From: Escherichia coli
GTDB taxonomy: Bacteria; Pseudomonadota; Gammaproteobacteria; Enterobacterales; Enterobacteriaceae
NCBI RefSeq assembly: GCF_003334785.1
Contig: NZ_QOWV01000018.1
Length of the DNA: 64,000 nucleotides
Reading direction: 5' to 3' (one strand)
Part shown: positions 1-64,000 of the stretch, one piece after another
Layout of the letters: every line of letters starts with the position of its first letter
Position numbering within the stretch: position 1 is the stretch's first letter
Translations under genes and position numbers: made by a program
The notes under the pieces: model-generated
The model's database searches: none
What the model was told of the DNA's origin: nothing
The model's input: only the letters and a program-made list of their open reading frames with translations

Positions 1-660
1 TTCGGCGTCGTTCATCCCGTCACCAAACGCAATACAATCCTTCAGGCTGTAGCCCAGTTTCTTCGCCACCGCTTCCAGCGCATGGCCTTTTGAAACGCCG
101 CCCGCCATCACTTCCAGACAGGTTAAGGTAGAGAAACTGACGTTGACGCGATCGCCCCAACGAGCGTTAATCGCCTGCTCCAGCGGCAGCAGTTGTTCAT
201 GGGAATCGCAGGTGAAGAACACTTTGCTGACGCCTTCCGGCTCCAGTAATCCAGGCTCATACAGCGCATATTGGAACACCGCTTCTTTAAAAAAGCGCAT
301 CTCTTCCGGGCGATGGCGATTCATAAACCATTCGTCGTCGCGATAAACGTTAGTAATGATGTCCGGATTGTCGTTGACTACGCCAAACAGATCGCTGGCA
401 ATGTCGCGATCCAGGTTATGAGCAAAAATCAGATTACCATCCAGATCGTGAACGCGCGCACCATTGGAGGTAATCATGTAAGACTTAATCTCCAGATTAT
501 CGCGAATTTGCCCCACATCAACGTGGTGACGACCGGTCGCAAACACAAAGTTGATGCCGCGCGCGGTGAGCAGCTTCAGAGTTTCTTTGGCGTAAGGGGA
601 TAACGTATGGTCGGGAGAAAGTAACGTGCCATCTAAATCAGACGCAACAACCTGGTACAT
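1..660 (-). CDS. yigL: HAD-family sugar phosphatase YigL, 5' portion only (gene runs off the window start)
   Basis: Reverse complement of 600-660 translates MYQVVASDLDGTLLSPDHTL (HAD motif DxDGTL); no stop before the window edge; sits immediately downstream of pldB as in K-12. Confidence 0.75.
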   Translation of the reverse strand, partial: MYQVVASDLDGTLLSPDHTLSPYAKETLKLLTARGINFVFATGRHHVDVGQIRDNLEIKSYMITSNGARVHDLDGNLIFAHNLDRDIASDLFGVVNDNPDIITNVYRDDEWFMNRHRPEEMRFFKEAVFQYALYEPGLLEPEGVSKVFFTCDSHEQLLPLEQAINARWGDRVNVSFSTLTCLEVMAGGVSKGHALEAVAKKLGYSLKDCIAFGDGMNDAE

Positions 661-667
661 AAGAAAT

Positions 668-1690
668 TTAAACCTCTGTAGAGCGGTTTCCGCTGGGTGA
701 GTTATGCCTGTTGAAAAAATCAACGATGGCGTGGAGCGCGACTGAGCGCATTGCGTCCTTTTCAAAAAGGATCTCATGGTAAGCACCTTTAATTACCAAC
801 GGCCGTCCTCCTTCGACAGGATGGCCCGCGGCGGTGCGGAGTTCACAAAAACGGTCATGCATGCGGTTATCCACCACGCGTTCCTCTTCAGCCTGCAAGA
901 GAAGCGTTGGCGTGGCGTCATCACCCGCACCGGCTAACACCTGTTCGCCAGCCAGAATACTTTCGCGTACCCAATGGTAGGTCGGCCCACCGACGCGAAT
1001 CGTTGGGTCATCAGCATAGAAGCGTAAGTTACGTCGATATCGCTGTCTGCTGTGGGTCAGTACGTTGATAGCAAACGGCAACGCGCGCCAGCGCCCGGTG
1101 CCTATTGCATAGCCATCACGGAAACGTGGATGCGCTTCGGCCCAGTTGAGGATCTGCCGTGCCATAAATGACGGCATACGAATCACGATCCCAAACATTG
1201 GCGCAGTTAGCGCAATGGCGTCACATACACCTGGATGGCGTTGCAGAAATAATGTGGAGATCGCACCGCCCATCGAATGTGCCAGTATATAGCGTTTACG
1301 CCACGGACCGGGCTGAACCTCCTGCTGCCAGAATGCCGCCAGATCATCAACATAATCATTAAAGCGATTAACATGCCCGAGATGCGGATCGGCTAACAGG
1401 CGACCGGAACGTCCCTGCCCGCGATGGTCGATGATTAAGACATCAAACCCCAAATGGAACAGGTCATAGGCCAGTTCCGCATATTTTACGTAGCTCTCAA
1501 TACGCCCCGGGCAGATGACTACCACCCGGTCATGGTGCTGTGCGCGAAAACGGACAAAGCGCACCGGAATGTCATCCACACCAGTAAACTCTGCTTCATC
1601 ACGCTGACGCCAGAAATCAGTCAGCGGTCCCATGGTAAAAGCAGCAAACGCGTTTTCTCTTGTTTCCCAGTCTTTTTGCTGCTGAAACAT
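668..1690 (-). CDS. pldB: lysophospholipase L2
   Basis: 340 aa ORF with alpha/beta hydrolase motif HSMGG; length and synteny match K-12 PldB. Confidence 0.93.
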   Translation of the reverse strand: MFQQQKDWETRENAFAAFTMGPLTDFWRQRDEAEFTGVDDIPVRFVRFRAQHHDRVVVICPGRIESYVKYAELAYDLFHLGFDVLIIDHRGQGRSGRLLADPHLGHVNRFNDYVDDLAAFWQQEVQPGPWRKRYILAHSMGGAISTLFLQRHPGVCDAIALTAPMFGIVIRMPSFMARQILNWAEAHPRFRDGYAIGTGRWRALPFAINVLTHSRQRYRRNLRFYADDPTIRVGGPTYHWVRESILAGEQVLAGAGDDATPTLLLQAEEERVVDNRMHDRFCELRTAAGHPVEGGRPLVIKGAYHEILFEKDAMRSVALHAIVDFFNRHNSPSGNRSTEV

Positions 1691-1800
1691 CGGGTAATCT
1701 GCCTCTTAAACCACGTAAAATCGTTTTTTTTAGCGTGCCTGACACAACGCTGCGACAGTAGCGTATTGTGGCACAAAAATAGACACACCGGGAGTTCATC

Positions 1801-2421
1801 ATGACCTTAGAATGGTGGTTTGCCTACCTGCTGACATCGATCATTTTAAGCCTGTCGCCAGGCTCTGGTGCAATCAACACTATGACCACCTCGCTCAACC
1901 ACGGTTATCGCGGCGCGGTGGCGTCTATTGCTGGGCTTCAGACCGGACTGGCGATTCATATTGTGCTGGTTGGCGTGGGGTTGGGGACGCTATTTTCCCG
2001 CTCAGTGATTGCGTTTGAAGTGTTGAAGTGGGCAGGCGCGGCTTACTTGATTTGGCTGGGAATCCAGCAGTGGCGCGCCGCTGGTGCAATTGACCTTAAA
2101 TCGCTGGCCTCTACTCAATCGCGTCGACATTTGTTCCAGCGCGCAGTTTTTGTGAATCTCACCAATCCCAAAAGTATTGTGTTTCTGGCGGCGCTATTTC
2201 CGCAATTCATCATGCCGCAACAGCCGCAACTGATGCAGTATATCGTGCTCGGCGTCACCACTATTGTGGTCGATATTATTGTGATGATCGGTTACGCCAC
2301 CCTTGCTCAACGGATTGCTCTATGGATTAAAGGACCAAAGCAGATGAAGGCGCTGAATAAGATTTTCGGCTCGTTGTTTATGCTGGTGGGAGCGCTGTTA
2401 GCATCGGCGAGGCATGCGTGA
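1801..2421 (+). CDS. rhtB: homoserine/homoserine lactone efflux protein (LysE/RhtB family)
   Basis: 206 aa hydrophobic ORF; divergent neighbour of pldB and convergent with rhtC as in K-12. Confidence 0.9.
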
Positions 2422-2428
2422 AAAATAA

Positions 2429-2462
2429 TGTCGGATGCGGCGTAAACGCCTTATCCGACTTA
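2429..2462. repeat. REP (repetitive extragenic palindromic) element between convergent rhtB and rhtC
   Basis: tgtcggatgcggcgtaaacgccttatccgactta matches the REP consensus GCCGGATGCGGCGTAAACGCCTTATCCGGCCTAC with imperfect dyad. Confidence 0.7.
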
Positions 2463-2482
2463 CTCTGAAGACGCGTCTGGCA

Positions 2483-3103
2483 TCACCGCGAAATAATCAA
2501 ATGAATGCCAAATCCGGCAAATAACGCCCCGGCAAAACCATCAATCCACTTCGCCAGACGTTGATAACCACGGCGCATTTGCGGCAGGGCAAACAGGCTG
2601 GCAACGACGGTAAACCACGCCAGCGTTTCGACAATGATCAGCGCAAAAATGCCCCAGCGCGCGGTAGTGCCAACGTTATCACCGACAAACAATGAGAACA
2701 CCGAGCCAAAGTAGATAATCGCTTTCGGATTAGCGAGATTGGTCAGTAAACCTTTCAGGAAACTGCGCCCACTTTTCGCCAGCTCGACCTGTGGCGCAGG
2801 TGCAGAAACCGCCTCTTTTTTCAGTGCACCACGTAGCATCTGGTAACCCATCCAGCAGAGATACAGGCCACCGCCCACCATAATCAGCGTATGCAGCCAG
2901 GCCATTTTTTCGATAATCAAATGCAGGCCAAGCAGCGCAATCCCAGCCCAAACCATTACGCCGCAGGTAATGCCCAGCACGCCCATCATCGCTTCTTTAC
3001 GGGAACGACTGACAGCGGTCTGAGAGACAAAAAAGAAATCGGGACCGGGGCTCATAAGCGCCACAATGTGCACCATGGCGACGGTGAGAAATAACATCAA
3101 CAT
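2483..3103 (-). CDS. rhtC: threonine efflux protein (LysE/RhtB family)
   Basis: 206 aa ORF, paralogous in length and hydropathy to rhtB; K-12 synteny. Confidence 0.9.
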   Translation of the reverse strand: MLMLFLTVAMVHIVALMSPGPDFFFVSQTAVSRSRKEAMMGVLGITCGVMVWAGIALLGLHLIIEKMAWLHTLIMVGGGLYLCWMGYQMLRGALKKEAVSAPAPQVELAKSGRSFLKGLLTNLANPKAIIYFGSVFSLFVGDNVGTTARWGIFALIIVETLAWFTVVASLFALPQMRRGYQRLAKWIDGFAGALFAGFGIHLIISR

Positions 3104-3166
3104 ACATTTGACTCGCGGGGGAAACGTTTACGGAGTCTTCATACTGGCACTTTTTTATGCTGCTGA

Positions 3167-5002
3167 CTACTCTTCGTCATCGCCATCAACATGCGCACGA
3201 ATCAGCGCCATAAACGGTTTGCCAAAGCGTTCCAGCTTGCGCATCCCAACGCCGTTAACGCTGAGCATTTCGCTGGCGGTGATCGGCATCTGTTCAGCCA
3301 TCTCAATCAAGGTTGCGTCGTTAAACACCACGTACGGCGGGACATTACTTTCATCGGCTATCGATTTACGCAGTTTGCGTAATTTGGCGAACAGTTTGCG
3401 ATCATAGTTGCCGCCGAACGATTTCTGCATCGCTTTCGGTTTGAGCGCCACGATACGCGGCACGGCAAGTTGCAAAGAGGATTCGCCGCGCAGCACCGGG
3501 CGCGCGGCCTCTGTCAGTTGTAGGGCAGAATGCTGGGCAATATTTTGCGTCACCAGGCCGAGGTGAATCAGCTGGCGGATCACGCTCACCCAATGTTCAT
3601 GGCTTTTATCACGGCCCATGCCATAGACTTTCAGTTTGTCATGACCATAGTCGCGGATACGCTGGTTATTAGCACCACGAATCACTTCCACCACATAACC
3701 CATCCCAAACCGCTGATTCACACGACCAATGGTGGAAAGGGCAATCTGAGCATCGGTTGAACCGTCGTACTGTTTCGGCGGATCGAGGCAGATATCGCAG
3801 TTCCCGCACGGCTCCTGACGCCCTTCGCCAAAATAGTTCAGCAATACCAGACGACGGCAAGTTTGCGCTTCGGCAAACGCGCCCATCGCATTGAGTTTGT
3901 GGCGCTCGATATCCTGCAACTGCCCCTGCGGCTTCTCTTCCAGACAACGGCGCAGCCACGCCATATCAGCCGGATCGTAAAACAGCATCGCTTCCGCGGG
4001 CAGGCCATCACGCCCGGCGCGTCCGGTTTCCTGATAATAGGATTCGATATTGCGCGGAATATCAAAGTGGACCACGAAGCGAACGTTTGGTTTATTGATG
4101 CCCATGCCGAACGCCACCGTCGCCACCACAATTTGCAGGTCATCGCGCTGGAATTTTTCCTGCACATCGGCGCGAACATTATTTTCCAGCCCGGCATGAT
4201 AGGCCGCCGCGCTAATTCCCTTGCTTTGCAGGCGCGCAGCGGTGTCTTCTACTTTCGCGCGGCTGTTGCAGTAGATAATGCCTGACTTACCGCGCTGTTC
4301 CTGCACGTAGCGCATCAACTGATCGAGCGGTTTGAACTTCTCCATCAGCATGTAGCGAATATTCGGACGGTCAAAACTGCTGATTTGAATCAGCGGATCG
4401 TTCAGCCCCAGCAGGCGCACGATATCCTGGCGCGTGGTGTCGTCGGCTGTGGCGGTCAGCGCCATAAACGGCAGCGTCGGGAACCGCTGGCGCAACTGAC
4501 CGAGCGCGGCATATTCCGGGCGGAAATCGTGGCCCCATTGGGAGATACAGTGCGCTTCATCAACGGCTAATAACACCGGATTCCAGTGCGCCAGATGCTC
4601 AAGAAAGTTATCCAGCATCAGGCGTTCCGGGGCGATATAAAGCAGACGAATTTGCCCGGTGCGGCAGCCTGTCATCACTTCAAGTTGCTGTTCGCGGGTT
4701 TGCGTCGAGTTAAGGCACGCCGCCGCCACGCCGTTGGCTTGCAGTTGATCCACCTGATCTTTCATCAACGAAATCAGCGGTGAAACAACCACGGTAAGGC
4801 CGTTTAGCAATAAGGCAGGGATTTGATAGCAAAGGGATTTTCCGCCACCAGTGGGCATGACGACGAGGCAATCGCGGCCGGAAAGCACAGTGTCGATAAT
4901 TTCTTCCTGGCCGGGGCGAAACTGTTGGTAGCCAAAGGTTTCTTGTAAAACCTGTTTAGCTCCGGACTCCAGATTCAACACTTCCGCCTGCGCCACATTC
5001 AC
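3167..5002 (-). CDS. recQ: ATP-dependent DNA helicase RecQ
   Basis: 611 aa ORF with DEAH box ([21 protein letters not shown]), Zn-binding cysteines and HRDC region; annotated start may be the GTG two codons downstream (4996). Confidence 0.95.
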
Positions 5003-5128
5003 CCCGATTGCCTGAAATAAAAACAGGCGCTATTTTCAGCGCCTGCGCGAGAAACTGCAATGCTTTTAGTCTCTGAGAGGGTAATCCTGGATGCTGGATT
5101 CCAGATTTGCCAACCACTCAACCGTTCA

Positions 5129-5998
5129 TCAAAACAAATCGTTTAGCATAACCCCCACACCGACACGGGTCTGGTTGAAGTTATAGTCGATGAGCGATTC
5201 GCCATAGCCGCTGTAAACCTGAGTATAAAGGCGCACATGTTTGGTGATCGGGTAACTTAAGCCTAACTCCGCGCCGCCGTAGCCGGTGTTCCAGTTGTAC
5301 TGTCCTTTCGCACTGAGCACCGCATCACCGAGGTGATAGCCGATTTTAAGCTGGTAGTAACCCATATATTTGGTGATATCCGGGTTATCGTCAGTATTAC
5401 CCACCACATACCACGGCTTCACTTCTACCAGCCAGTTACCGTTTTCTGCCATCAGGCGAGTATAAAGGCGGTTCCAGCTGCGGGAGGTCGGGTCGGAACG
5501 CCCGTTAGAGTCGTGGTTATACCCCATCTCCACATCGCGCAGCGTCCAACCTGCAAAACGGTAATCGGTGGCAAAACCGAGGAACAATTGCGGTTCGTAG
5601 TTGGTTTCACGAAACGGTGAAGACTCTTCGCTATTGGACAGTTGCCACCAGGATTTTTGCGTATAAGACGCACCCAACACCGAGTTCGGGCCTAAAATCC
5701 CACGCCACAGCGGAAATGCCAGGCTCAACTGAAACTTTACTTCATCCTTACGCGCATTTTCCGCCCAGTCGTAACTGGCAATCGCTTCTTTATTCAGATC
5801 GCTGGTTTGGGTGTAAATGAGGTAGTTGGTGTCATAAGGATAGAGCGTGAACGGATTGTCATGCTCCTGCAGCATATTGGCGATAATACTGCCACGCACC
5901 GCTGGCGCGTCATGCACCTCTTTCACCGTTGCCTCTTGTGCATATACTGCCATAGGCAACATAAACACCGGCAACAACCAGCCCTGCAGAGTCCGCAT
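5129..5998 (-). CDS. pldA: outer membrane phospholipase A (OMPLA)
   Basis: 289 aa ORF with signal peptide and beta-barrel-like alternating pattern; K-12 synteny. Confidence 0.93.
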   Translation of the reverse strand: MRTLQGWLLPVFMLPMAVYAQEATVKEVHDAPAVRGSIIANMLQEHDNPFTLYPYDTNYLIYTQTSDLNKEAIASYDWAENARKDEVKFQLSLAFPLWRGILGPNSVLGASYTQKSWWQLSNSEESSPFRETNYEPQLFLGFATDYRFAGWTLRDVEMGYNHDSNGRSDPTSRSWNRLYTRLMAENGNWLVEVKPWYVVGNTDDNPDITKYMGYYQLKIGYHLGDAVLSAKGQYNWNTGYGGAELGLSYPITKHVRLYTQVYSGYGESLIDYNFNQTRVGVGVMLNDLF

Positions 5999-6162
5999 CG
6001 GTCGTGTTCTCCGTAACGAATTATTGATAAGGTGAATATTTTTCTGCGGGCTATTTTACATACTTAACTCCATAGCCGTTAGTTATCCCTTCCTAAAGTA
6101 GAAACCAACAACAAAGAAGCATAAAATCAACATTTCATTAACCAATGAAGTGTAAGGATGAT

Positions 6163-6630
6163 ATGTCTGCCGTACTGACCGCTGAACAAGCCCTGAAATT
6201 AGTGGGTGAGATGTTTGTTTATCACATGCCATTTAACCGCGCATTGGGGATGGAACTGGAGCGTTACGAAAAAGAGTTCGCACAGCTGGCCTTTAAAAAT
6301 CAGCCAATGATGGTGGGCAACTGGGCGCAAAGCATTTTGCACGGCGGGGTCATTGCGTCGGCGCTGGATGTCGCCGCCGGTCTGGTGTGCGTGGGAAGTA
6401 CCTTAACCCGCCACGAAACCATCAGTGAAGATGAACTACGCCAGCGGCTATCGCGGATGGGGACCATTGATCTTCGCGTTGATTATCTGCGCCCAGGCAG
6501 GGGCGAGCGTTTTACTGCTACTAGTAGCCTGTTGCGTGCAGGCAATAAAGTCGCCGTCGCCCGCGTTGAATTACACAATGAAGAACAGCTTTATATTGCC
6601 AGTGCCACCGCCACCTATATGGTAGGTTGA
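6163..6630 (+). CDS. yigI: PaaI/YigI-family hotdog-fold thioesterase
   Basis: Track ORF 6145-6630; canonical start at internal Met (MSAVLTAEQ...) gives 155 aa. Confidence 0.85.
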
Positions 6631-6681
6631 AGACATAAAAGCAGGTAAACTGCTGTTACCAATTAAAAATGAGTATTCCCG

Positions 6682-7572
6682 ATGGATGCAAAACAAACGC
6701 GGCAGGGCGTATTACTCGCTCTTGCCGCTTATTTTATTTGGGGTATAGCGCCAGCGTACTTCAAGTTGATTTACTACGTGCCCGCCGATGAAATCCTGAC
6801 GCATCGCGTGATCTGGTCGTTTTTCTTTATGGTGGTGCTGATGAGCATTTGCCGCCAGTGGTCCTATTTAAAAACGCTGATTCAGACGCCACAGAAAATT
6901 TTTATGCTGGCAGTCTCTGCCGTGCTGATTGGTGGCAACTGGCTACTGTTTATCTGGGCGGTGAACAATCACCATATGCTGGAAGCGAGCCTTGGTTACT
7001 TTATTAACCCGCTGGTGAACATTGTGCTGGGGATGATTTTCCTCGGCGAGCGATTCCGCCGGATGCAATGGCTGGCGGTGATTCTGGCGATATGTGGCGT
7101 GTTAGTCCAGCTGTGGACTTTTGGTTCGCTACCTATTATCGCGCTGGGACTGGCATTTAGTTTTGCCTTCTACGGTCTGGTACGCAAGAAGATTGCCGTT
7201 GAAGCGCAAACCGGCATGTTAATCGAAACCATGTGGCTGCTGCCCGTGGCGGCAATTTACCTGTTTGCTATTGCCGACAGCTCAACCAGCCATATGGGGC
7301 AAAACCCGATGTCGCTGAATTTACTGCTGATCGCCGCCGGTATTGTCACTACCGTACCGCTGTTGTGTTTTACCGCCGCTGCCACGCGCTTGCGTCTCTC
7401 AACGTTAGGCTTTTTCCAGTACATTGGCCCGACGCTGATGTTCCTGCTGGCTGTGACGTTTTATGGTGAAAAACCGGGTGCCGATAAGATGGTGACTTTC
7501 GCCTTTATTTGGGTGGCGCTGGCAATTTTTGTGATGGATGCGATTTATACGCAGCGTAGAACGTCCAAATAA
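6682..7572 (+). CDS. rarD: EamA/DMT-family transporter RarD
   Basis: 296 aa polytopic membrane ORF; K-12 synteny. Confidence 0.9.
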   Translation: MDAKQTRQGVLLALAAYFIWGIAPAYFKLIYYVPADEILTHRVIWSFFFMVVLMSICRQWSYLKTLIQTPQKIFMLAVSAVLIGGNWLLFIWAVNNHHMLEASLGYFINPLVNIVLGMIFLGERFRRMQWLAVILAICGVLVQLWTFGSLPIIALGLAFSFAFYGLVRKKIAVEAQTGMLIETMWLLPVAAIYLFAIADSSTSHMGQNPMSLNLLLIAAGIVTTVPLLCFTAAATRLRLSTLGFFQYIGPTLMFLLAVTFYGEKPGADKMVTFAFIWVALAIFVMDAIYTQRRTSK

Positions 7573-7666
7573 AAAATAAATATATTCTGAAAAAATATGC
7601 CGACTCTTGCATGAGAGTGGGCATATTGCCATGCTGACCGGAGACTCATACAAGGATGTAAAATTT

Positions 7667-8047
7667 ATGTTACGTATATTTATCCCAACATCTAACGGTA
7701 AGATTTCCAGACGTCGTTATATATTTTCATTTATTTTAATAAATTTCATTTTTGCCTTTCTTATTATCTTTTTTAACGATGGAGAAGCAGGCTTTCTTGT
7801 TATAGTCTCTACCATCGTACTCCATTATCTCGTCATCAACATGAATTGCCAGCGACTCCGTGATAGTGGTTTCATCTATATAAAAACTTATGTTTTTGGT
7901 ACATTAGCAGTATATATCATCTCTATCATCACAATGATAGCCGAAGATTTTGCCTGTTCAGGCAATGGTTCGATGATTTTTTTGATTTGTTATTTTTCCA
8001 CTTTCAGTATGCTAATGCTTGCACCTACTGATTCATCAAAACAATAG
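7667..8047 (+). CDS. yigG: small inner membrane protein YigG
   Basis: Track ORF 7607-8047 starts at TTG; internal ATG at 7667 is preceded by AAGGA and gives 126 aa; very AT-rich hydrophobic ORF. Confidence 0.6.
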
Positions 8048-8060
8048 TTATGGAGTATTT

Positions 8061-8441
8061 ATGAGTAAGGAATATATGAACGATGGTTCATTAAGTGAAA
8101 AATGGAAATACCGATTTAATTTTTATGATCAACATGGTTTTCCTGGATTCTGGGGGGCAACACCAGAATATAAAGCAGCATTTAAAGCATTAAAAGTAAG
8201 ACAACGCTTAACTATTCAAATGAATTTCATTGCTTTCTTCTGTTCCTGGATATATTTATTTGTCCTGGGGTTATGGAAAAAAGCAATTATAGTTCTATTA
8301 CTTGGTATTCTATCTCTATTTGTTGGTGCACTAATTGGCGTTAACATTCTGGGAATTGCCGTAGCAGCCTATGTTGCTGTTAACACGAACAAATGGTTCT
8401 ATGAGAAAGAGGTAAAAGGGTTAAATACCTGGAGCCTTTGA
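8061..8441 (+). CDS. yigF: small membrane protein YigF (DUF2628-like)
   Basis: Track ORF 8019-8441; internal start MSKEYMNDG gives 126 aa; AT-rich, two predicted TM segments. Confidence 0.6.
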   Translation: MSKEYMNDGSLSEKWKYRFNFYDQHGFPGFWGATPEYKAAFKALKVRQRLTIQMNFIAFFCSWIYLFVLGLWKKAIIVLLLGILSLFVGALIGVNILGIAVAAYVAVNTNKWFYEKEVKGLNTWSL

Positions 8442-8483
8442 ATAACAGGTGGCTTAGCCAGACTAAGCCACCGCTCTCGTTTT

Positions 8484-9434
8484 TTACAACCAGTTCTTCC
8501 GCTTAAAGTACAGATACGGTGCCAGGCCCGCGAGGATCATAAAGATAATCGCGCCAGGGTAGCCGAAGCTCCACTTCAGTTCTGGCATAAACTCAAAGTT
8601 CATGCCATAGCTGGAAGCAACGAGCGTCGGCGGCAGGAATACCACGGATACCACCGAGAAGATTTTGATGATGCGGTTCTGCTCGATGTTGATAAAACCC
8701 ATTGCCGCCTGCATCAGGAAGTTCACCTTCTGGAACAGGGATTCGTTATGCGGCAGCAGGGATTCGATATCTCGCAGGATTTCACGCGCCTGCTCCAGTT
8801 GCCCACCCGGTAAACGCGCTTTACGCACCAGGAAGTTGAGCGCGCGCTGGGTATCCATCAGACACAGGCGAACTTTCCAGCCGATATCTTCCAGTTCCGC
8901 CAGAGTGGAGAGCGCCTCGTCGTACTCATCGCCCTGATGCCCTTCCATAATCACCCGGCTCAACTGCTCCAGGTCGCTATAGATATTTTCAATTTCATCT
9001 GCCAACTGTTCGATTTTGGTTTCGAACAGATCCAGCAGCAACTCGTAGGCGTTACCGTCTACCATCGACTGGCTACGGGCACGCATACGATACAGACGAA
9101 AAGCGGGCAGTTCACGCTCACGCAGAGTAAACAGACGACCATCACGGATGGTAAATGCCACAGTGGAGTTACCGGCGTGATCTTCCGCATCTTCAAAGAA
9201 GAAGAAGGAGTGAATATGCAGGCCGTCGTCGTCTTCAAAGAAACGTGCCGATGCTTCGATGTCTTCCAGTTCCGGGCGGGTTGCCAGGCTCTGGCCAAGT
9301 TCAGATTGTACGCGCAGTCGCTCGTCGTCGTCCGGTTCGACAAGATCAATCCATACTGCATTTACAAGGGGTTGTGACTCTTCGACTTCCAGCCGGGTCA
9401 GTCGGTTATTTTCCAGTTGAAATGCGCTCAGCAT
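8484..9434 (-). CDS. corA: magnesium/cobalt transport protein CorA
   Basis: Canonical start MLSAFQ gives 316 aa; C-terminal YGMNF motif present. Confidence 0.95.
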
Positions 9435-9803
9435 GACCGGGACTCCCAATGCTTAAAATATCGGACAGTTCGGTGGGCACACAGAAACAAATTGGGTTTC
9501 AGACCATTAAACAGCCTGACTCAGCGCGACGGGAAAAATTGAGGTCGCTGACAACCGCTAAGGCTATCAGCAAAAAGGGATAGCCTTAGGAGTTGATCCT
9601 GGATGACAGGATAGTGAGCCAGTATCTACTGGGTGTGTCCAAGGCGAATGTCCTCTTAGAGTGATCGTGCGCGCATGTTACGCCAGCAAAATTTTGCCGT
9701 CAACACGCAACAGAACACCACAGAACAATAGTTGAACTTCGCGCTTTTTGGTACTCGTCAAGGTCGCTAACAGGATAAAAAAATCCCACATCCAGGACCT
9801 ATA

Positions 9804-10568
9804 ATGGCGCATCAGCTACTCATTGGTAAAGGAATGATCACCTTGAATCTCAAACGGATTTTTCTCGCCCTCACCTTACTTCCCTTGTTTGCTGTTGCCG
9901 CTGATGATTGCGCACTCTCAGATCCGACGCTGACCGTACAGGCGTATACCGTTAATCCTCAAACAGAGCGGGTGAAAATGTACTGGCAAAAAGCCAATGG
10001 CGAAGCGTGGGGAACGTTACATGCTCTGCTGGCGGATATTAATAGTCAGGGTCAGGTGCAGATGGCGATGAACGGCGGCATCTATGATGAAAGCTATGCG
10101 CCGCTCGGTTTGTACATCGAAAACGGTCAGCAGAAGGTGGCGTTAAATCTCGCTTCAGGTGAAGGGAATTTCTTTATCCGTCCTGGCGGCGTGTTTTATG
10201 TCGCGGGAGATAAAGTCGGCATCGTTCGTCTGGATGCCTTCAAAACCAGTAAAGAGATTCAGTTTGCGGTGCAGTCAGGGCCAATGTTGATGGAAAACGG
10301 TGTAATTAATCCGCGTATTCATCCCAACGTCGCCTCAAGCAAAATTCGTAACGGTGTTGGGATTAATAAACATGGGAACGCCGTGTTTTTGTTGAGCCAG
10401 CAGGCAACAAATTTTTATGATTTTGCCTGTTATGCCAAAGCGAAACTGAACGTTGAGCAGCTGCTTTATCTTGATGGCACGATTTCACATATGTATATGA
10501 AAGGCGGGGCAATCCCGTGGCAACGCTATCCTTTTGTCACCATGATTTCCGTCGAGCGGAAAGGTTAA
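9804..10568 (+). CDS. yigE: DUF2233-family protein YigE
   Basis: 254 aa ORF; sits between corA and uvrD as in K-12. Confidence 0.85.
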   Translation: MAHQLLIGKGMITLNLKRIFLALTLLPLFAVAADDCALSDPTLTVQAYTVNPQTERVKMYWQKANGEAWGTLHALLADINSQGQVQMAMNGGIYDESYAPLGLYIENGQQKVALNLASGEGNFFIRPGGVFYVAGDKVGIVRLDAFKTSKEIQFAVQSGPMLMENGVINPRIHPNVASSKIRNGVGINKHGNAVFLLSQQATNFYDFACYAKAKLNVEQLLYLDGTISHMYMKGGAIPWQRYPFVTMISVERKG

Positions 10569-10607
10569 AACGATAGTTTTGTGTCAGATACTGAAGATGG
10601 CGCAGAT

Positions 10608-10711
10608 GCCGGATGCGGCGTAAACGCCCTATCCGGCCTACATGACGTTGCAATTTATTGAATCTGAATGATTTTTTAGGCCAAATAAGGTGCGCAGCAC
10701 CGCATCCGGCA
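10608..10711. repeat. BIME/RIP element: two inverted REP palindromes flanking an AT-rich IHF-type core
   Basis: REP gccggatgcggcgtaaacgccctatccggcctac (10608-10641), core ttgcaatttattgaat, inverted REP aggccaaataaggtgcgcagcaccgcatccggca (10679-10711). Confidence 0.75.
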
Positions 10712-10714
10712 ACG

Positions 10715-12877
10715 TTACACCGACTCCAGCCGGGCGTATGCCGCCACCAGCCATTTAATACCCTGGCCCTGAAATGCCACCTGCAAACGGCTATGCTCAC
10801 CGCTGCCTTCCATATTGACAATGGTGCCTTCACCAAACTTAGCGTGGCGTACGCGCTGGCCGAGCTTGTAGCCGCTGTCGTTCTCGACCATCGGCGTACC
10901 CATCCGCTGATGGCTGACCGGGCGGCTTACCGTGGCGCGCAGGCGCACCTCTTCCACACACTCTTCCGGCAGCTCGCCGATAAAGCGCGACGGGCGATGG
11001 TAAACCTCTTTACCATACAGACGGCGGGTTTCCGCGTAGGTCAGCGTCAGTTTCTGCATCGCGCGGGTTACGCCAACGTAGGCCAGACGGCGTTCTTCTT
11101 CCAGACGCCCGCCTTCATCCAGCGACATCTGGCTTGGGAACATGCCCTCTTCCATACCAACGATAAACACCTGCGGGAACTCCAGGCCTTTCGCCGAGTG
11201 TAGCGTCATCAACTGCACCGCATCCTGCCAGGTATCCGCCTGCCCTTCACCTGCTTCCAGTGCCGCATGGGAGAGGAACGCCTGCAGCGGCATTAAATCT
11301 TCGTCTTCTTCGTTGTAGCTGAACTGGCGCGTTGCCGTCACCAGTTCCTCTAAGTTTTCGATACGCGTCTGACCTTTTTCGCCCTTCTCCTGCTCATACA
11401 TGGTACGCAGGCCGGAGTCTTTAATTACCCGGTCAGTCTGTACATGCAGCGGCATATCGGCAGTTTCCTGCGCTAAGGCGTCGATTAATTCCATAAATCG
11501 CTGCAAGGCGCTGGCAGCTCGCCCGGCGAGGGCTTTTTCCTGCAACAGCTCACGACATGCCTGCCAGAGTGTTAACTGGCGATCGCGCGATGTCTGACGT
11601 ACCACGTCCAGCGTCCGGTCACCAATACCCCGCGTTGGCGTATTCACCACACGCTCAAAGGCCGCGTCGTCGTTGCGGTTGGCAATCAGGCGCAGATACG
11701 AGAGCGCATCTTTGATTTCCTGGCGTTCGAAGAAGCGCATCCCGCCGTAAATACGGTACGGCATACTGGCCTGCAATAACGCCTCTTCGAGCACCCGCGA
11801 CTGGGCGTTGCTGCGGTAGAGAATGGCGCACTCGGCAAGCGCTCCGCCGTTGTCCTGCCAGGTTTTGATGCGGTTAACCACAAAACGCGCTTCATCGAGT
11901 TCGTTAAAAGCGCAATAGAGGGAAATAGGCTCACCGTCCGCGCCATCGGTCCACAGTTTTTTACCCAGACGCCCGTTATTGTTTTCAATCAGGGCGTTAG
12001 CGGCGCTCAGAATATTGCTGGTAGAGCGGTAGTTTTGCTCCAGACGAATAGTTTCGGCACCGGGGAAATCATTAAGGAAACGCTGAATATTCTCCACCTG
12101 CGCCCCGCGCCAGCCGTAGATTGACTGGTCGTCATCACCGACGATCATCACTTTGCCGGTGTCGCCCGCCAGCAGGCGGATCCACGCGTACTGAATGTTG
12201 TTGGTATCCTGGAATTCGTCCACCAGGATATTGGTAAAACGTTCGCGGTAGTGTTGCAGGATATGCGGCTTGTTAAGCCACAACTCGTGAGCGCGCAGCA
12301 GCAGCTCGGCGAAGTCCACCAGGCCCGCGCGGTCACACGCTTCCTGATACGCCTGATACACCTTCTGCCAGGTCTGCTCCACCGGATTACCGTAGCTTTG
12401 AATATGATGCGGACGCAGGCCTTCATCTTTCTGGCTGTTGATGTACCACATTGCCTGCCGCGGCGGCCACTGCTTCTCGTCGAGGTTCATGGCTTTGATC
12501 AGACGCTTAAGCAGGCGTAGCTGGTCTTCACTGTCGAGGATCTGGAAATCCTGCGGCAGATTGGCGTCCATATGGTGCGCACGCAGCAAACGGTGCGCCA
12601 GCCCGTGGAAGGTGCCGACCCACATACCGCCCTGGCTCGTGCCCATCAGTTGCCCGATACGATGACGCATCTCCGCCGCCGCTTTGTTGGTAAACGTCAC
12701 CGCCATAATCGAGTATGGCGAGCAGTTTTCCACGCTCATCAACCAGGCGATACGATGCACCAGTACGCGCGTCTTACCACTGCCCGCGCCCGCCAGCACC
12801 AGAAGGTTGCTGCGTGGCGCGGCCACCGCTTCGCGCTGTTTGTCATTAAGGCTGTCGAGCAGGTAAGAAACGTCCAT
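10715..12877 (-). CDS. uvrD: DNA helicase II UvrD
   Basis: Track ORF (783 aa) extends upstream through a non-ATG start; canonical start MDVSYLLDSLNDKQREAV gives 720 aa; Walker A GAGSGKT present. Confidence 0.95.
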   Translation of the reverse strand: MDVSYLLDSLNDKQREAVAAPRSNLLVLAGAGSGKTRVLVHRIAWLMSVENCSPYSIMAVTFTNKAAAEMRHRIGQLMGTSQGGMWVGTFHGLAHRLLRAHHMDANLPQDFQILDSEDQLRLLKRLIKAMNLDEKQWPPRQAMWYINSQKDEGLRPHHIQSYGNPVEQTWQKVYQAYQEACDRAGLVDFAELLLRAHELWLNKPHILQHYRERFTNILVDEFQDTNNIQYAWIRLLAGDTGKVMIVGDDDQSIYGWRGAQVENIQRFLNDFPGAETIRLEQNYRSTSNILSAANALIENNNGRLGKKLWTDGADGEPISLYCAFNELDEARFVVNRIKTWQDNGGALAECAILYRSNAQSRVLEEALLQASMPYRIYGGMRFFERQEIKDALSYLRLIANRNDDAAFERVVNTPTRGIGDRTLDVVRQTSRDRQLTLWQACRELLQEKALAGRAASALQRFMELIDALAQETADMPLHVQTDRVIKDSGLRTMYEQEKGEKGQTRIENLEELVTATRQFSYNEEDEDLMPLQAFLSHAALEAGEGQADTWQDAVQLMTLHSAKGLEFPQVFIVGMEEGMFPSQMSLDEGGRLEEERRLAYVGVTRAMQKLTLTYAETRRLYGKEVYHRPSRFIGELPEECVEEVRLRATVSRPVSHQRMGTPMVENDSGYKLGQRVRHAKFGEGTIVNMEGSGEHSRLQVAFQGQGIKWLVAAYARLESV

Positions 12878-12935
12878 TGGCACCGCCGCGTAAAAATAGG
12901 TTGGGCGGAGAAGCGCAACGCCCTCCGCCAAAAAG

Positions 12936-12951
12936 CTGGGTATATATACAG
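12936..12951 (-). promoter_or_regulatory. LexA box (SOS operator) in the uvrD promoter
   Basis: Exact palindrome ctgggtatatatacag, i.e. CTGTATATATACCCAG on the coding strand, about 60 bp upstream of the uvrD start; fits CTG-N10-CAG. Confidence 0.85.
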
Positions 12952-12960
12952 ATTTGCTGA

Positions 12961-13677
12961 TTATATCAGCGAGGTCAGAGATGCCAACCGGGAAATTTCC
13001 AGATGCGGCAGTAAACGGCTGTCCCAGGTTTGCATCAGATCGCCATTTTCCGGTCTGATCCAACAAGCCTGCATTCCGCTGCGAATTGCCCCACCCACGT
13101 CAGTGGTGAGATCGTCCCCAACATGTAAGATCTCGCCGATCGGCACGTTGAGTTTTTCCGCAGCCAAAAAGTACATATCGCTGAACGGTTTTGAGCGCCC
13201 GTGCGGGCCAGCGCGCAGCACAAACTCAAAATAATCCCCCAAACCAAACAGCTCCGGCTGGGCGTTACCGTTGGTGATCGCCACCAGCGGCCATTTCTTC
13301 GCCAGCTGTTTTAAGGTGTCGTGAGTTTGCTGCGGGACGTCGATTCGGCTGCGCCATTTGGCAAAGTTGATCATTGCTGCGTGTGCGCCTGCACTGGCTT
13401 CTTCGGCACTCAGCCCGGCGTCGAGCATCGCTTGTTCAATCGAACGAAAACGCCAGCGCGTCACGTCGTGATAAATCTCGGGTTCCGCTTCCCGTACCGC
13501 CTGGCGCAGGCGTTGCAGATCTTCATTCTGGAAGCTGCGCAGCGCCGGATGATAATTTTGCACAAAGGTAAGCGCCTCTCGCTCGGTGCGCAAAATCACC
13601 GGACGGTTATCGTAAAGGGTATCATCCAGGTCAAAGGTGAGCGCCGAGATGCGCCCCAAAGGCCGGTAAAAACGCAT
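12961..13677 (-). CDS. yigB: HAD-family phosphatase YigB
   Basis: 238 aa ORF with DxDDT motif (FDLDDTLYD); start overlaps the xerC stop by 1 nt. Confidence 0.9.
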
Positions 13678-14573
13678 TATTTCCCCCGTTTGGCGCGTGG
13701 ATGCGCCGCATCGTACACCGAGGCAAGGTGTTGAAAATCAAGATGAGTATAGATTTGCGTGGTGGAGAGGTTGGCATGACCCAGCAGCTCCTGCACACCA
13801 CGAAGATCGCCGCTCGACTCCAGCATATGCGTGGCGAACGAGTGACGTAATTTATGCGGATGAACGTGATTATTCAGCCCTTGTTTTATGCCCCATTCGG
13901 CAAAGCGTTTCTGCACATTACGCGCGGAGATACGCTTGCCCAGTTTCGACAGAAAAAGCGCGTCGTCTTCGCTACCAAACAGGTCGCGCAAATCAAGCCA
14001 GTGCTCAATCCACGCCACAGCGTTGCGACCAATCGGCAGGCGGCGCTCTTTGCTGCCTTTCCCCATAACCCACACTTCACCAGACTCCAGGTCGAGGTGT
14101 TTAATATCCAGCCCCACCAGCTCAGAAAGACGCAGACCCGCGCCGTACATCACTTCCAGCATTGCACGGTCGCGTACAGCGAGGGGATCATTGATATCAA
14201 TATCCAGCAGCCGATTCATATCGTCGACGTCGATGTTTTTCGGCAGATGACGCGGCGCTTTCGGTGCCGAAACACCTTTCGCCGGGTTAGCTTTGAGTTC
14301 GTTCTGGCTGACCAGCCAGTCAAAAAAGCTACGTAGCGCAGAAAGCCGTAACGCCAGACTTGCTGCTCCCAGCCCTTTACGGCGACTGCGTACAGCAAAA
14401 TTGCGCACCATCGTCACATCACATTGCTGCCAGCTTTGCAGGCCGTTTTCGCTGGCAAAATTGATGATCGCCTCAAGCTGACGCTGGTAGTTAAGCAGGG
14501 TTATCGGGCTAAGCTGGCGCTCCACGCTCAGATAACGTAGGTAGCGTTCTACATCGGTGTGTAAATCGGTCAT
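13677..14573 (-). CDS. xerC: tyrosine site-specific recombinase XerC
   Basis: 298 aa ORF with R..HxxR..Y catalytic signature ([12 protein letters not shown] ... TTQIYTH). Confidence 0.95.
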
Positions 14574-15277
14574 ACGCGTTCAATCCAACGCTCCAGAAGC
14601 TCCGGCAACATCAGCGCAATTTCATGAAGTAACTGCGTTCCTTGCCCTTGTTGATAGTGACTGGCATCGCGACTGGTAAACAGCACGACACCCAAATCAG
14701 CATCGCTTCCCAGCATCGACATCGCCACCGATCCCACCGCTTTCGCTTCCGGTAGCACCACCAGCAGCTCTGGTCCGTTAAGCGGCCCAAGATAGTGCTG
14801 TTCCTGCCCCAAACGCTGAATACGCAGCGGTTCGAAAGACTGACGGCTTAATGCCAGATGAGTGTGGTTCGACGGCGCACCTAAGCGCCAGCGATCCGGA
14901 AACAGGCGCAGACTCGCACCTGCCAGGCCGAGATCGCGCGCCCAGCGGTGAAAGCGCATCAGCATATCGTCGAGACTGCTGGCGGCGGTGAGACTGCGCT
15001 GCAGGTAGAGTAGGCGATAAAACAGGCCTTCGTTGGCGATAGCCTGTTCCATCAACAGCGCCATGTTCTCTTCCAGAACATGAATATGATTACGTGCGCG
15101 GGCCATGTGCCACTCGACCAACGAAACGGTGCCGCGTACCGGATGCGGCACACGTATCGCTTCTACTGCGCGCGCATTACGGATAAAAAACTCAGGATTT
15201 TTAATCAGATAATCGACAACCGCCCGGTCATCAAGCTCCGTGAGTGTTTCCTGCAGTTCTTCCCCTGGTTGCTTCAT
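14570..15277 (-). CDS. yigA: DUF484-family protein YigA
   Basis: 235 aa ORF; 4-nt overlaps with both dapF and xerC, as in the dapF-yigA-xerC-yigB operon. Confidence 0.85.
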
Positions 15278-16098
15278 AGATGAATAAATCCGTCGTAGAC
15301 ATGTACCGCCGGGCCAGTCATATATAACGGGTGACCCGGACCTTTCCAGGCGATATCAAGACGACCGCCGGGGAGTTCCACGCGTACTTCTTCGGCCAGC
15401 AAACCTTGCTGAATCCCTACTGCAACCGCCGCACACGCGCCGCTGCCGCAGGCCTGGGTTTCTCCTGCCCCACGCTCATAAACGCGTAAACGAATATGCT
15501 CGCGCTTAACCACTTGCATAAAACCGATATTGGCGCGCTCCGGAAAACGCTCGTGGCTTTCCAGAACAGGACCAAGCGTTTCTACCGCCGCGGTATCGAC
15601 ATCATCGACCTGAATCACGCAATGCGGATTTCCCATCGACACCACGCCGCATAAGATTGTCTGCTCGGCGGCGCGCATAATATAGGTCTTTTCCGCTTTG
15701 TTAGCGCGAAACGGCACGGCGGAAGGTTCGAAGTTGGGTTCGCCCATATTTACGCGGACCAGATCATCATCGGTGACGGTCAGAACCATCCGCCCGTTGG
15801 CGGTGCTGACGCGGATATCACGCTTATTGGTCAGTCCTTTCAGACGCACAAAACGGGCAAAGCAGCGCGCACCGTTGCCGCACTGCGCCACTTCACTGCC
15901 ATCAGCATTGAAAATGCGATAGTGAAAATCCAGTTCAGGATCATACGGCGGCTCAACCACCAGCAGTTGGTCAAACCCTACCCCCAGGTGCCGATCAGCC
16001 AGGCGACGAATCAGCTCCGGTGAAAAAAAGACATTCTGCGTTACCGCGTCGACGACCATAAAATCGTTGCCAAGGCCATGCATTTTCGAGAACTGCAT
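15274..16098 (-). CDS. dapF: diaminopimelate epimerase
   Basis: Start [17 protein letters not shown] (second Met of track ORF); active-site Cys motifs present; 274 aa. Confidence 0.95.
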
Positions 16099-16134
16099 CA
16101 TTTACTCCAATCACGCGGGTACAGAAACTGACTT

Positions 16135-16338
16135 TTAGTAATTCACCTGGGATGGACCATCGCCAGTGGCGCGATCGTTTTTATCCGGCACCGTGGATTG
16201 CGTTTGCGTCTCTACCGGTTTGGTCGGCGGCGGTGCGTTTTTATCTGCAGGCGGGAAATAGAGCGGACCTTTCAGACCGCAGCCCGTCAGGCTGAAGAGA
16301 GTAAGTAATACAGTGAGTGCCTTAAACACGTTTTTCAT
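16135..16338 (-). CDS. yifL: small lipoprotein YifL
   Basis: 67 aa ORF with lipobox LTGC after a signal peptide. Confidence 0.8.
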   Translation of the reverse strand: MKNVFKALTVLLTLFSLTGCGLKGPLYFPPADKNAPPPTKPVETQTQSTVPDKNDRATGDGPSQVNY

Positions 16339-16800
16339 TATGGATTGCCTGTAAAGTTCATCGCTTTCTGCTTTCTATCATCGCAGGAGAAGACGTAAAA
16401 GCAAGCGTTTAGCGACTCTTTATGAAGTCTGAAAAGTGAGGAAATGCTGCGAGTATAACGCTTACTCGTGGGGATTTATGTTTTGCTGGTAGTTTCGTGA
16501 TCGGCACCTCGCGCCAGGATGGCTTTATGCACTATCGCAATGTGGTTTGTTTGTTGTCTTTTTTAGTTCCGTCAGCGTGAGGATGCTCGCTCGGTAAACC
16601 TGATCATAATGTTTACCAGAAACAGGGAAAGACGTGGTGTAACTGCGCCCTAATGAAGAGACAAATCTTTCGCTACACAGAGACATCATTATTCCGGTGA
16701 CGGATGAATCGTGCCGGAACGCAGCCGCAGAGGTGCAAACTTTGAAGCCCTGACCCCATGCCGCTATACTGCCGCCATCACTTAAAAACAGGATACAACA

Positions 16801-17121
16801 ATGAACGACAGTGAATTTCATCGCCTGGCTGATCAACTCTGGCTGACCATTGAAGAACGCCTGGACGACTGGGATGGCGACAGCGATATCGACTGCGAAA
16901 TCAACGGCGGCGTACTGACCATTACCTTTGAGAATGGCAGCAAAATCATTATCAACCGCCAGGAGCCGCTGCACCAGGTATGGCTGGCAACCAAACAGGG
17001 CGGCTACCATTTTGACCTGAAAGGCGATGAGTGGATTTGTGATCGCAGCGGCGAAACCTTCTGGGATTTGCTGGAACAGGCGGCGACGCAGCAGGCGGGT
17101 GAAACAGTCAGTTTCCGCTAA
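16801..17121 (+). CDS. cyaY: frataxin homologue CyaY (iron-sulfur cluster assembly)
   Basis: 106 aa acidic [17 protein letters not shown]...; convergent with cyaA. Confidence 0.93.
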
Positions 17122-17128
17122 GATTGCA

Positions 17129-17154
17129 TGCCGGATAAGCCTCGCTTTCCGGCA
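17129..17154. terminator. Hairpin between convergent cyaY and cyaA (likely bidirectional terminator)
   Basis: Inverted repeat tgccgga ... tccggca in the 39-bp gap between the two stop codons. Confidence 0.5.
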
Positions 17155-17160
17155 CGTTCA

Positions 17161-19707
17161 TCACGAAAAATATTGCTGTAATAGCGGCGTATCGTGATCC
17201 TGATTGGCAGGCGGCATGTTACCGATAGATTTTGTGCGGAACGGAATCACCTGTTCACGACCATCAACCTTCACAATCTGATAGAACTGCGGCAGGTTGA
17301 AGTTGATGAAGCTTGAGCCGTAGGTAAAACGGTCATGCGATGACGAGTAGAAGCGACTGACGTCACGTACCAGCTCCTCTTTGCTGCCTTCGCAGTGGTG
17401 ATATACCTCAACCCGGTTGCTTTCGTCGAGAATGTAGATATTAAAGCCATTCTCGTCTTGCGTTTCTTCGAAAAAGAACTGGATGATCCCTTCGCTGGCA
17501 AAGCCGTCCACCACCGCCGGTAATTTGACGTGATTGGTTTCAACCTGCACTGACAGGCCGTGCAGTTTGTTATGCGAAATCGCGCCATAAAACTCGATGG
17601 CGTTTTCCAGTTTCTGTACCGATACATTCAGGCGTTCGAAGAACAACCCCCAGGTTTGACCAGAAACGCGCAGCGCCTTGAAACGCCCGGTTTCCTGGCG
17701 GGTGCTGGAAAGACGCAATTCAATACACTCAGAAACCAGTTGCTGCACGCGAGTACGAATTAAGCCGCGCAGATGCTGGCTATAACAGAAGACTTCCACG
17801 CTATCTGGCGGTGCGGCGTCCTGATGCATTTTGCCGAGAATAGTTTTCAGGGCTTCGATCATCGATTGCTCGCCGTTGAAGTGCAGCGTACGCACTTCGT
17901 TCCACGAGTTGCGGTACAGCAGGTCAACGCTACCTACCAGGCAATTTTGATTCTCGCCAAAGCTGAAGACATCCAGCTTACGGAAATCGAAATGCACCAC
18001 CTGATTGCGGAACGCCGCTGTCGGGTCATATTCCAGGTTAACGATAATCGCCAGATGGCGGATCTCACACGGGCTGTAGAGCGCCTTCGGTGTCGGTGCA
18101 GGTAAGCGCAGCGGGAAATGGTGCGACACGTCGGCGACCATCTCCTGCAACTTAGGCAAATCGACAATGCCGTTACCTTTAATATACAAACGGGTGCGCG
18201 AGGTCAGCAGGCCGTTAAACCATGCCCACGCCACCAGTTTATTCAGGTAACGGTTATATTCCAGCGGCTGATGGCTGATGATCGACTCAATATTTGGCGC
18301 GCGGTTATACAGATACCAACCTGAACGGTTAGCCCGGCCCGGCGGCACATAAATAAAGGTCAGATTCGGTTCCGAGAGATCGGGTGAAATCTGCGGGTTT
18401 ACCAGCGTCACTTTACCTGGTAATGCTTCAAACGCGGCATACAGCTTACGCGTCAGCACGCCGATATCCTGCGGACTGGCGGAGACGCTAAGGTTATTGC
18501 GACGCGCAAAGCGGATCAGATTACGGTAGCTCTGCATCATCGCGTCGAGCAACTCGTTGTGCGCCTCACGCACCTGATCAATCTTCCAGTTAGCGCGGTT
18601 ATCGAGCATTGCCAGACGAGCTTCGTCCCAACCCCACTCGCTCACTAACTGGCTCAACACTGCGCGACGCCAGCCTACGCAGGCGCGTTCACGGCTGAGC
18701 TTTTCGCACACTTTTAAATAGAAGCAGCGACGTACTAAATCCAGACGGGTAAAATCTTCAATCGCCGTCAGGTATTCAGTAACACGCTCCAGCATCATGC
18801 AGTATGGATCGAGACCAAACGATACAATCTCGCCGTCGTGCAAACGCTGTTTGATATCTTTCGCCAGCAGACGTGGGTTCGGGTATTCCCAGGAATAGGC
18901 TTCCAGCAGCAGTGTTTTCAGTACCGCTTTGTATGGGGAATCGATACTCTTGTAGAGCTGCCAAAGGCTGGCACCAAAGTACTCTTCAGCAGAAAGCGAG
19001 CTTAAGCCACCGAGATCCAGCCATTCATTTGGCGTCAGCACGCCCTGCGCGTAAAGCGTCATCACATAGTCGTCGTAATGCTCTTCTTCGTCGCACGGCA
19101 CCATATTCCACAGAATACGCTTACCGGCGAGACGCACGGCGGTACGATAAAATTCGTCAAGCAGCAGTATATGCTGGGTGGAGCCACAATCTTCGCCCCC
19201 CAGGCTGCCGCTTTCATTATGACGGAAGCGGTTTTCATCAATCAGGAAGAAGCTGACTTCCACACCCAGCGAGGCGGCCCAGTTTTCCAGCAGGCTACAT
19301 TTACGTTGTAGCAATTGGCGCTCTTCGCTATCGAGCCAGGATTGATGACAGACCCAGATATCCAGGTCAGAGGAACAACTTTGCCCTACGGACGAGGTGC
19401 TGCCCATGGTGTATACACCAGTAATTGGAAGCTCACCTTTCGGCGGATCCTGTACTGACATTCCACGATACAGTTCAAGCTCGTTCAGGTAGTGGCGTTG
19501 AGTTTCATCAGGCGTGTAAAGGCAAATGCCTTTGGGAACGTTACCATCAAGGTAACCCGGCATTAGCGGATGGTGATAGTGCAACAATGTCGGCAGTAGA
19601 CTGTAGACCTGTTGGAATGCAGGCCCCATAGCAGCAAGCGCGCGATCCACACGCAATTGATTTATGGCATCCAGTCTCTGTTTCAGAGTCTCAATATAGA
19701 GGTACAA
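17161..19707 (-). CDS. cyaA: adenylate cyclase (class I)
   Basis: 848 aa ORF beginning [13 protein letters not shown]; first codon is TTG (reverse complement of caa at 19705-19707). Confidence 0.96.
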
Positions 19708-20093
19708 GACGTATCGCCTGATTTGCTACCCGTCATGACTGTGATTCCGCCAACATCAACGGTAACACGCGGCATTCGGGATATTTCGTATGTCAAAGGT
19801 AACCGTTACCACTTTTCGCGCCTGGTTTTTTTAGTTTCACGACGAAAAAATGGTCTAAAACGTGATCAATTTAACACCTTGCTGATTGACCGTAAAGAAA
19901 GATGCGCTACATACAAGTGTAGCACCGTTTATTCTCTGTAAATTCCTTATTACAACGGCGTGAAACGCCTGTCAGGATCCACTGCCAGACCTCATTTTAC
20001 GGTTTGCGCAGGCGTCTACGTTTCACCACAACACTGACATCACTCTGGCAAGGATGTTAGGATGGACCACGGATGATAATGACGGTAACAAGC

Positions 20094-21035
20094 ATGTTAG
20101 ACAATGTTTTAAGAATTGCCACACGCCAAAGCCCACTTGCACTCTGGCAGGCACACTATGTCAAAGACAAGTTGATGGCGAGCCATCCGGGCCTGGTCGT
20201 TGAACTGGTACCGATGGTGACGCGCGGCGATGTGATTCTTGATACGCCGCTGGCGAAAGTAGGCGGAAAAGGCTTATTTGTAAAAGAGCTGGAAGTCGCG
20301 CTCCTCGAAAATCGCGCCGATATCGCCGTACACTCAATGAAAGATGTGCCGGTTGAATTCCCGCAAGGTCTGGGACTGGTCACTATTTGTGAGCGTGAAG
20401 ATCCTCGCGATGCCTTTGTGTCCAATAACTATGACAGTCTGGATGCGTTACCGGCAGGCAGTATCGTCGGGACGTCCAGTTTACGTCGCCAGTGCCAACT
20501 GGCTGAACGCCGTCCGGATCTGATTATCCGCTCCCTGCGCGGCAACGTCGGCACTCGCCTGAGCAAACTGGATAACGGCGAATACGATGCCATCATTCTT
20601 GCCGTAGCCGGACTAAAACGTTTAGGTCTGGAGTCACGTATTCGCGCCGCGTTGCCACCCGAGATTTCTCTTCCGGCGGTAGGACAAGGTGCGGTGGGTA
20701 TTGAATGCCGCCTTGATGATTCACGCACTCGCGAGCTGCTTGCCGCGCTGAATCACCACGAAACTGCACTGCGCGTTACCGCAGAACGCGCCATGAATAC
20801 CCGTCTCGAAGGCGGATGTCAGGTGCCAATTGGTAGCTACGCCGAGCTTATTGATGGCGAAATCTGGCTGCGTGCGCTGGTCGGCGCGCCGGACGGTTCG
20901 CAGATTATTCGCGGTGAACGCCGCGGTGCGCCGCAAGATGCCGAACAAATGGGGATTTCGCTGGCAGAAGAGCTACTGAATAACGGCGCGCGCGAGATCC
21001 TCGCTGAAGTCTATAACGGAGACGCCCCGGCATGA
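20094..21035 (+). CDS. hemC: porphobilinogen deaminase (hydroxymethylbilane synthase)
   Basis: Canonical start [20 protein letters not shown] within track ORF 20073-21035; 313 aa. Confidence 0.95.
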
Positions 21036-21772
21036 GTATCCTTGTCACCCGCCCGTCTCCCGCTGGAGAAGAGTTAGTGAGCCGTCTGCGCACACTGGGG
21101 CAGGTGGCCTGGCATTTTCCGCTGATTGAGTTTTCTCCGGGTCAACAATTACCGCAACTTGCTGATCAACTGGCAGCGCTGGGGGAGAGCGATCTGTTGT
21201 TTGCCCTCTCGCAACACGCGGTTGCTTTTGCCCAATCACAGCTGCATCAGCAAGATCGTAAATGGCCCCGACTACCTGATTATTTCGCCATTGGACGCAC
21301 CACCGCACTGGCACTACATACCGTAAGCGGACAGAAGATTCTCTACCCGCAGGATCGGGAAATCAGCGAAGTCTTGCTACAATTACCTGAATTACAAAAT
21401 ATTGCGGGCAAACGTGCGCTGATATTACGTGGCAATGGTGGTCGTGAGCTAATTGGGGATGCCCTGACGGCGCGCGGTGCTGAGGTCACTTTTTGTGAAT
21501 GTTATCAACGATGCGCAATCCATTACGATGGTGCAGAAGAAGCGATGCGCTGGCAAGCCCGCGAGGTGACGATGGTCGTTGTTACCAGCGGTGAAATGTT
21601 GCAGCAACTCTGGTCGCTGATCCCACAATGGTATCGTGAGCACTGGTTACTACACTGTCGACTATTGGTCGTCAGTGAGCGTTTGGCGAAACTCGCCCGG
21701 GAACTGGGCTGGCAAGACATTAAGGTCGCCGATAACGCTGACAACGATGCGCTTTTACGGGCATTACAATAA
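21032..21772 (+). CDS. hemD: uroporphyrinogen-III synthase
   Basis: 246 aa ORF, start overlaps hemC stop by 4 nt. Confidence 0.93.
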
Positions 21773-21793
21773 CTCTCATAACAGGAAGCCATA

Positions 21794-22987
21794 ATGACGG
21801 AACAAGAAAAAACCTCCGCCGTGGTTGAAGAGACCAGGGAGGCCGTGGACACCACGTCACAACCTGTCGCAACAGAAAAAAAGAGTAAGAACAATACCGC
21901 ATTGATTCTCAGCGCGGTGGCTATCGCTATTGCTCTGGCGGCGGGCATCGGTTTGTATGGCTGGGGTAAACAACAGGCCGTCAATCAGACCGCCACCAGC
22001 GATGCCCTGGCTAACCAACTGACGGCATTGCAAAAAGCCCAGGAGAGCCAAAAAGCCGAGCTGGAAGGCATTATTAAGCAACAAGCTGCACAACTTAAGC
22101 AGGCGAATCGTCAGCAAGAAACGCTGGCAAAACAGTTGGATGAAGTCCAACAAAAGGTCGCCACCATTTCCGGCAGCGATGCTAAAACCTGGCTGCTGGC
22201 TCAGGCCGATTTTCTGGTGAAACTCGCCGGACGGAAGCTGTGGAGCGATCAGGACGTCACGACCGCTGCAGCGTTGCTGAAAAGTGCAGACGCCAGCCTG
22301 GCGGATATGAATGACCCGAGTCTGATTACCGTTCGTCGGGCAATTACCGATGATATCGCCAGCCTTTCTGCAGTATCGCAGGTGGATTATGACGGCATAA
22401 TCCTTAAGCTTAATCAGCTTTCAAATCAGGTAGATAACCTGCGTCTGGCCGATAATGACAGCGATGGTTCGCCGATGGATTCAGACGGTGAAGAGCTTTC
22501 CAGTTCCATCAGCGAATGGCGTATCAATCTGCAAAAAAGCTGGCAGAACTTTATGGACAACTTCATTACGATTCGCCGTCGTGATGACACCGCCGTACCG
22601 CTGTTAGCGCCAAATCAGGATATCTATCTGCGCGAAAATATTCGCTCTCGCCTGCTGGTCGCAGCACAAGCTGTACCGCGTCACCAGGAAGAGACTTATC
22701 GCCAGGCGCTGGAGAACGTCTCCACCTGGGTACGTGCTTACTACGATACTGATGATGCCACCACCAAAGCGTTCCTCGACGAGGTGGACCAGTTAAGCCA
22801 GCAAAATATCTCGATGGATCTTCCGGAAACCCTGCAAAGCCAGGCGATGCTGGAAAAACTGATGCAGACTCGCGTGCGTAACCTGCTGGCACAACCGGCA
22901 GCGGGGACAACGGAAGCTAAACCTGCACCTGCACCTGCACCTGCACCGCAAGCTGATACTCCGGCAGCCGCGCCGCAAGGAGAATAA
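21794..22987 (+). CDS. hemX: HemX (putative uroporphyrinogen-III C-methyltransferase, membrane-anchored coiled-coil protein)
   Basis: 397 aa ORF with one TM segment, coiled-coil region and a C-terminal Pro/Ala-rich tail containing (PA)n. Confidence 0.9.
22922..22945 (+). repeat. Perfect hexanucleotide tandem repeat (CCTGCA)x4 within the 3' end of hemX
   Basis: cctgcacctgcacctgcacctgca read directly in the sequence; encodes PAPAPAPA. Confidence 0.9.
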
Positions 22988-22989
22988 CC

Positions 22990-24186
22990 ATGCTAAAAGT
23001 GTTATTGCTCTTTGTGTTGCTGATTGCGGGGATCGTGGTTGGCCCGATGATTGCCGGCCATCAGGGTTATGTGCTGATCCAGACCGACAACTACAATATC
23101 GAAACCAGCGTCACGGGCCTGGCGATCATATTGATTCTGGCGATGGTAGTGCTGTTTGCCATTGAGTGGCTACTGCGGCGGATCTTCCGCACTGGCGCGC
23201 ACACCCGTGGGTGGTTTGTCGGACGTAAGCGTCGCCGTGCACGTAAGCAGACCGAACAGGCGCTGCTGAAACTGGCGGAAGGCGATTATCAGCAAGTTGA
23301 AAAGCTGATGGCGAAAAATGCCGATCACGCGGAACAACCGGTGGTGAACTATCTACTGGCTGCCGAAGCCGCGCAACAACGTGGTGATGAAGCACGCGCC
23401 AACCAACATCTGGAACGCGCAGCGGAGCTGGCCGGCAACGACACCATTCCGGTAGAAATCACCCGCGTACGTCTGCAACTGGCCCGTAATGAAAACCATG
23501 CTGCACGCCACGGCGTGGATAAGCTGCTGGAAGTTACGCCACGCCATCCGGAAGTATTACGTCTGGCGGAACAGGCGTATATCCGCACAGGTGCATGGAG
23601 TTCGCTGCTGGATATTATCCCATCAATGGCGAAAGCCCATGTTGGTGATGAAGAACATCGTGCAATGCTGGAACAACAGGCATGGATTGGCCTGATGGAT
23701 CAGGCGCGTGCCGATAACGGTAGCGAAGGTTTGCGTAACTGGTGGAAAAACCAAAGCCGGAAAACGCGTCATCAGGTAGCGTTGCAGGTGGCAATGGCGG
23801 AACATCTTATTGAATGTGACGATCATGATACTGCCCAGCAAATTATCATCGATGGCCTGAAACGCCAGTACGACGATCGCCTACTGCTGCCGATTCCTCG
23901 ACTGAAAACAAACAATCCGGAACAGCTGGAAAAAGTGCTGCGCCAGCAAATCAAAAACGTCGGCGATCGCCCGCTGTTGTGGAGCACACTGGGCCAGTCA
24001 CTGATGAAGCACGGAGAATGGCAGGAAGCATCGCTCGCCTTCCGCGCAGCGCTGAAACAACGTCCGGACGCCTACGATTACGCATGGCTTGCCGACGCGC
24101 TGGACAGACTGCACAAGCCGGAAGAAGCTGCAGCGATGCGTCGCGACGGTTTGATGTTAACGTTGCAGAATAACCCGCCACAGTAG
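22990..24186 (+). CDS. hemY: HemY (TPR-containing inner membrane protein of the hem operon)
   Basis: 398 aa ORF with two N-terminal TM segments; immediately follows hemX. Confidence 0.93.
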   Translation: MLKVLLLFVLLIAGIVVGPMIAGHQGYVLIQTDNYNIETSVTGLAIILILAMVVLFAIEWLLRRIFRTGAHTRGWFVGRKRRRARKQTEQALLKLAEGDYQQVEKLMAKNADHAEQPVVNYLLAAEAAQQRGDEARANQHLERAAELAGNDTIPVEITRVRLQLARNENHAARHGVDKLLEVTPRHPEVLRLAEQAYIRTGAWSSLLDIIPSMAKAHVGDEEHRAMLEQQAWIGLMDQARADNGSEGLRNWWKNQSRKTRHQVALQVAMAEHLIECDDHDTAQQIIIDGLKRQYDDRLLLPIPRLKTNNPEQLEKVLRQQIKNVGDRPLLWSTLGQSLMKHGEWQEASLAFRAALKQRPDAYDYAWLADALDRLHKPEEAAAMRRDGLMLTLQNNPPQ

Positions 24187-24233
24187 TTCCTTCTCACCCG
24201 GAGGCAAGCACCTCCGGGGCCTTCCTGATACAT

Positions 24234-24440
24234 AAAAAAACGCCTGCTCTTATTACGGAGCAGGCGTTAAAACAGGTCTGTATGACAACAAGTGGGTGCT
24301 TCACTCAACGTTGTGTCCATGGTGTCTGATGAGGCATAAGCGACATCTGTCAGTGGACGATAAGCACCGTAAACGGCTCTGCGTCATTCCGGAGTTTATG
24401 AGGCACTAAGGCGAACATAAGAGATGGAATGAGCATCTAC
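24234..24440 (-). ncRNA. glmZ: small regulatory RNA GlmZ (SraJ/RyiA), activator of glmS translation
   Basis: Reverse complement of 24234-24440 reads GTAGATGCTCATTCCATCTCTTATGTTCGCC ... AACGCCTGCTCCGTAATAAGAGCAGGCGTTTTTTT, matching my recollection of GlmZ including its intrinsic terminator; lies in the hemY-aslA intergenic region. Confidence 0.88.
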
Positions 24441-24864
24441 TCGTTTATTATGCCACAGAGAATCGGGAAATAACATCCCTTAACACTTGTTATGAGATAA
24501 TTCTGTAATCCTCTTTGCTTCCTGAGTAATAACTTCCTGAGTGAATATTTAACCTGAGCTTGATCCTACACATACTTATTATGAATGATAAAATTCATTC
24601 AATTAATAACACATATATTAATTGCCGTTAAAACTAAAAACAGCATCAATAATCAACGCGATATAATAAACCTGCCTTACATATCAACTGCGCCAGAGGT
24701 AGGATTGAAAACGCTCTCCTGATTTTCCAATTCATTTTCTGGATAAATAAATAATTTATTTTTGTCACTATTATTTATGTAATCATCCTGTCAGGGAGAG
24801 GGATCTCAATTATCAATGCTTAATTACGTCATCATTTTGATGACATGAAACCGGAGCATTTTGC

Positions 24865-26520
24865 ATGGAATTTTCGTTTTCACCCAAACGTCTTGTTGTT
24901 GCTGTCGCCGCCGCTCTTCCTCTCATGGCCAGCGCAGCAGATACCCCGTCAACTGCCACCGCACGCAAAGGCTTTGCCGGATACGATCACCCAAACCAGT
25001 ATCTGGTTAAACCGGCGACCACTATTGCCGACAATATGATGCCAGTAATGCAGCATCCGGCGCAGGATAAAGAAACCCAGCAGAAGCTGGCAGAACTTGA
25101 GAAAAAAACCGGTAAGAAACCGAATGTGGTTGTTTTCTTGCTGGACGATGTGGGCTGGATGGACGTCGGTTTTAACGGTGGCGGCGTGGCGGTGGGTAAC
25201 CCTACACCAGATATCGACGCCGTTGCCAGCCAGGGGCTGATTTTAACTTCGGCGTATTCTCAACCAAGCTCTTCCCCAACCCGCGCCACCATTCTCACCG
25301 GACAATACTCCATCCACCACGGCATTCTGATGCCGCCAATGTACGGGCAACCGGGCGGGCTGCAAGGGTTAACCACGCTGCCGCAGTTGCTGCACGATCA
25401 GGGCTACGTCACTCAGGCCATCGGAAAATGGCATATGGGGGAAAACAAAGAGTCGCAGCCGCAGAACGTTGGCTTTGATGATTTCCGTGGCTTTAACTCG
25501 GTGTCTGATATGTACACCGAATGGCGCGACGTTCACGTCAATCCGGAAGTGGCCCTGAGTCCGGACCGTTCTGAATACATCAAGCAATTACCGTTCAGCA
25601 AAGATGACGTTCATGCGGTGCGCGGCGGCGAACAACAGGCCATTGCCGACATTACGCCGAAATATATGGAAGATCTGGATCAACGCTGGATGGACTATGG
25701 CGTTAAGTTCCTCGACAAGATGGCGAAGAGCGATAAACCATTCTTCCTCTACTACGGCACTCGTGGCTGCCACTTCGATAACTACCCAAATGCGAAATAT
25801 GCGGGTAGCTCTCCGGCACGCACCTCGTATGGCGACTGCATGGTGGAGATGAACGATGTGTTCGCTAATCTGTATAAAACACTGGAGAAAAACGGTCAGC
25901 TTGATAACACGCTGATCGTCTTTACCTCCGATAACGGACCGGAAGCCGAAGTACCGCCGCACGGACGCACCCCGTTCCGTGGTGCGAAAGGTTCGACCTG
26001 GGAAGGCGGCGTTCGCGTACCGACTTTCGTTTACTGGAAAGGGATGATCCAACCGCGTAAATCTGACGGTATTGTCGATCTGGCAGATCTCTTCCCTACC
26101 GCGCTGGATCTGGCAGGGCATCCTGGAGCGAAAGTGGCGAATTTAGTGCCGAAAACCACCTTTATCGATGGTGTGGACCAGACATCCTTCTTCCTGGGAA
26201 CAAATGGTCAGTCTAACCGTAAGGCCGAGCACTACTTCCTCAACGGTAAACTCGCTGCTGTGCGTATGGATGAGTTCAAGTATCACGTCCTGATTCAGCA
26301 ACCTTACGCTTATACCCAGAGCGGATATCAGGGTGGATTCACCGGCACAGTAATGCAAACGGCGGGATCGTCGGTGTTTAACCTCTACACCGATCCGCAG
26401 GAAAGCGACTCCATCGGCGTGCGCCATATTCCGATGGGTGTACCGCTACAGACCGAAATGCACGCGTATATGGAGATCCTGAAAAAATATCCACCACGCG
26501 CGCAGATTAAATCTGACTAA
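24865..26520 (+). CDS. aslA: arylsulfatase (type I sulfatase)
   Basis: 551 aa ORF with signal peptide and sulfatase signature around [15 protein letters not shown]. Confidence 0.93.
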
Positions 26521-26548
26521 GCCGGCGCTATCGCTGAGATCTGCCTTT

Positions 26549-26653
<105 letters not shown>

Positions 26654-26678
26654 ATCAACCGCAGGCGGCCGCCGATTT

Positions 26679-27914
26679 CTACTTACTCACCACCAGCAAA
26701 TGCGCATGCATAATGTCGCTGGCCGGGCGACCGTGCGCCAGCAAATCAGCCATTGCTTTAAGATATGGCGGTAGATGGCGGAAATAACGCTGATACCCGG
26801 CACACAAATAATTCAGTCCCGGTTTGCCGCTGGCATCGAGCATGAAGCGGTGTTTCGGGCAGCCTCCCCAGCACGCTTTTAACACGTTACAACTGCGACA
26901 CTGCGCCGGTAACTGCTTAAATTTATCTTCACCAAACGCCTGCTGTTGCGGGGAATCGATCATTTCTGCAATTGTTTGCTGGTGCATATTCCCCAGCCGA
27001 TATTGCGGATAAACATAGTGATCACAGGCGTAAACGTCGCCGTTGTGCTCAACAATCACCGAGCGCCCACAGGTTGGCTGATGATGGCAAACCGCACCCG
27101 GCGCACCGACAAAATTGGCAAACGCCCATTCGATATTCATCACGAAAATCTTGCCGACGTCGCGTTTGATCCAGTGGTCGAATATCGCCACCAGAAACTC
27201 ACCGAACTCCTCGGGGCGCACCGACCATTCCGTTAGCTCACCCTGAATATCACCAGGCGCATGTAACTTAAGTCCATCGCGGGCAGTTGTTTCATCAGCC
27301 AGGCGCTCGACCACCGGAATAAACTGGATGAATTCGACTCCCGCATCGCACAAAAAATCATATACCTGCAACGGTTGCTGCGCGCTGGTGCGATTAACGC
27401 AGACCAGCACGTTATAGTCGACATGATGTTTTTGCAGGAGCGTCAGGGCACGCATCACCAGCTTATGCGTGGGTCTGCCACCTTTAGTCACGCGATATTG
27501 ATTGTGGATCTCAGGCGGGCCATCCAGCGATAAACCAACAAGAAAATGATGCTCCGCGAGAAACGCGCACCATTCGTCATCCAGCAGCACGCCGTTAGTC
27601 TGGAAGCTGTTACTTATCTTCCTGCCAGCACCATATTTCGCCTGTAGCGCTACGGCACGGCGGTAAAACGCCAGCCCGAGTAGCGTTGGTTCGCCGCCCT
27701 GCCAGGTAAAAGCCACTTCGTTTTGCGGTTCGCTGGCAGCGATATAGTGACGGACATACGCTTCCAGCGTGTCATCGTCCATATGCGTGACTGGCTTTTC
27801 GCGGTAAAGGGATTGTTTTTCGAGATAAAAACAGTAGTCACAGTTCAGATTACAATCGGAACCGCTCGGTTTCGCCATCACATGAAAAGCACGCGTTGGA
27901 ACCTGTTGCAGCAT
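26679..27914 (-). CDS. aslB: anaerobic sulfatase-maturating enzyme homologue (radical SAM)
   Basis: Canonical start MLQQVPTRAFHVMAKP within track ORF; radical SAM CxxxCxxC motif (CNLNCDYC); 411 aa. Confidence 0.92.
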   Translation of the reverse strand: MLQQVPTRAFHVMAKPSGSDCNLNCDYCFYLEKQSLYREKPVTHMDDDTLEAYVRHYIAASEPQNEVAFTWQGGEPTLLGLAFYRRAVALQAKYGAGRKISNSFQTNGVLLDDEWCAFLAEHHFLVGLSLDGPPEIHNQYRVTKGGRPTHKLVMRALTLLQKHHVDYNVLVCVNRTSAQQPLQVYDFLCDAGVEFIQFIPVVERLADETTARDGLKLHAPGDIQGELTEWSVRPEEFGEFLVAIFDHWIKRDVGKIFVMNIEWAFANFVGAPGAVCHHQPTCGRSVIVEHNGDVYACDHYVYPQYRLGNMHQQTIAEMIDSPQQQAFGEDKFKQLPAQCRSCNVLKACWGGCPKHRFMLDASGKPGLNYLCAGYQRYFRHLPPYLKAMADLLAHGRPASDIMHAHLLVVSK

Positions 27915-28028
27915 GGTCGCTCCTTGCCTGAAGTCATCCTTCAATACGTTAAGGGCGAAATCATACCGTGGGGCAATGAGTTATTACGGGCGTTTATTGC
28001 GAAGGGAGGGTGACGAAATGCACAGAAA

Positions 28029-28054
28029 ACAAAAAACCCCGCCGAAGCGGGGTT
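28029..28054 (-). terminator. Rho-independent terminator of the argX-hisR-leuT-proM tRNA operon
   Basis: Minus-strand hairpin ccccgcttcggcgggg followed by TTTTTTGTTTT, directly after proM. Confidence 0.8.
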
Positions 28055-28060
28055 CAAAAT

Positions 28061-28137
28061 TGGTCGGCGAGAGAGGATTCGAACCTCCGACCCACTGGTC
28101 CCAAACCAGTTGCGCTACCAAGCTGCGCTACTCGCCG
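28061..28137 (-). tRNA. proM: tRNA-Pro (anticodon UGG)
   Basis: Reverse complement CGGCGAGTAGCGCAGCTTGGTAGCGCAACTGGTTTGGGACCAGTGGGTCGGAGGTTCGAATCCTCTCTCGCCGACCA, 77 nt with encoded CCA. Confidence 0.97.
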
Positions 28138-28179
28138 AAATACTGCTTTTTGAATTTTTAGTTCAATTCTTTAAAGTCG

Positions 28180-28266
28180 TGGTGCGAGGGGGGGGACTTG
28201 AACCCCCACGTCCGTAAGGACACTAACACCTGAAGCTAGCGCGTCTACCAATTCCGCCACCTTCGC
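28180..28266 (-). tRNA. leuT: tRNA-Leu (anticodon CAG)
   Basis: Reverse complement GCGAAGGTGGCGGAATTGGTAGACGCGCTAGCTTCAGGTGTTAGTGTCCTTACGGACGTGGGGGTTCAAGTCCCCCCCCTCGCACCA, 87 nt. Confidence 0.97.
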
Positions 28267-28286
28267 ATTGTCACAACTTCTAATAA

Positions 28287-28363
28287 TGGGGTGGCTAATG
28301 GGATTCGAACCCACGACAACTGGAATCACAATCCAGGGCTCTACCAACTGAGCTATAGCCACC
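28287..28363 (-). tRNA. hisR: tRNA-His (anticodon GUG) with extra 5' G
   Basis: Reverse complement GGTGGCTATAGCTCAGTTGGTAGAGCCCTGGATTGTGATTCCAGTTGTCGTGGGTTCGAATCCCATTAGCCACCCCA. Confidence 0.97.
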
Positions 28364-28420
28364 ACTACAAATCTTGTTACGCGGTATTACTACCACCGCA
28401 GCTCAAGCGCCGGGACTAAA

Positions 28421-28497
<77 letters not shown>

Positions 28498-28518
28498 TTA
28501 GCGCCGTTTCGGGGGTGG

Positions 28519-28547
28519 ATAATACGGACTTCCCACCCCTCTGTCTA
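28519..28547 (-). promoter_or_regulatory. Putative sigma-70 promoter of the tRNA operon
   Basis: On the minus strand TAGACA, 17-bp spacer, TATTAT, then a GC-rich discriminator (CCACCCCC) about 20 bp before argX; pattern-based only. Confidence 0.5.
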
Positions 28548-28599
28548 GTCCCTTTTTAAATAAATTGCGCGTTTGGTTACGGTTTGTGCGTTTTGCTGC

Positions 28600-29985
28600 T
28601 TATTCCTCCAGTTTATGCGCTTTCCCGTGGCGATTAAGGCCAAAAACTTTATAAATCGCCGTCACCGCCAGCATAAAGATGATGCCAACAAACAGCGACA
28701 TACGCGTATCTTCATTAAAGTACATGCCGATCAAAACGCAAATCAGGAATGCCATTGTTACGTAATTGGCCCACGGGAACAGGATTGAGCGGAACGGATG
28801 GCTGGCAATCGCCGCTTTATGTGCACGCCGAAAACGCAGCTGGCTTATCAATATCACAAACCATGGCACCATCCCCGGAAGCACGCTGGCACTGTAGACG
28901 TAGACAAACACACGCTGCGGATTGGGAATGATGTAGTTCAGGCATGAGCCAATTAGCAGAATAGCAATAGATACTGCCACACCCGCAACCGGTACGCCGT
29001 GACGGGAAACTTTCGCCATTGCCGCCGGTAACTGACGGTTTTTCGCCAGTGCGTAGAGCATACGTCCGCAACTGTACATGCCGCTGTTACAGCCAGAGAG
29101 CGCAGCCGTCAGCACCACAAAGTTGATAATGCCCGCCGCTGCGGTAATACCGATTTTGGCAAAAGTCAGTACGAACGGGCTGCCGTTGCTGCCTATTTCA
29201 TTCCACGGGAAGATGGTGACGATAACGAAAATCGCGCCTACGTAGAAAATCAGGATCCGCCACAGCACCTTGCCTACGGCACTGCGCAGCGTCACCTGCG
29301 GATTCTTCGCTTCACCGGCAGTAATGCCAATCAGCTCCACGCCCTGGTAGGACGCCACCACAATACACAGAGCGGTCAGGAACCCTTTCCAGCCACCCGC
29401 AAAGAAACCGCCATGCTCTGTGAGATTGCTAAAACCAATCGACTGCCCGCCATTGCCAAAGCCAAAGAAAATCACGCCCAGGCCAATGACAATCATCACG
29501 ATAATCGTGGTGACTTTGATCATCGCGAACCAGAACTCGATTTCGCCGTACAACCGCACCGCCGCCAGATTCGCCAACGCCACCAGCGCCACTGCGATCA
29601 ATGCGGGTATCCACTGCGCCATCTCCGGGAACCAGAACTGGACATAAACGCCAATGGCGGTGATTTCAGAGATCCCCACCGCCATCCACATAAACCAGTA
29701 AGACCAGGCGGTGAGATAGCCAAAGAACGGGCTCATATAACGATGCGCATAAACGGCGAACGAACCGGTAACCGGTTCGAGGAACAACATTTCGCCCATT
29801 GAACGCATGATGAAAAAGACGAACAGCCCGGCGATGATATAGGCCAACAATACGGATGGCCCGGCCCATTTCAGGGTACTGGCGGCCCCCATAAACAGGC
29901 CGACGCCAATGGTGCCCCCCAGGGCGATGAGTTCGATATGTCGAGCTTCCAGCCCACGCTGTAGCTCTGGTTTGTTATCTGCCAT
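28600..29985 (-). CDS. yifK: APC-family amino acid permease YifK
   Basis: 461 aa polytopic membrane ORF; K-12 synteny. Confidence 0.9.
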
Positions 29986-30117
29986 AAATCCTCGTGTTGT
30001 GTTTGCATGCTTTCCGGTGTTACCGGTTATCGTTATGGGTACATCGAGTGTTGCAAATGTTTTCGTAATTCAGGAGAAATGGCAAATAAAGCATTAAAAA
30101 TTTGAATGCTTTGTGTA

Positions 30118-30157
30118 ATAAAAAAGCAGACAGGCGACGGAGTGACCACTCCGTCGC
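30118..30157 (-). terminator. Rho-independent terminator at the distal end of the wec/rff operon
   Basis: Minus-strand hairpin gcgacggagtggtcactccgtcgc followed by a T-rich tract, 20 bp after the wecG stop. Confidence 0.7.
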
Positions 30158-30175
30158 TTTACAAAGAGAGGAAAA

Positions 30176-30916
30176 TCATAGGTTGCCGGTGTAGTGCCAG
30201 CGTAAATAACGCAGCAAACGAAGCTGACGCTTAATGCGGCTCGGCTGCGAAAGCAGGCGGTAGAGCCACTCCAGCCCCAGCGTTTGCCAGATTTTCGGTG
30301 CGCGTTTTACGTGACCGGTGAAAACATCGTAAGTCCCGCCAACGCCCATATACAGCGCATCTGGATGTACCAGACGGCAGTCGCGCATGATGATCTCCTG
30401 CTTTGGCGATCCCATCGCAACGGTGACGATTTGCGCACCGCTGGCATGAATGCGTTCAAACAGCGCCTGACGCTGCTCGGGTTTAAAATAACCATCCTGA
30501 CTGCCAACGATATTCACATTCCACTGGTTGCGCAGTTTAGCTTCAGTTTGCGCCAGCACTTCAGGTTTACCGCCCACAAGAAATACCGGCGTCCCTTCTT
30601 TGCCTGCGCGCGCCATCAGCTCTTCCCAGAGATCGGCACCGGCAACGCGGGAAACCTGCGCCTGCGGGTACTTTTTACGTACTGAACGTACAACGCTGAT
30701 GCCATCCGCATATTTAAATTCGGCAGCGTTAATTAACTCCCTGACCTCGGCGTTATCTTCAATAGTCAGCATTTTTTCAGCATTAATGGCAACCAGCGTT
30801 CCCTGCTTAAGCTGCCCGTCAGCAAACAGATAATCGAGGGCGTGCTGCATATCACGCCAACCAATCAACTGTAAGCCACGCAGCGTATAGGTTGGTGCCG
30901 TGGTGTTGTTATTCAT
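30176..30916 (-). CDS. wecG: UDP-ManNAcA transferase of ECA biosynthesis (WecB/TagA/CpsF glycosyltransferase family)
   Basis: 246 aa ORF; last gene of the wec cluster. Confidence 0.92.
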
Positions 30917-30918
30917 TG

Positions 30919-32271
30919 TTATCCTTCAACCTGCGTCCGGAGCGATGATTTTGTACGTTTATGAATGAGTCCGGCGCTTTCAAAAAGCCAGTACAACAGT
31001 TTTGCGATCATCAGACATGCGCCGAAGACCACGATAAAAAAGACCACGCGTGAGACAAACGAATCCAGCCCTTCACGCGCCAGCACGATCATATTGAAGA
31101 TCGCCCCAAAGCAGAAACTGTGCAATATCGCAGCTTTATAGCGATTAGGCTCGCGGTTGCCCAGCTCATACAGCCAGTCGAACCATTTGATGATCAGACC
31201 AACCACGATCGCCCCGAGCGGGATGAACAACGCGCCGCCCATCACCACCAGTGAGCCTATAAGCGTAGGCGAGATCGCCAGTCCGGAGTGGTTATTCAGC
31301 ACTTCCCAGGTAAAGTAGTTGGCTGAGTTCAGCACCATACTCGGGCGACCCGGCCACAGCCAGGAAGGGATAAAGACATAGAAATCGCGGACAATTGGAG
31401 CCAGGCCCTGGAAGTCGATGTTGTCGTAGTTCTGCAACAGCAACGCCAGATTCTCCCACGGCGAGAAGGTGTCGCGAGTGAGATAGAGAAACGTATAGAA
31501 CGCTTCATCGCCGCTCACATTCATTCCATAGCGTTTTAGTGCCAGCCAGAACATGCCAACAATCCCCAGCACGCCCGCCGCCGCCAGCATCCACAACGAA
31601 ATCCAGCCGCGAATAATGCCAATAAACAGGAAGATAGCGAATGCGATGATGATATTGGCGCGAGTGCCGCCGACAATCATATAAGTCAGCAAGCCAAAGG
31701 CGACCGTGCTGACGAGGAAAAACAGCCACGCTTTGCTGTCCTGGCGCAGAAAGTAGACCACCAGCATCGCCGGGATGAAAAAGTAAAAGAAGCGTTTTAA
31801 CGCCACGCCGGAGACTTCACTGGAAAAGATCTGACTGTAGGAGTTAAGCCGGAACAGCAAAAAGCCGTTGTGCATGAAGAAGATGCCGACGCTTACCAGC
31901 GCGATACCCATCAGGATCACCCACGTAAGATTGGTCTCCACGCGGTTCATGGTAAACAGCGGACGGCGCGGTACATCAGCAACGCGTTTGCGTAGGCGGG
32001 TTTTGTAGGTGACATAGTAAACCGCGTAGAAGCAGCCCGCAGAAAGCAACGCCTGCAACAAGATTTCTGGCGGCGCGACACCAACATCAAAGCGAAATAC
32101 CAGCACGCTGGTCAGCGGGAAGCCGAAGAAAAAGGTGAGCAAAAACAGCAATGAAAAGAAGACATTGAAGTTAAAGCGCACACGGCGAAACTCAAACCAG
32201 GTCAGCGTGGCAATAAACAGCGTGCAGAGCAGCCAGACAACAAACAGGCCACTGAATTGCAGCAGACTCAT
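30919..32271 (-). CDS. wzyE: enterobacterial common antigen polymerase
   Basis: 450 aa polytopic membrane ORF. Confidence 0.92.
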
Positions 32272-33347
32272 GCGACCTCCCCGGCGGCAATCGCCAACGC
32301 CCGCTGCCAGCCTTGTAGATAGTTAGGGCTAAAGAAGGCAATGGTGTTTTTATCCACCGACGCCAACTGGCGCTGCGCTTCACGCACAATATCCTCGTTG
32401 AGATCGTCGGTAGTAAACAGCACCGGCAAATGTTGTTCCGTCATATCCTGCCAGAACGGATTTTCCCGGTTAAGCACACAAGGAATGCCCGCCTGAATCA
32501 GTAAGCACAGCGTACCAATGCCCTGCTGGCGGGCAAAAATAAAGTAACCAAGATCGCACTGACGAAGTAGCGCCAGATAGGCGTCAAATTCCAGTTTTTC
32601 GCTCAGAATTTGTAGATTTTCTTCGCTGAATAACTCCAGCCCCGCCTGACGAACTTCCTCAATGTACGCTTCGTTATTAGGCGGATATCCCATCGGCACC
32701 ACCACTTTTACCGTATCGCCAAATTGCTGATGAACGGCGCGCAAGGCAGCAATATGCTCATTGCTGCGGTCGCCGGAGTTCCCCACCAGAATGGTCATTT
32801 TCCCTTCACGTTGCCGATCGTTCGCCATCGTATTGAGCGAAGGGTCCATCCGCGTCGGGAAGAACAGCAGTTCGCCCCGCACCTTTGGGTGCGTTTTGGC
32901 AAAAAAGCTCAAATCGCCGCGGGTGGCAAATACACAGCCGACTCGCTTTTGCGCCAGGCGACGTAGTGGGTAAAAAAGCTTATATCTCAAGCCACTGGAA
33001 AGCTCATACAGGTCTGCCCCCCAGATATGCCAGAAAAACTGGCTGGGCTTAATGCCACCACTCAGCAGAGCCAGCCACAGTGTGGGATTGAACTGACCGT
33101 GGAAGAAAAAACGCTGCTGACGGTTAGCTTTTGCTTTCGCGATGACCGCTTCCGCCAGCGATTTTTTCCCAGGGAAAAATTGCACAGAAAGCGCCGGACA
33201 GCTATCACTTAAGCCGTCGTCCTTGCCAACAACCATAAACTCGCGCGCGTGCTCGCTCGTCGCGGCCAGCGCGTCATTGAAAAACCGCAAAACGGTTCGG
33301 TTATGGTGAGGGATATCCGATCCCAGTACGTGAATCAGTACAGTCAT
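32268..33347 (-). CDS. wecF: TDP-Fuc4NAc:lipid II 4-alpha-L-fucosaminyltransferase
   Basis: 359 aa ORF; 4-nt overlaps with wzxE and wzyE. Confidence 0.92.
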
Positions 33348-34594
33348 GCCCGCCTACGCCAGAGTAAAAACACGCCACAACAAAGAGAAAAATAGACGAT
33401 ATAAGTTGCCATATATGCCTGCGCCGCGCCCAGTGCACCATGCGCAGGGATTAGCCAGTGGGCAAATACCATCAATAAAGTGAACTGGCTGACTTCCGCC
33501 AGAATATAAAACCGCAGTGACGCTTTGGCGATCACCAGATAACCAAAGACATAAGCGCCCACTTTTAACACATCACCCACTAACTGCCAGGCAAAGAGAT
33601 CGCGCATAGCGGTAAATTTATTCGACAACAGCAGCCAGATAGCAAAATCACGCAGCAGCCAGACGGTAAAACTCGCCGCCGCCACTGCCGGTAAGACGAA
33701 TTTCAGCGATTTAACCACTTCCCGGGTGATATCGCGCTTTTCCGTTAGCCGCGACAACGTGGGCAGCAAATATACGCTGAACGATGCCGTAATAAATTGC
33801 AGGTAGGCATCGGAAATACTGCTCACCCCTTGCCAGATCCCCACCTCATCCCAGCTATACTGCGCCGCCAGCAGTTTACGCATCATGATGTAAGCAACAG
33901 GCAAGGTCACCGACGTAATCAACGCCATGAGCGTAAATTTGCTCAACTGCCCTGCCAGACCGTTATCCCAGCTGGGTTTCAGATAGCTTAACGGGATGAC
34001 ACCACGTTTGATCAACATGATGGCGGCAGGAATTACCACCAGCGCGGGAATCAGCGCCAGACCCAGCAACGCCCCTTCATAACCGCCCAAACGGTAACTG
34101 ACGTAGTACGCGAGAACGCCAATCAAGCTGCCGACAATCAGCGATAACGCATTACCTGCGGCATCGCGAAAGCCTTTCATCAGCGCCAGTAACAGGTTGC
34201 CCCAGGCGATCCCCATTTGCACCAGCGCCACTAAACGCACCAGCCCCTGATAGTCGGTATTACCAAACAATCCCTGGCTGATTGGCGCAGCTGCCAGCAC
34301 AAAAACCAGCGCCATCAGCGTAGAGAAACCAAGTACCATCGCTGATGAAGTGCCGACCACGCGGCGCAGCTGTTGCGGATTATCATGGTACTGGGCAACG
34401 TATTTGGTTACACCGTTAAAGATGCCAGCCCCGGCAAGCACGCCGAGCACGGTAATCAACTGGCGGAAATTTGCCGCCAGCCCAAGCCCCGCCGGACCAA
34501 ATGACACCGCCAGCAACTTACCGACCAGTAACCCGGCACCAATCTTGACCAGTGTACTGGCCGCCGTCCACAAGGACGCTTTTGCCAACGACAT
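33344..34594 (-). CDS. wzxE: ECA lipid III flippase (Wzx family)
   Basis: 416 aa polytopic membrane ORF. Confidence 0.92.
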
Positions 34595-34595
34595 A

Positions 34596-35726
34596 TCAGG
34601 AAAAGTAGTTCAACAAAGTCGCAATTACCGTACGCTGATTGACGGGCGACAGGTTGTAGAACAGCGGCAGGCGCAGCAGGCGCTCGCTCTCTTTGGTGGT
34701 GTAGCGATCTTCACCGTGGAACTCACCAAAGTGTTCCCCCGCAGGGCAACCGTGCAGCGGAATGTAATGAAACACCGCCATGATTTCCGCTTCTTTCAGA
34801 AAGTTAATCAACGCGCTCCGGTCATCAATATCCCGCAGTTTAATGTAGAACATATGCGCGTTCTGCACGCAGCCATCGGGAATCGACGGCAGCTCGATAC
34901 GCCCGGCTTTCGCCAGAGGCGCTAACGCATCGTAGTAGTTTTGCCACAGCGCCAGACGTTGCTGGTTGATACGATCCGCTGCTTCCAGTTGCGCCCACAG
35001 GTATGCAGCTTGCAGATCGGACATCAAATAGCTGGAGCCAATATCGCGCCAGGTATATTTATCGACCTGACCACGGAAGAACTGGCTGCGGTTAGTGCCC
35101 TTTTCACGGATGATCTCGGCTCGTTCGATTAACGCTTTATCGTTAATCAGCGTCGCGCCGCCTTCACCGCCCGCCGTGTAGTTTTTGGTTTCATGGAAGC
35201 TAAAGCAGCCAATATGACCAATGGTTCCCAGTGCACGCCCTTTGTAAGTGGACATCACGCCCTGAGCGGCATCTTCTACCACAAACAAATTATGCTTTTT
35301 CGCCAACGCCATAATGGTGTCCATTTCGCAGGCCACACCCGCGTAATGGACCGGCACGATAACGCGCGTTTTGTCGGTGATCGCCGCTTCAATCAGCGTT
35401 TCGTCGATGTTCATGGTGTCCGGGCGAACATCCACAAAAACGATTTTTGCGCCACGCAGCACAAAGGCATTGGCGGTGGAGACAAAGGTGTAGCTCGGCA
35501 TGATCACTTCATCGCCAGGCTGGATATCGAGCAGCAGCGCCGCCATCTCCAGCGAAGCGGTGCAGGACGGCGTCAGTAACACTTTGGCGCTGCCAAAACG
35601 TTGCTCCAGCCACTGCTGGCAGCGACGGGTAAAACCGCCATCGCCACACAGTTTGCCGCTACCCATTGCCGACTGCATATAGTCGAGTTCGGTTCCCACC
35701 ACCGGCGGTGCGTTAAATGGAATCAT
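34596..35726 (-). CDS. wecE: dTDP-4-amino-4,6-dideoxygalactose transaminase (DegT/DnrJ/EryC1 family)
   Basis: 376 aa ORF with PLP-dependent aminotransferase features. Confidence 0.93.
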   Translation of the reverse strand: MIPFNAPPVVGTELDYMQSAMGSGKLCGDGGFTRRCQQWLEQRFGSAKVLLTPSCTASLEMAALLLDIQPGDEVIMPSYTFVSTANAFVLRGAKIVFVDVRPDTMNIDETLIEAAITDKTRVIVPVHYAGVACEMDTIMALAKKHNLFVVEDAAQGVMSTYKGRALGTIGHIGCFSFHETKNYTAGGEGGATLINDKALIERAEIIREKGTNRSQFFRGQVDKYTWRDIGSSYLMSDLQAAYLWAQLEAADRINQQRLALWQNYYDALAPLAKAGRIELPSIPDGCVQNAHMFYIKLRDIDDRSALINFLKEAEIMAVFHYIPLHGCPAGEHFGEFHGEDRYTTKESERLLRLPLFYNLSPVNQRTVIATLLNYFS

Positions 35727-35730
35727 GTGA

Positions 35731-36405
35731 TCACCTGTATAACCAGTACGCGGTGCTTTCTACATTCGCACCACTTTGTATGTATCGTTTAAGCGCGGCG
35801 GTGTTGCCCATTTGGGTCGCCACCCGCAAAGTTGTTTTACCGCGAGCATACGCCCAGTTTAGCGCCGTTTGCATCAGCTCAGCACCTGCACCGCGTCCAG
35901 CCAGCAGGCCAATTCGCGCATCTGTCGCATTGAGTTCCCGTAAAGAGACATAGCCGCGAATATCGCCGGACGCCGCACGTAAAATCAGACATTGATGATC
36001 AAAGGTGCCGCGCACGGCATTTTCAATCCACTGTGCATAAAAGCGACTGCTGGCGTCAGGCGCATACCACGGCGCACGAAAACGGCTTTGCGCAAATGCG
36101 GCGCTGGCTAACTGACGTAATGCGGGAATATCGGTCTCTTGTGCCACTACAGCACCGCTATCACTGGCATTGTTCACGGGTAGCGCCAAATCAACTTCAC
36201 CTTCTACCAGGGAGAATCCCAGCTGTTGCAGGGCATCCAGTTCACCCGTATTTGATGCCGCAATTTTGGCCTGCACCCGTGACCACGGCGCTAACGCGTC
36301 TGGCGTCAGGAGCGGTGCTTCAGACGTAATGCGCACGATGGCGCTGTTAACACCAAAGAAGGCGTTTTCCCAGGTTAGTGGCTCAATACTGGCGCGGACG
36401 GGCAC
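35731..36405 (-). CDS. wecD: dTDP-fucosamine acetyltransferase (GNAT family)
   Basis: 224 aa ORF; 5' end overlaps the 3' end of rffH by 23 nt. Confidence 0.88.
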
Positions 36406-37264
36406 GAAGTAACTCCTGCAGATATTGGCCGTAGCCAGTTTTCGCTAATGAACTGGCAGCACGCTTCACACCCTCGTCATCGAGCCAGCCGTTACGCCAG
36501 GCAATCTCTTCCAGGCAGGCAATCTTAAAGCCCTGGCGTTTTTCCACCGTCTGTACAAAGGTGCTGGCTTCAATCAGGCTGTCGTGAGTGCCGGTATCCA
36601 GCCAGGCAAATCCGCGCCCGAGCAGTTCAACGGTCAGGTTGCCCGCCTCGAGGTACATCTGGTTGATGGAGGTAATCTCCAGTTCACCACGCTCCGACGG
36701 CTTCACCTGCTTTGCGTACTCCACGACTTTACTGTCGTAGAAATAAAGCCCGGTCACCGCCCAGTTTGACTTCGGCTGTTTTGGCTTTTCTTCCAGCGAG
36801 ATAGCGCGGAAATTGTCGTCAAACTCCACCACGCCAAAGCGTTCCGGGTCCATCACCTGATAGCCAAAAACCGTCGCCCCTTCGGTGCGCGCCGCAACAT
36901 GACGCAGCTTCGGACTGAAGCCCTGACCGAAGAAGATGTTATCGCCCAGCACCAGACAAGAAGGTTCACCATTAAGGAAGGTTTCACCGATGATAAAGGC
37001 CTGCGCCAGACCGTCCGGGCTGGGCTGTTCGGCATATTCCAGCTGGATACCGAACTCACTACCATCGCCCAGCAGGCGCTGGAAATAACCTTTATCTTCC
37101 GGCGTAGTGATGATGAGAATTTCGCGGATACCGGCCAGCATCAGCACCGACAGCGGATAGTAAATCATTGGCTTATCGTAAATCGGCAACAGTTGCTTCG
37201 ATACGCCGCGCGTAATCGGATGCAATCGGGTGCCGGAACCGCCCGCCAGGATAATACCTTTCAT
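36383..37264 (-). CDS. rffH: glucose-1-phosphate thymidylyltransferase
   Basis: 293 aa ORF with N-terminal GGSGTRL nucleotidyltransferase motif. Confidence 0.95.
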
Positions 37265-37282
37265 GTTTGCCTCCGCTGAAAA

Positions 37283-38350
37283 TTAGCCTTTCAGACCTAA
37301 ACGCTCGCCCTGATAGCTGCCGTCCTGCACCTGCTTCCACCAGCTTTCATTAGCCAGATACCACTGAACCGTTTTACGCATTCCACTTTCAAAGGTTTCC
37401 TGCGGCAGCCAGCCAAGTTCACGGGCAATTTTCGAAGCATCAATGGCATAACGCAGATCATGCCCCGGACGGTCAGCGACAAAGGTGATCAGGTCACGAT
37501 AGTGCGCCACGCCGTGCGGCTTGTTCGGAGCCAGTTCTTCCAGCAGCTCGCAAATGGTTTCCACAACATCGAGATTCTTACGCTCGTTGTGACCACCAAT
37601 ATTATAGGTTTCACCGACTTTCCCGGTGGTCGCCACGCAATACAGCGCGCGGGCGTGATCTTCCACATACAGCCAGTCACGGATTTGCTGCCCGTTGCCA
37701 TATACCGGCAGCGATTTACCCGCCAGCGCGTTGAGGATCATCAGCGGGATCAGTTTTTCCGGAAAGTGGTAAGGGCCGTAGTTATTCGAGCAGTTGGTGA
37801 TAAGCGTCGGCAGACCATAGGTCCGCAGCCAGGCGCGCACCAGATGGTCGCTGCTGGCTTTTGACGCGGAATAAGGGCTGCTCGGCGCATACGGCGTGGT
37901 TTCGGTGAAGAAATCATCCGTCGAGTGCAGGTCACCATATACTTCGTCAGTGGAGATATGATGAAAACGGAACGCTGATTTTTTATCTTCCGTCAGCGCA
38001 TTCCAGTAAGCCCGCGCCGCTTCAAGCAATGTATAAGTCCCGACAATGTTGGTTTCAATAAACGCTGCCGGGCCGTCAATAGAACGGTCAACATGGCTTT
38101 CGGCTGCCAGATGCATGACACAGTCTGGCTGATGCTCAGTGAATACGCGTGCCAGTTCTGCCCGATCGCAGATATCAACTTTCTCAAAGGCAAAGCGCTC
38201 GCTTTGCGCGACCGGTGCCAGCGACATCAGGTTTCCGGCGTAGGTCAGCTTATCGACCACTACCACCGCGTCGCTCGTTTCGTTGATGATATAACGCACC
38301 AGCGCCGAGCCAATAAACCCGGCACCACCTGTTATCAGAATTTTTCTCAT
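37283..38350 (-). CDS. rffG: dTDP-glucose 4,6-dehydratase
   Basis: 355 aa ORF with Rossmann GGAGFIGS and SDR YxxxK (YSASK) motifs. Confidence 0.95.
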
Positions 38351-39612
38351 CAGCGCCAGACTCCTTTAGCATCGACGACATACTGCTGATGGACATTGTC
38401 GCCATTGATAACTTTGAACTGACTATGATCGACCAGCATCACCAGCACGTCTGCCGTTGCCAGCGCCTCGTCAAGCTGCGCCAGAGTACAAAGCCCGGTC
38501 AGTTTTTTCGGCAACTGGTGGATGTTAGGCTCAACAACCAGAGTTTCGCCGCTATGCCACTGGGCGATCAGTTCAGCGATTTCCATCGCCGGGCTTTCGC
38601 GCAGGTCATCAATATTCGGTTTAAACGCCAGACCAAAGCAGGCGATTTTCAGTTCACTGGCGCGTTTATCGGTAGCCGCCAGGCAATCAGCCACCGCCGC
38701 TTTCACCTGATCGATAACCCAGAACGGTTTGTGATCGTTCACTTCGCGCGCGGTACGGATAAGCCGCGCCTGCTGGGGGTTCTGTGCCACGATAAACCAC
38801 GGATCAACAGCAATGCAGTGACCGCCCACGCCAGGGCCAGGCTGAAGAATATTAACGCGAGGGTGACGATTCGCCAGGCGAATCAGTTCCCAGACGTTAA
38901 TCCCCTGATCGGCACAAATCAGCGACAATTCATTAGCAAAAGCGATATTCACATCGCGGAAGCTGTTTTCGGTGAGCTTACACATTTCCGCCGTCCGCGA
39001 GTTAGTGACGACACACTCACCTTCGAGGAAAATTTTGTACAGTTCGCTGGCGCGGGCCGAACAAACCGGCGTCATACCACCAATCACGCGATCGTTTTTA
39101 ATCAGCTCGACCATTACCTGTCCTGGTAACACGCGTTCCGGGCAGTAAGCAATGTTGACGTCCGCCTGCTCGCCCACCTGCTGCGGGAAAGTGAGATCCG
39201 GACGCATCTCTGCTAACCATTCTGCCATCTTCTCGGTTGACCCCACCGGCGAGGTGGATTCAAGGATCACCAGCGCGCCTTTTTTCAGCACTGGCGCAAT
39301 GGAGCGAGCAGCCGATTCAACGTAGGTCATATCTGGCTCATGATCGCCCTTAAACGGCGTGGGTACAGCAATCAGCCAGGCATCCGCTTCAACTGGCGTC
39401 GTGCTCGCTCGTAAAAAACCGCCTTCTACGGCAGTTTTTACTACACTCGCCAAATCAGGTTCGACGATATGGATTTCGCCACGATTGATGGTATCAACCG
39501 CATGTTGGTTGATATCGACACCAATTACCTGTTTTTGCCGTGAGGCAAACGCTGCTGCCGTTGGCAGCCCGATATAACCCAGTCCGATAACAGAAATGGT
39601 CGCAAAACTCAT
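38350..39612 (-). CDS. wecC: UDP-N-acetyl-D-mannosamine dehydrogenase
   Basis: 420 aa ORF with N-terminal GLGYIG NAD-binding motif. Confidence 0.95.
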
Positions 39613-40739
39613 AGTGATATCCGATTATTTTTTAACGCTTCCAGAATGCGAGAGCATGCCTGACCATCACCATACGGGTTATGGGCGCGGCTCATAGCTT
39701 GATATTCGTTTTCGTCTTTTAAAAGACGCGTCACTTCCTCGACAATTCGCTGCTTATCCGTGCCTACCAGACGCACCGTACCCGCCGTCACCGCTTCCGG
39801 ACGCTCAGTGGTATCGCGCATCACCAGCACAGGTTTCCCCAGCGAAGGCGCTTCTTCCTGAATGCCGCCTGAGTCGGTCAAAATCAGCCAGGCGTGGTTC
39901 ATCAGCCAGACAAACGGTAAATACTCCTGGGGATCGATCAGAATGACATTTTTCACATGCCCCAGAATGCGATTGACCGGCTCTCTGACGTTCGGGTTGA
40001 GATGCACCGGATAGACAATCTGGATGTCCTGGTGCGTGGTGGCGATGTCTGCCAGCGCGTGGCAGATTTCTTCAAAGCCACGACCGAAACTCTCACGCCT
40101 GTGACCGGTCACCAGAATCATCTTTTTATCGGGGTCGATAAACGGGTAATTTGCCGCCAGTTCTGAACGCAGCTTGTCGCTGCTCATCACCTGGTCACGC
40201 ACCCATAACAGTGCATCAATGACTGTATTACCGGTAATGAAGATTCGGCTATCCGCAACGTTTTCACGCAGCAAGTTTTGCCGGGAAGTTTCGGTTGGAG
40301 AGAAGTGATACATCGCCAGATGCCCGGTCAATGTACGGTTAGCCTCTTCCGGCCACGGCGAATAGAGATCGCCCGTGCGCAGACCAGCCTCAACGTGACC
40401 AACAGGAATACGCTGATAAAACGCCGCCAGGCTGGTTGCCAGCGTCGTCGTCGTATCGCCGTGAACCAGCACGACGTCTGGTTTGAACTCGGCAAGAATA
40501 GGTTTTAGCCCTTCCAGAATCCGACAGGTTATCTCTGTCAGGCCCTGTCCTGGCTGCATTATGTTGAGATCGTAGTCAGGTACAATGGAAAAGAGTTTCA
40601 GCACCTGATCGAGCATCTCCCGATGCTGCGCAGTGACGCAAACTTTAGCCTCAAAAAAAGGATCTTTTGCCAACGCATGCACCAACGGCGCCATCTTGAT
40701 GGCTTCCGGGCGCGTACCAAATACAGTCAGTACTTTCAC
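39609..40739 (-). CDS. wecB: UDP-N-acetylglucosamine 2-epimerase
   Basis: Track ORF 390 aa from upstream ATG; canonical GTG start (cac at 40737-40739) gives 376 aa beginning (M)[17 protein letters not shown]. Confidence 0.93.
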
Positions 40740-40794
40740 ATCGATTCTCTTCGAATAAGCGGCGAGCGCCTTTGCGCTCACCGCAGCAGTGTTG

Positions 40795-41841
40795 CTATTT
40801 CGAGCAACGGCGGGTTAATGCGACACCAGCCCCGATCAGCCCCCCGACAATGCCCCACATAATCATCAGGAAGGCACGACGTGGGCTATCGCGTTTTACC
40901 GGTTCTTCCGGCGTACGCAAATAGCGATAGGTCTGAAAACGCGGATCCAGGGTTGGACCAACATTCAGGGTGTTTAACATGGCCCGATTCTGATCATAGT
41001 CGAGATCAAAGGCCGGACCGACGGCCTGTAAATTTTCCAGTCGAGCCTGAAGCATTGGACGCCCAAGCAGGAACATTTCTGAATCAGGTAATTCCTCGGC
41101 AGGTACATCTGTCGCACTGCGCGAAATATTATGCTGCTCAGCAATTTTCAGCGCCTGCTCAATGCTGTTCATCCGGCGGTCGTAGATGGCTTTCGCCACC
41201 TCTTCCTGACGCTTCACCTGAGCTTTCATCTGGATGGTACGCGCCGCCCATGCGCCTTTCAGCTCATCATTCAGATGGCTGGCTGCACGCTGGCTGGCAA
41301 AAGCAACATACTGACGTAACAGGTTATTAGCGTCAGGCGCGGTTTCGGCAATAAGCTTCACGCTGTCATTGACCGCGCGGGTAAAGTCTCCGGGGATAAA
41401 CTGGATGTTGTTAATCATTTCATCCAGCAACGCCGCATCGGCTTTGCTGTTGCCCACCATCCGCTGTTTGTAATAGTCGGTTTGCAGCCAGAACTCTCTG
41501 CGGGTATCCCACGAGGCCAGTTGCATAACAAACTCTTTATAGGCTTCGTCCATGACCGATGGTTGGTCGGCAGAAGCCATGTTTGAACGGACATCCAGGT
41601 TACGCAAAAATTGCTGCTGCGAGTAATATCCCCCCAGCATATTCACCGTTGGACGATCGGTAATCGCCGTCGAGCTCCACTCCTGACGAGCAAAAAACGT
41701 ATACGCCAGCGCGATTAACGCAAACGCCAGCCCCATGCCAATAATCCATAGCTTCCCAGCCCACAAGGTACGAAACAACCCACGAATATCCAGTTCATTT
41801 TCAGCGTCTTCGGCCGGTTTCCCAGGCATTGGTTGTGTCAT
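40795..41841 (-). CDS. wzzE: ECA polysaccharide chain-length modulation protein
   Basis: About 348 aa with N- and C-terminal TM segments flanking a periplasmic coiled-coil domain. Confidence 0.92.
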
Positions 41842-41852
41842 CACATCCTCAT

Positions 41853-42956
41853 TTATTTGGTTAAATTGGGGCTGCCACCACGATTTCTACGCAGTCTGCG
41901 TTTTACGCGCTTAATAAAGCGAGCAACTTTCCAGGCACGCTTAATGCAATATCCATAGAGGAAGAATGCTAGCAAAAAGAGCACCAGCATGACCCACTCC
42001 GGGACAAAATGAGAATATTCTGCCAGCACGCCAATGGAAGCGAGCAGTGCTGCGGCAAGGGTAATCAGCACAAACGCCTGACGGGAAGTAAACCCGGCAC
42101 GCATGATCAAATGGTGAATATGCTGACGGTCAGGAGAGAATGGGCTCATGCCTTTACGCAGGCGACGGTACATAATCGCCACCATATCCATTAGCGGAAT
42201 GGCGATTATCCACAAAGCGGTAACCGGGCTGATGGGATGGGTTTTGCCCTGGGTCGTTTCGAGCAGGATCCAGATAACGGTAAAACCAATCAGCGTACTG
42301 CCCGCATCACCCATAAAGACTTTGTAGCGGCGACCCAGGATACCAAGGTTAAGCATGATGTATGGCAGGATGGCGGCGATCATCGCAAAGCACCAGATTG
42401 CGAGGCTGGTTTGCCCGTCGAACCACAAAATCATACCGATTGCTGCAAACGAGACGCAGGACAACCCGCCCAGCAAGCCATCAATGCCATCAACCATGTT
42501 GAACGCATTAATGGCCGCCCAGACGGCAAATAGCGTCAGGAAGTAACCAAACGGTCCGAGCACCATCTCCCAGGAGCCAAAGATATAACCCAGGCTACTG
42601 AGATAAAGCTTGCCGAACACCATCATAACAATGCCAACAGCGGCCTGTATGGTGGCACGGATTTTTACGCTGATATCAAAACGGTCATCCAGCGCGCCAA
42701 TGAAAACAAGCACACCGGCACAAGCGAGATAGAGAGATGCATGCGGAATATAGTAATCGACAATTCCGAACGTGAAGCAAATCCCTGCGTAAACCGAAAT
42801 CCCCCCAACGAGAGGTATCAATCCCTGGTGACGTTTGCGGAAGTTTGGTTTATCCACTAAACCGACTTTTTTTGCCACCTTACGGGCAAAAAACAGAAAC
42901 AGTGTCGTGAATAAAAAAATACTGATGAGATCAGTACTCACTGTCAGTAAATTCAC
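41853..42956 (-). CDS. wecA: UDP-GlcNAc:undecaprenyl-phosphate GlcNAc-1-phosphate transferase
   Basis: 367 aa polytopic membrane ORF; first gene of the cluster, directly downstream of rho. Confidence 0.95.
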   Translation of the reverse strand: MNLLTVSTDLISIFLFTTLFLFFARKVAKKVGLVDKPNFRKRHQGLIPLVGGISVYAGICFTFGIVDYYIPHASLYLACAGVLVFIGALDDRFDISVKIRATIQAAVGIVMMVFGKLYLSSLGYIFGSWEMVLGPFGYFLTLFAVWAAINAFNMVDGIDGLLGGLSCVSFAAIGMILWFDGQTSLAIWCFAMIAAILPYIMLNLGILGRRYKVFMGDAGSTLIGFTVIWILLETTQGKTHPISPVTALWIIAIPLMDMVAIMYRRLRKGMSPFSPDRQHIHHLIMRAGFTSRQAFVLITLAAALLASIGVLAEYSHFVPEWVMLVLFLLAFFLYGYCIKRAWKVARFIKRVKRRLRRNRGGSPNLTK

Positions 42957-43152
42957 AATGCATGCTCTCAGAGAAAATTATTAGCAGAAGTATAACCACG
43001 AAGACCTTTATTCAGAAGGGAAAGTCCGTTCCAAACCCACCAGTCCTGTGCAAAAATTAACCATTTGATATGCAAATTGCATAACATGCCAGCAAATTCC
43101 AGGAATTTTCCTAACATCGCCAGCGCGGCATTAAGATTACAGATATAAAAGC

Positions 43153-43181
43153 AAAACGCCACGTAAACACGTGGCGTTTTT
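43153..43181. terminator. Hairpin downstream of rho (rho terminator, possibly bidirectional)
   Basis: aacgccacgt ... acgtggcgtt with T-rich flanks on both strands, 15 bp after the rho stop. Confidence 0.6.
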
Positions 43182-43195
43182 GGCATAAGACAAAT

Positions 43196-44455
43196 TTATG
43201 AGCGTTTCATCATTTCGAAGAAATCGTCATTGGTCTTGGTCATTGCCAGTTTATTAATGAGGAATTCCATTGCATCGATTTCGCCCATCGGGTGAATGAT
43301 TTTGCGCAGGATCCACATTTTCTGCAGTTCTTCCTGAGTCGTGAGCAGCTCTTCTTTACGGGTACCAGAACGGTTGTAGTCGATAGCCGGGAAGACGCGT
43401 TTTTCAGCGATCTTACGAGAGAGGTGCAGTTCCATGTTGCCTGTACCTTTAAACTCTTCGTAGATAACTTCGTCCATTTTAGAACCGGTATCGATAAGCG
43501 CCGTCGCGATAATGGTCAGGCTGCCGCCCTCTTCCACGTTACGCGCCGCACCAAAGAAGCGTTTCGGACGATGCAGGGCGTTGGCATCCACACCACCGGT
43601 CAACACTTTACCTGACGCCGGAACAACGGTGTTGTAAGCGCGCGCCAGACGAGTGATGGAGTCGAGCAGAATGATAACGTCTTTCTTGTGCTCAACCAGG
43701 CGTTTGGCCTTCTCGATCACCATTTCCGCAACCTGAACGTGGCGAGATGCGGGTTCGTCAAAGGTAGAAGCAACAACTTCACCTTTTACCAGACGCTGCA
43801 TCTCGGTTACTTCTTCCGGACGTTCGTCGATCAGCAGAACCATCAGCACACAATCCGGGTGGTTGTAAGCAATGCTCTGAGCAATGTTCTGCAGCAGCAT
43901 GGTTTTACCGGCTTTCGGCGGTGCCACAATCAGACCACGCTGACCACGACCGATAGGTGATGCCAGATCCAGTACGCGAGCAGTTAAATCTTCAGTAGAA
44001 CCGTTACCACGTTCCATACGCAGACGAGAGTTTGCGTGCAGCGGGGTTAAGTTCTCAAAGAGGATTTTGTTGCGGGCGTTTTCAGGTTTGTCGAAGTTAA
44101 CTTCGTTAACTTTCAGCAGCGCAAAATAGCGTTCACCTTCTTTCGGCGGGCGAATCTTACCAGAGATGGTATCACCAGTGCGGAGGTTGAAACGGCGGAT
44201 TTGGCTAGGGGAAACGTAGATGTCATCAGGACCGGCGAGGTAGGAGCTGTCTGCGGAACGGAGGAAACCAAATCCATCCTGCAATATCTCCAGTACGCCA
44301 TCACCAAAGATATCTTCGCCACTCTTTGCGTGCTGCTTCAGGATGGCAAAAATAATGTCCTGCTTACGCATACGAGCCAGGTTTTCCAGCCCCATATTTT
44401 CGCCGAGAGTGATCAGCTCAGAAACCGGCGTATTCTTTAATTCGGTAAGATTCAT
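43196..44455 (-). CDS. rho: transcription termination factor Rho
   Basis: Canonical start [19 protein letters not shown] (Met 25 of track ORF) gives 419 aa; Walker A APPKAGKT. Confidence 0.97.
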
Positions 44456-44539
44456 AGTGGTGTGAGTTCTTAAACTTGGGGTAAATCTCGAACTTAATGT
44501 TGTGAATGGTATGGCAGGATCATCCATGCCTGTTTACGG

Positions 44540-44641
44540 TCATCGACTCATGTCTTTTCGCTGCCTGGTCACAGGAGAGTACGCAGAACTGAAACGACAA
44601 GACGGATTGAGTGACGAGCCAGAAATCTGTTCACTTCGCAT
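44540..44641 (-). CDS. rhoL: rho operon leader peptide
   Basis: Reverse complement translates MRSEQISGSSLNPSCRFSSAYSPVTRQRKDMSR (33 aa) in the long rho 5' leader; below the ORF-track length cutoff. Confidence 0.75.
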   Translation of the reverse strand: MRSEQISGSSLNPSCRFSSAYSPVTRQRKDMSR

Positions 44642-44781
44642 TTAAGATAAAACGGGAAGCGTTGGAAATTACAAGATTCAAACTTAATAAGGTATGTTTA
44701 ATACGAAGTCAACACTAAGTTAGCATGACTCACGCCGGGCGTCCAGTTTTTAGCGACGGGGCACCCGAACATGAAATTCCC

Positions 44782-45111
44782 TTACGCCAGGTTAGCGTCG
44801 AGGAACTCTTTCAACTGACCTTTAGACAGTGCACCCACTTTGGTTGCCGCCACTTCACCGTTTTTGAACAGCAGCAGAGTCGGGATACCACGGATGCCAT
44901 ATTTCGGCGCAGTGCCAGGGTTTTGATCGATGTTCAGTTTTGCAACGGTCAGTTTGCCCTGATATTCGTCAGCGATTTCATCCAGAATCGGGGCGATCAT
45001 TTTGCACGGACCGCACCACTCTGCCCAGAAATCGACGAGGATCGCCCCGTCCGCTTTGAGTACATCCGTGTCAAAACTGTCGTCAGTCAGGTGAATAATT
45101 TTATCGCTCAT
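44782..45111 (-). CDS. trxA: thioredoxin 1
   Basis: Canonical start [13 protein letters not shown] (Met 36 of track ORF) gives 109 aa; active site WCGPC. Confidence 0.97.
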
Positions 45112-45241
45112 ATATAACTCCACAGGAATAAGCCTGGCGTGTTGGTTTCGTTGTTGGTGTAACATTAACCAACTAAAGGTTGACTTTATTTCACCGGATA
45201 CGCTTTCGTAAAGCAATAGTAAGCTGATATTCTACCACACT

Positions 45242-64000: not shown

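Follow-up and report, generated by a model that had tools for sequence, protein, structure and literature searches.

A hexanucleotide repeat near the 3' end of Escherichia coli hemX is the typing locus CVN014/EHC-1 and very probably a near-neutral, in-frame VNTR

INTRODUCTION

The hemX gene of Escherichia coli carries, close to its 3' end, a short run of identical six-base units that encodes alternating proline and alanine residues. Does the number of these units differ between strains, and if so, does the difference matter to the cell? The original prediction, made from the letters of the window alone (the window being the whole stretch of 64,000 nucleotides analyzed here), described a perfect (CCTGCA)4 array encoding PAPAPAPA in a Pro/Ala-rich C-terminal tail, took the K-12 protein to be shorter by the equivalent of two units, and proposed that the locus could vary among strains.

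HemX was called "poorly characterized" in a review (PMC2704936). One preprint describes it as a distant homologue of Mic60, whose family forms membrane contact sites, and notes that HemX does not have the mitofilin domain (bioRxiv 10.1101/2022.06.14.496148).

RESULTS

The repeat lies in an open reading frame that belongs to the HemX family. The predicted protein of 397 amino acids scored 719 bits against NCBIfam model NF008173, far above the cut-off of 313, and its residues 130-363 matched Pfam HemX (PF04375) with an E value of 3.7e-108, which bears out the original assignment of the gene. RefSeq labels the matched gene hemX in every genome matched, and the neighbors of hemX are hemD and hemY, one on each side. 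The parts of the gene that matter here are the following.

21794..22987, + strand: hemX coding sequence, 397 amino acids (open reading frame with NCBIfam and Pfam matches)
22883..22984, + strand: codons of the C-terminal tail, residues 364-397 (34 residues), beyond the Pfam domain
22922..22945, + strand: perfect (CCTGCA)4 array, the variable core, encoding PAPAPAPA, HemX residues 377-384 (Tandem Repeats Finder and exact string)

Tandem Repeats Finder reported a sole array in this region, at 22921-22947, with a period of 6, 4.5 copies and 100% matches. The (CCTGCA)4 string had a single match in the 64 kb, even when 2 mismatches were allowed, and was found 0 times in 100 shuffles; no other perfect repeat in the window reaches 4 copies of a unit of 4-9 bases. 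Both the program and the exact string thus identify the short head-to-tail units that are expected of a VNTR. The units are in frame with the open reading frame: a codon AAA is followed by four pairs of CCT GCA and then by CCG CAA. The array is therefore present, perfect and in frame, as had been described. Of the span first given for it, 22922-22948, the start is correct and the end is not, as the array ends at 22945, or at 22947 with the partial fifth copy, and position 22948 already includes the next proline codon, CCG.

When the unit size was extended to 3-9 bases, the only other perfect repeats of at least 4 copies in the window were three trinucleotide runs.

9196-9207: trinucleotide run (AAG)4
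40443-40454: trinucleotide run (CGT)4
54970-54981: trinucleotide run (CCG)4

HemX starts with a short N-terminal segment that ends in EKKSKNNT, followed by a hydrophobic segment (residues 36-54, the only one in the protein), a predicted long helix, the HemX domain and the tail. Ala and Pro together make up 59% of the tail, which is not part of the Pfam HemX domain, in agreement with the description of a Pro/Ala-rich C-terminal tail, and only 13 residues follow the Pro-Ala array. The tail is probably periplasmic, judging from the positive-inside rule, because EKKSK immediately precedes the single hydrophobic segment. It is probably also unstructured. An AlphaFold2 model of HemX computed with 22 close homologues had a mean pLDDT of 43 and a pTM of 0.32, too poor to show disorder specific to the tail; this low-confidence model has no predicted secondary structure beyond residue 365.

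RefSeq and NCBIfam give HemX the product name "uroporphyrinogen-III C-methyltransferase", and in Pfam the family carries the label "putative." A Pfam scan of HemX found no methyltransferase domain, only the HemX domain and weak membrane and coiled-coil matches. Besides the HemX domain there is a single membrane segment. The name appears to be a legacy misannotation.

To what extent does the array vary? A 261-base query around the repeat was compared with the complete E. coli genomes (n = 5,426; a collection of E. coli only), and the locus was matched in 5,426 of 5,426. To estimate allele frequencies, we took 60 genomes at regular intervals along the ranking, as a single systematic sample, and calculated the number of units from the span of each match; the estimates were checked against identity-band counts and published data. 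The spans departed from that of the query in multiples of 6 only. The sample was distributed as follows.

2 units: 11 genomes
3 units: 1 genome
4 units: 8 genomes
5 units: 8 genomes
6 units: 8 genomes
7 units: 6 genomes
8 units: 6 genomes
9 units: 4 genomes
10 units: 3 genomes
11 units: 4 genomes
15 units: 1 genome
16 units: 1 genome

Both in this sample and in the published frequencies, the distribution is broad and flat across 2-11 units, with no preferred length.

We then read 17 sequences base by base, namely, 16 fetched loci and the window. Their flanks are near-identical, and the alleles differ by whole CCTGCA units only, with 2 to 11, 15, 16, 18, and 25 units; the arrays are perfect in all alleles read but one, which contains a CCTACA interruption. 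Strains with conserved flanks thus differ in copy number by whole units, as is typical of a VNTR. The longest allele, with 25 units, is that of strain SD134209, whose HemX has 439 amino acids, and the protein collection contains a 1-unit allele, a HemX of 391 amino acids found on 39 contigs. The prediction of a strain-variable locus therefore holds, as the genomes that we read contain 2 to 25 units and the short protein allele has one; a single four-unit allele and a single protein length throughout E. coli, the outcome that would have spoken against variability, was not what we found, as the alleles differ.

Long alleles are common. At least 9 units were present in 1,229 of the 5,426 genomes (22.7%), according to an indirect BLAST summary count in which a coverage of at least 80% of an artificial 30-unit query was read as at least 9 units (two pieces, each of flank plus repeat, add up); the 13 such genomes among the 60 sampled agree with this count. 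Artificial queries with 0 units or 30 units were also tried for ranking the extreme alleles, an approach that we rejected: the matches did not sort by copy number, since BLAST had merged two perfect pieces into places of full coverage. The resulting tables contain many O157:H7 alleles, and the highest number among the matches listed is 25 units.

Over 20 kb around the locus, at least 12 genomes are identical to the window at 100.0% (rounded), and all of them have 4 units like the window. A chromosome of K-12 (NZ_CP064680) reads aaaCCTGCACCTGCAccgcaa, that is, (CCTGCA)2, and its hemX is annotated with 1182 nt, or 393 amino acids. The length given for K-12 HemX in the original prediction was thus accurate, and the difference of 4 amino acids corresponds to the two units by which the (CCTGCA)4 array of the window exceeds that of K-12.

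Interrupted arrays do occur. The array of strain GPEC673 reads CCTGCA CCTGCA CCTACA (PAPAPT), and protein P0128 contains PAPAPTPAPAP; interruptions of this kind would be expected to stabilize the array. In all, the search gave 5,430 matching places. One of these is plasmid-borne, and in at least one case two places fall in the same genome, so the hemX-hemY junction is present a second time in a few records.

Copy number also changes within lineages. Genomes of the O157:H7 type have 4, 6-12, and 15-18 units, and the O55:H7 relative has 2. Alleles that share the flanking haplotype QADTP have 2, 4, 8, or 10 units, and those with the haplotype QADAP have 3, 5, 6, 8, 9, or 11. Three FRIK strains and two derivatives of 86-24, which are similarly named and probably related isolates, have 6 units each. 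Isolates of ST131 have 2-11 repeats at the typing locus CVN014 (PMC3407997), which we identify below with the hemX array. Recurrent change within clones (homoplasy) is thus seen in the O157:H7-type genomes and the QADTP haplotype and, according to PMC3407997, in ST131.

The hemX repeat is already a known typing marker: it is the MLVA locus CVN014 of generic E. coli and the locus EHC-1 of the Japanese EHEC scheme. CVN014 is said to have been included in the generic E. coli MLVA by Lindstedt et al. in 2007 (assays GECM-7 and GECM-10). EHC-1 reportedly belongs to the MLVA for EHEC O157/O26/O111 of Izumiya et al. in 2010, which is reportedly used by Japanese public-health laboratories. The identification is based on the primers of both assays, which have these sites in the window.

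22898..22917, + strand: site of primer CVN014-R, GCAGCRGGGACAACGGAAGC (primer tables of PMC8143711, Table 1, and PMC8261245, Table 2)
23009..23032, - strand: site of primer CVN014-F, TCCCCGCAATCAGCAAMACAAAGA, within the first hemY codons (same two primer tables)
22874..22893, + strand: site of the EHC-1 forward primer, GTGCGTAACCTGCTGGCACA (S5 table of PMC10062581)
22955..22972, - strand: site of the EHC-1 reverse primer, CGCGGCTGCCGGAGTATC (S5 table of PMC10062581)

Each primer of the two pairs matches once in the window, and the sites of each pair lie on either side of the repeat. The CVN014 amplicon, 22898-23032, has 135 bp, and the allele formula of that locus, (PS-111)/6 (PMC8143711), assigns the window to allele 4, as (135-111)/6 = 4. 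The same formula gave whole numbers in 16 of 16 alleles tested, with a value of 2 for K-12. Primers and amplicon size thus agree for CVN014, and the primers agree for EHC-1. At the sequence level there is no difference between the hemX array and CVN014: locus, 6-bp unit and allele range are the same, and so is the high variability, CVN014 being the most variable locus of its assay (PMC3877011). EHC-1 is the same repeat amplified with another primer pair, which gives a shorter amplicon than that of CVN014.

The published allele frequencies fit this identity. In Swedish ESBL-producing isolates, alleles of 2 to 12 repeats made up 15, 2, 5, 13, 20, 5, 11, 17, 6, 5, and 1%, respectively (PMC5217547, Table 3 as parsed), which is close to our sample of 60 genomes. 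The medians of O157 clades at EHC-1, 5 to 12 repeats (PMC10062581), fit the 4-18 units of the O157:H7-type genomes analyzed here. For the remaining nine loci of the generic MLVA, a search of the 64-kb window revealed no primer sites. The searchable open-access literature yielded no relevant mention of hemX as the host of an MLVA locus or tandem repeat; the link between CVN014 and the Pro-Ala tail of HemX is not prominent in the open-access literature.

DISCUSSION

Our analysis leads us to conclude, with high confidence, that the hemX repeat is a near-neutral, slippage-driven, in-frame hexanucleotide VNTR in a HemX tail that tolerates it, the same locus as CVN014/EHC-1. The codons point in this direction. 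All proline codons in the repeat are CCT and all alanine codons are GCA, and the other four prolines of the tail are encoded by CCG and its other alanines by mixed codons; this uniformity of the array argues for amplification at the DNA level rather than for selection of the peptide. With a unit of 6 bases, every change in copy number is in frame, and in 16 of 16 alleles translated the frame and the stop after ...APQGE are unchanged. The prediction that an in-frame hexamer varies between strains is therefore matched by what the alleles show, namely, whole-unit changes that keep the frame.

How might the copy number change? Judging from the pattern of the alleles, slipped-strand mispairing during replication is the most likely process. 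Each unit contains the palindrome TGCA, and both strands of longer arrays could form imperfect hairpins, in which each strand would fold as a series of 4-bp helices with C/C or G/G mismatches between them. The hairpins predicted for the DNA of 4 units are weak (-3.2 and -3.8 kcal/mol), and those predicted for 10 units reach -11.3 and -13.7 kcal/mol, with z scores of -4.4 and -3.0 relative to shuffled sequence. Such hairpins could stabilize the intermediates of slippage and reduce the stability of long alleles. Each change of 6 bases would stay in frame and add or remove one Pro-Ala dipeptide, and HemX would tolerate this gain or loss in a tail that lies beyond the conserved domain, the result being a near-neutral polymorphism. 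It is this near-neutral behavior that makes the repeat useful for strain typing.

The locus resembles two kinds of known repeats. STTR5 in yohM of Salmonella Typhimurium (PMC5183578 and general knowledge) also has a 6-bp unit within a coding sequence, changes stepwise and is used in MLVA, but it concerns another gene, species, and peptide. The contingency loci of Haemophilus, Neisseria, and Campylobacter are likewise intragenic tandem repeats, and they slip at high frequency. In contrast to these, the hemX unit is a multiple of 3 and causes neither frameshifts nor on/off switching; a phase-variable contingency locus is defined by an on/off switch through a shift of frame or promoter spacing, whereas the hemX alleles translated all keep their frame, and the accessibility predicted for the hemY start is practically constant from 2 to 20 units.

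Could the length of the tail nevertheless be under selection? The number of Pro-Ala dipeptides might set the reach or stiffness of the HemX C terminus in the periplasm and be selected lineage by lineage, making hemX a graded contingency locus and not an on/off one. We regard such adaptive tuning as improbable. The range is very wide, from 1 unit (2 residues) to 25 units (50 residues), and some lengths are typical of lineages, as the O157 clade medians at EHC-1 illustrate (PMC10062581), but the flat distribution over 2-11 units gives no sign of a preferred length. Among relatives, all HemX proteins examined keep the tail. In Enterobacteriaceae it is always rich in Pro and Ala, with differences in length and sequence and with a conserved final ...PAAAPQGE. 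The HemX proteins of Citrobacter species have 2-4 PA (3-4 in C. gillenii and C. freundii relatives), and Citrobacter sedlakii varies independently by one to three PAA units (P0024, P0014, and P0027, with 394, 397, and 400 amino acids), whereas a PA run is absent from the HemX of Salmonella. The description of HemX as a distant Mic60 homologue, and hence a relative of a contact-site family, would be in keeping with a tuned tail; however, hemX is dispensable in K-12, where the Keio deletion strain is viable and grows, gentamicin sensitivity being its reported phenotype (PMC12282077). Moreover, the single codon pair repeated throughout the array suggests recent slippage of the DNA and not selection at the level of the protein.

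Alternating Pro-Ala sequences are known to form extended, flexible or semi-rigid spacers. The composition of the HemX segment recurs in envelope and multidomain proteins, such as OmpA with its APAPAPAP hinge and pyruvate dehydrogenase with the Ala-Pro linkers of its E2 subunit, but the HemX segment is a C-terminal tail and not an interdomain linker, and its length is unconstrained within the species. The length of the (Pro-Ala)n tail might matter for function if the tail served as an adjustable spacer of HemX, a distant Mic60 homologue, towards a periplasmic or outer-membrane partner, a proposal to which we assign a very low likelihood; what speaks for it is confined to the wide range of alleles and the conserved richness of the tail in Pro and Ala. 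If the spacer reading were true, slippage would let lineages differ heritably but reversibly in a trait related to the envelope or to heme.

A second alternative concerns the downstream gene, whose start and putative ribosome-binding site are located as follows.

22977..22982, + strand: Shine-Dalgarno-like AAGGAG for hemY, within the last hemX codons
22990..24186, + strand: hemY coding sequence, starting 2 nt after the hemX stop codon

The conserved ...PQGE end of HemX can be explained by this arrangement, because the Shine-Dalgarno sequence of hemY overlaps its codons. In the RNA of positions 22960-23031, the Shine-Dalgarno sequence and start (22990) of hemY are predicted to pair with the first hemY codons (minimum free energy of -28.5 kcal/mol, z score of -1.9). 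Considering this hairpin and the hemX stop codon 2 nt before the hemY ATG, we think that translation of hemY is probably coupled to ribosomes finishing hemX. Might the repeat, whose end is 44 nt upstream of the hemY start, then alter mRNA structure or ribosome traffic just ahead of that start and so tune the synthesis of HemY? The proximity of the repeat, together with a Shine-Dalgarno sequence that lies inside the HemX tail codons and probably depends on hemX-translating ribosomes, makes the idea reasonable, but no such effect is predicted. The energy computed for opening the hemY Shine-Dalgarno sequence and AUG amounts to about 12.6 kcal/mol at 4 to 20 units and stays within 11.8-14.1 kcal/mol at 0 to 20 units, and the repeat takes no part in the local hairpin. 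In addition, all alleles retain the frame and the same stop codon, by which translational coupling is kept. We therefore hold a tuning of HemY by the repeat to be exceedingly unlikely.

The remaining alternative, that the differences in copy number are artefacts of sequencing or assembly, is effectively refuted, for although draft assemblies do break at the repeat and some "partial" HemX proteins end at or inside it, the differences amount to whole units throughout finished genomes, the probably related FRIK (three) and 86-24-derived (two) isolates share a 6-unit allele, the genomes that match the window at 100.0% (rounded) over 20 kb, at least 12 in number, share its 4-unit allele, and PCR fragment sizing in many laboratories has independently given the same range.

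A near-neutral, slippage-driven VNTR thus accounts best for the data, and it has practical consequences. The annotated length of HemX, 391 to 439 amino acids, varies due to this repeat alone. The number of units can be taken straight from genome sequences and compared with older MLVA data; the window has allele 4. Because the repeat has been part of E. coli fingerprinting since 2007 (as CVN014) and 2010 (as EHC-1), its variability carries little weight as a discovery.

The "partial" HemX proteins P0125 and P0127, both from draft genomes, end in ...TTEA and ...PAPAPAPAP, immediately ahead of the Pro-Ala run or within it. Contigs built from short reads thus seem to end at the repeat, and breaks in short-read assemblies can occur there. 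Protein P0001, of 485 amino acids and from an ENA metagenome contig, has an internal duplication of 88 residues that joins two differing tails; the record is probably chimeric, two strains having been joined at the repeat during assembly. In protein P0112 (JGI), of 435 amino acids, the HemX tail is frameshifted and runs on into the hemY region; the shift is either genuine or an error of sequencing.

Follow-up and report, generated by a model that had tools for sequence, protein, structure and literature searches.

The GlmZ small RNA gene and the AT-rich glmZ–aslA spacer in an Escherichia coli genome

We analyzed a 64,000-nt stretch of Escherichia coli DNA (contig NZ_QOWV01000018.1 of RefSeq assembly GCF_003334785.1), hereafter called the window, with a focus on the small RNA (sRNA) gene glmZ and the AT-rich tract between it and aslA. 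The hemY gene (22990–24186, plus strand; ORF list and K-12 annotation) stops 47 nt from the 3′ end of glmZ (24234–24440, minus strand; Rfam and K-12 annotation). A spacer (24441–24864) then leads to the divergent aslA (24865–26520, plus strand), an ORF whose identical DNA is annotated in RefSeq as arylsulfatase AslA. The aslA translation start region (24853–24867, plus strand) comprises a GGAG Shine–Dalgarno sequence at 24853–24856 and the ATG start codon at 24865. Farther along are aslB (26679–27944, minus strand; ORF list) and the argX-hisR-leuT-proM tRNA cluster (28064–28497). In the MG1655 annotation, hemY, glmZ (b4456), aslA, and aslB are arranged and oriented as they are here.

The segment that separates hemY from aslA (24187–24864) is 100% identical to MG1655 (NC_000913.3), and the literature on K-12 can therefore be transferred to it. 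The window is not K-12 itself, since hemX (21794–22987, plus strand) encodes 397 amino acids here and 393 in K-12. In strain PSS-16 the protein has 401 amino acids, and the size variation of hemX is a length polymorphism within the gene. A 901-nt query around glmZ and the spacer found a match in all 5426 of the 5426 complete E. coli genomes in our collection, and 5425 of these have a glmZ copy of at least 99% identity. Some strains carry a 591-bp CDS between hemY and glmZ, where the window has 47 bp; in strain S6 (NZ_CP107134.1) this CDS, annotated as the hypothetical protein WP_001260226.1, occupies positions 437–1027 of the locus, after the hemY stop and before the glmZ terminator. The S6 copy of glmZ also has the only SNP that we saw in the RNA, at the equivalent of window position 24337.

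A cmscan search of the whole window against Rfam identified GlmZ_SraJ (RF00083) at 24234–24440 on the minus strand with 218.4 bits (E = 3.4e-56; gathering score, 60 bits). The match spans positions 1–214 of the 214-position model, has no flagged non-canonical pairs, and is 207 nt long. Together with the MG1655 identity, it defines glmZ as the gene of the 207-nt primary GlmZ sRNA, with +1 at the G of 24440. An earlier sequence-only reading had proposed a 207-nt GlmZ on this strand with a 3′ hairpin and T-run; the Rfam coordinates are the same as those proposed, and the hairpin proved to be an 11-bp terminator stem followed by TTTTTTT.

Rfam families were also matched elsewhere in the window. 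TrxA_thermometer was found at 45082–45181 (minus strand; 78.8 bits versus a gathering score of 58), in the 5′ UTR of trxA. Rev39_5p_UTR, described as a 5′ UTR of soft-rot Enterobacteriaceae, was matched at 60334–60626 (minus strand; 152.9 bits); here it represents the leader–attenuator region (ilvL) of the ilvXGMEDA operon, with the leader peptide MTALLRVISLVVISVVVIIIPPCGAALGRGKA starting from 60552.

The three-module architecture of the RNA (stem-loop 1, stem-loop 2, linker, and terminator) is present, with all Rfam consensus pairs formed. Stem-loop 1 (SL1; nt 1–65, 24376–24440, minus strand) is defined by the Rfam consensus structure, and the minimum free energy (MFE) and centroid folds agree with it. 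Stem-loop 2 (SL2; nt 73–146, 24295–24368, minus strand), in which GGUGCUU pairs with AAGCACC, and the single-stranded linker (nt 147–172, 24269–24294, minus strand) were both read from the Rfam structure line. The Rho-independent terminator (nt 173–207, 24234–24268, minus strand), supported by a terminator scan, an inverted repeat, and the Rfam alignment, consists of an 11-bp stem, an 8-nt loop, and a U7 tail. Its stem (24268–24239, minus strand) has seven G–C pairs among the 11 bp and is followed by seven T residues. This was the single terminator-like site in a scan of 24100–24950. The MFE of GlmZ is −60.8 kcal/mol (z = −3.33 versus dinucleotide shuffles), and both the MFE and centroid folds recover SL1 and the terminator.

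By these measures the gene is the GlmZ of K-12 (SraJ/RyiA, b4456, RF00083), with identical nucleotide sequence, promoter, terminator, and neighbors and no difference in either the RNA or the spacer. A related RNA is the paralogous decoy sRNA GlmY (RF00128), which has homologous 5′ stem-loops that bind RapZ and belongs to the same Rfam clan. Unlike GlmZ, GlmY does not contain the glmS-pairing linker, and its locus is elsewhere, adjoining glrK/qseE; E. coli GlmY is transcribed from overlapping σ54 and σ70 promoters under GlrR, whereas glmZ here has σ70 only. We rejected the notion that we are dealing with the paralogue GlmY or with a decayed, nonfunctional GlmZ as having next to no probability: although the shared clan did entail suppression of an overlapping, lower-scoring clan match, the GlmZ model won the clan competition at full length with 218 bits, the RNA is identical to K-12 glmZ, the hemY-convergent position is the conserved synteny of glmZ, and the linker with its glmS-pairing nucleotides is intact. 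The convergent arrangement of GlmZ and hemY is found here, and almost every species locus listed in the comparison described below likewise has hemY downstream of GlmZ. We found nothing that speaks against the GlmZ assignment.

The function of this RNA is well described in K-12. The 207-nt primary transcript is processed to GlmZ*, of about 151–155 nt (PMC4152352, PMC2377431, PMC6602413). GlmZ has three stem-loops, of which SL1 and SL2 form the RapZ-binding part, with the central SL2 determining both the binding of RapZ and the positioning of RNase E; RNase E cleaves 6–7 nt past SL2, within the linker, to generate GlmZ* (PMC6602413). The glmS-pairing nucleotides of the linker tell GlmZ from GlmY (PMC6602413, PMC4152352). 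With Hfq, full-length GlmZ opens an inhibitory hairpin over the glmS Shine–Dalgarno sequence and GlmS synthesis rises, and GlmY acts as a RapZ decoy at low glucosamine-6-phosphate (PMC4152352).

GlmZ expression, RapZ binding, RNase E processing, and Hfq-dependent glmS activation are thus established for the K-12 sequence, and the identical copy in the window would be expected to share them. A constitutive 207-nt RNA would be produced from a single σ70 promoter with an extended −10 element at 24441–24480. In the presence of Hfq, the linker between SL2 and the terminator would pair with the glmS leader, opening the hairpin at the ribosome-binding site and raising GlmS. When glucosamine-6-phosphate is plentiful, RapZ would sit on SL1 and SL2 and recruit RNase E, whose cut 6–7 nt beyond SL2 would remove the pairing site; GlmY would counteract this process. 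A duplex prediction for the linker and the K-12 glmS leader gave −22.9 kcal/mol and recovered the expected CUUGUUGUC/GACAACG and AGACCUG/CAGGUU segments, but it is not statistically distinctive, with 71 of 1000 shuffled linkers scoring equally well. Because 7% of shuffles match the linker duplex, we rested glmS pairing on identity to the validated RNA. A duplex run with full-length GlmZ and the glmS leader returned a meaningless global duplex.

In spite of this detailed knowledge, glmZ is invisible to an ORF track, is listed under no feature in PGAP-annotated E. coli genomes, and is given only 172 nt in the K-12 RefSeq record (NC_000913.3 3986432–3986603), 35 nt short of the 207-nt terminator-inclusive transcript. 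An ORF-based reading misses GlmZ, and an Rfam pass recovers its exact extent.

The glmZ promoter occupies the glmZ-proximal edge of the spacer. The sequence upstream of +1 (24440) on the minus strand is TGTGGCATAATAAACGA, followed by the +1 G. A −10 hexamer CATAAT is found at −12 to −7 (24447–24452), and a TG at −15/−14 (24454–24455) makes it an extended −10 (TGgCATAAT). The probable −35 is ATGTTA at −36 to −31 (24471–24476), which is separated from the −10 by an 18-bp spacer and has 3 of 6 matches to TTGACA. These hexamers, which we read from the sequence, define a core σ70 promoter from −40 to −1 (24441–24480, minus strand) whose function was demonstrated by Göpel et al. in a dissection of the same aslA–glmZ spacer (PMC3045617). 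In that work, DNA beyond −40 was dispensable for glmZ, whereas removal of DNA upstream of −20 abolished or drastically reduced expression, as did mutation of the three consensus-matching −35 bases or of half of the −10 (PMC3045617). GlrR did not bind a −424 to +32 glmZ fragment, and ΔglrR and ΔrpoN had no effect; the promoter is single, constitutive, and σ70-dependent (PMC3045617). The sequence-only reading had placed the glmZ promoter in this spacer, and deletions and point mutations locate it there, between −40 and +1 (PMC3045617). Because sequence upstream of −40 is dispensable, only 24441–24480 of the 424-bp tract belongs to glmZ.

Our own motif searches are in line with this assignment. 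The −10 and −35 elements both lie within 40 nt of +1, the arrangement of the E. coli-type (group III) σ70-only promoter, and neither the σ54 motif TGGCAC-N5-TGC nor the GlrR site TGTCN10GACA is found in E. coli glmZ loci. A consensus σ70 scan did not report the proven glmZ promoter, because by our own count it has 8 of 12 consensus matches and the cut-off of the scanner was 9 of 12. Shimada et al. predicted a different glmZ promoter, TTGAGA-17-GATGAT (PMC3946193); this site is approximately 340 bp away from the true start of glmZ and is at odds with the deletion results.

The spacer as a whole (24441–24864) is 424 bp long and has 32.5% GC compared with 52.4% for the window, and 0.33% of 424-bp windows are as AT-rich. 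The sole comparable AT-rich tract in the 64,000 nt is coding and comprises yigG and yigF (7667–8441). Both genes, yigG at 7667–8047 (32.8% GC) and yigF at 8061–8441 (34.9% GC), are identical to those of K-12. The spacer contains no ORF of at least 60 amino acids, the longest being 45 amino acids on the plus strand and 40 on the minus strand. The description of this tract of roughly 420 bp as extremely AT-rich and devoid of ORFs is therefore borne out, with every ORF at or below 45 amino acids.

We considered whether these short frames, or a second sRNA, might represent an unannotated gene in the spacer, a proposal that we regard as very improbable and have rejected. ORFs of 23–45 amino acids do exist, including the 45-amino-acid ORF at 24585–24722 (plus strand); RNA polymerase holoenzyme binds the spacer in vitro; and a perfect TATAAT (24662–24667) sits inside a conserved block. 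The ORFs themselves, however, are not conserved: B2-type E. coli and E. albertii both have ATA in place of the ATG of the 45-amino-acid ORF, and in E. albertii the 40-amino-acid minus-strand ORF is cut short by a premature stop. Apart from GlmZ, no Rfam family matches the spacer at E ≤ 1, and the lone terminator-like site in the scanned region is that of glmZ.

The remaining approximately 384 bp of the spacer, which glmZ does not need, make up the region upstream of aslA, the divergent gene. We assign 24481–24864 (plus strand) to this role, presumably with the promoter, operators, and 5′ UTR of aslA, on the basis of its dispensability for glmZ, SELEX binding, and aslA derepression. RpoD holoenzyme binds the aslA–glmZ spacer in Genomic SELEX (PMC3946193). 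One candidate aslA promoter, TTAACA-18-TGTAAT, is predicted in Table 1 of that study (PMC3946193); we located it by reading the sequence at 24480–24509 (plus strand), back to back with the glmZ promoter and with a predicted leader of approximately 350 nt. A second candidate, TACACA-16-TAAAAT at 24567–24594, came from the consensus scan, and a third, the perfect TATAAT at 24662–24667, is a possible −10 within the block conserved in Escherichia. Promoter-like sites are not enriched in the scanned region (3 versus 2.2 expected), and the scan cannot place the aslA promoter. The literature searched for a mapped aslA transcription start gave predictions only. The earlier proposal of an aslA promoter within the spacer is thus a reasonable inference supported by RpoD SELEX binding (PMC3946193), although we found no mapped aslA start site. 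A run-off microarray table lists c4719, the CFT073 homologue of aslA, with a value of 2.54, which we kept out of the argument.

Close to the gene, at 24828–24844, the spacer contains a 7-bp perfect inverted repeat, GTCATCA-TTT-TGATGAC, located 9 nt upstream of the aslA Shine–Dalgarno sequence. In E. albertii both arms are changed (GACATCA...TGATGTC) and the palindrome is kept; B2-type E. coli strains have one or two mismatches. This element could be an operator or a 5′-UTR hairpin.

The AT-richness of the spacer had also led the sequence-only reading to propose silencing by a nucleoid protein. The spacer is flagged as an H-NS site by in vitro Genomic SELEX (PMC3946193), and expression of aslA can be followed in the normalized RNA-seq counts of Supplementary Table 1 of a 2025 Micro-C study (PMC12460168). 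Wild-type counts for aslA are about 78–127. They are 116–181 in Δhns (log2FC +0.71, padj 4.6e-4) and 62–82 in ΔstpA (log2FC −0.26, padj not significant), and reach 561–659 in the Δhns ΔstpA double mutant (log2FC +2.78, padj 6e-144) and 538–642 with netropsin (log2FC +2.68, padj 1.4e-128) (PMC12460168). These values correspond to an increase of 1.6-fold in Δhns alone and of approximately 7-fold in the double mutant and likewise with netropsin (PMC12460168), although the larger effect could be indirect. In the same study, aslA is flagged neither as overlapping an H-NS hairpin (its HIN column is blank) nor as horizontally transferred (PMC12460168).

A search for the H-NS high-affinity motif TCGATAAATT with up to two mismatches found one site in the spacer, at 24740–24749, with two mismatches. 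Across the window there are 63 such sites versus 58 expected by chance, and the motif is therefore unenriched and uninformative. The silencing proposal is supported because in vitro H-NS binding is matched by an expression response of aslA, but silencing cannot cover the whole spacer, since glmZ is constitutively expressed at one of its edges; nor is the nucleation motif enriched. That repression of aslA by H-NS and StpA is direct is our inference.

The spacer shares low GC content and in vitro H-NS binding with other AT-rich E. coli promoter regions silenced by H-NS and StpA, and aslA has the low basal expression and the derepression in Δhns ΔstpA and with netropsin that are common to such regions. 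It differs from them in that the GC content of aslA and aslB is normal (approximately 50–59% in 200-bp windows), the effect of Δhns on aslA is small, and a constitutive promoter is located at one edge of the tract. Most likely, the 384-bp remainder carries the promoter of aslA as well as a segment to which H-NS and StpA bind, keeping aslA expression low. We are highly confident in the overall reading, in which the E. coli glmZ of the window is the K-12 copy with a constitutive σ70 promoter, the rest of the spacer is the upstream region of aslA and is likely bound by H-NS and StpA, and the spacer forms the edge of an aslA–aslB block.

An alternative explanation holds that the aslAB rearrangement left junction DNA under little constraint, which would make up all of the spacer except the 40-bp promoter of glmZ and a short one for aslA; the AT-richness and H-NS binding of the spacer would then be incidental. 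Several features fit this view, beginning with the dispensability for glmZ of all DNA upstream of −40 and the unenriched H-NS motif. The spacer diverges much faster than glmZ within E. coli: in 5423 matching genomes, 3034 spacers are at least 99% identical to ours and 1942 are at 90–95%, a range far outside the ≥99% identity of the glmZ copies. Substitutions cluster at 24551–24690, the most variable part among E. coli lineages in the alignment. A repeat search found a 15-bp tandem duplication, CTTCCTGAGTAATAA/CTTCCTGAGTGAATA (24518–24547, plus strand), approximately 80–105 bp upstream of the glmZ +1; it is polymorphic in E. coli, with strain KOr019 having a single copy. Natural IS1 insertions in the spacer and its use by engineers point in the same direction, as several laboratories treat the aslA–glmZ intergenic region as a neutral site for integration. 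The spacer both accepts and attracts insertions.

Against this view, a comparison of E. coli, E. albertii, and a divergent Escherichia genome showed good conservation of blocks at about 24630–24735 and 24740–24864, with the aslA-proximal approximately 230 bp and a central block standing out, and aslA responds strongly to removal of H-NS and StpA and to netropsin. We consider the junction-DNA explanation rather unlikely as it stands. It is compatible with much of the explanation that we favor, and the difference is one of degree. The natural IS1 insertions were seen in strains XJW9B277 (positions 1045–1742 of its locus) and PSS-16 (positions 3407–4104 of its locus); in PSS-16 the insertion is accompanied by loss of the 5′ part of aslA, which is annotated as a pseudogene.

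Finally, we compared the locus across species. A pattern taken from the conserved GlmZ core retrieved at least 120 genome loci, and among the matches listed we used 85 species loci in which the GlmZ 5′ end and at least 60 nt of upstream sequence were present. A σ54 −24/−12 motif lies within 40 nt of +1 in 74 of these 85 loci, and 59 of the 74, again among the matches listed, also carry at least one perfect GlrR site, TGTCN10GACA. These counts reproduce and extend the published classification of glmZ promoters (PMC3045617). The σ54/GlrR/IHF-dependent glmZ of Yersinia, Salmonella, Enterobacter, and Citrobacter has the RNA gene and the hemY synteny in common with E. coli, and the first approximately 17 nt upstream of +1, with the −10-like sequences TGTGCAATAAT and TGTGGCATAAT, can be aligned between E. 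coli and the σ54-type promoters. E. coli glmZ differs from its σ54-type counterparts in having neither the TGGCAC −24 element nor the TGTCN10GACA GlrR sites. Upstream, it has 424 bp of 32.5% GC and aslA–aslB in place of the 135–813 bp that lead to the tRNA operon in the σ54-type species.

Homology of E. coli with Salmonella, Citrobacter, and Enterobacter breaks off approximately 17 nt upstream of the glmZ +1 and is regained near 28022, at the terminator of the tRNA operon. Among the matches listed, 60 of 64 species loci have the tRNA cluster 135–813 bp upstream of glmZ, whereas in Escherichia and Superficieibacter the distance is approximately 3.6 kb. These homology breakpoints and tRNA distances show that the AT-rich spacer together with aslA–aslB is an indel in place of the σ54/GlrR enhancer region. 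The spacer is the glmZ-proximal edge of a block of approximately 3.6 kb, and at its position most Enterobacterales have a short, σ54/GlrR/IHF-controlled glmZ upstream region abutting the argX-hisR-leuT-proM operon. No relics of GlrR sites were found between aslB and the tRNA operon.

Among the matches listed, aslA divergently adjoins glmZ in five loci, from E. albertii, a divergent Escherichia, Pseudocitrobacter, Superficieibacter, and Kluyvera. A σ54 motif and a GlrR site are absent from all five (0/5 each), and their spacers have 28–33% GC. The aslAB indel is thus a possible structural reason for the loss of σ54/GlrR control by E. coli glmZ. The link is unproven, because the motif has also been lost where aslA is not adjacent (Raoultella, Citrobacter youngae, Phytobacter, and a Pluralibacter MAG), because Raoultella has short stretches in common with the −35 region of E. 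coli, and because the five aslA-adjacent genomes are not phylogenetically independent. In the literature that we consulted on this promoter, we did not find a causal link between the aslAB block and the rewiring of glmZ stated.

Five loci of the Citrobacter freundii complex form a separate case, with approximately 135 bp from the tRNA-operon terminator to glmZ. The −24/−12 element is kept in three of the five and degenerate in two, and none of the five (0/5) has a perfect GlrR site, suggesting that this complex lost the upstream activating sequences in an event of its own.

GlmZ and the central facts on the spacer were already known from published work on the identical K-12 sequence. GlmZ is a textbook sRNA, and the spacer is already on record as a divergent promoter region flagged for H-NS; the importance of these results therefore lies mainly in annotation quality, with the comparative picture of the aslAB block as a mildly useful by-product. 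In that picture, to which we give somewhat less than an even chance, the approximately 3.6-kb block (about 24458–28021), flanked by the −10 region of glmZ and the tRNA-operon terminator, may have replaced the ancestral enhancer in Escherichia, Kluyvera, Pseudocitrobacter, and Superficieibacter and supplied the −35 element of glmZ; glmZ would thereby have passed from control by envelope signals to constitutive expression, with silencing by H-NS and StpA affecting the aslA side only.
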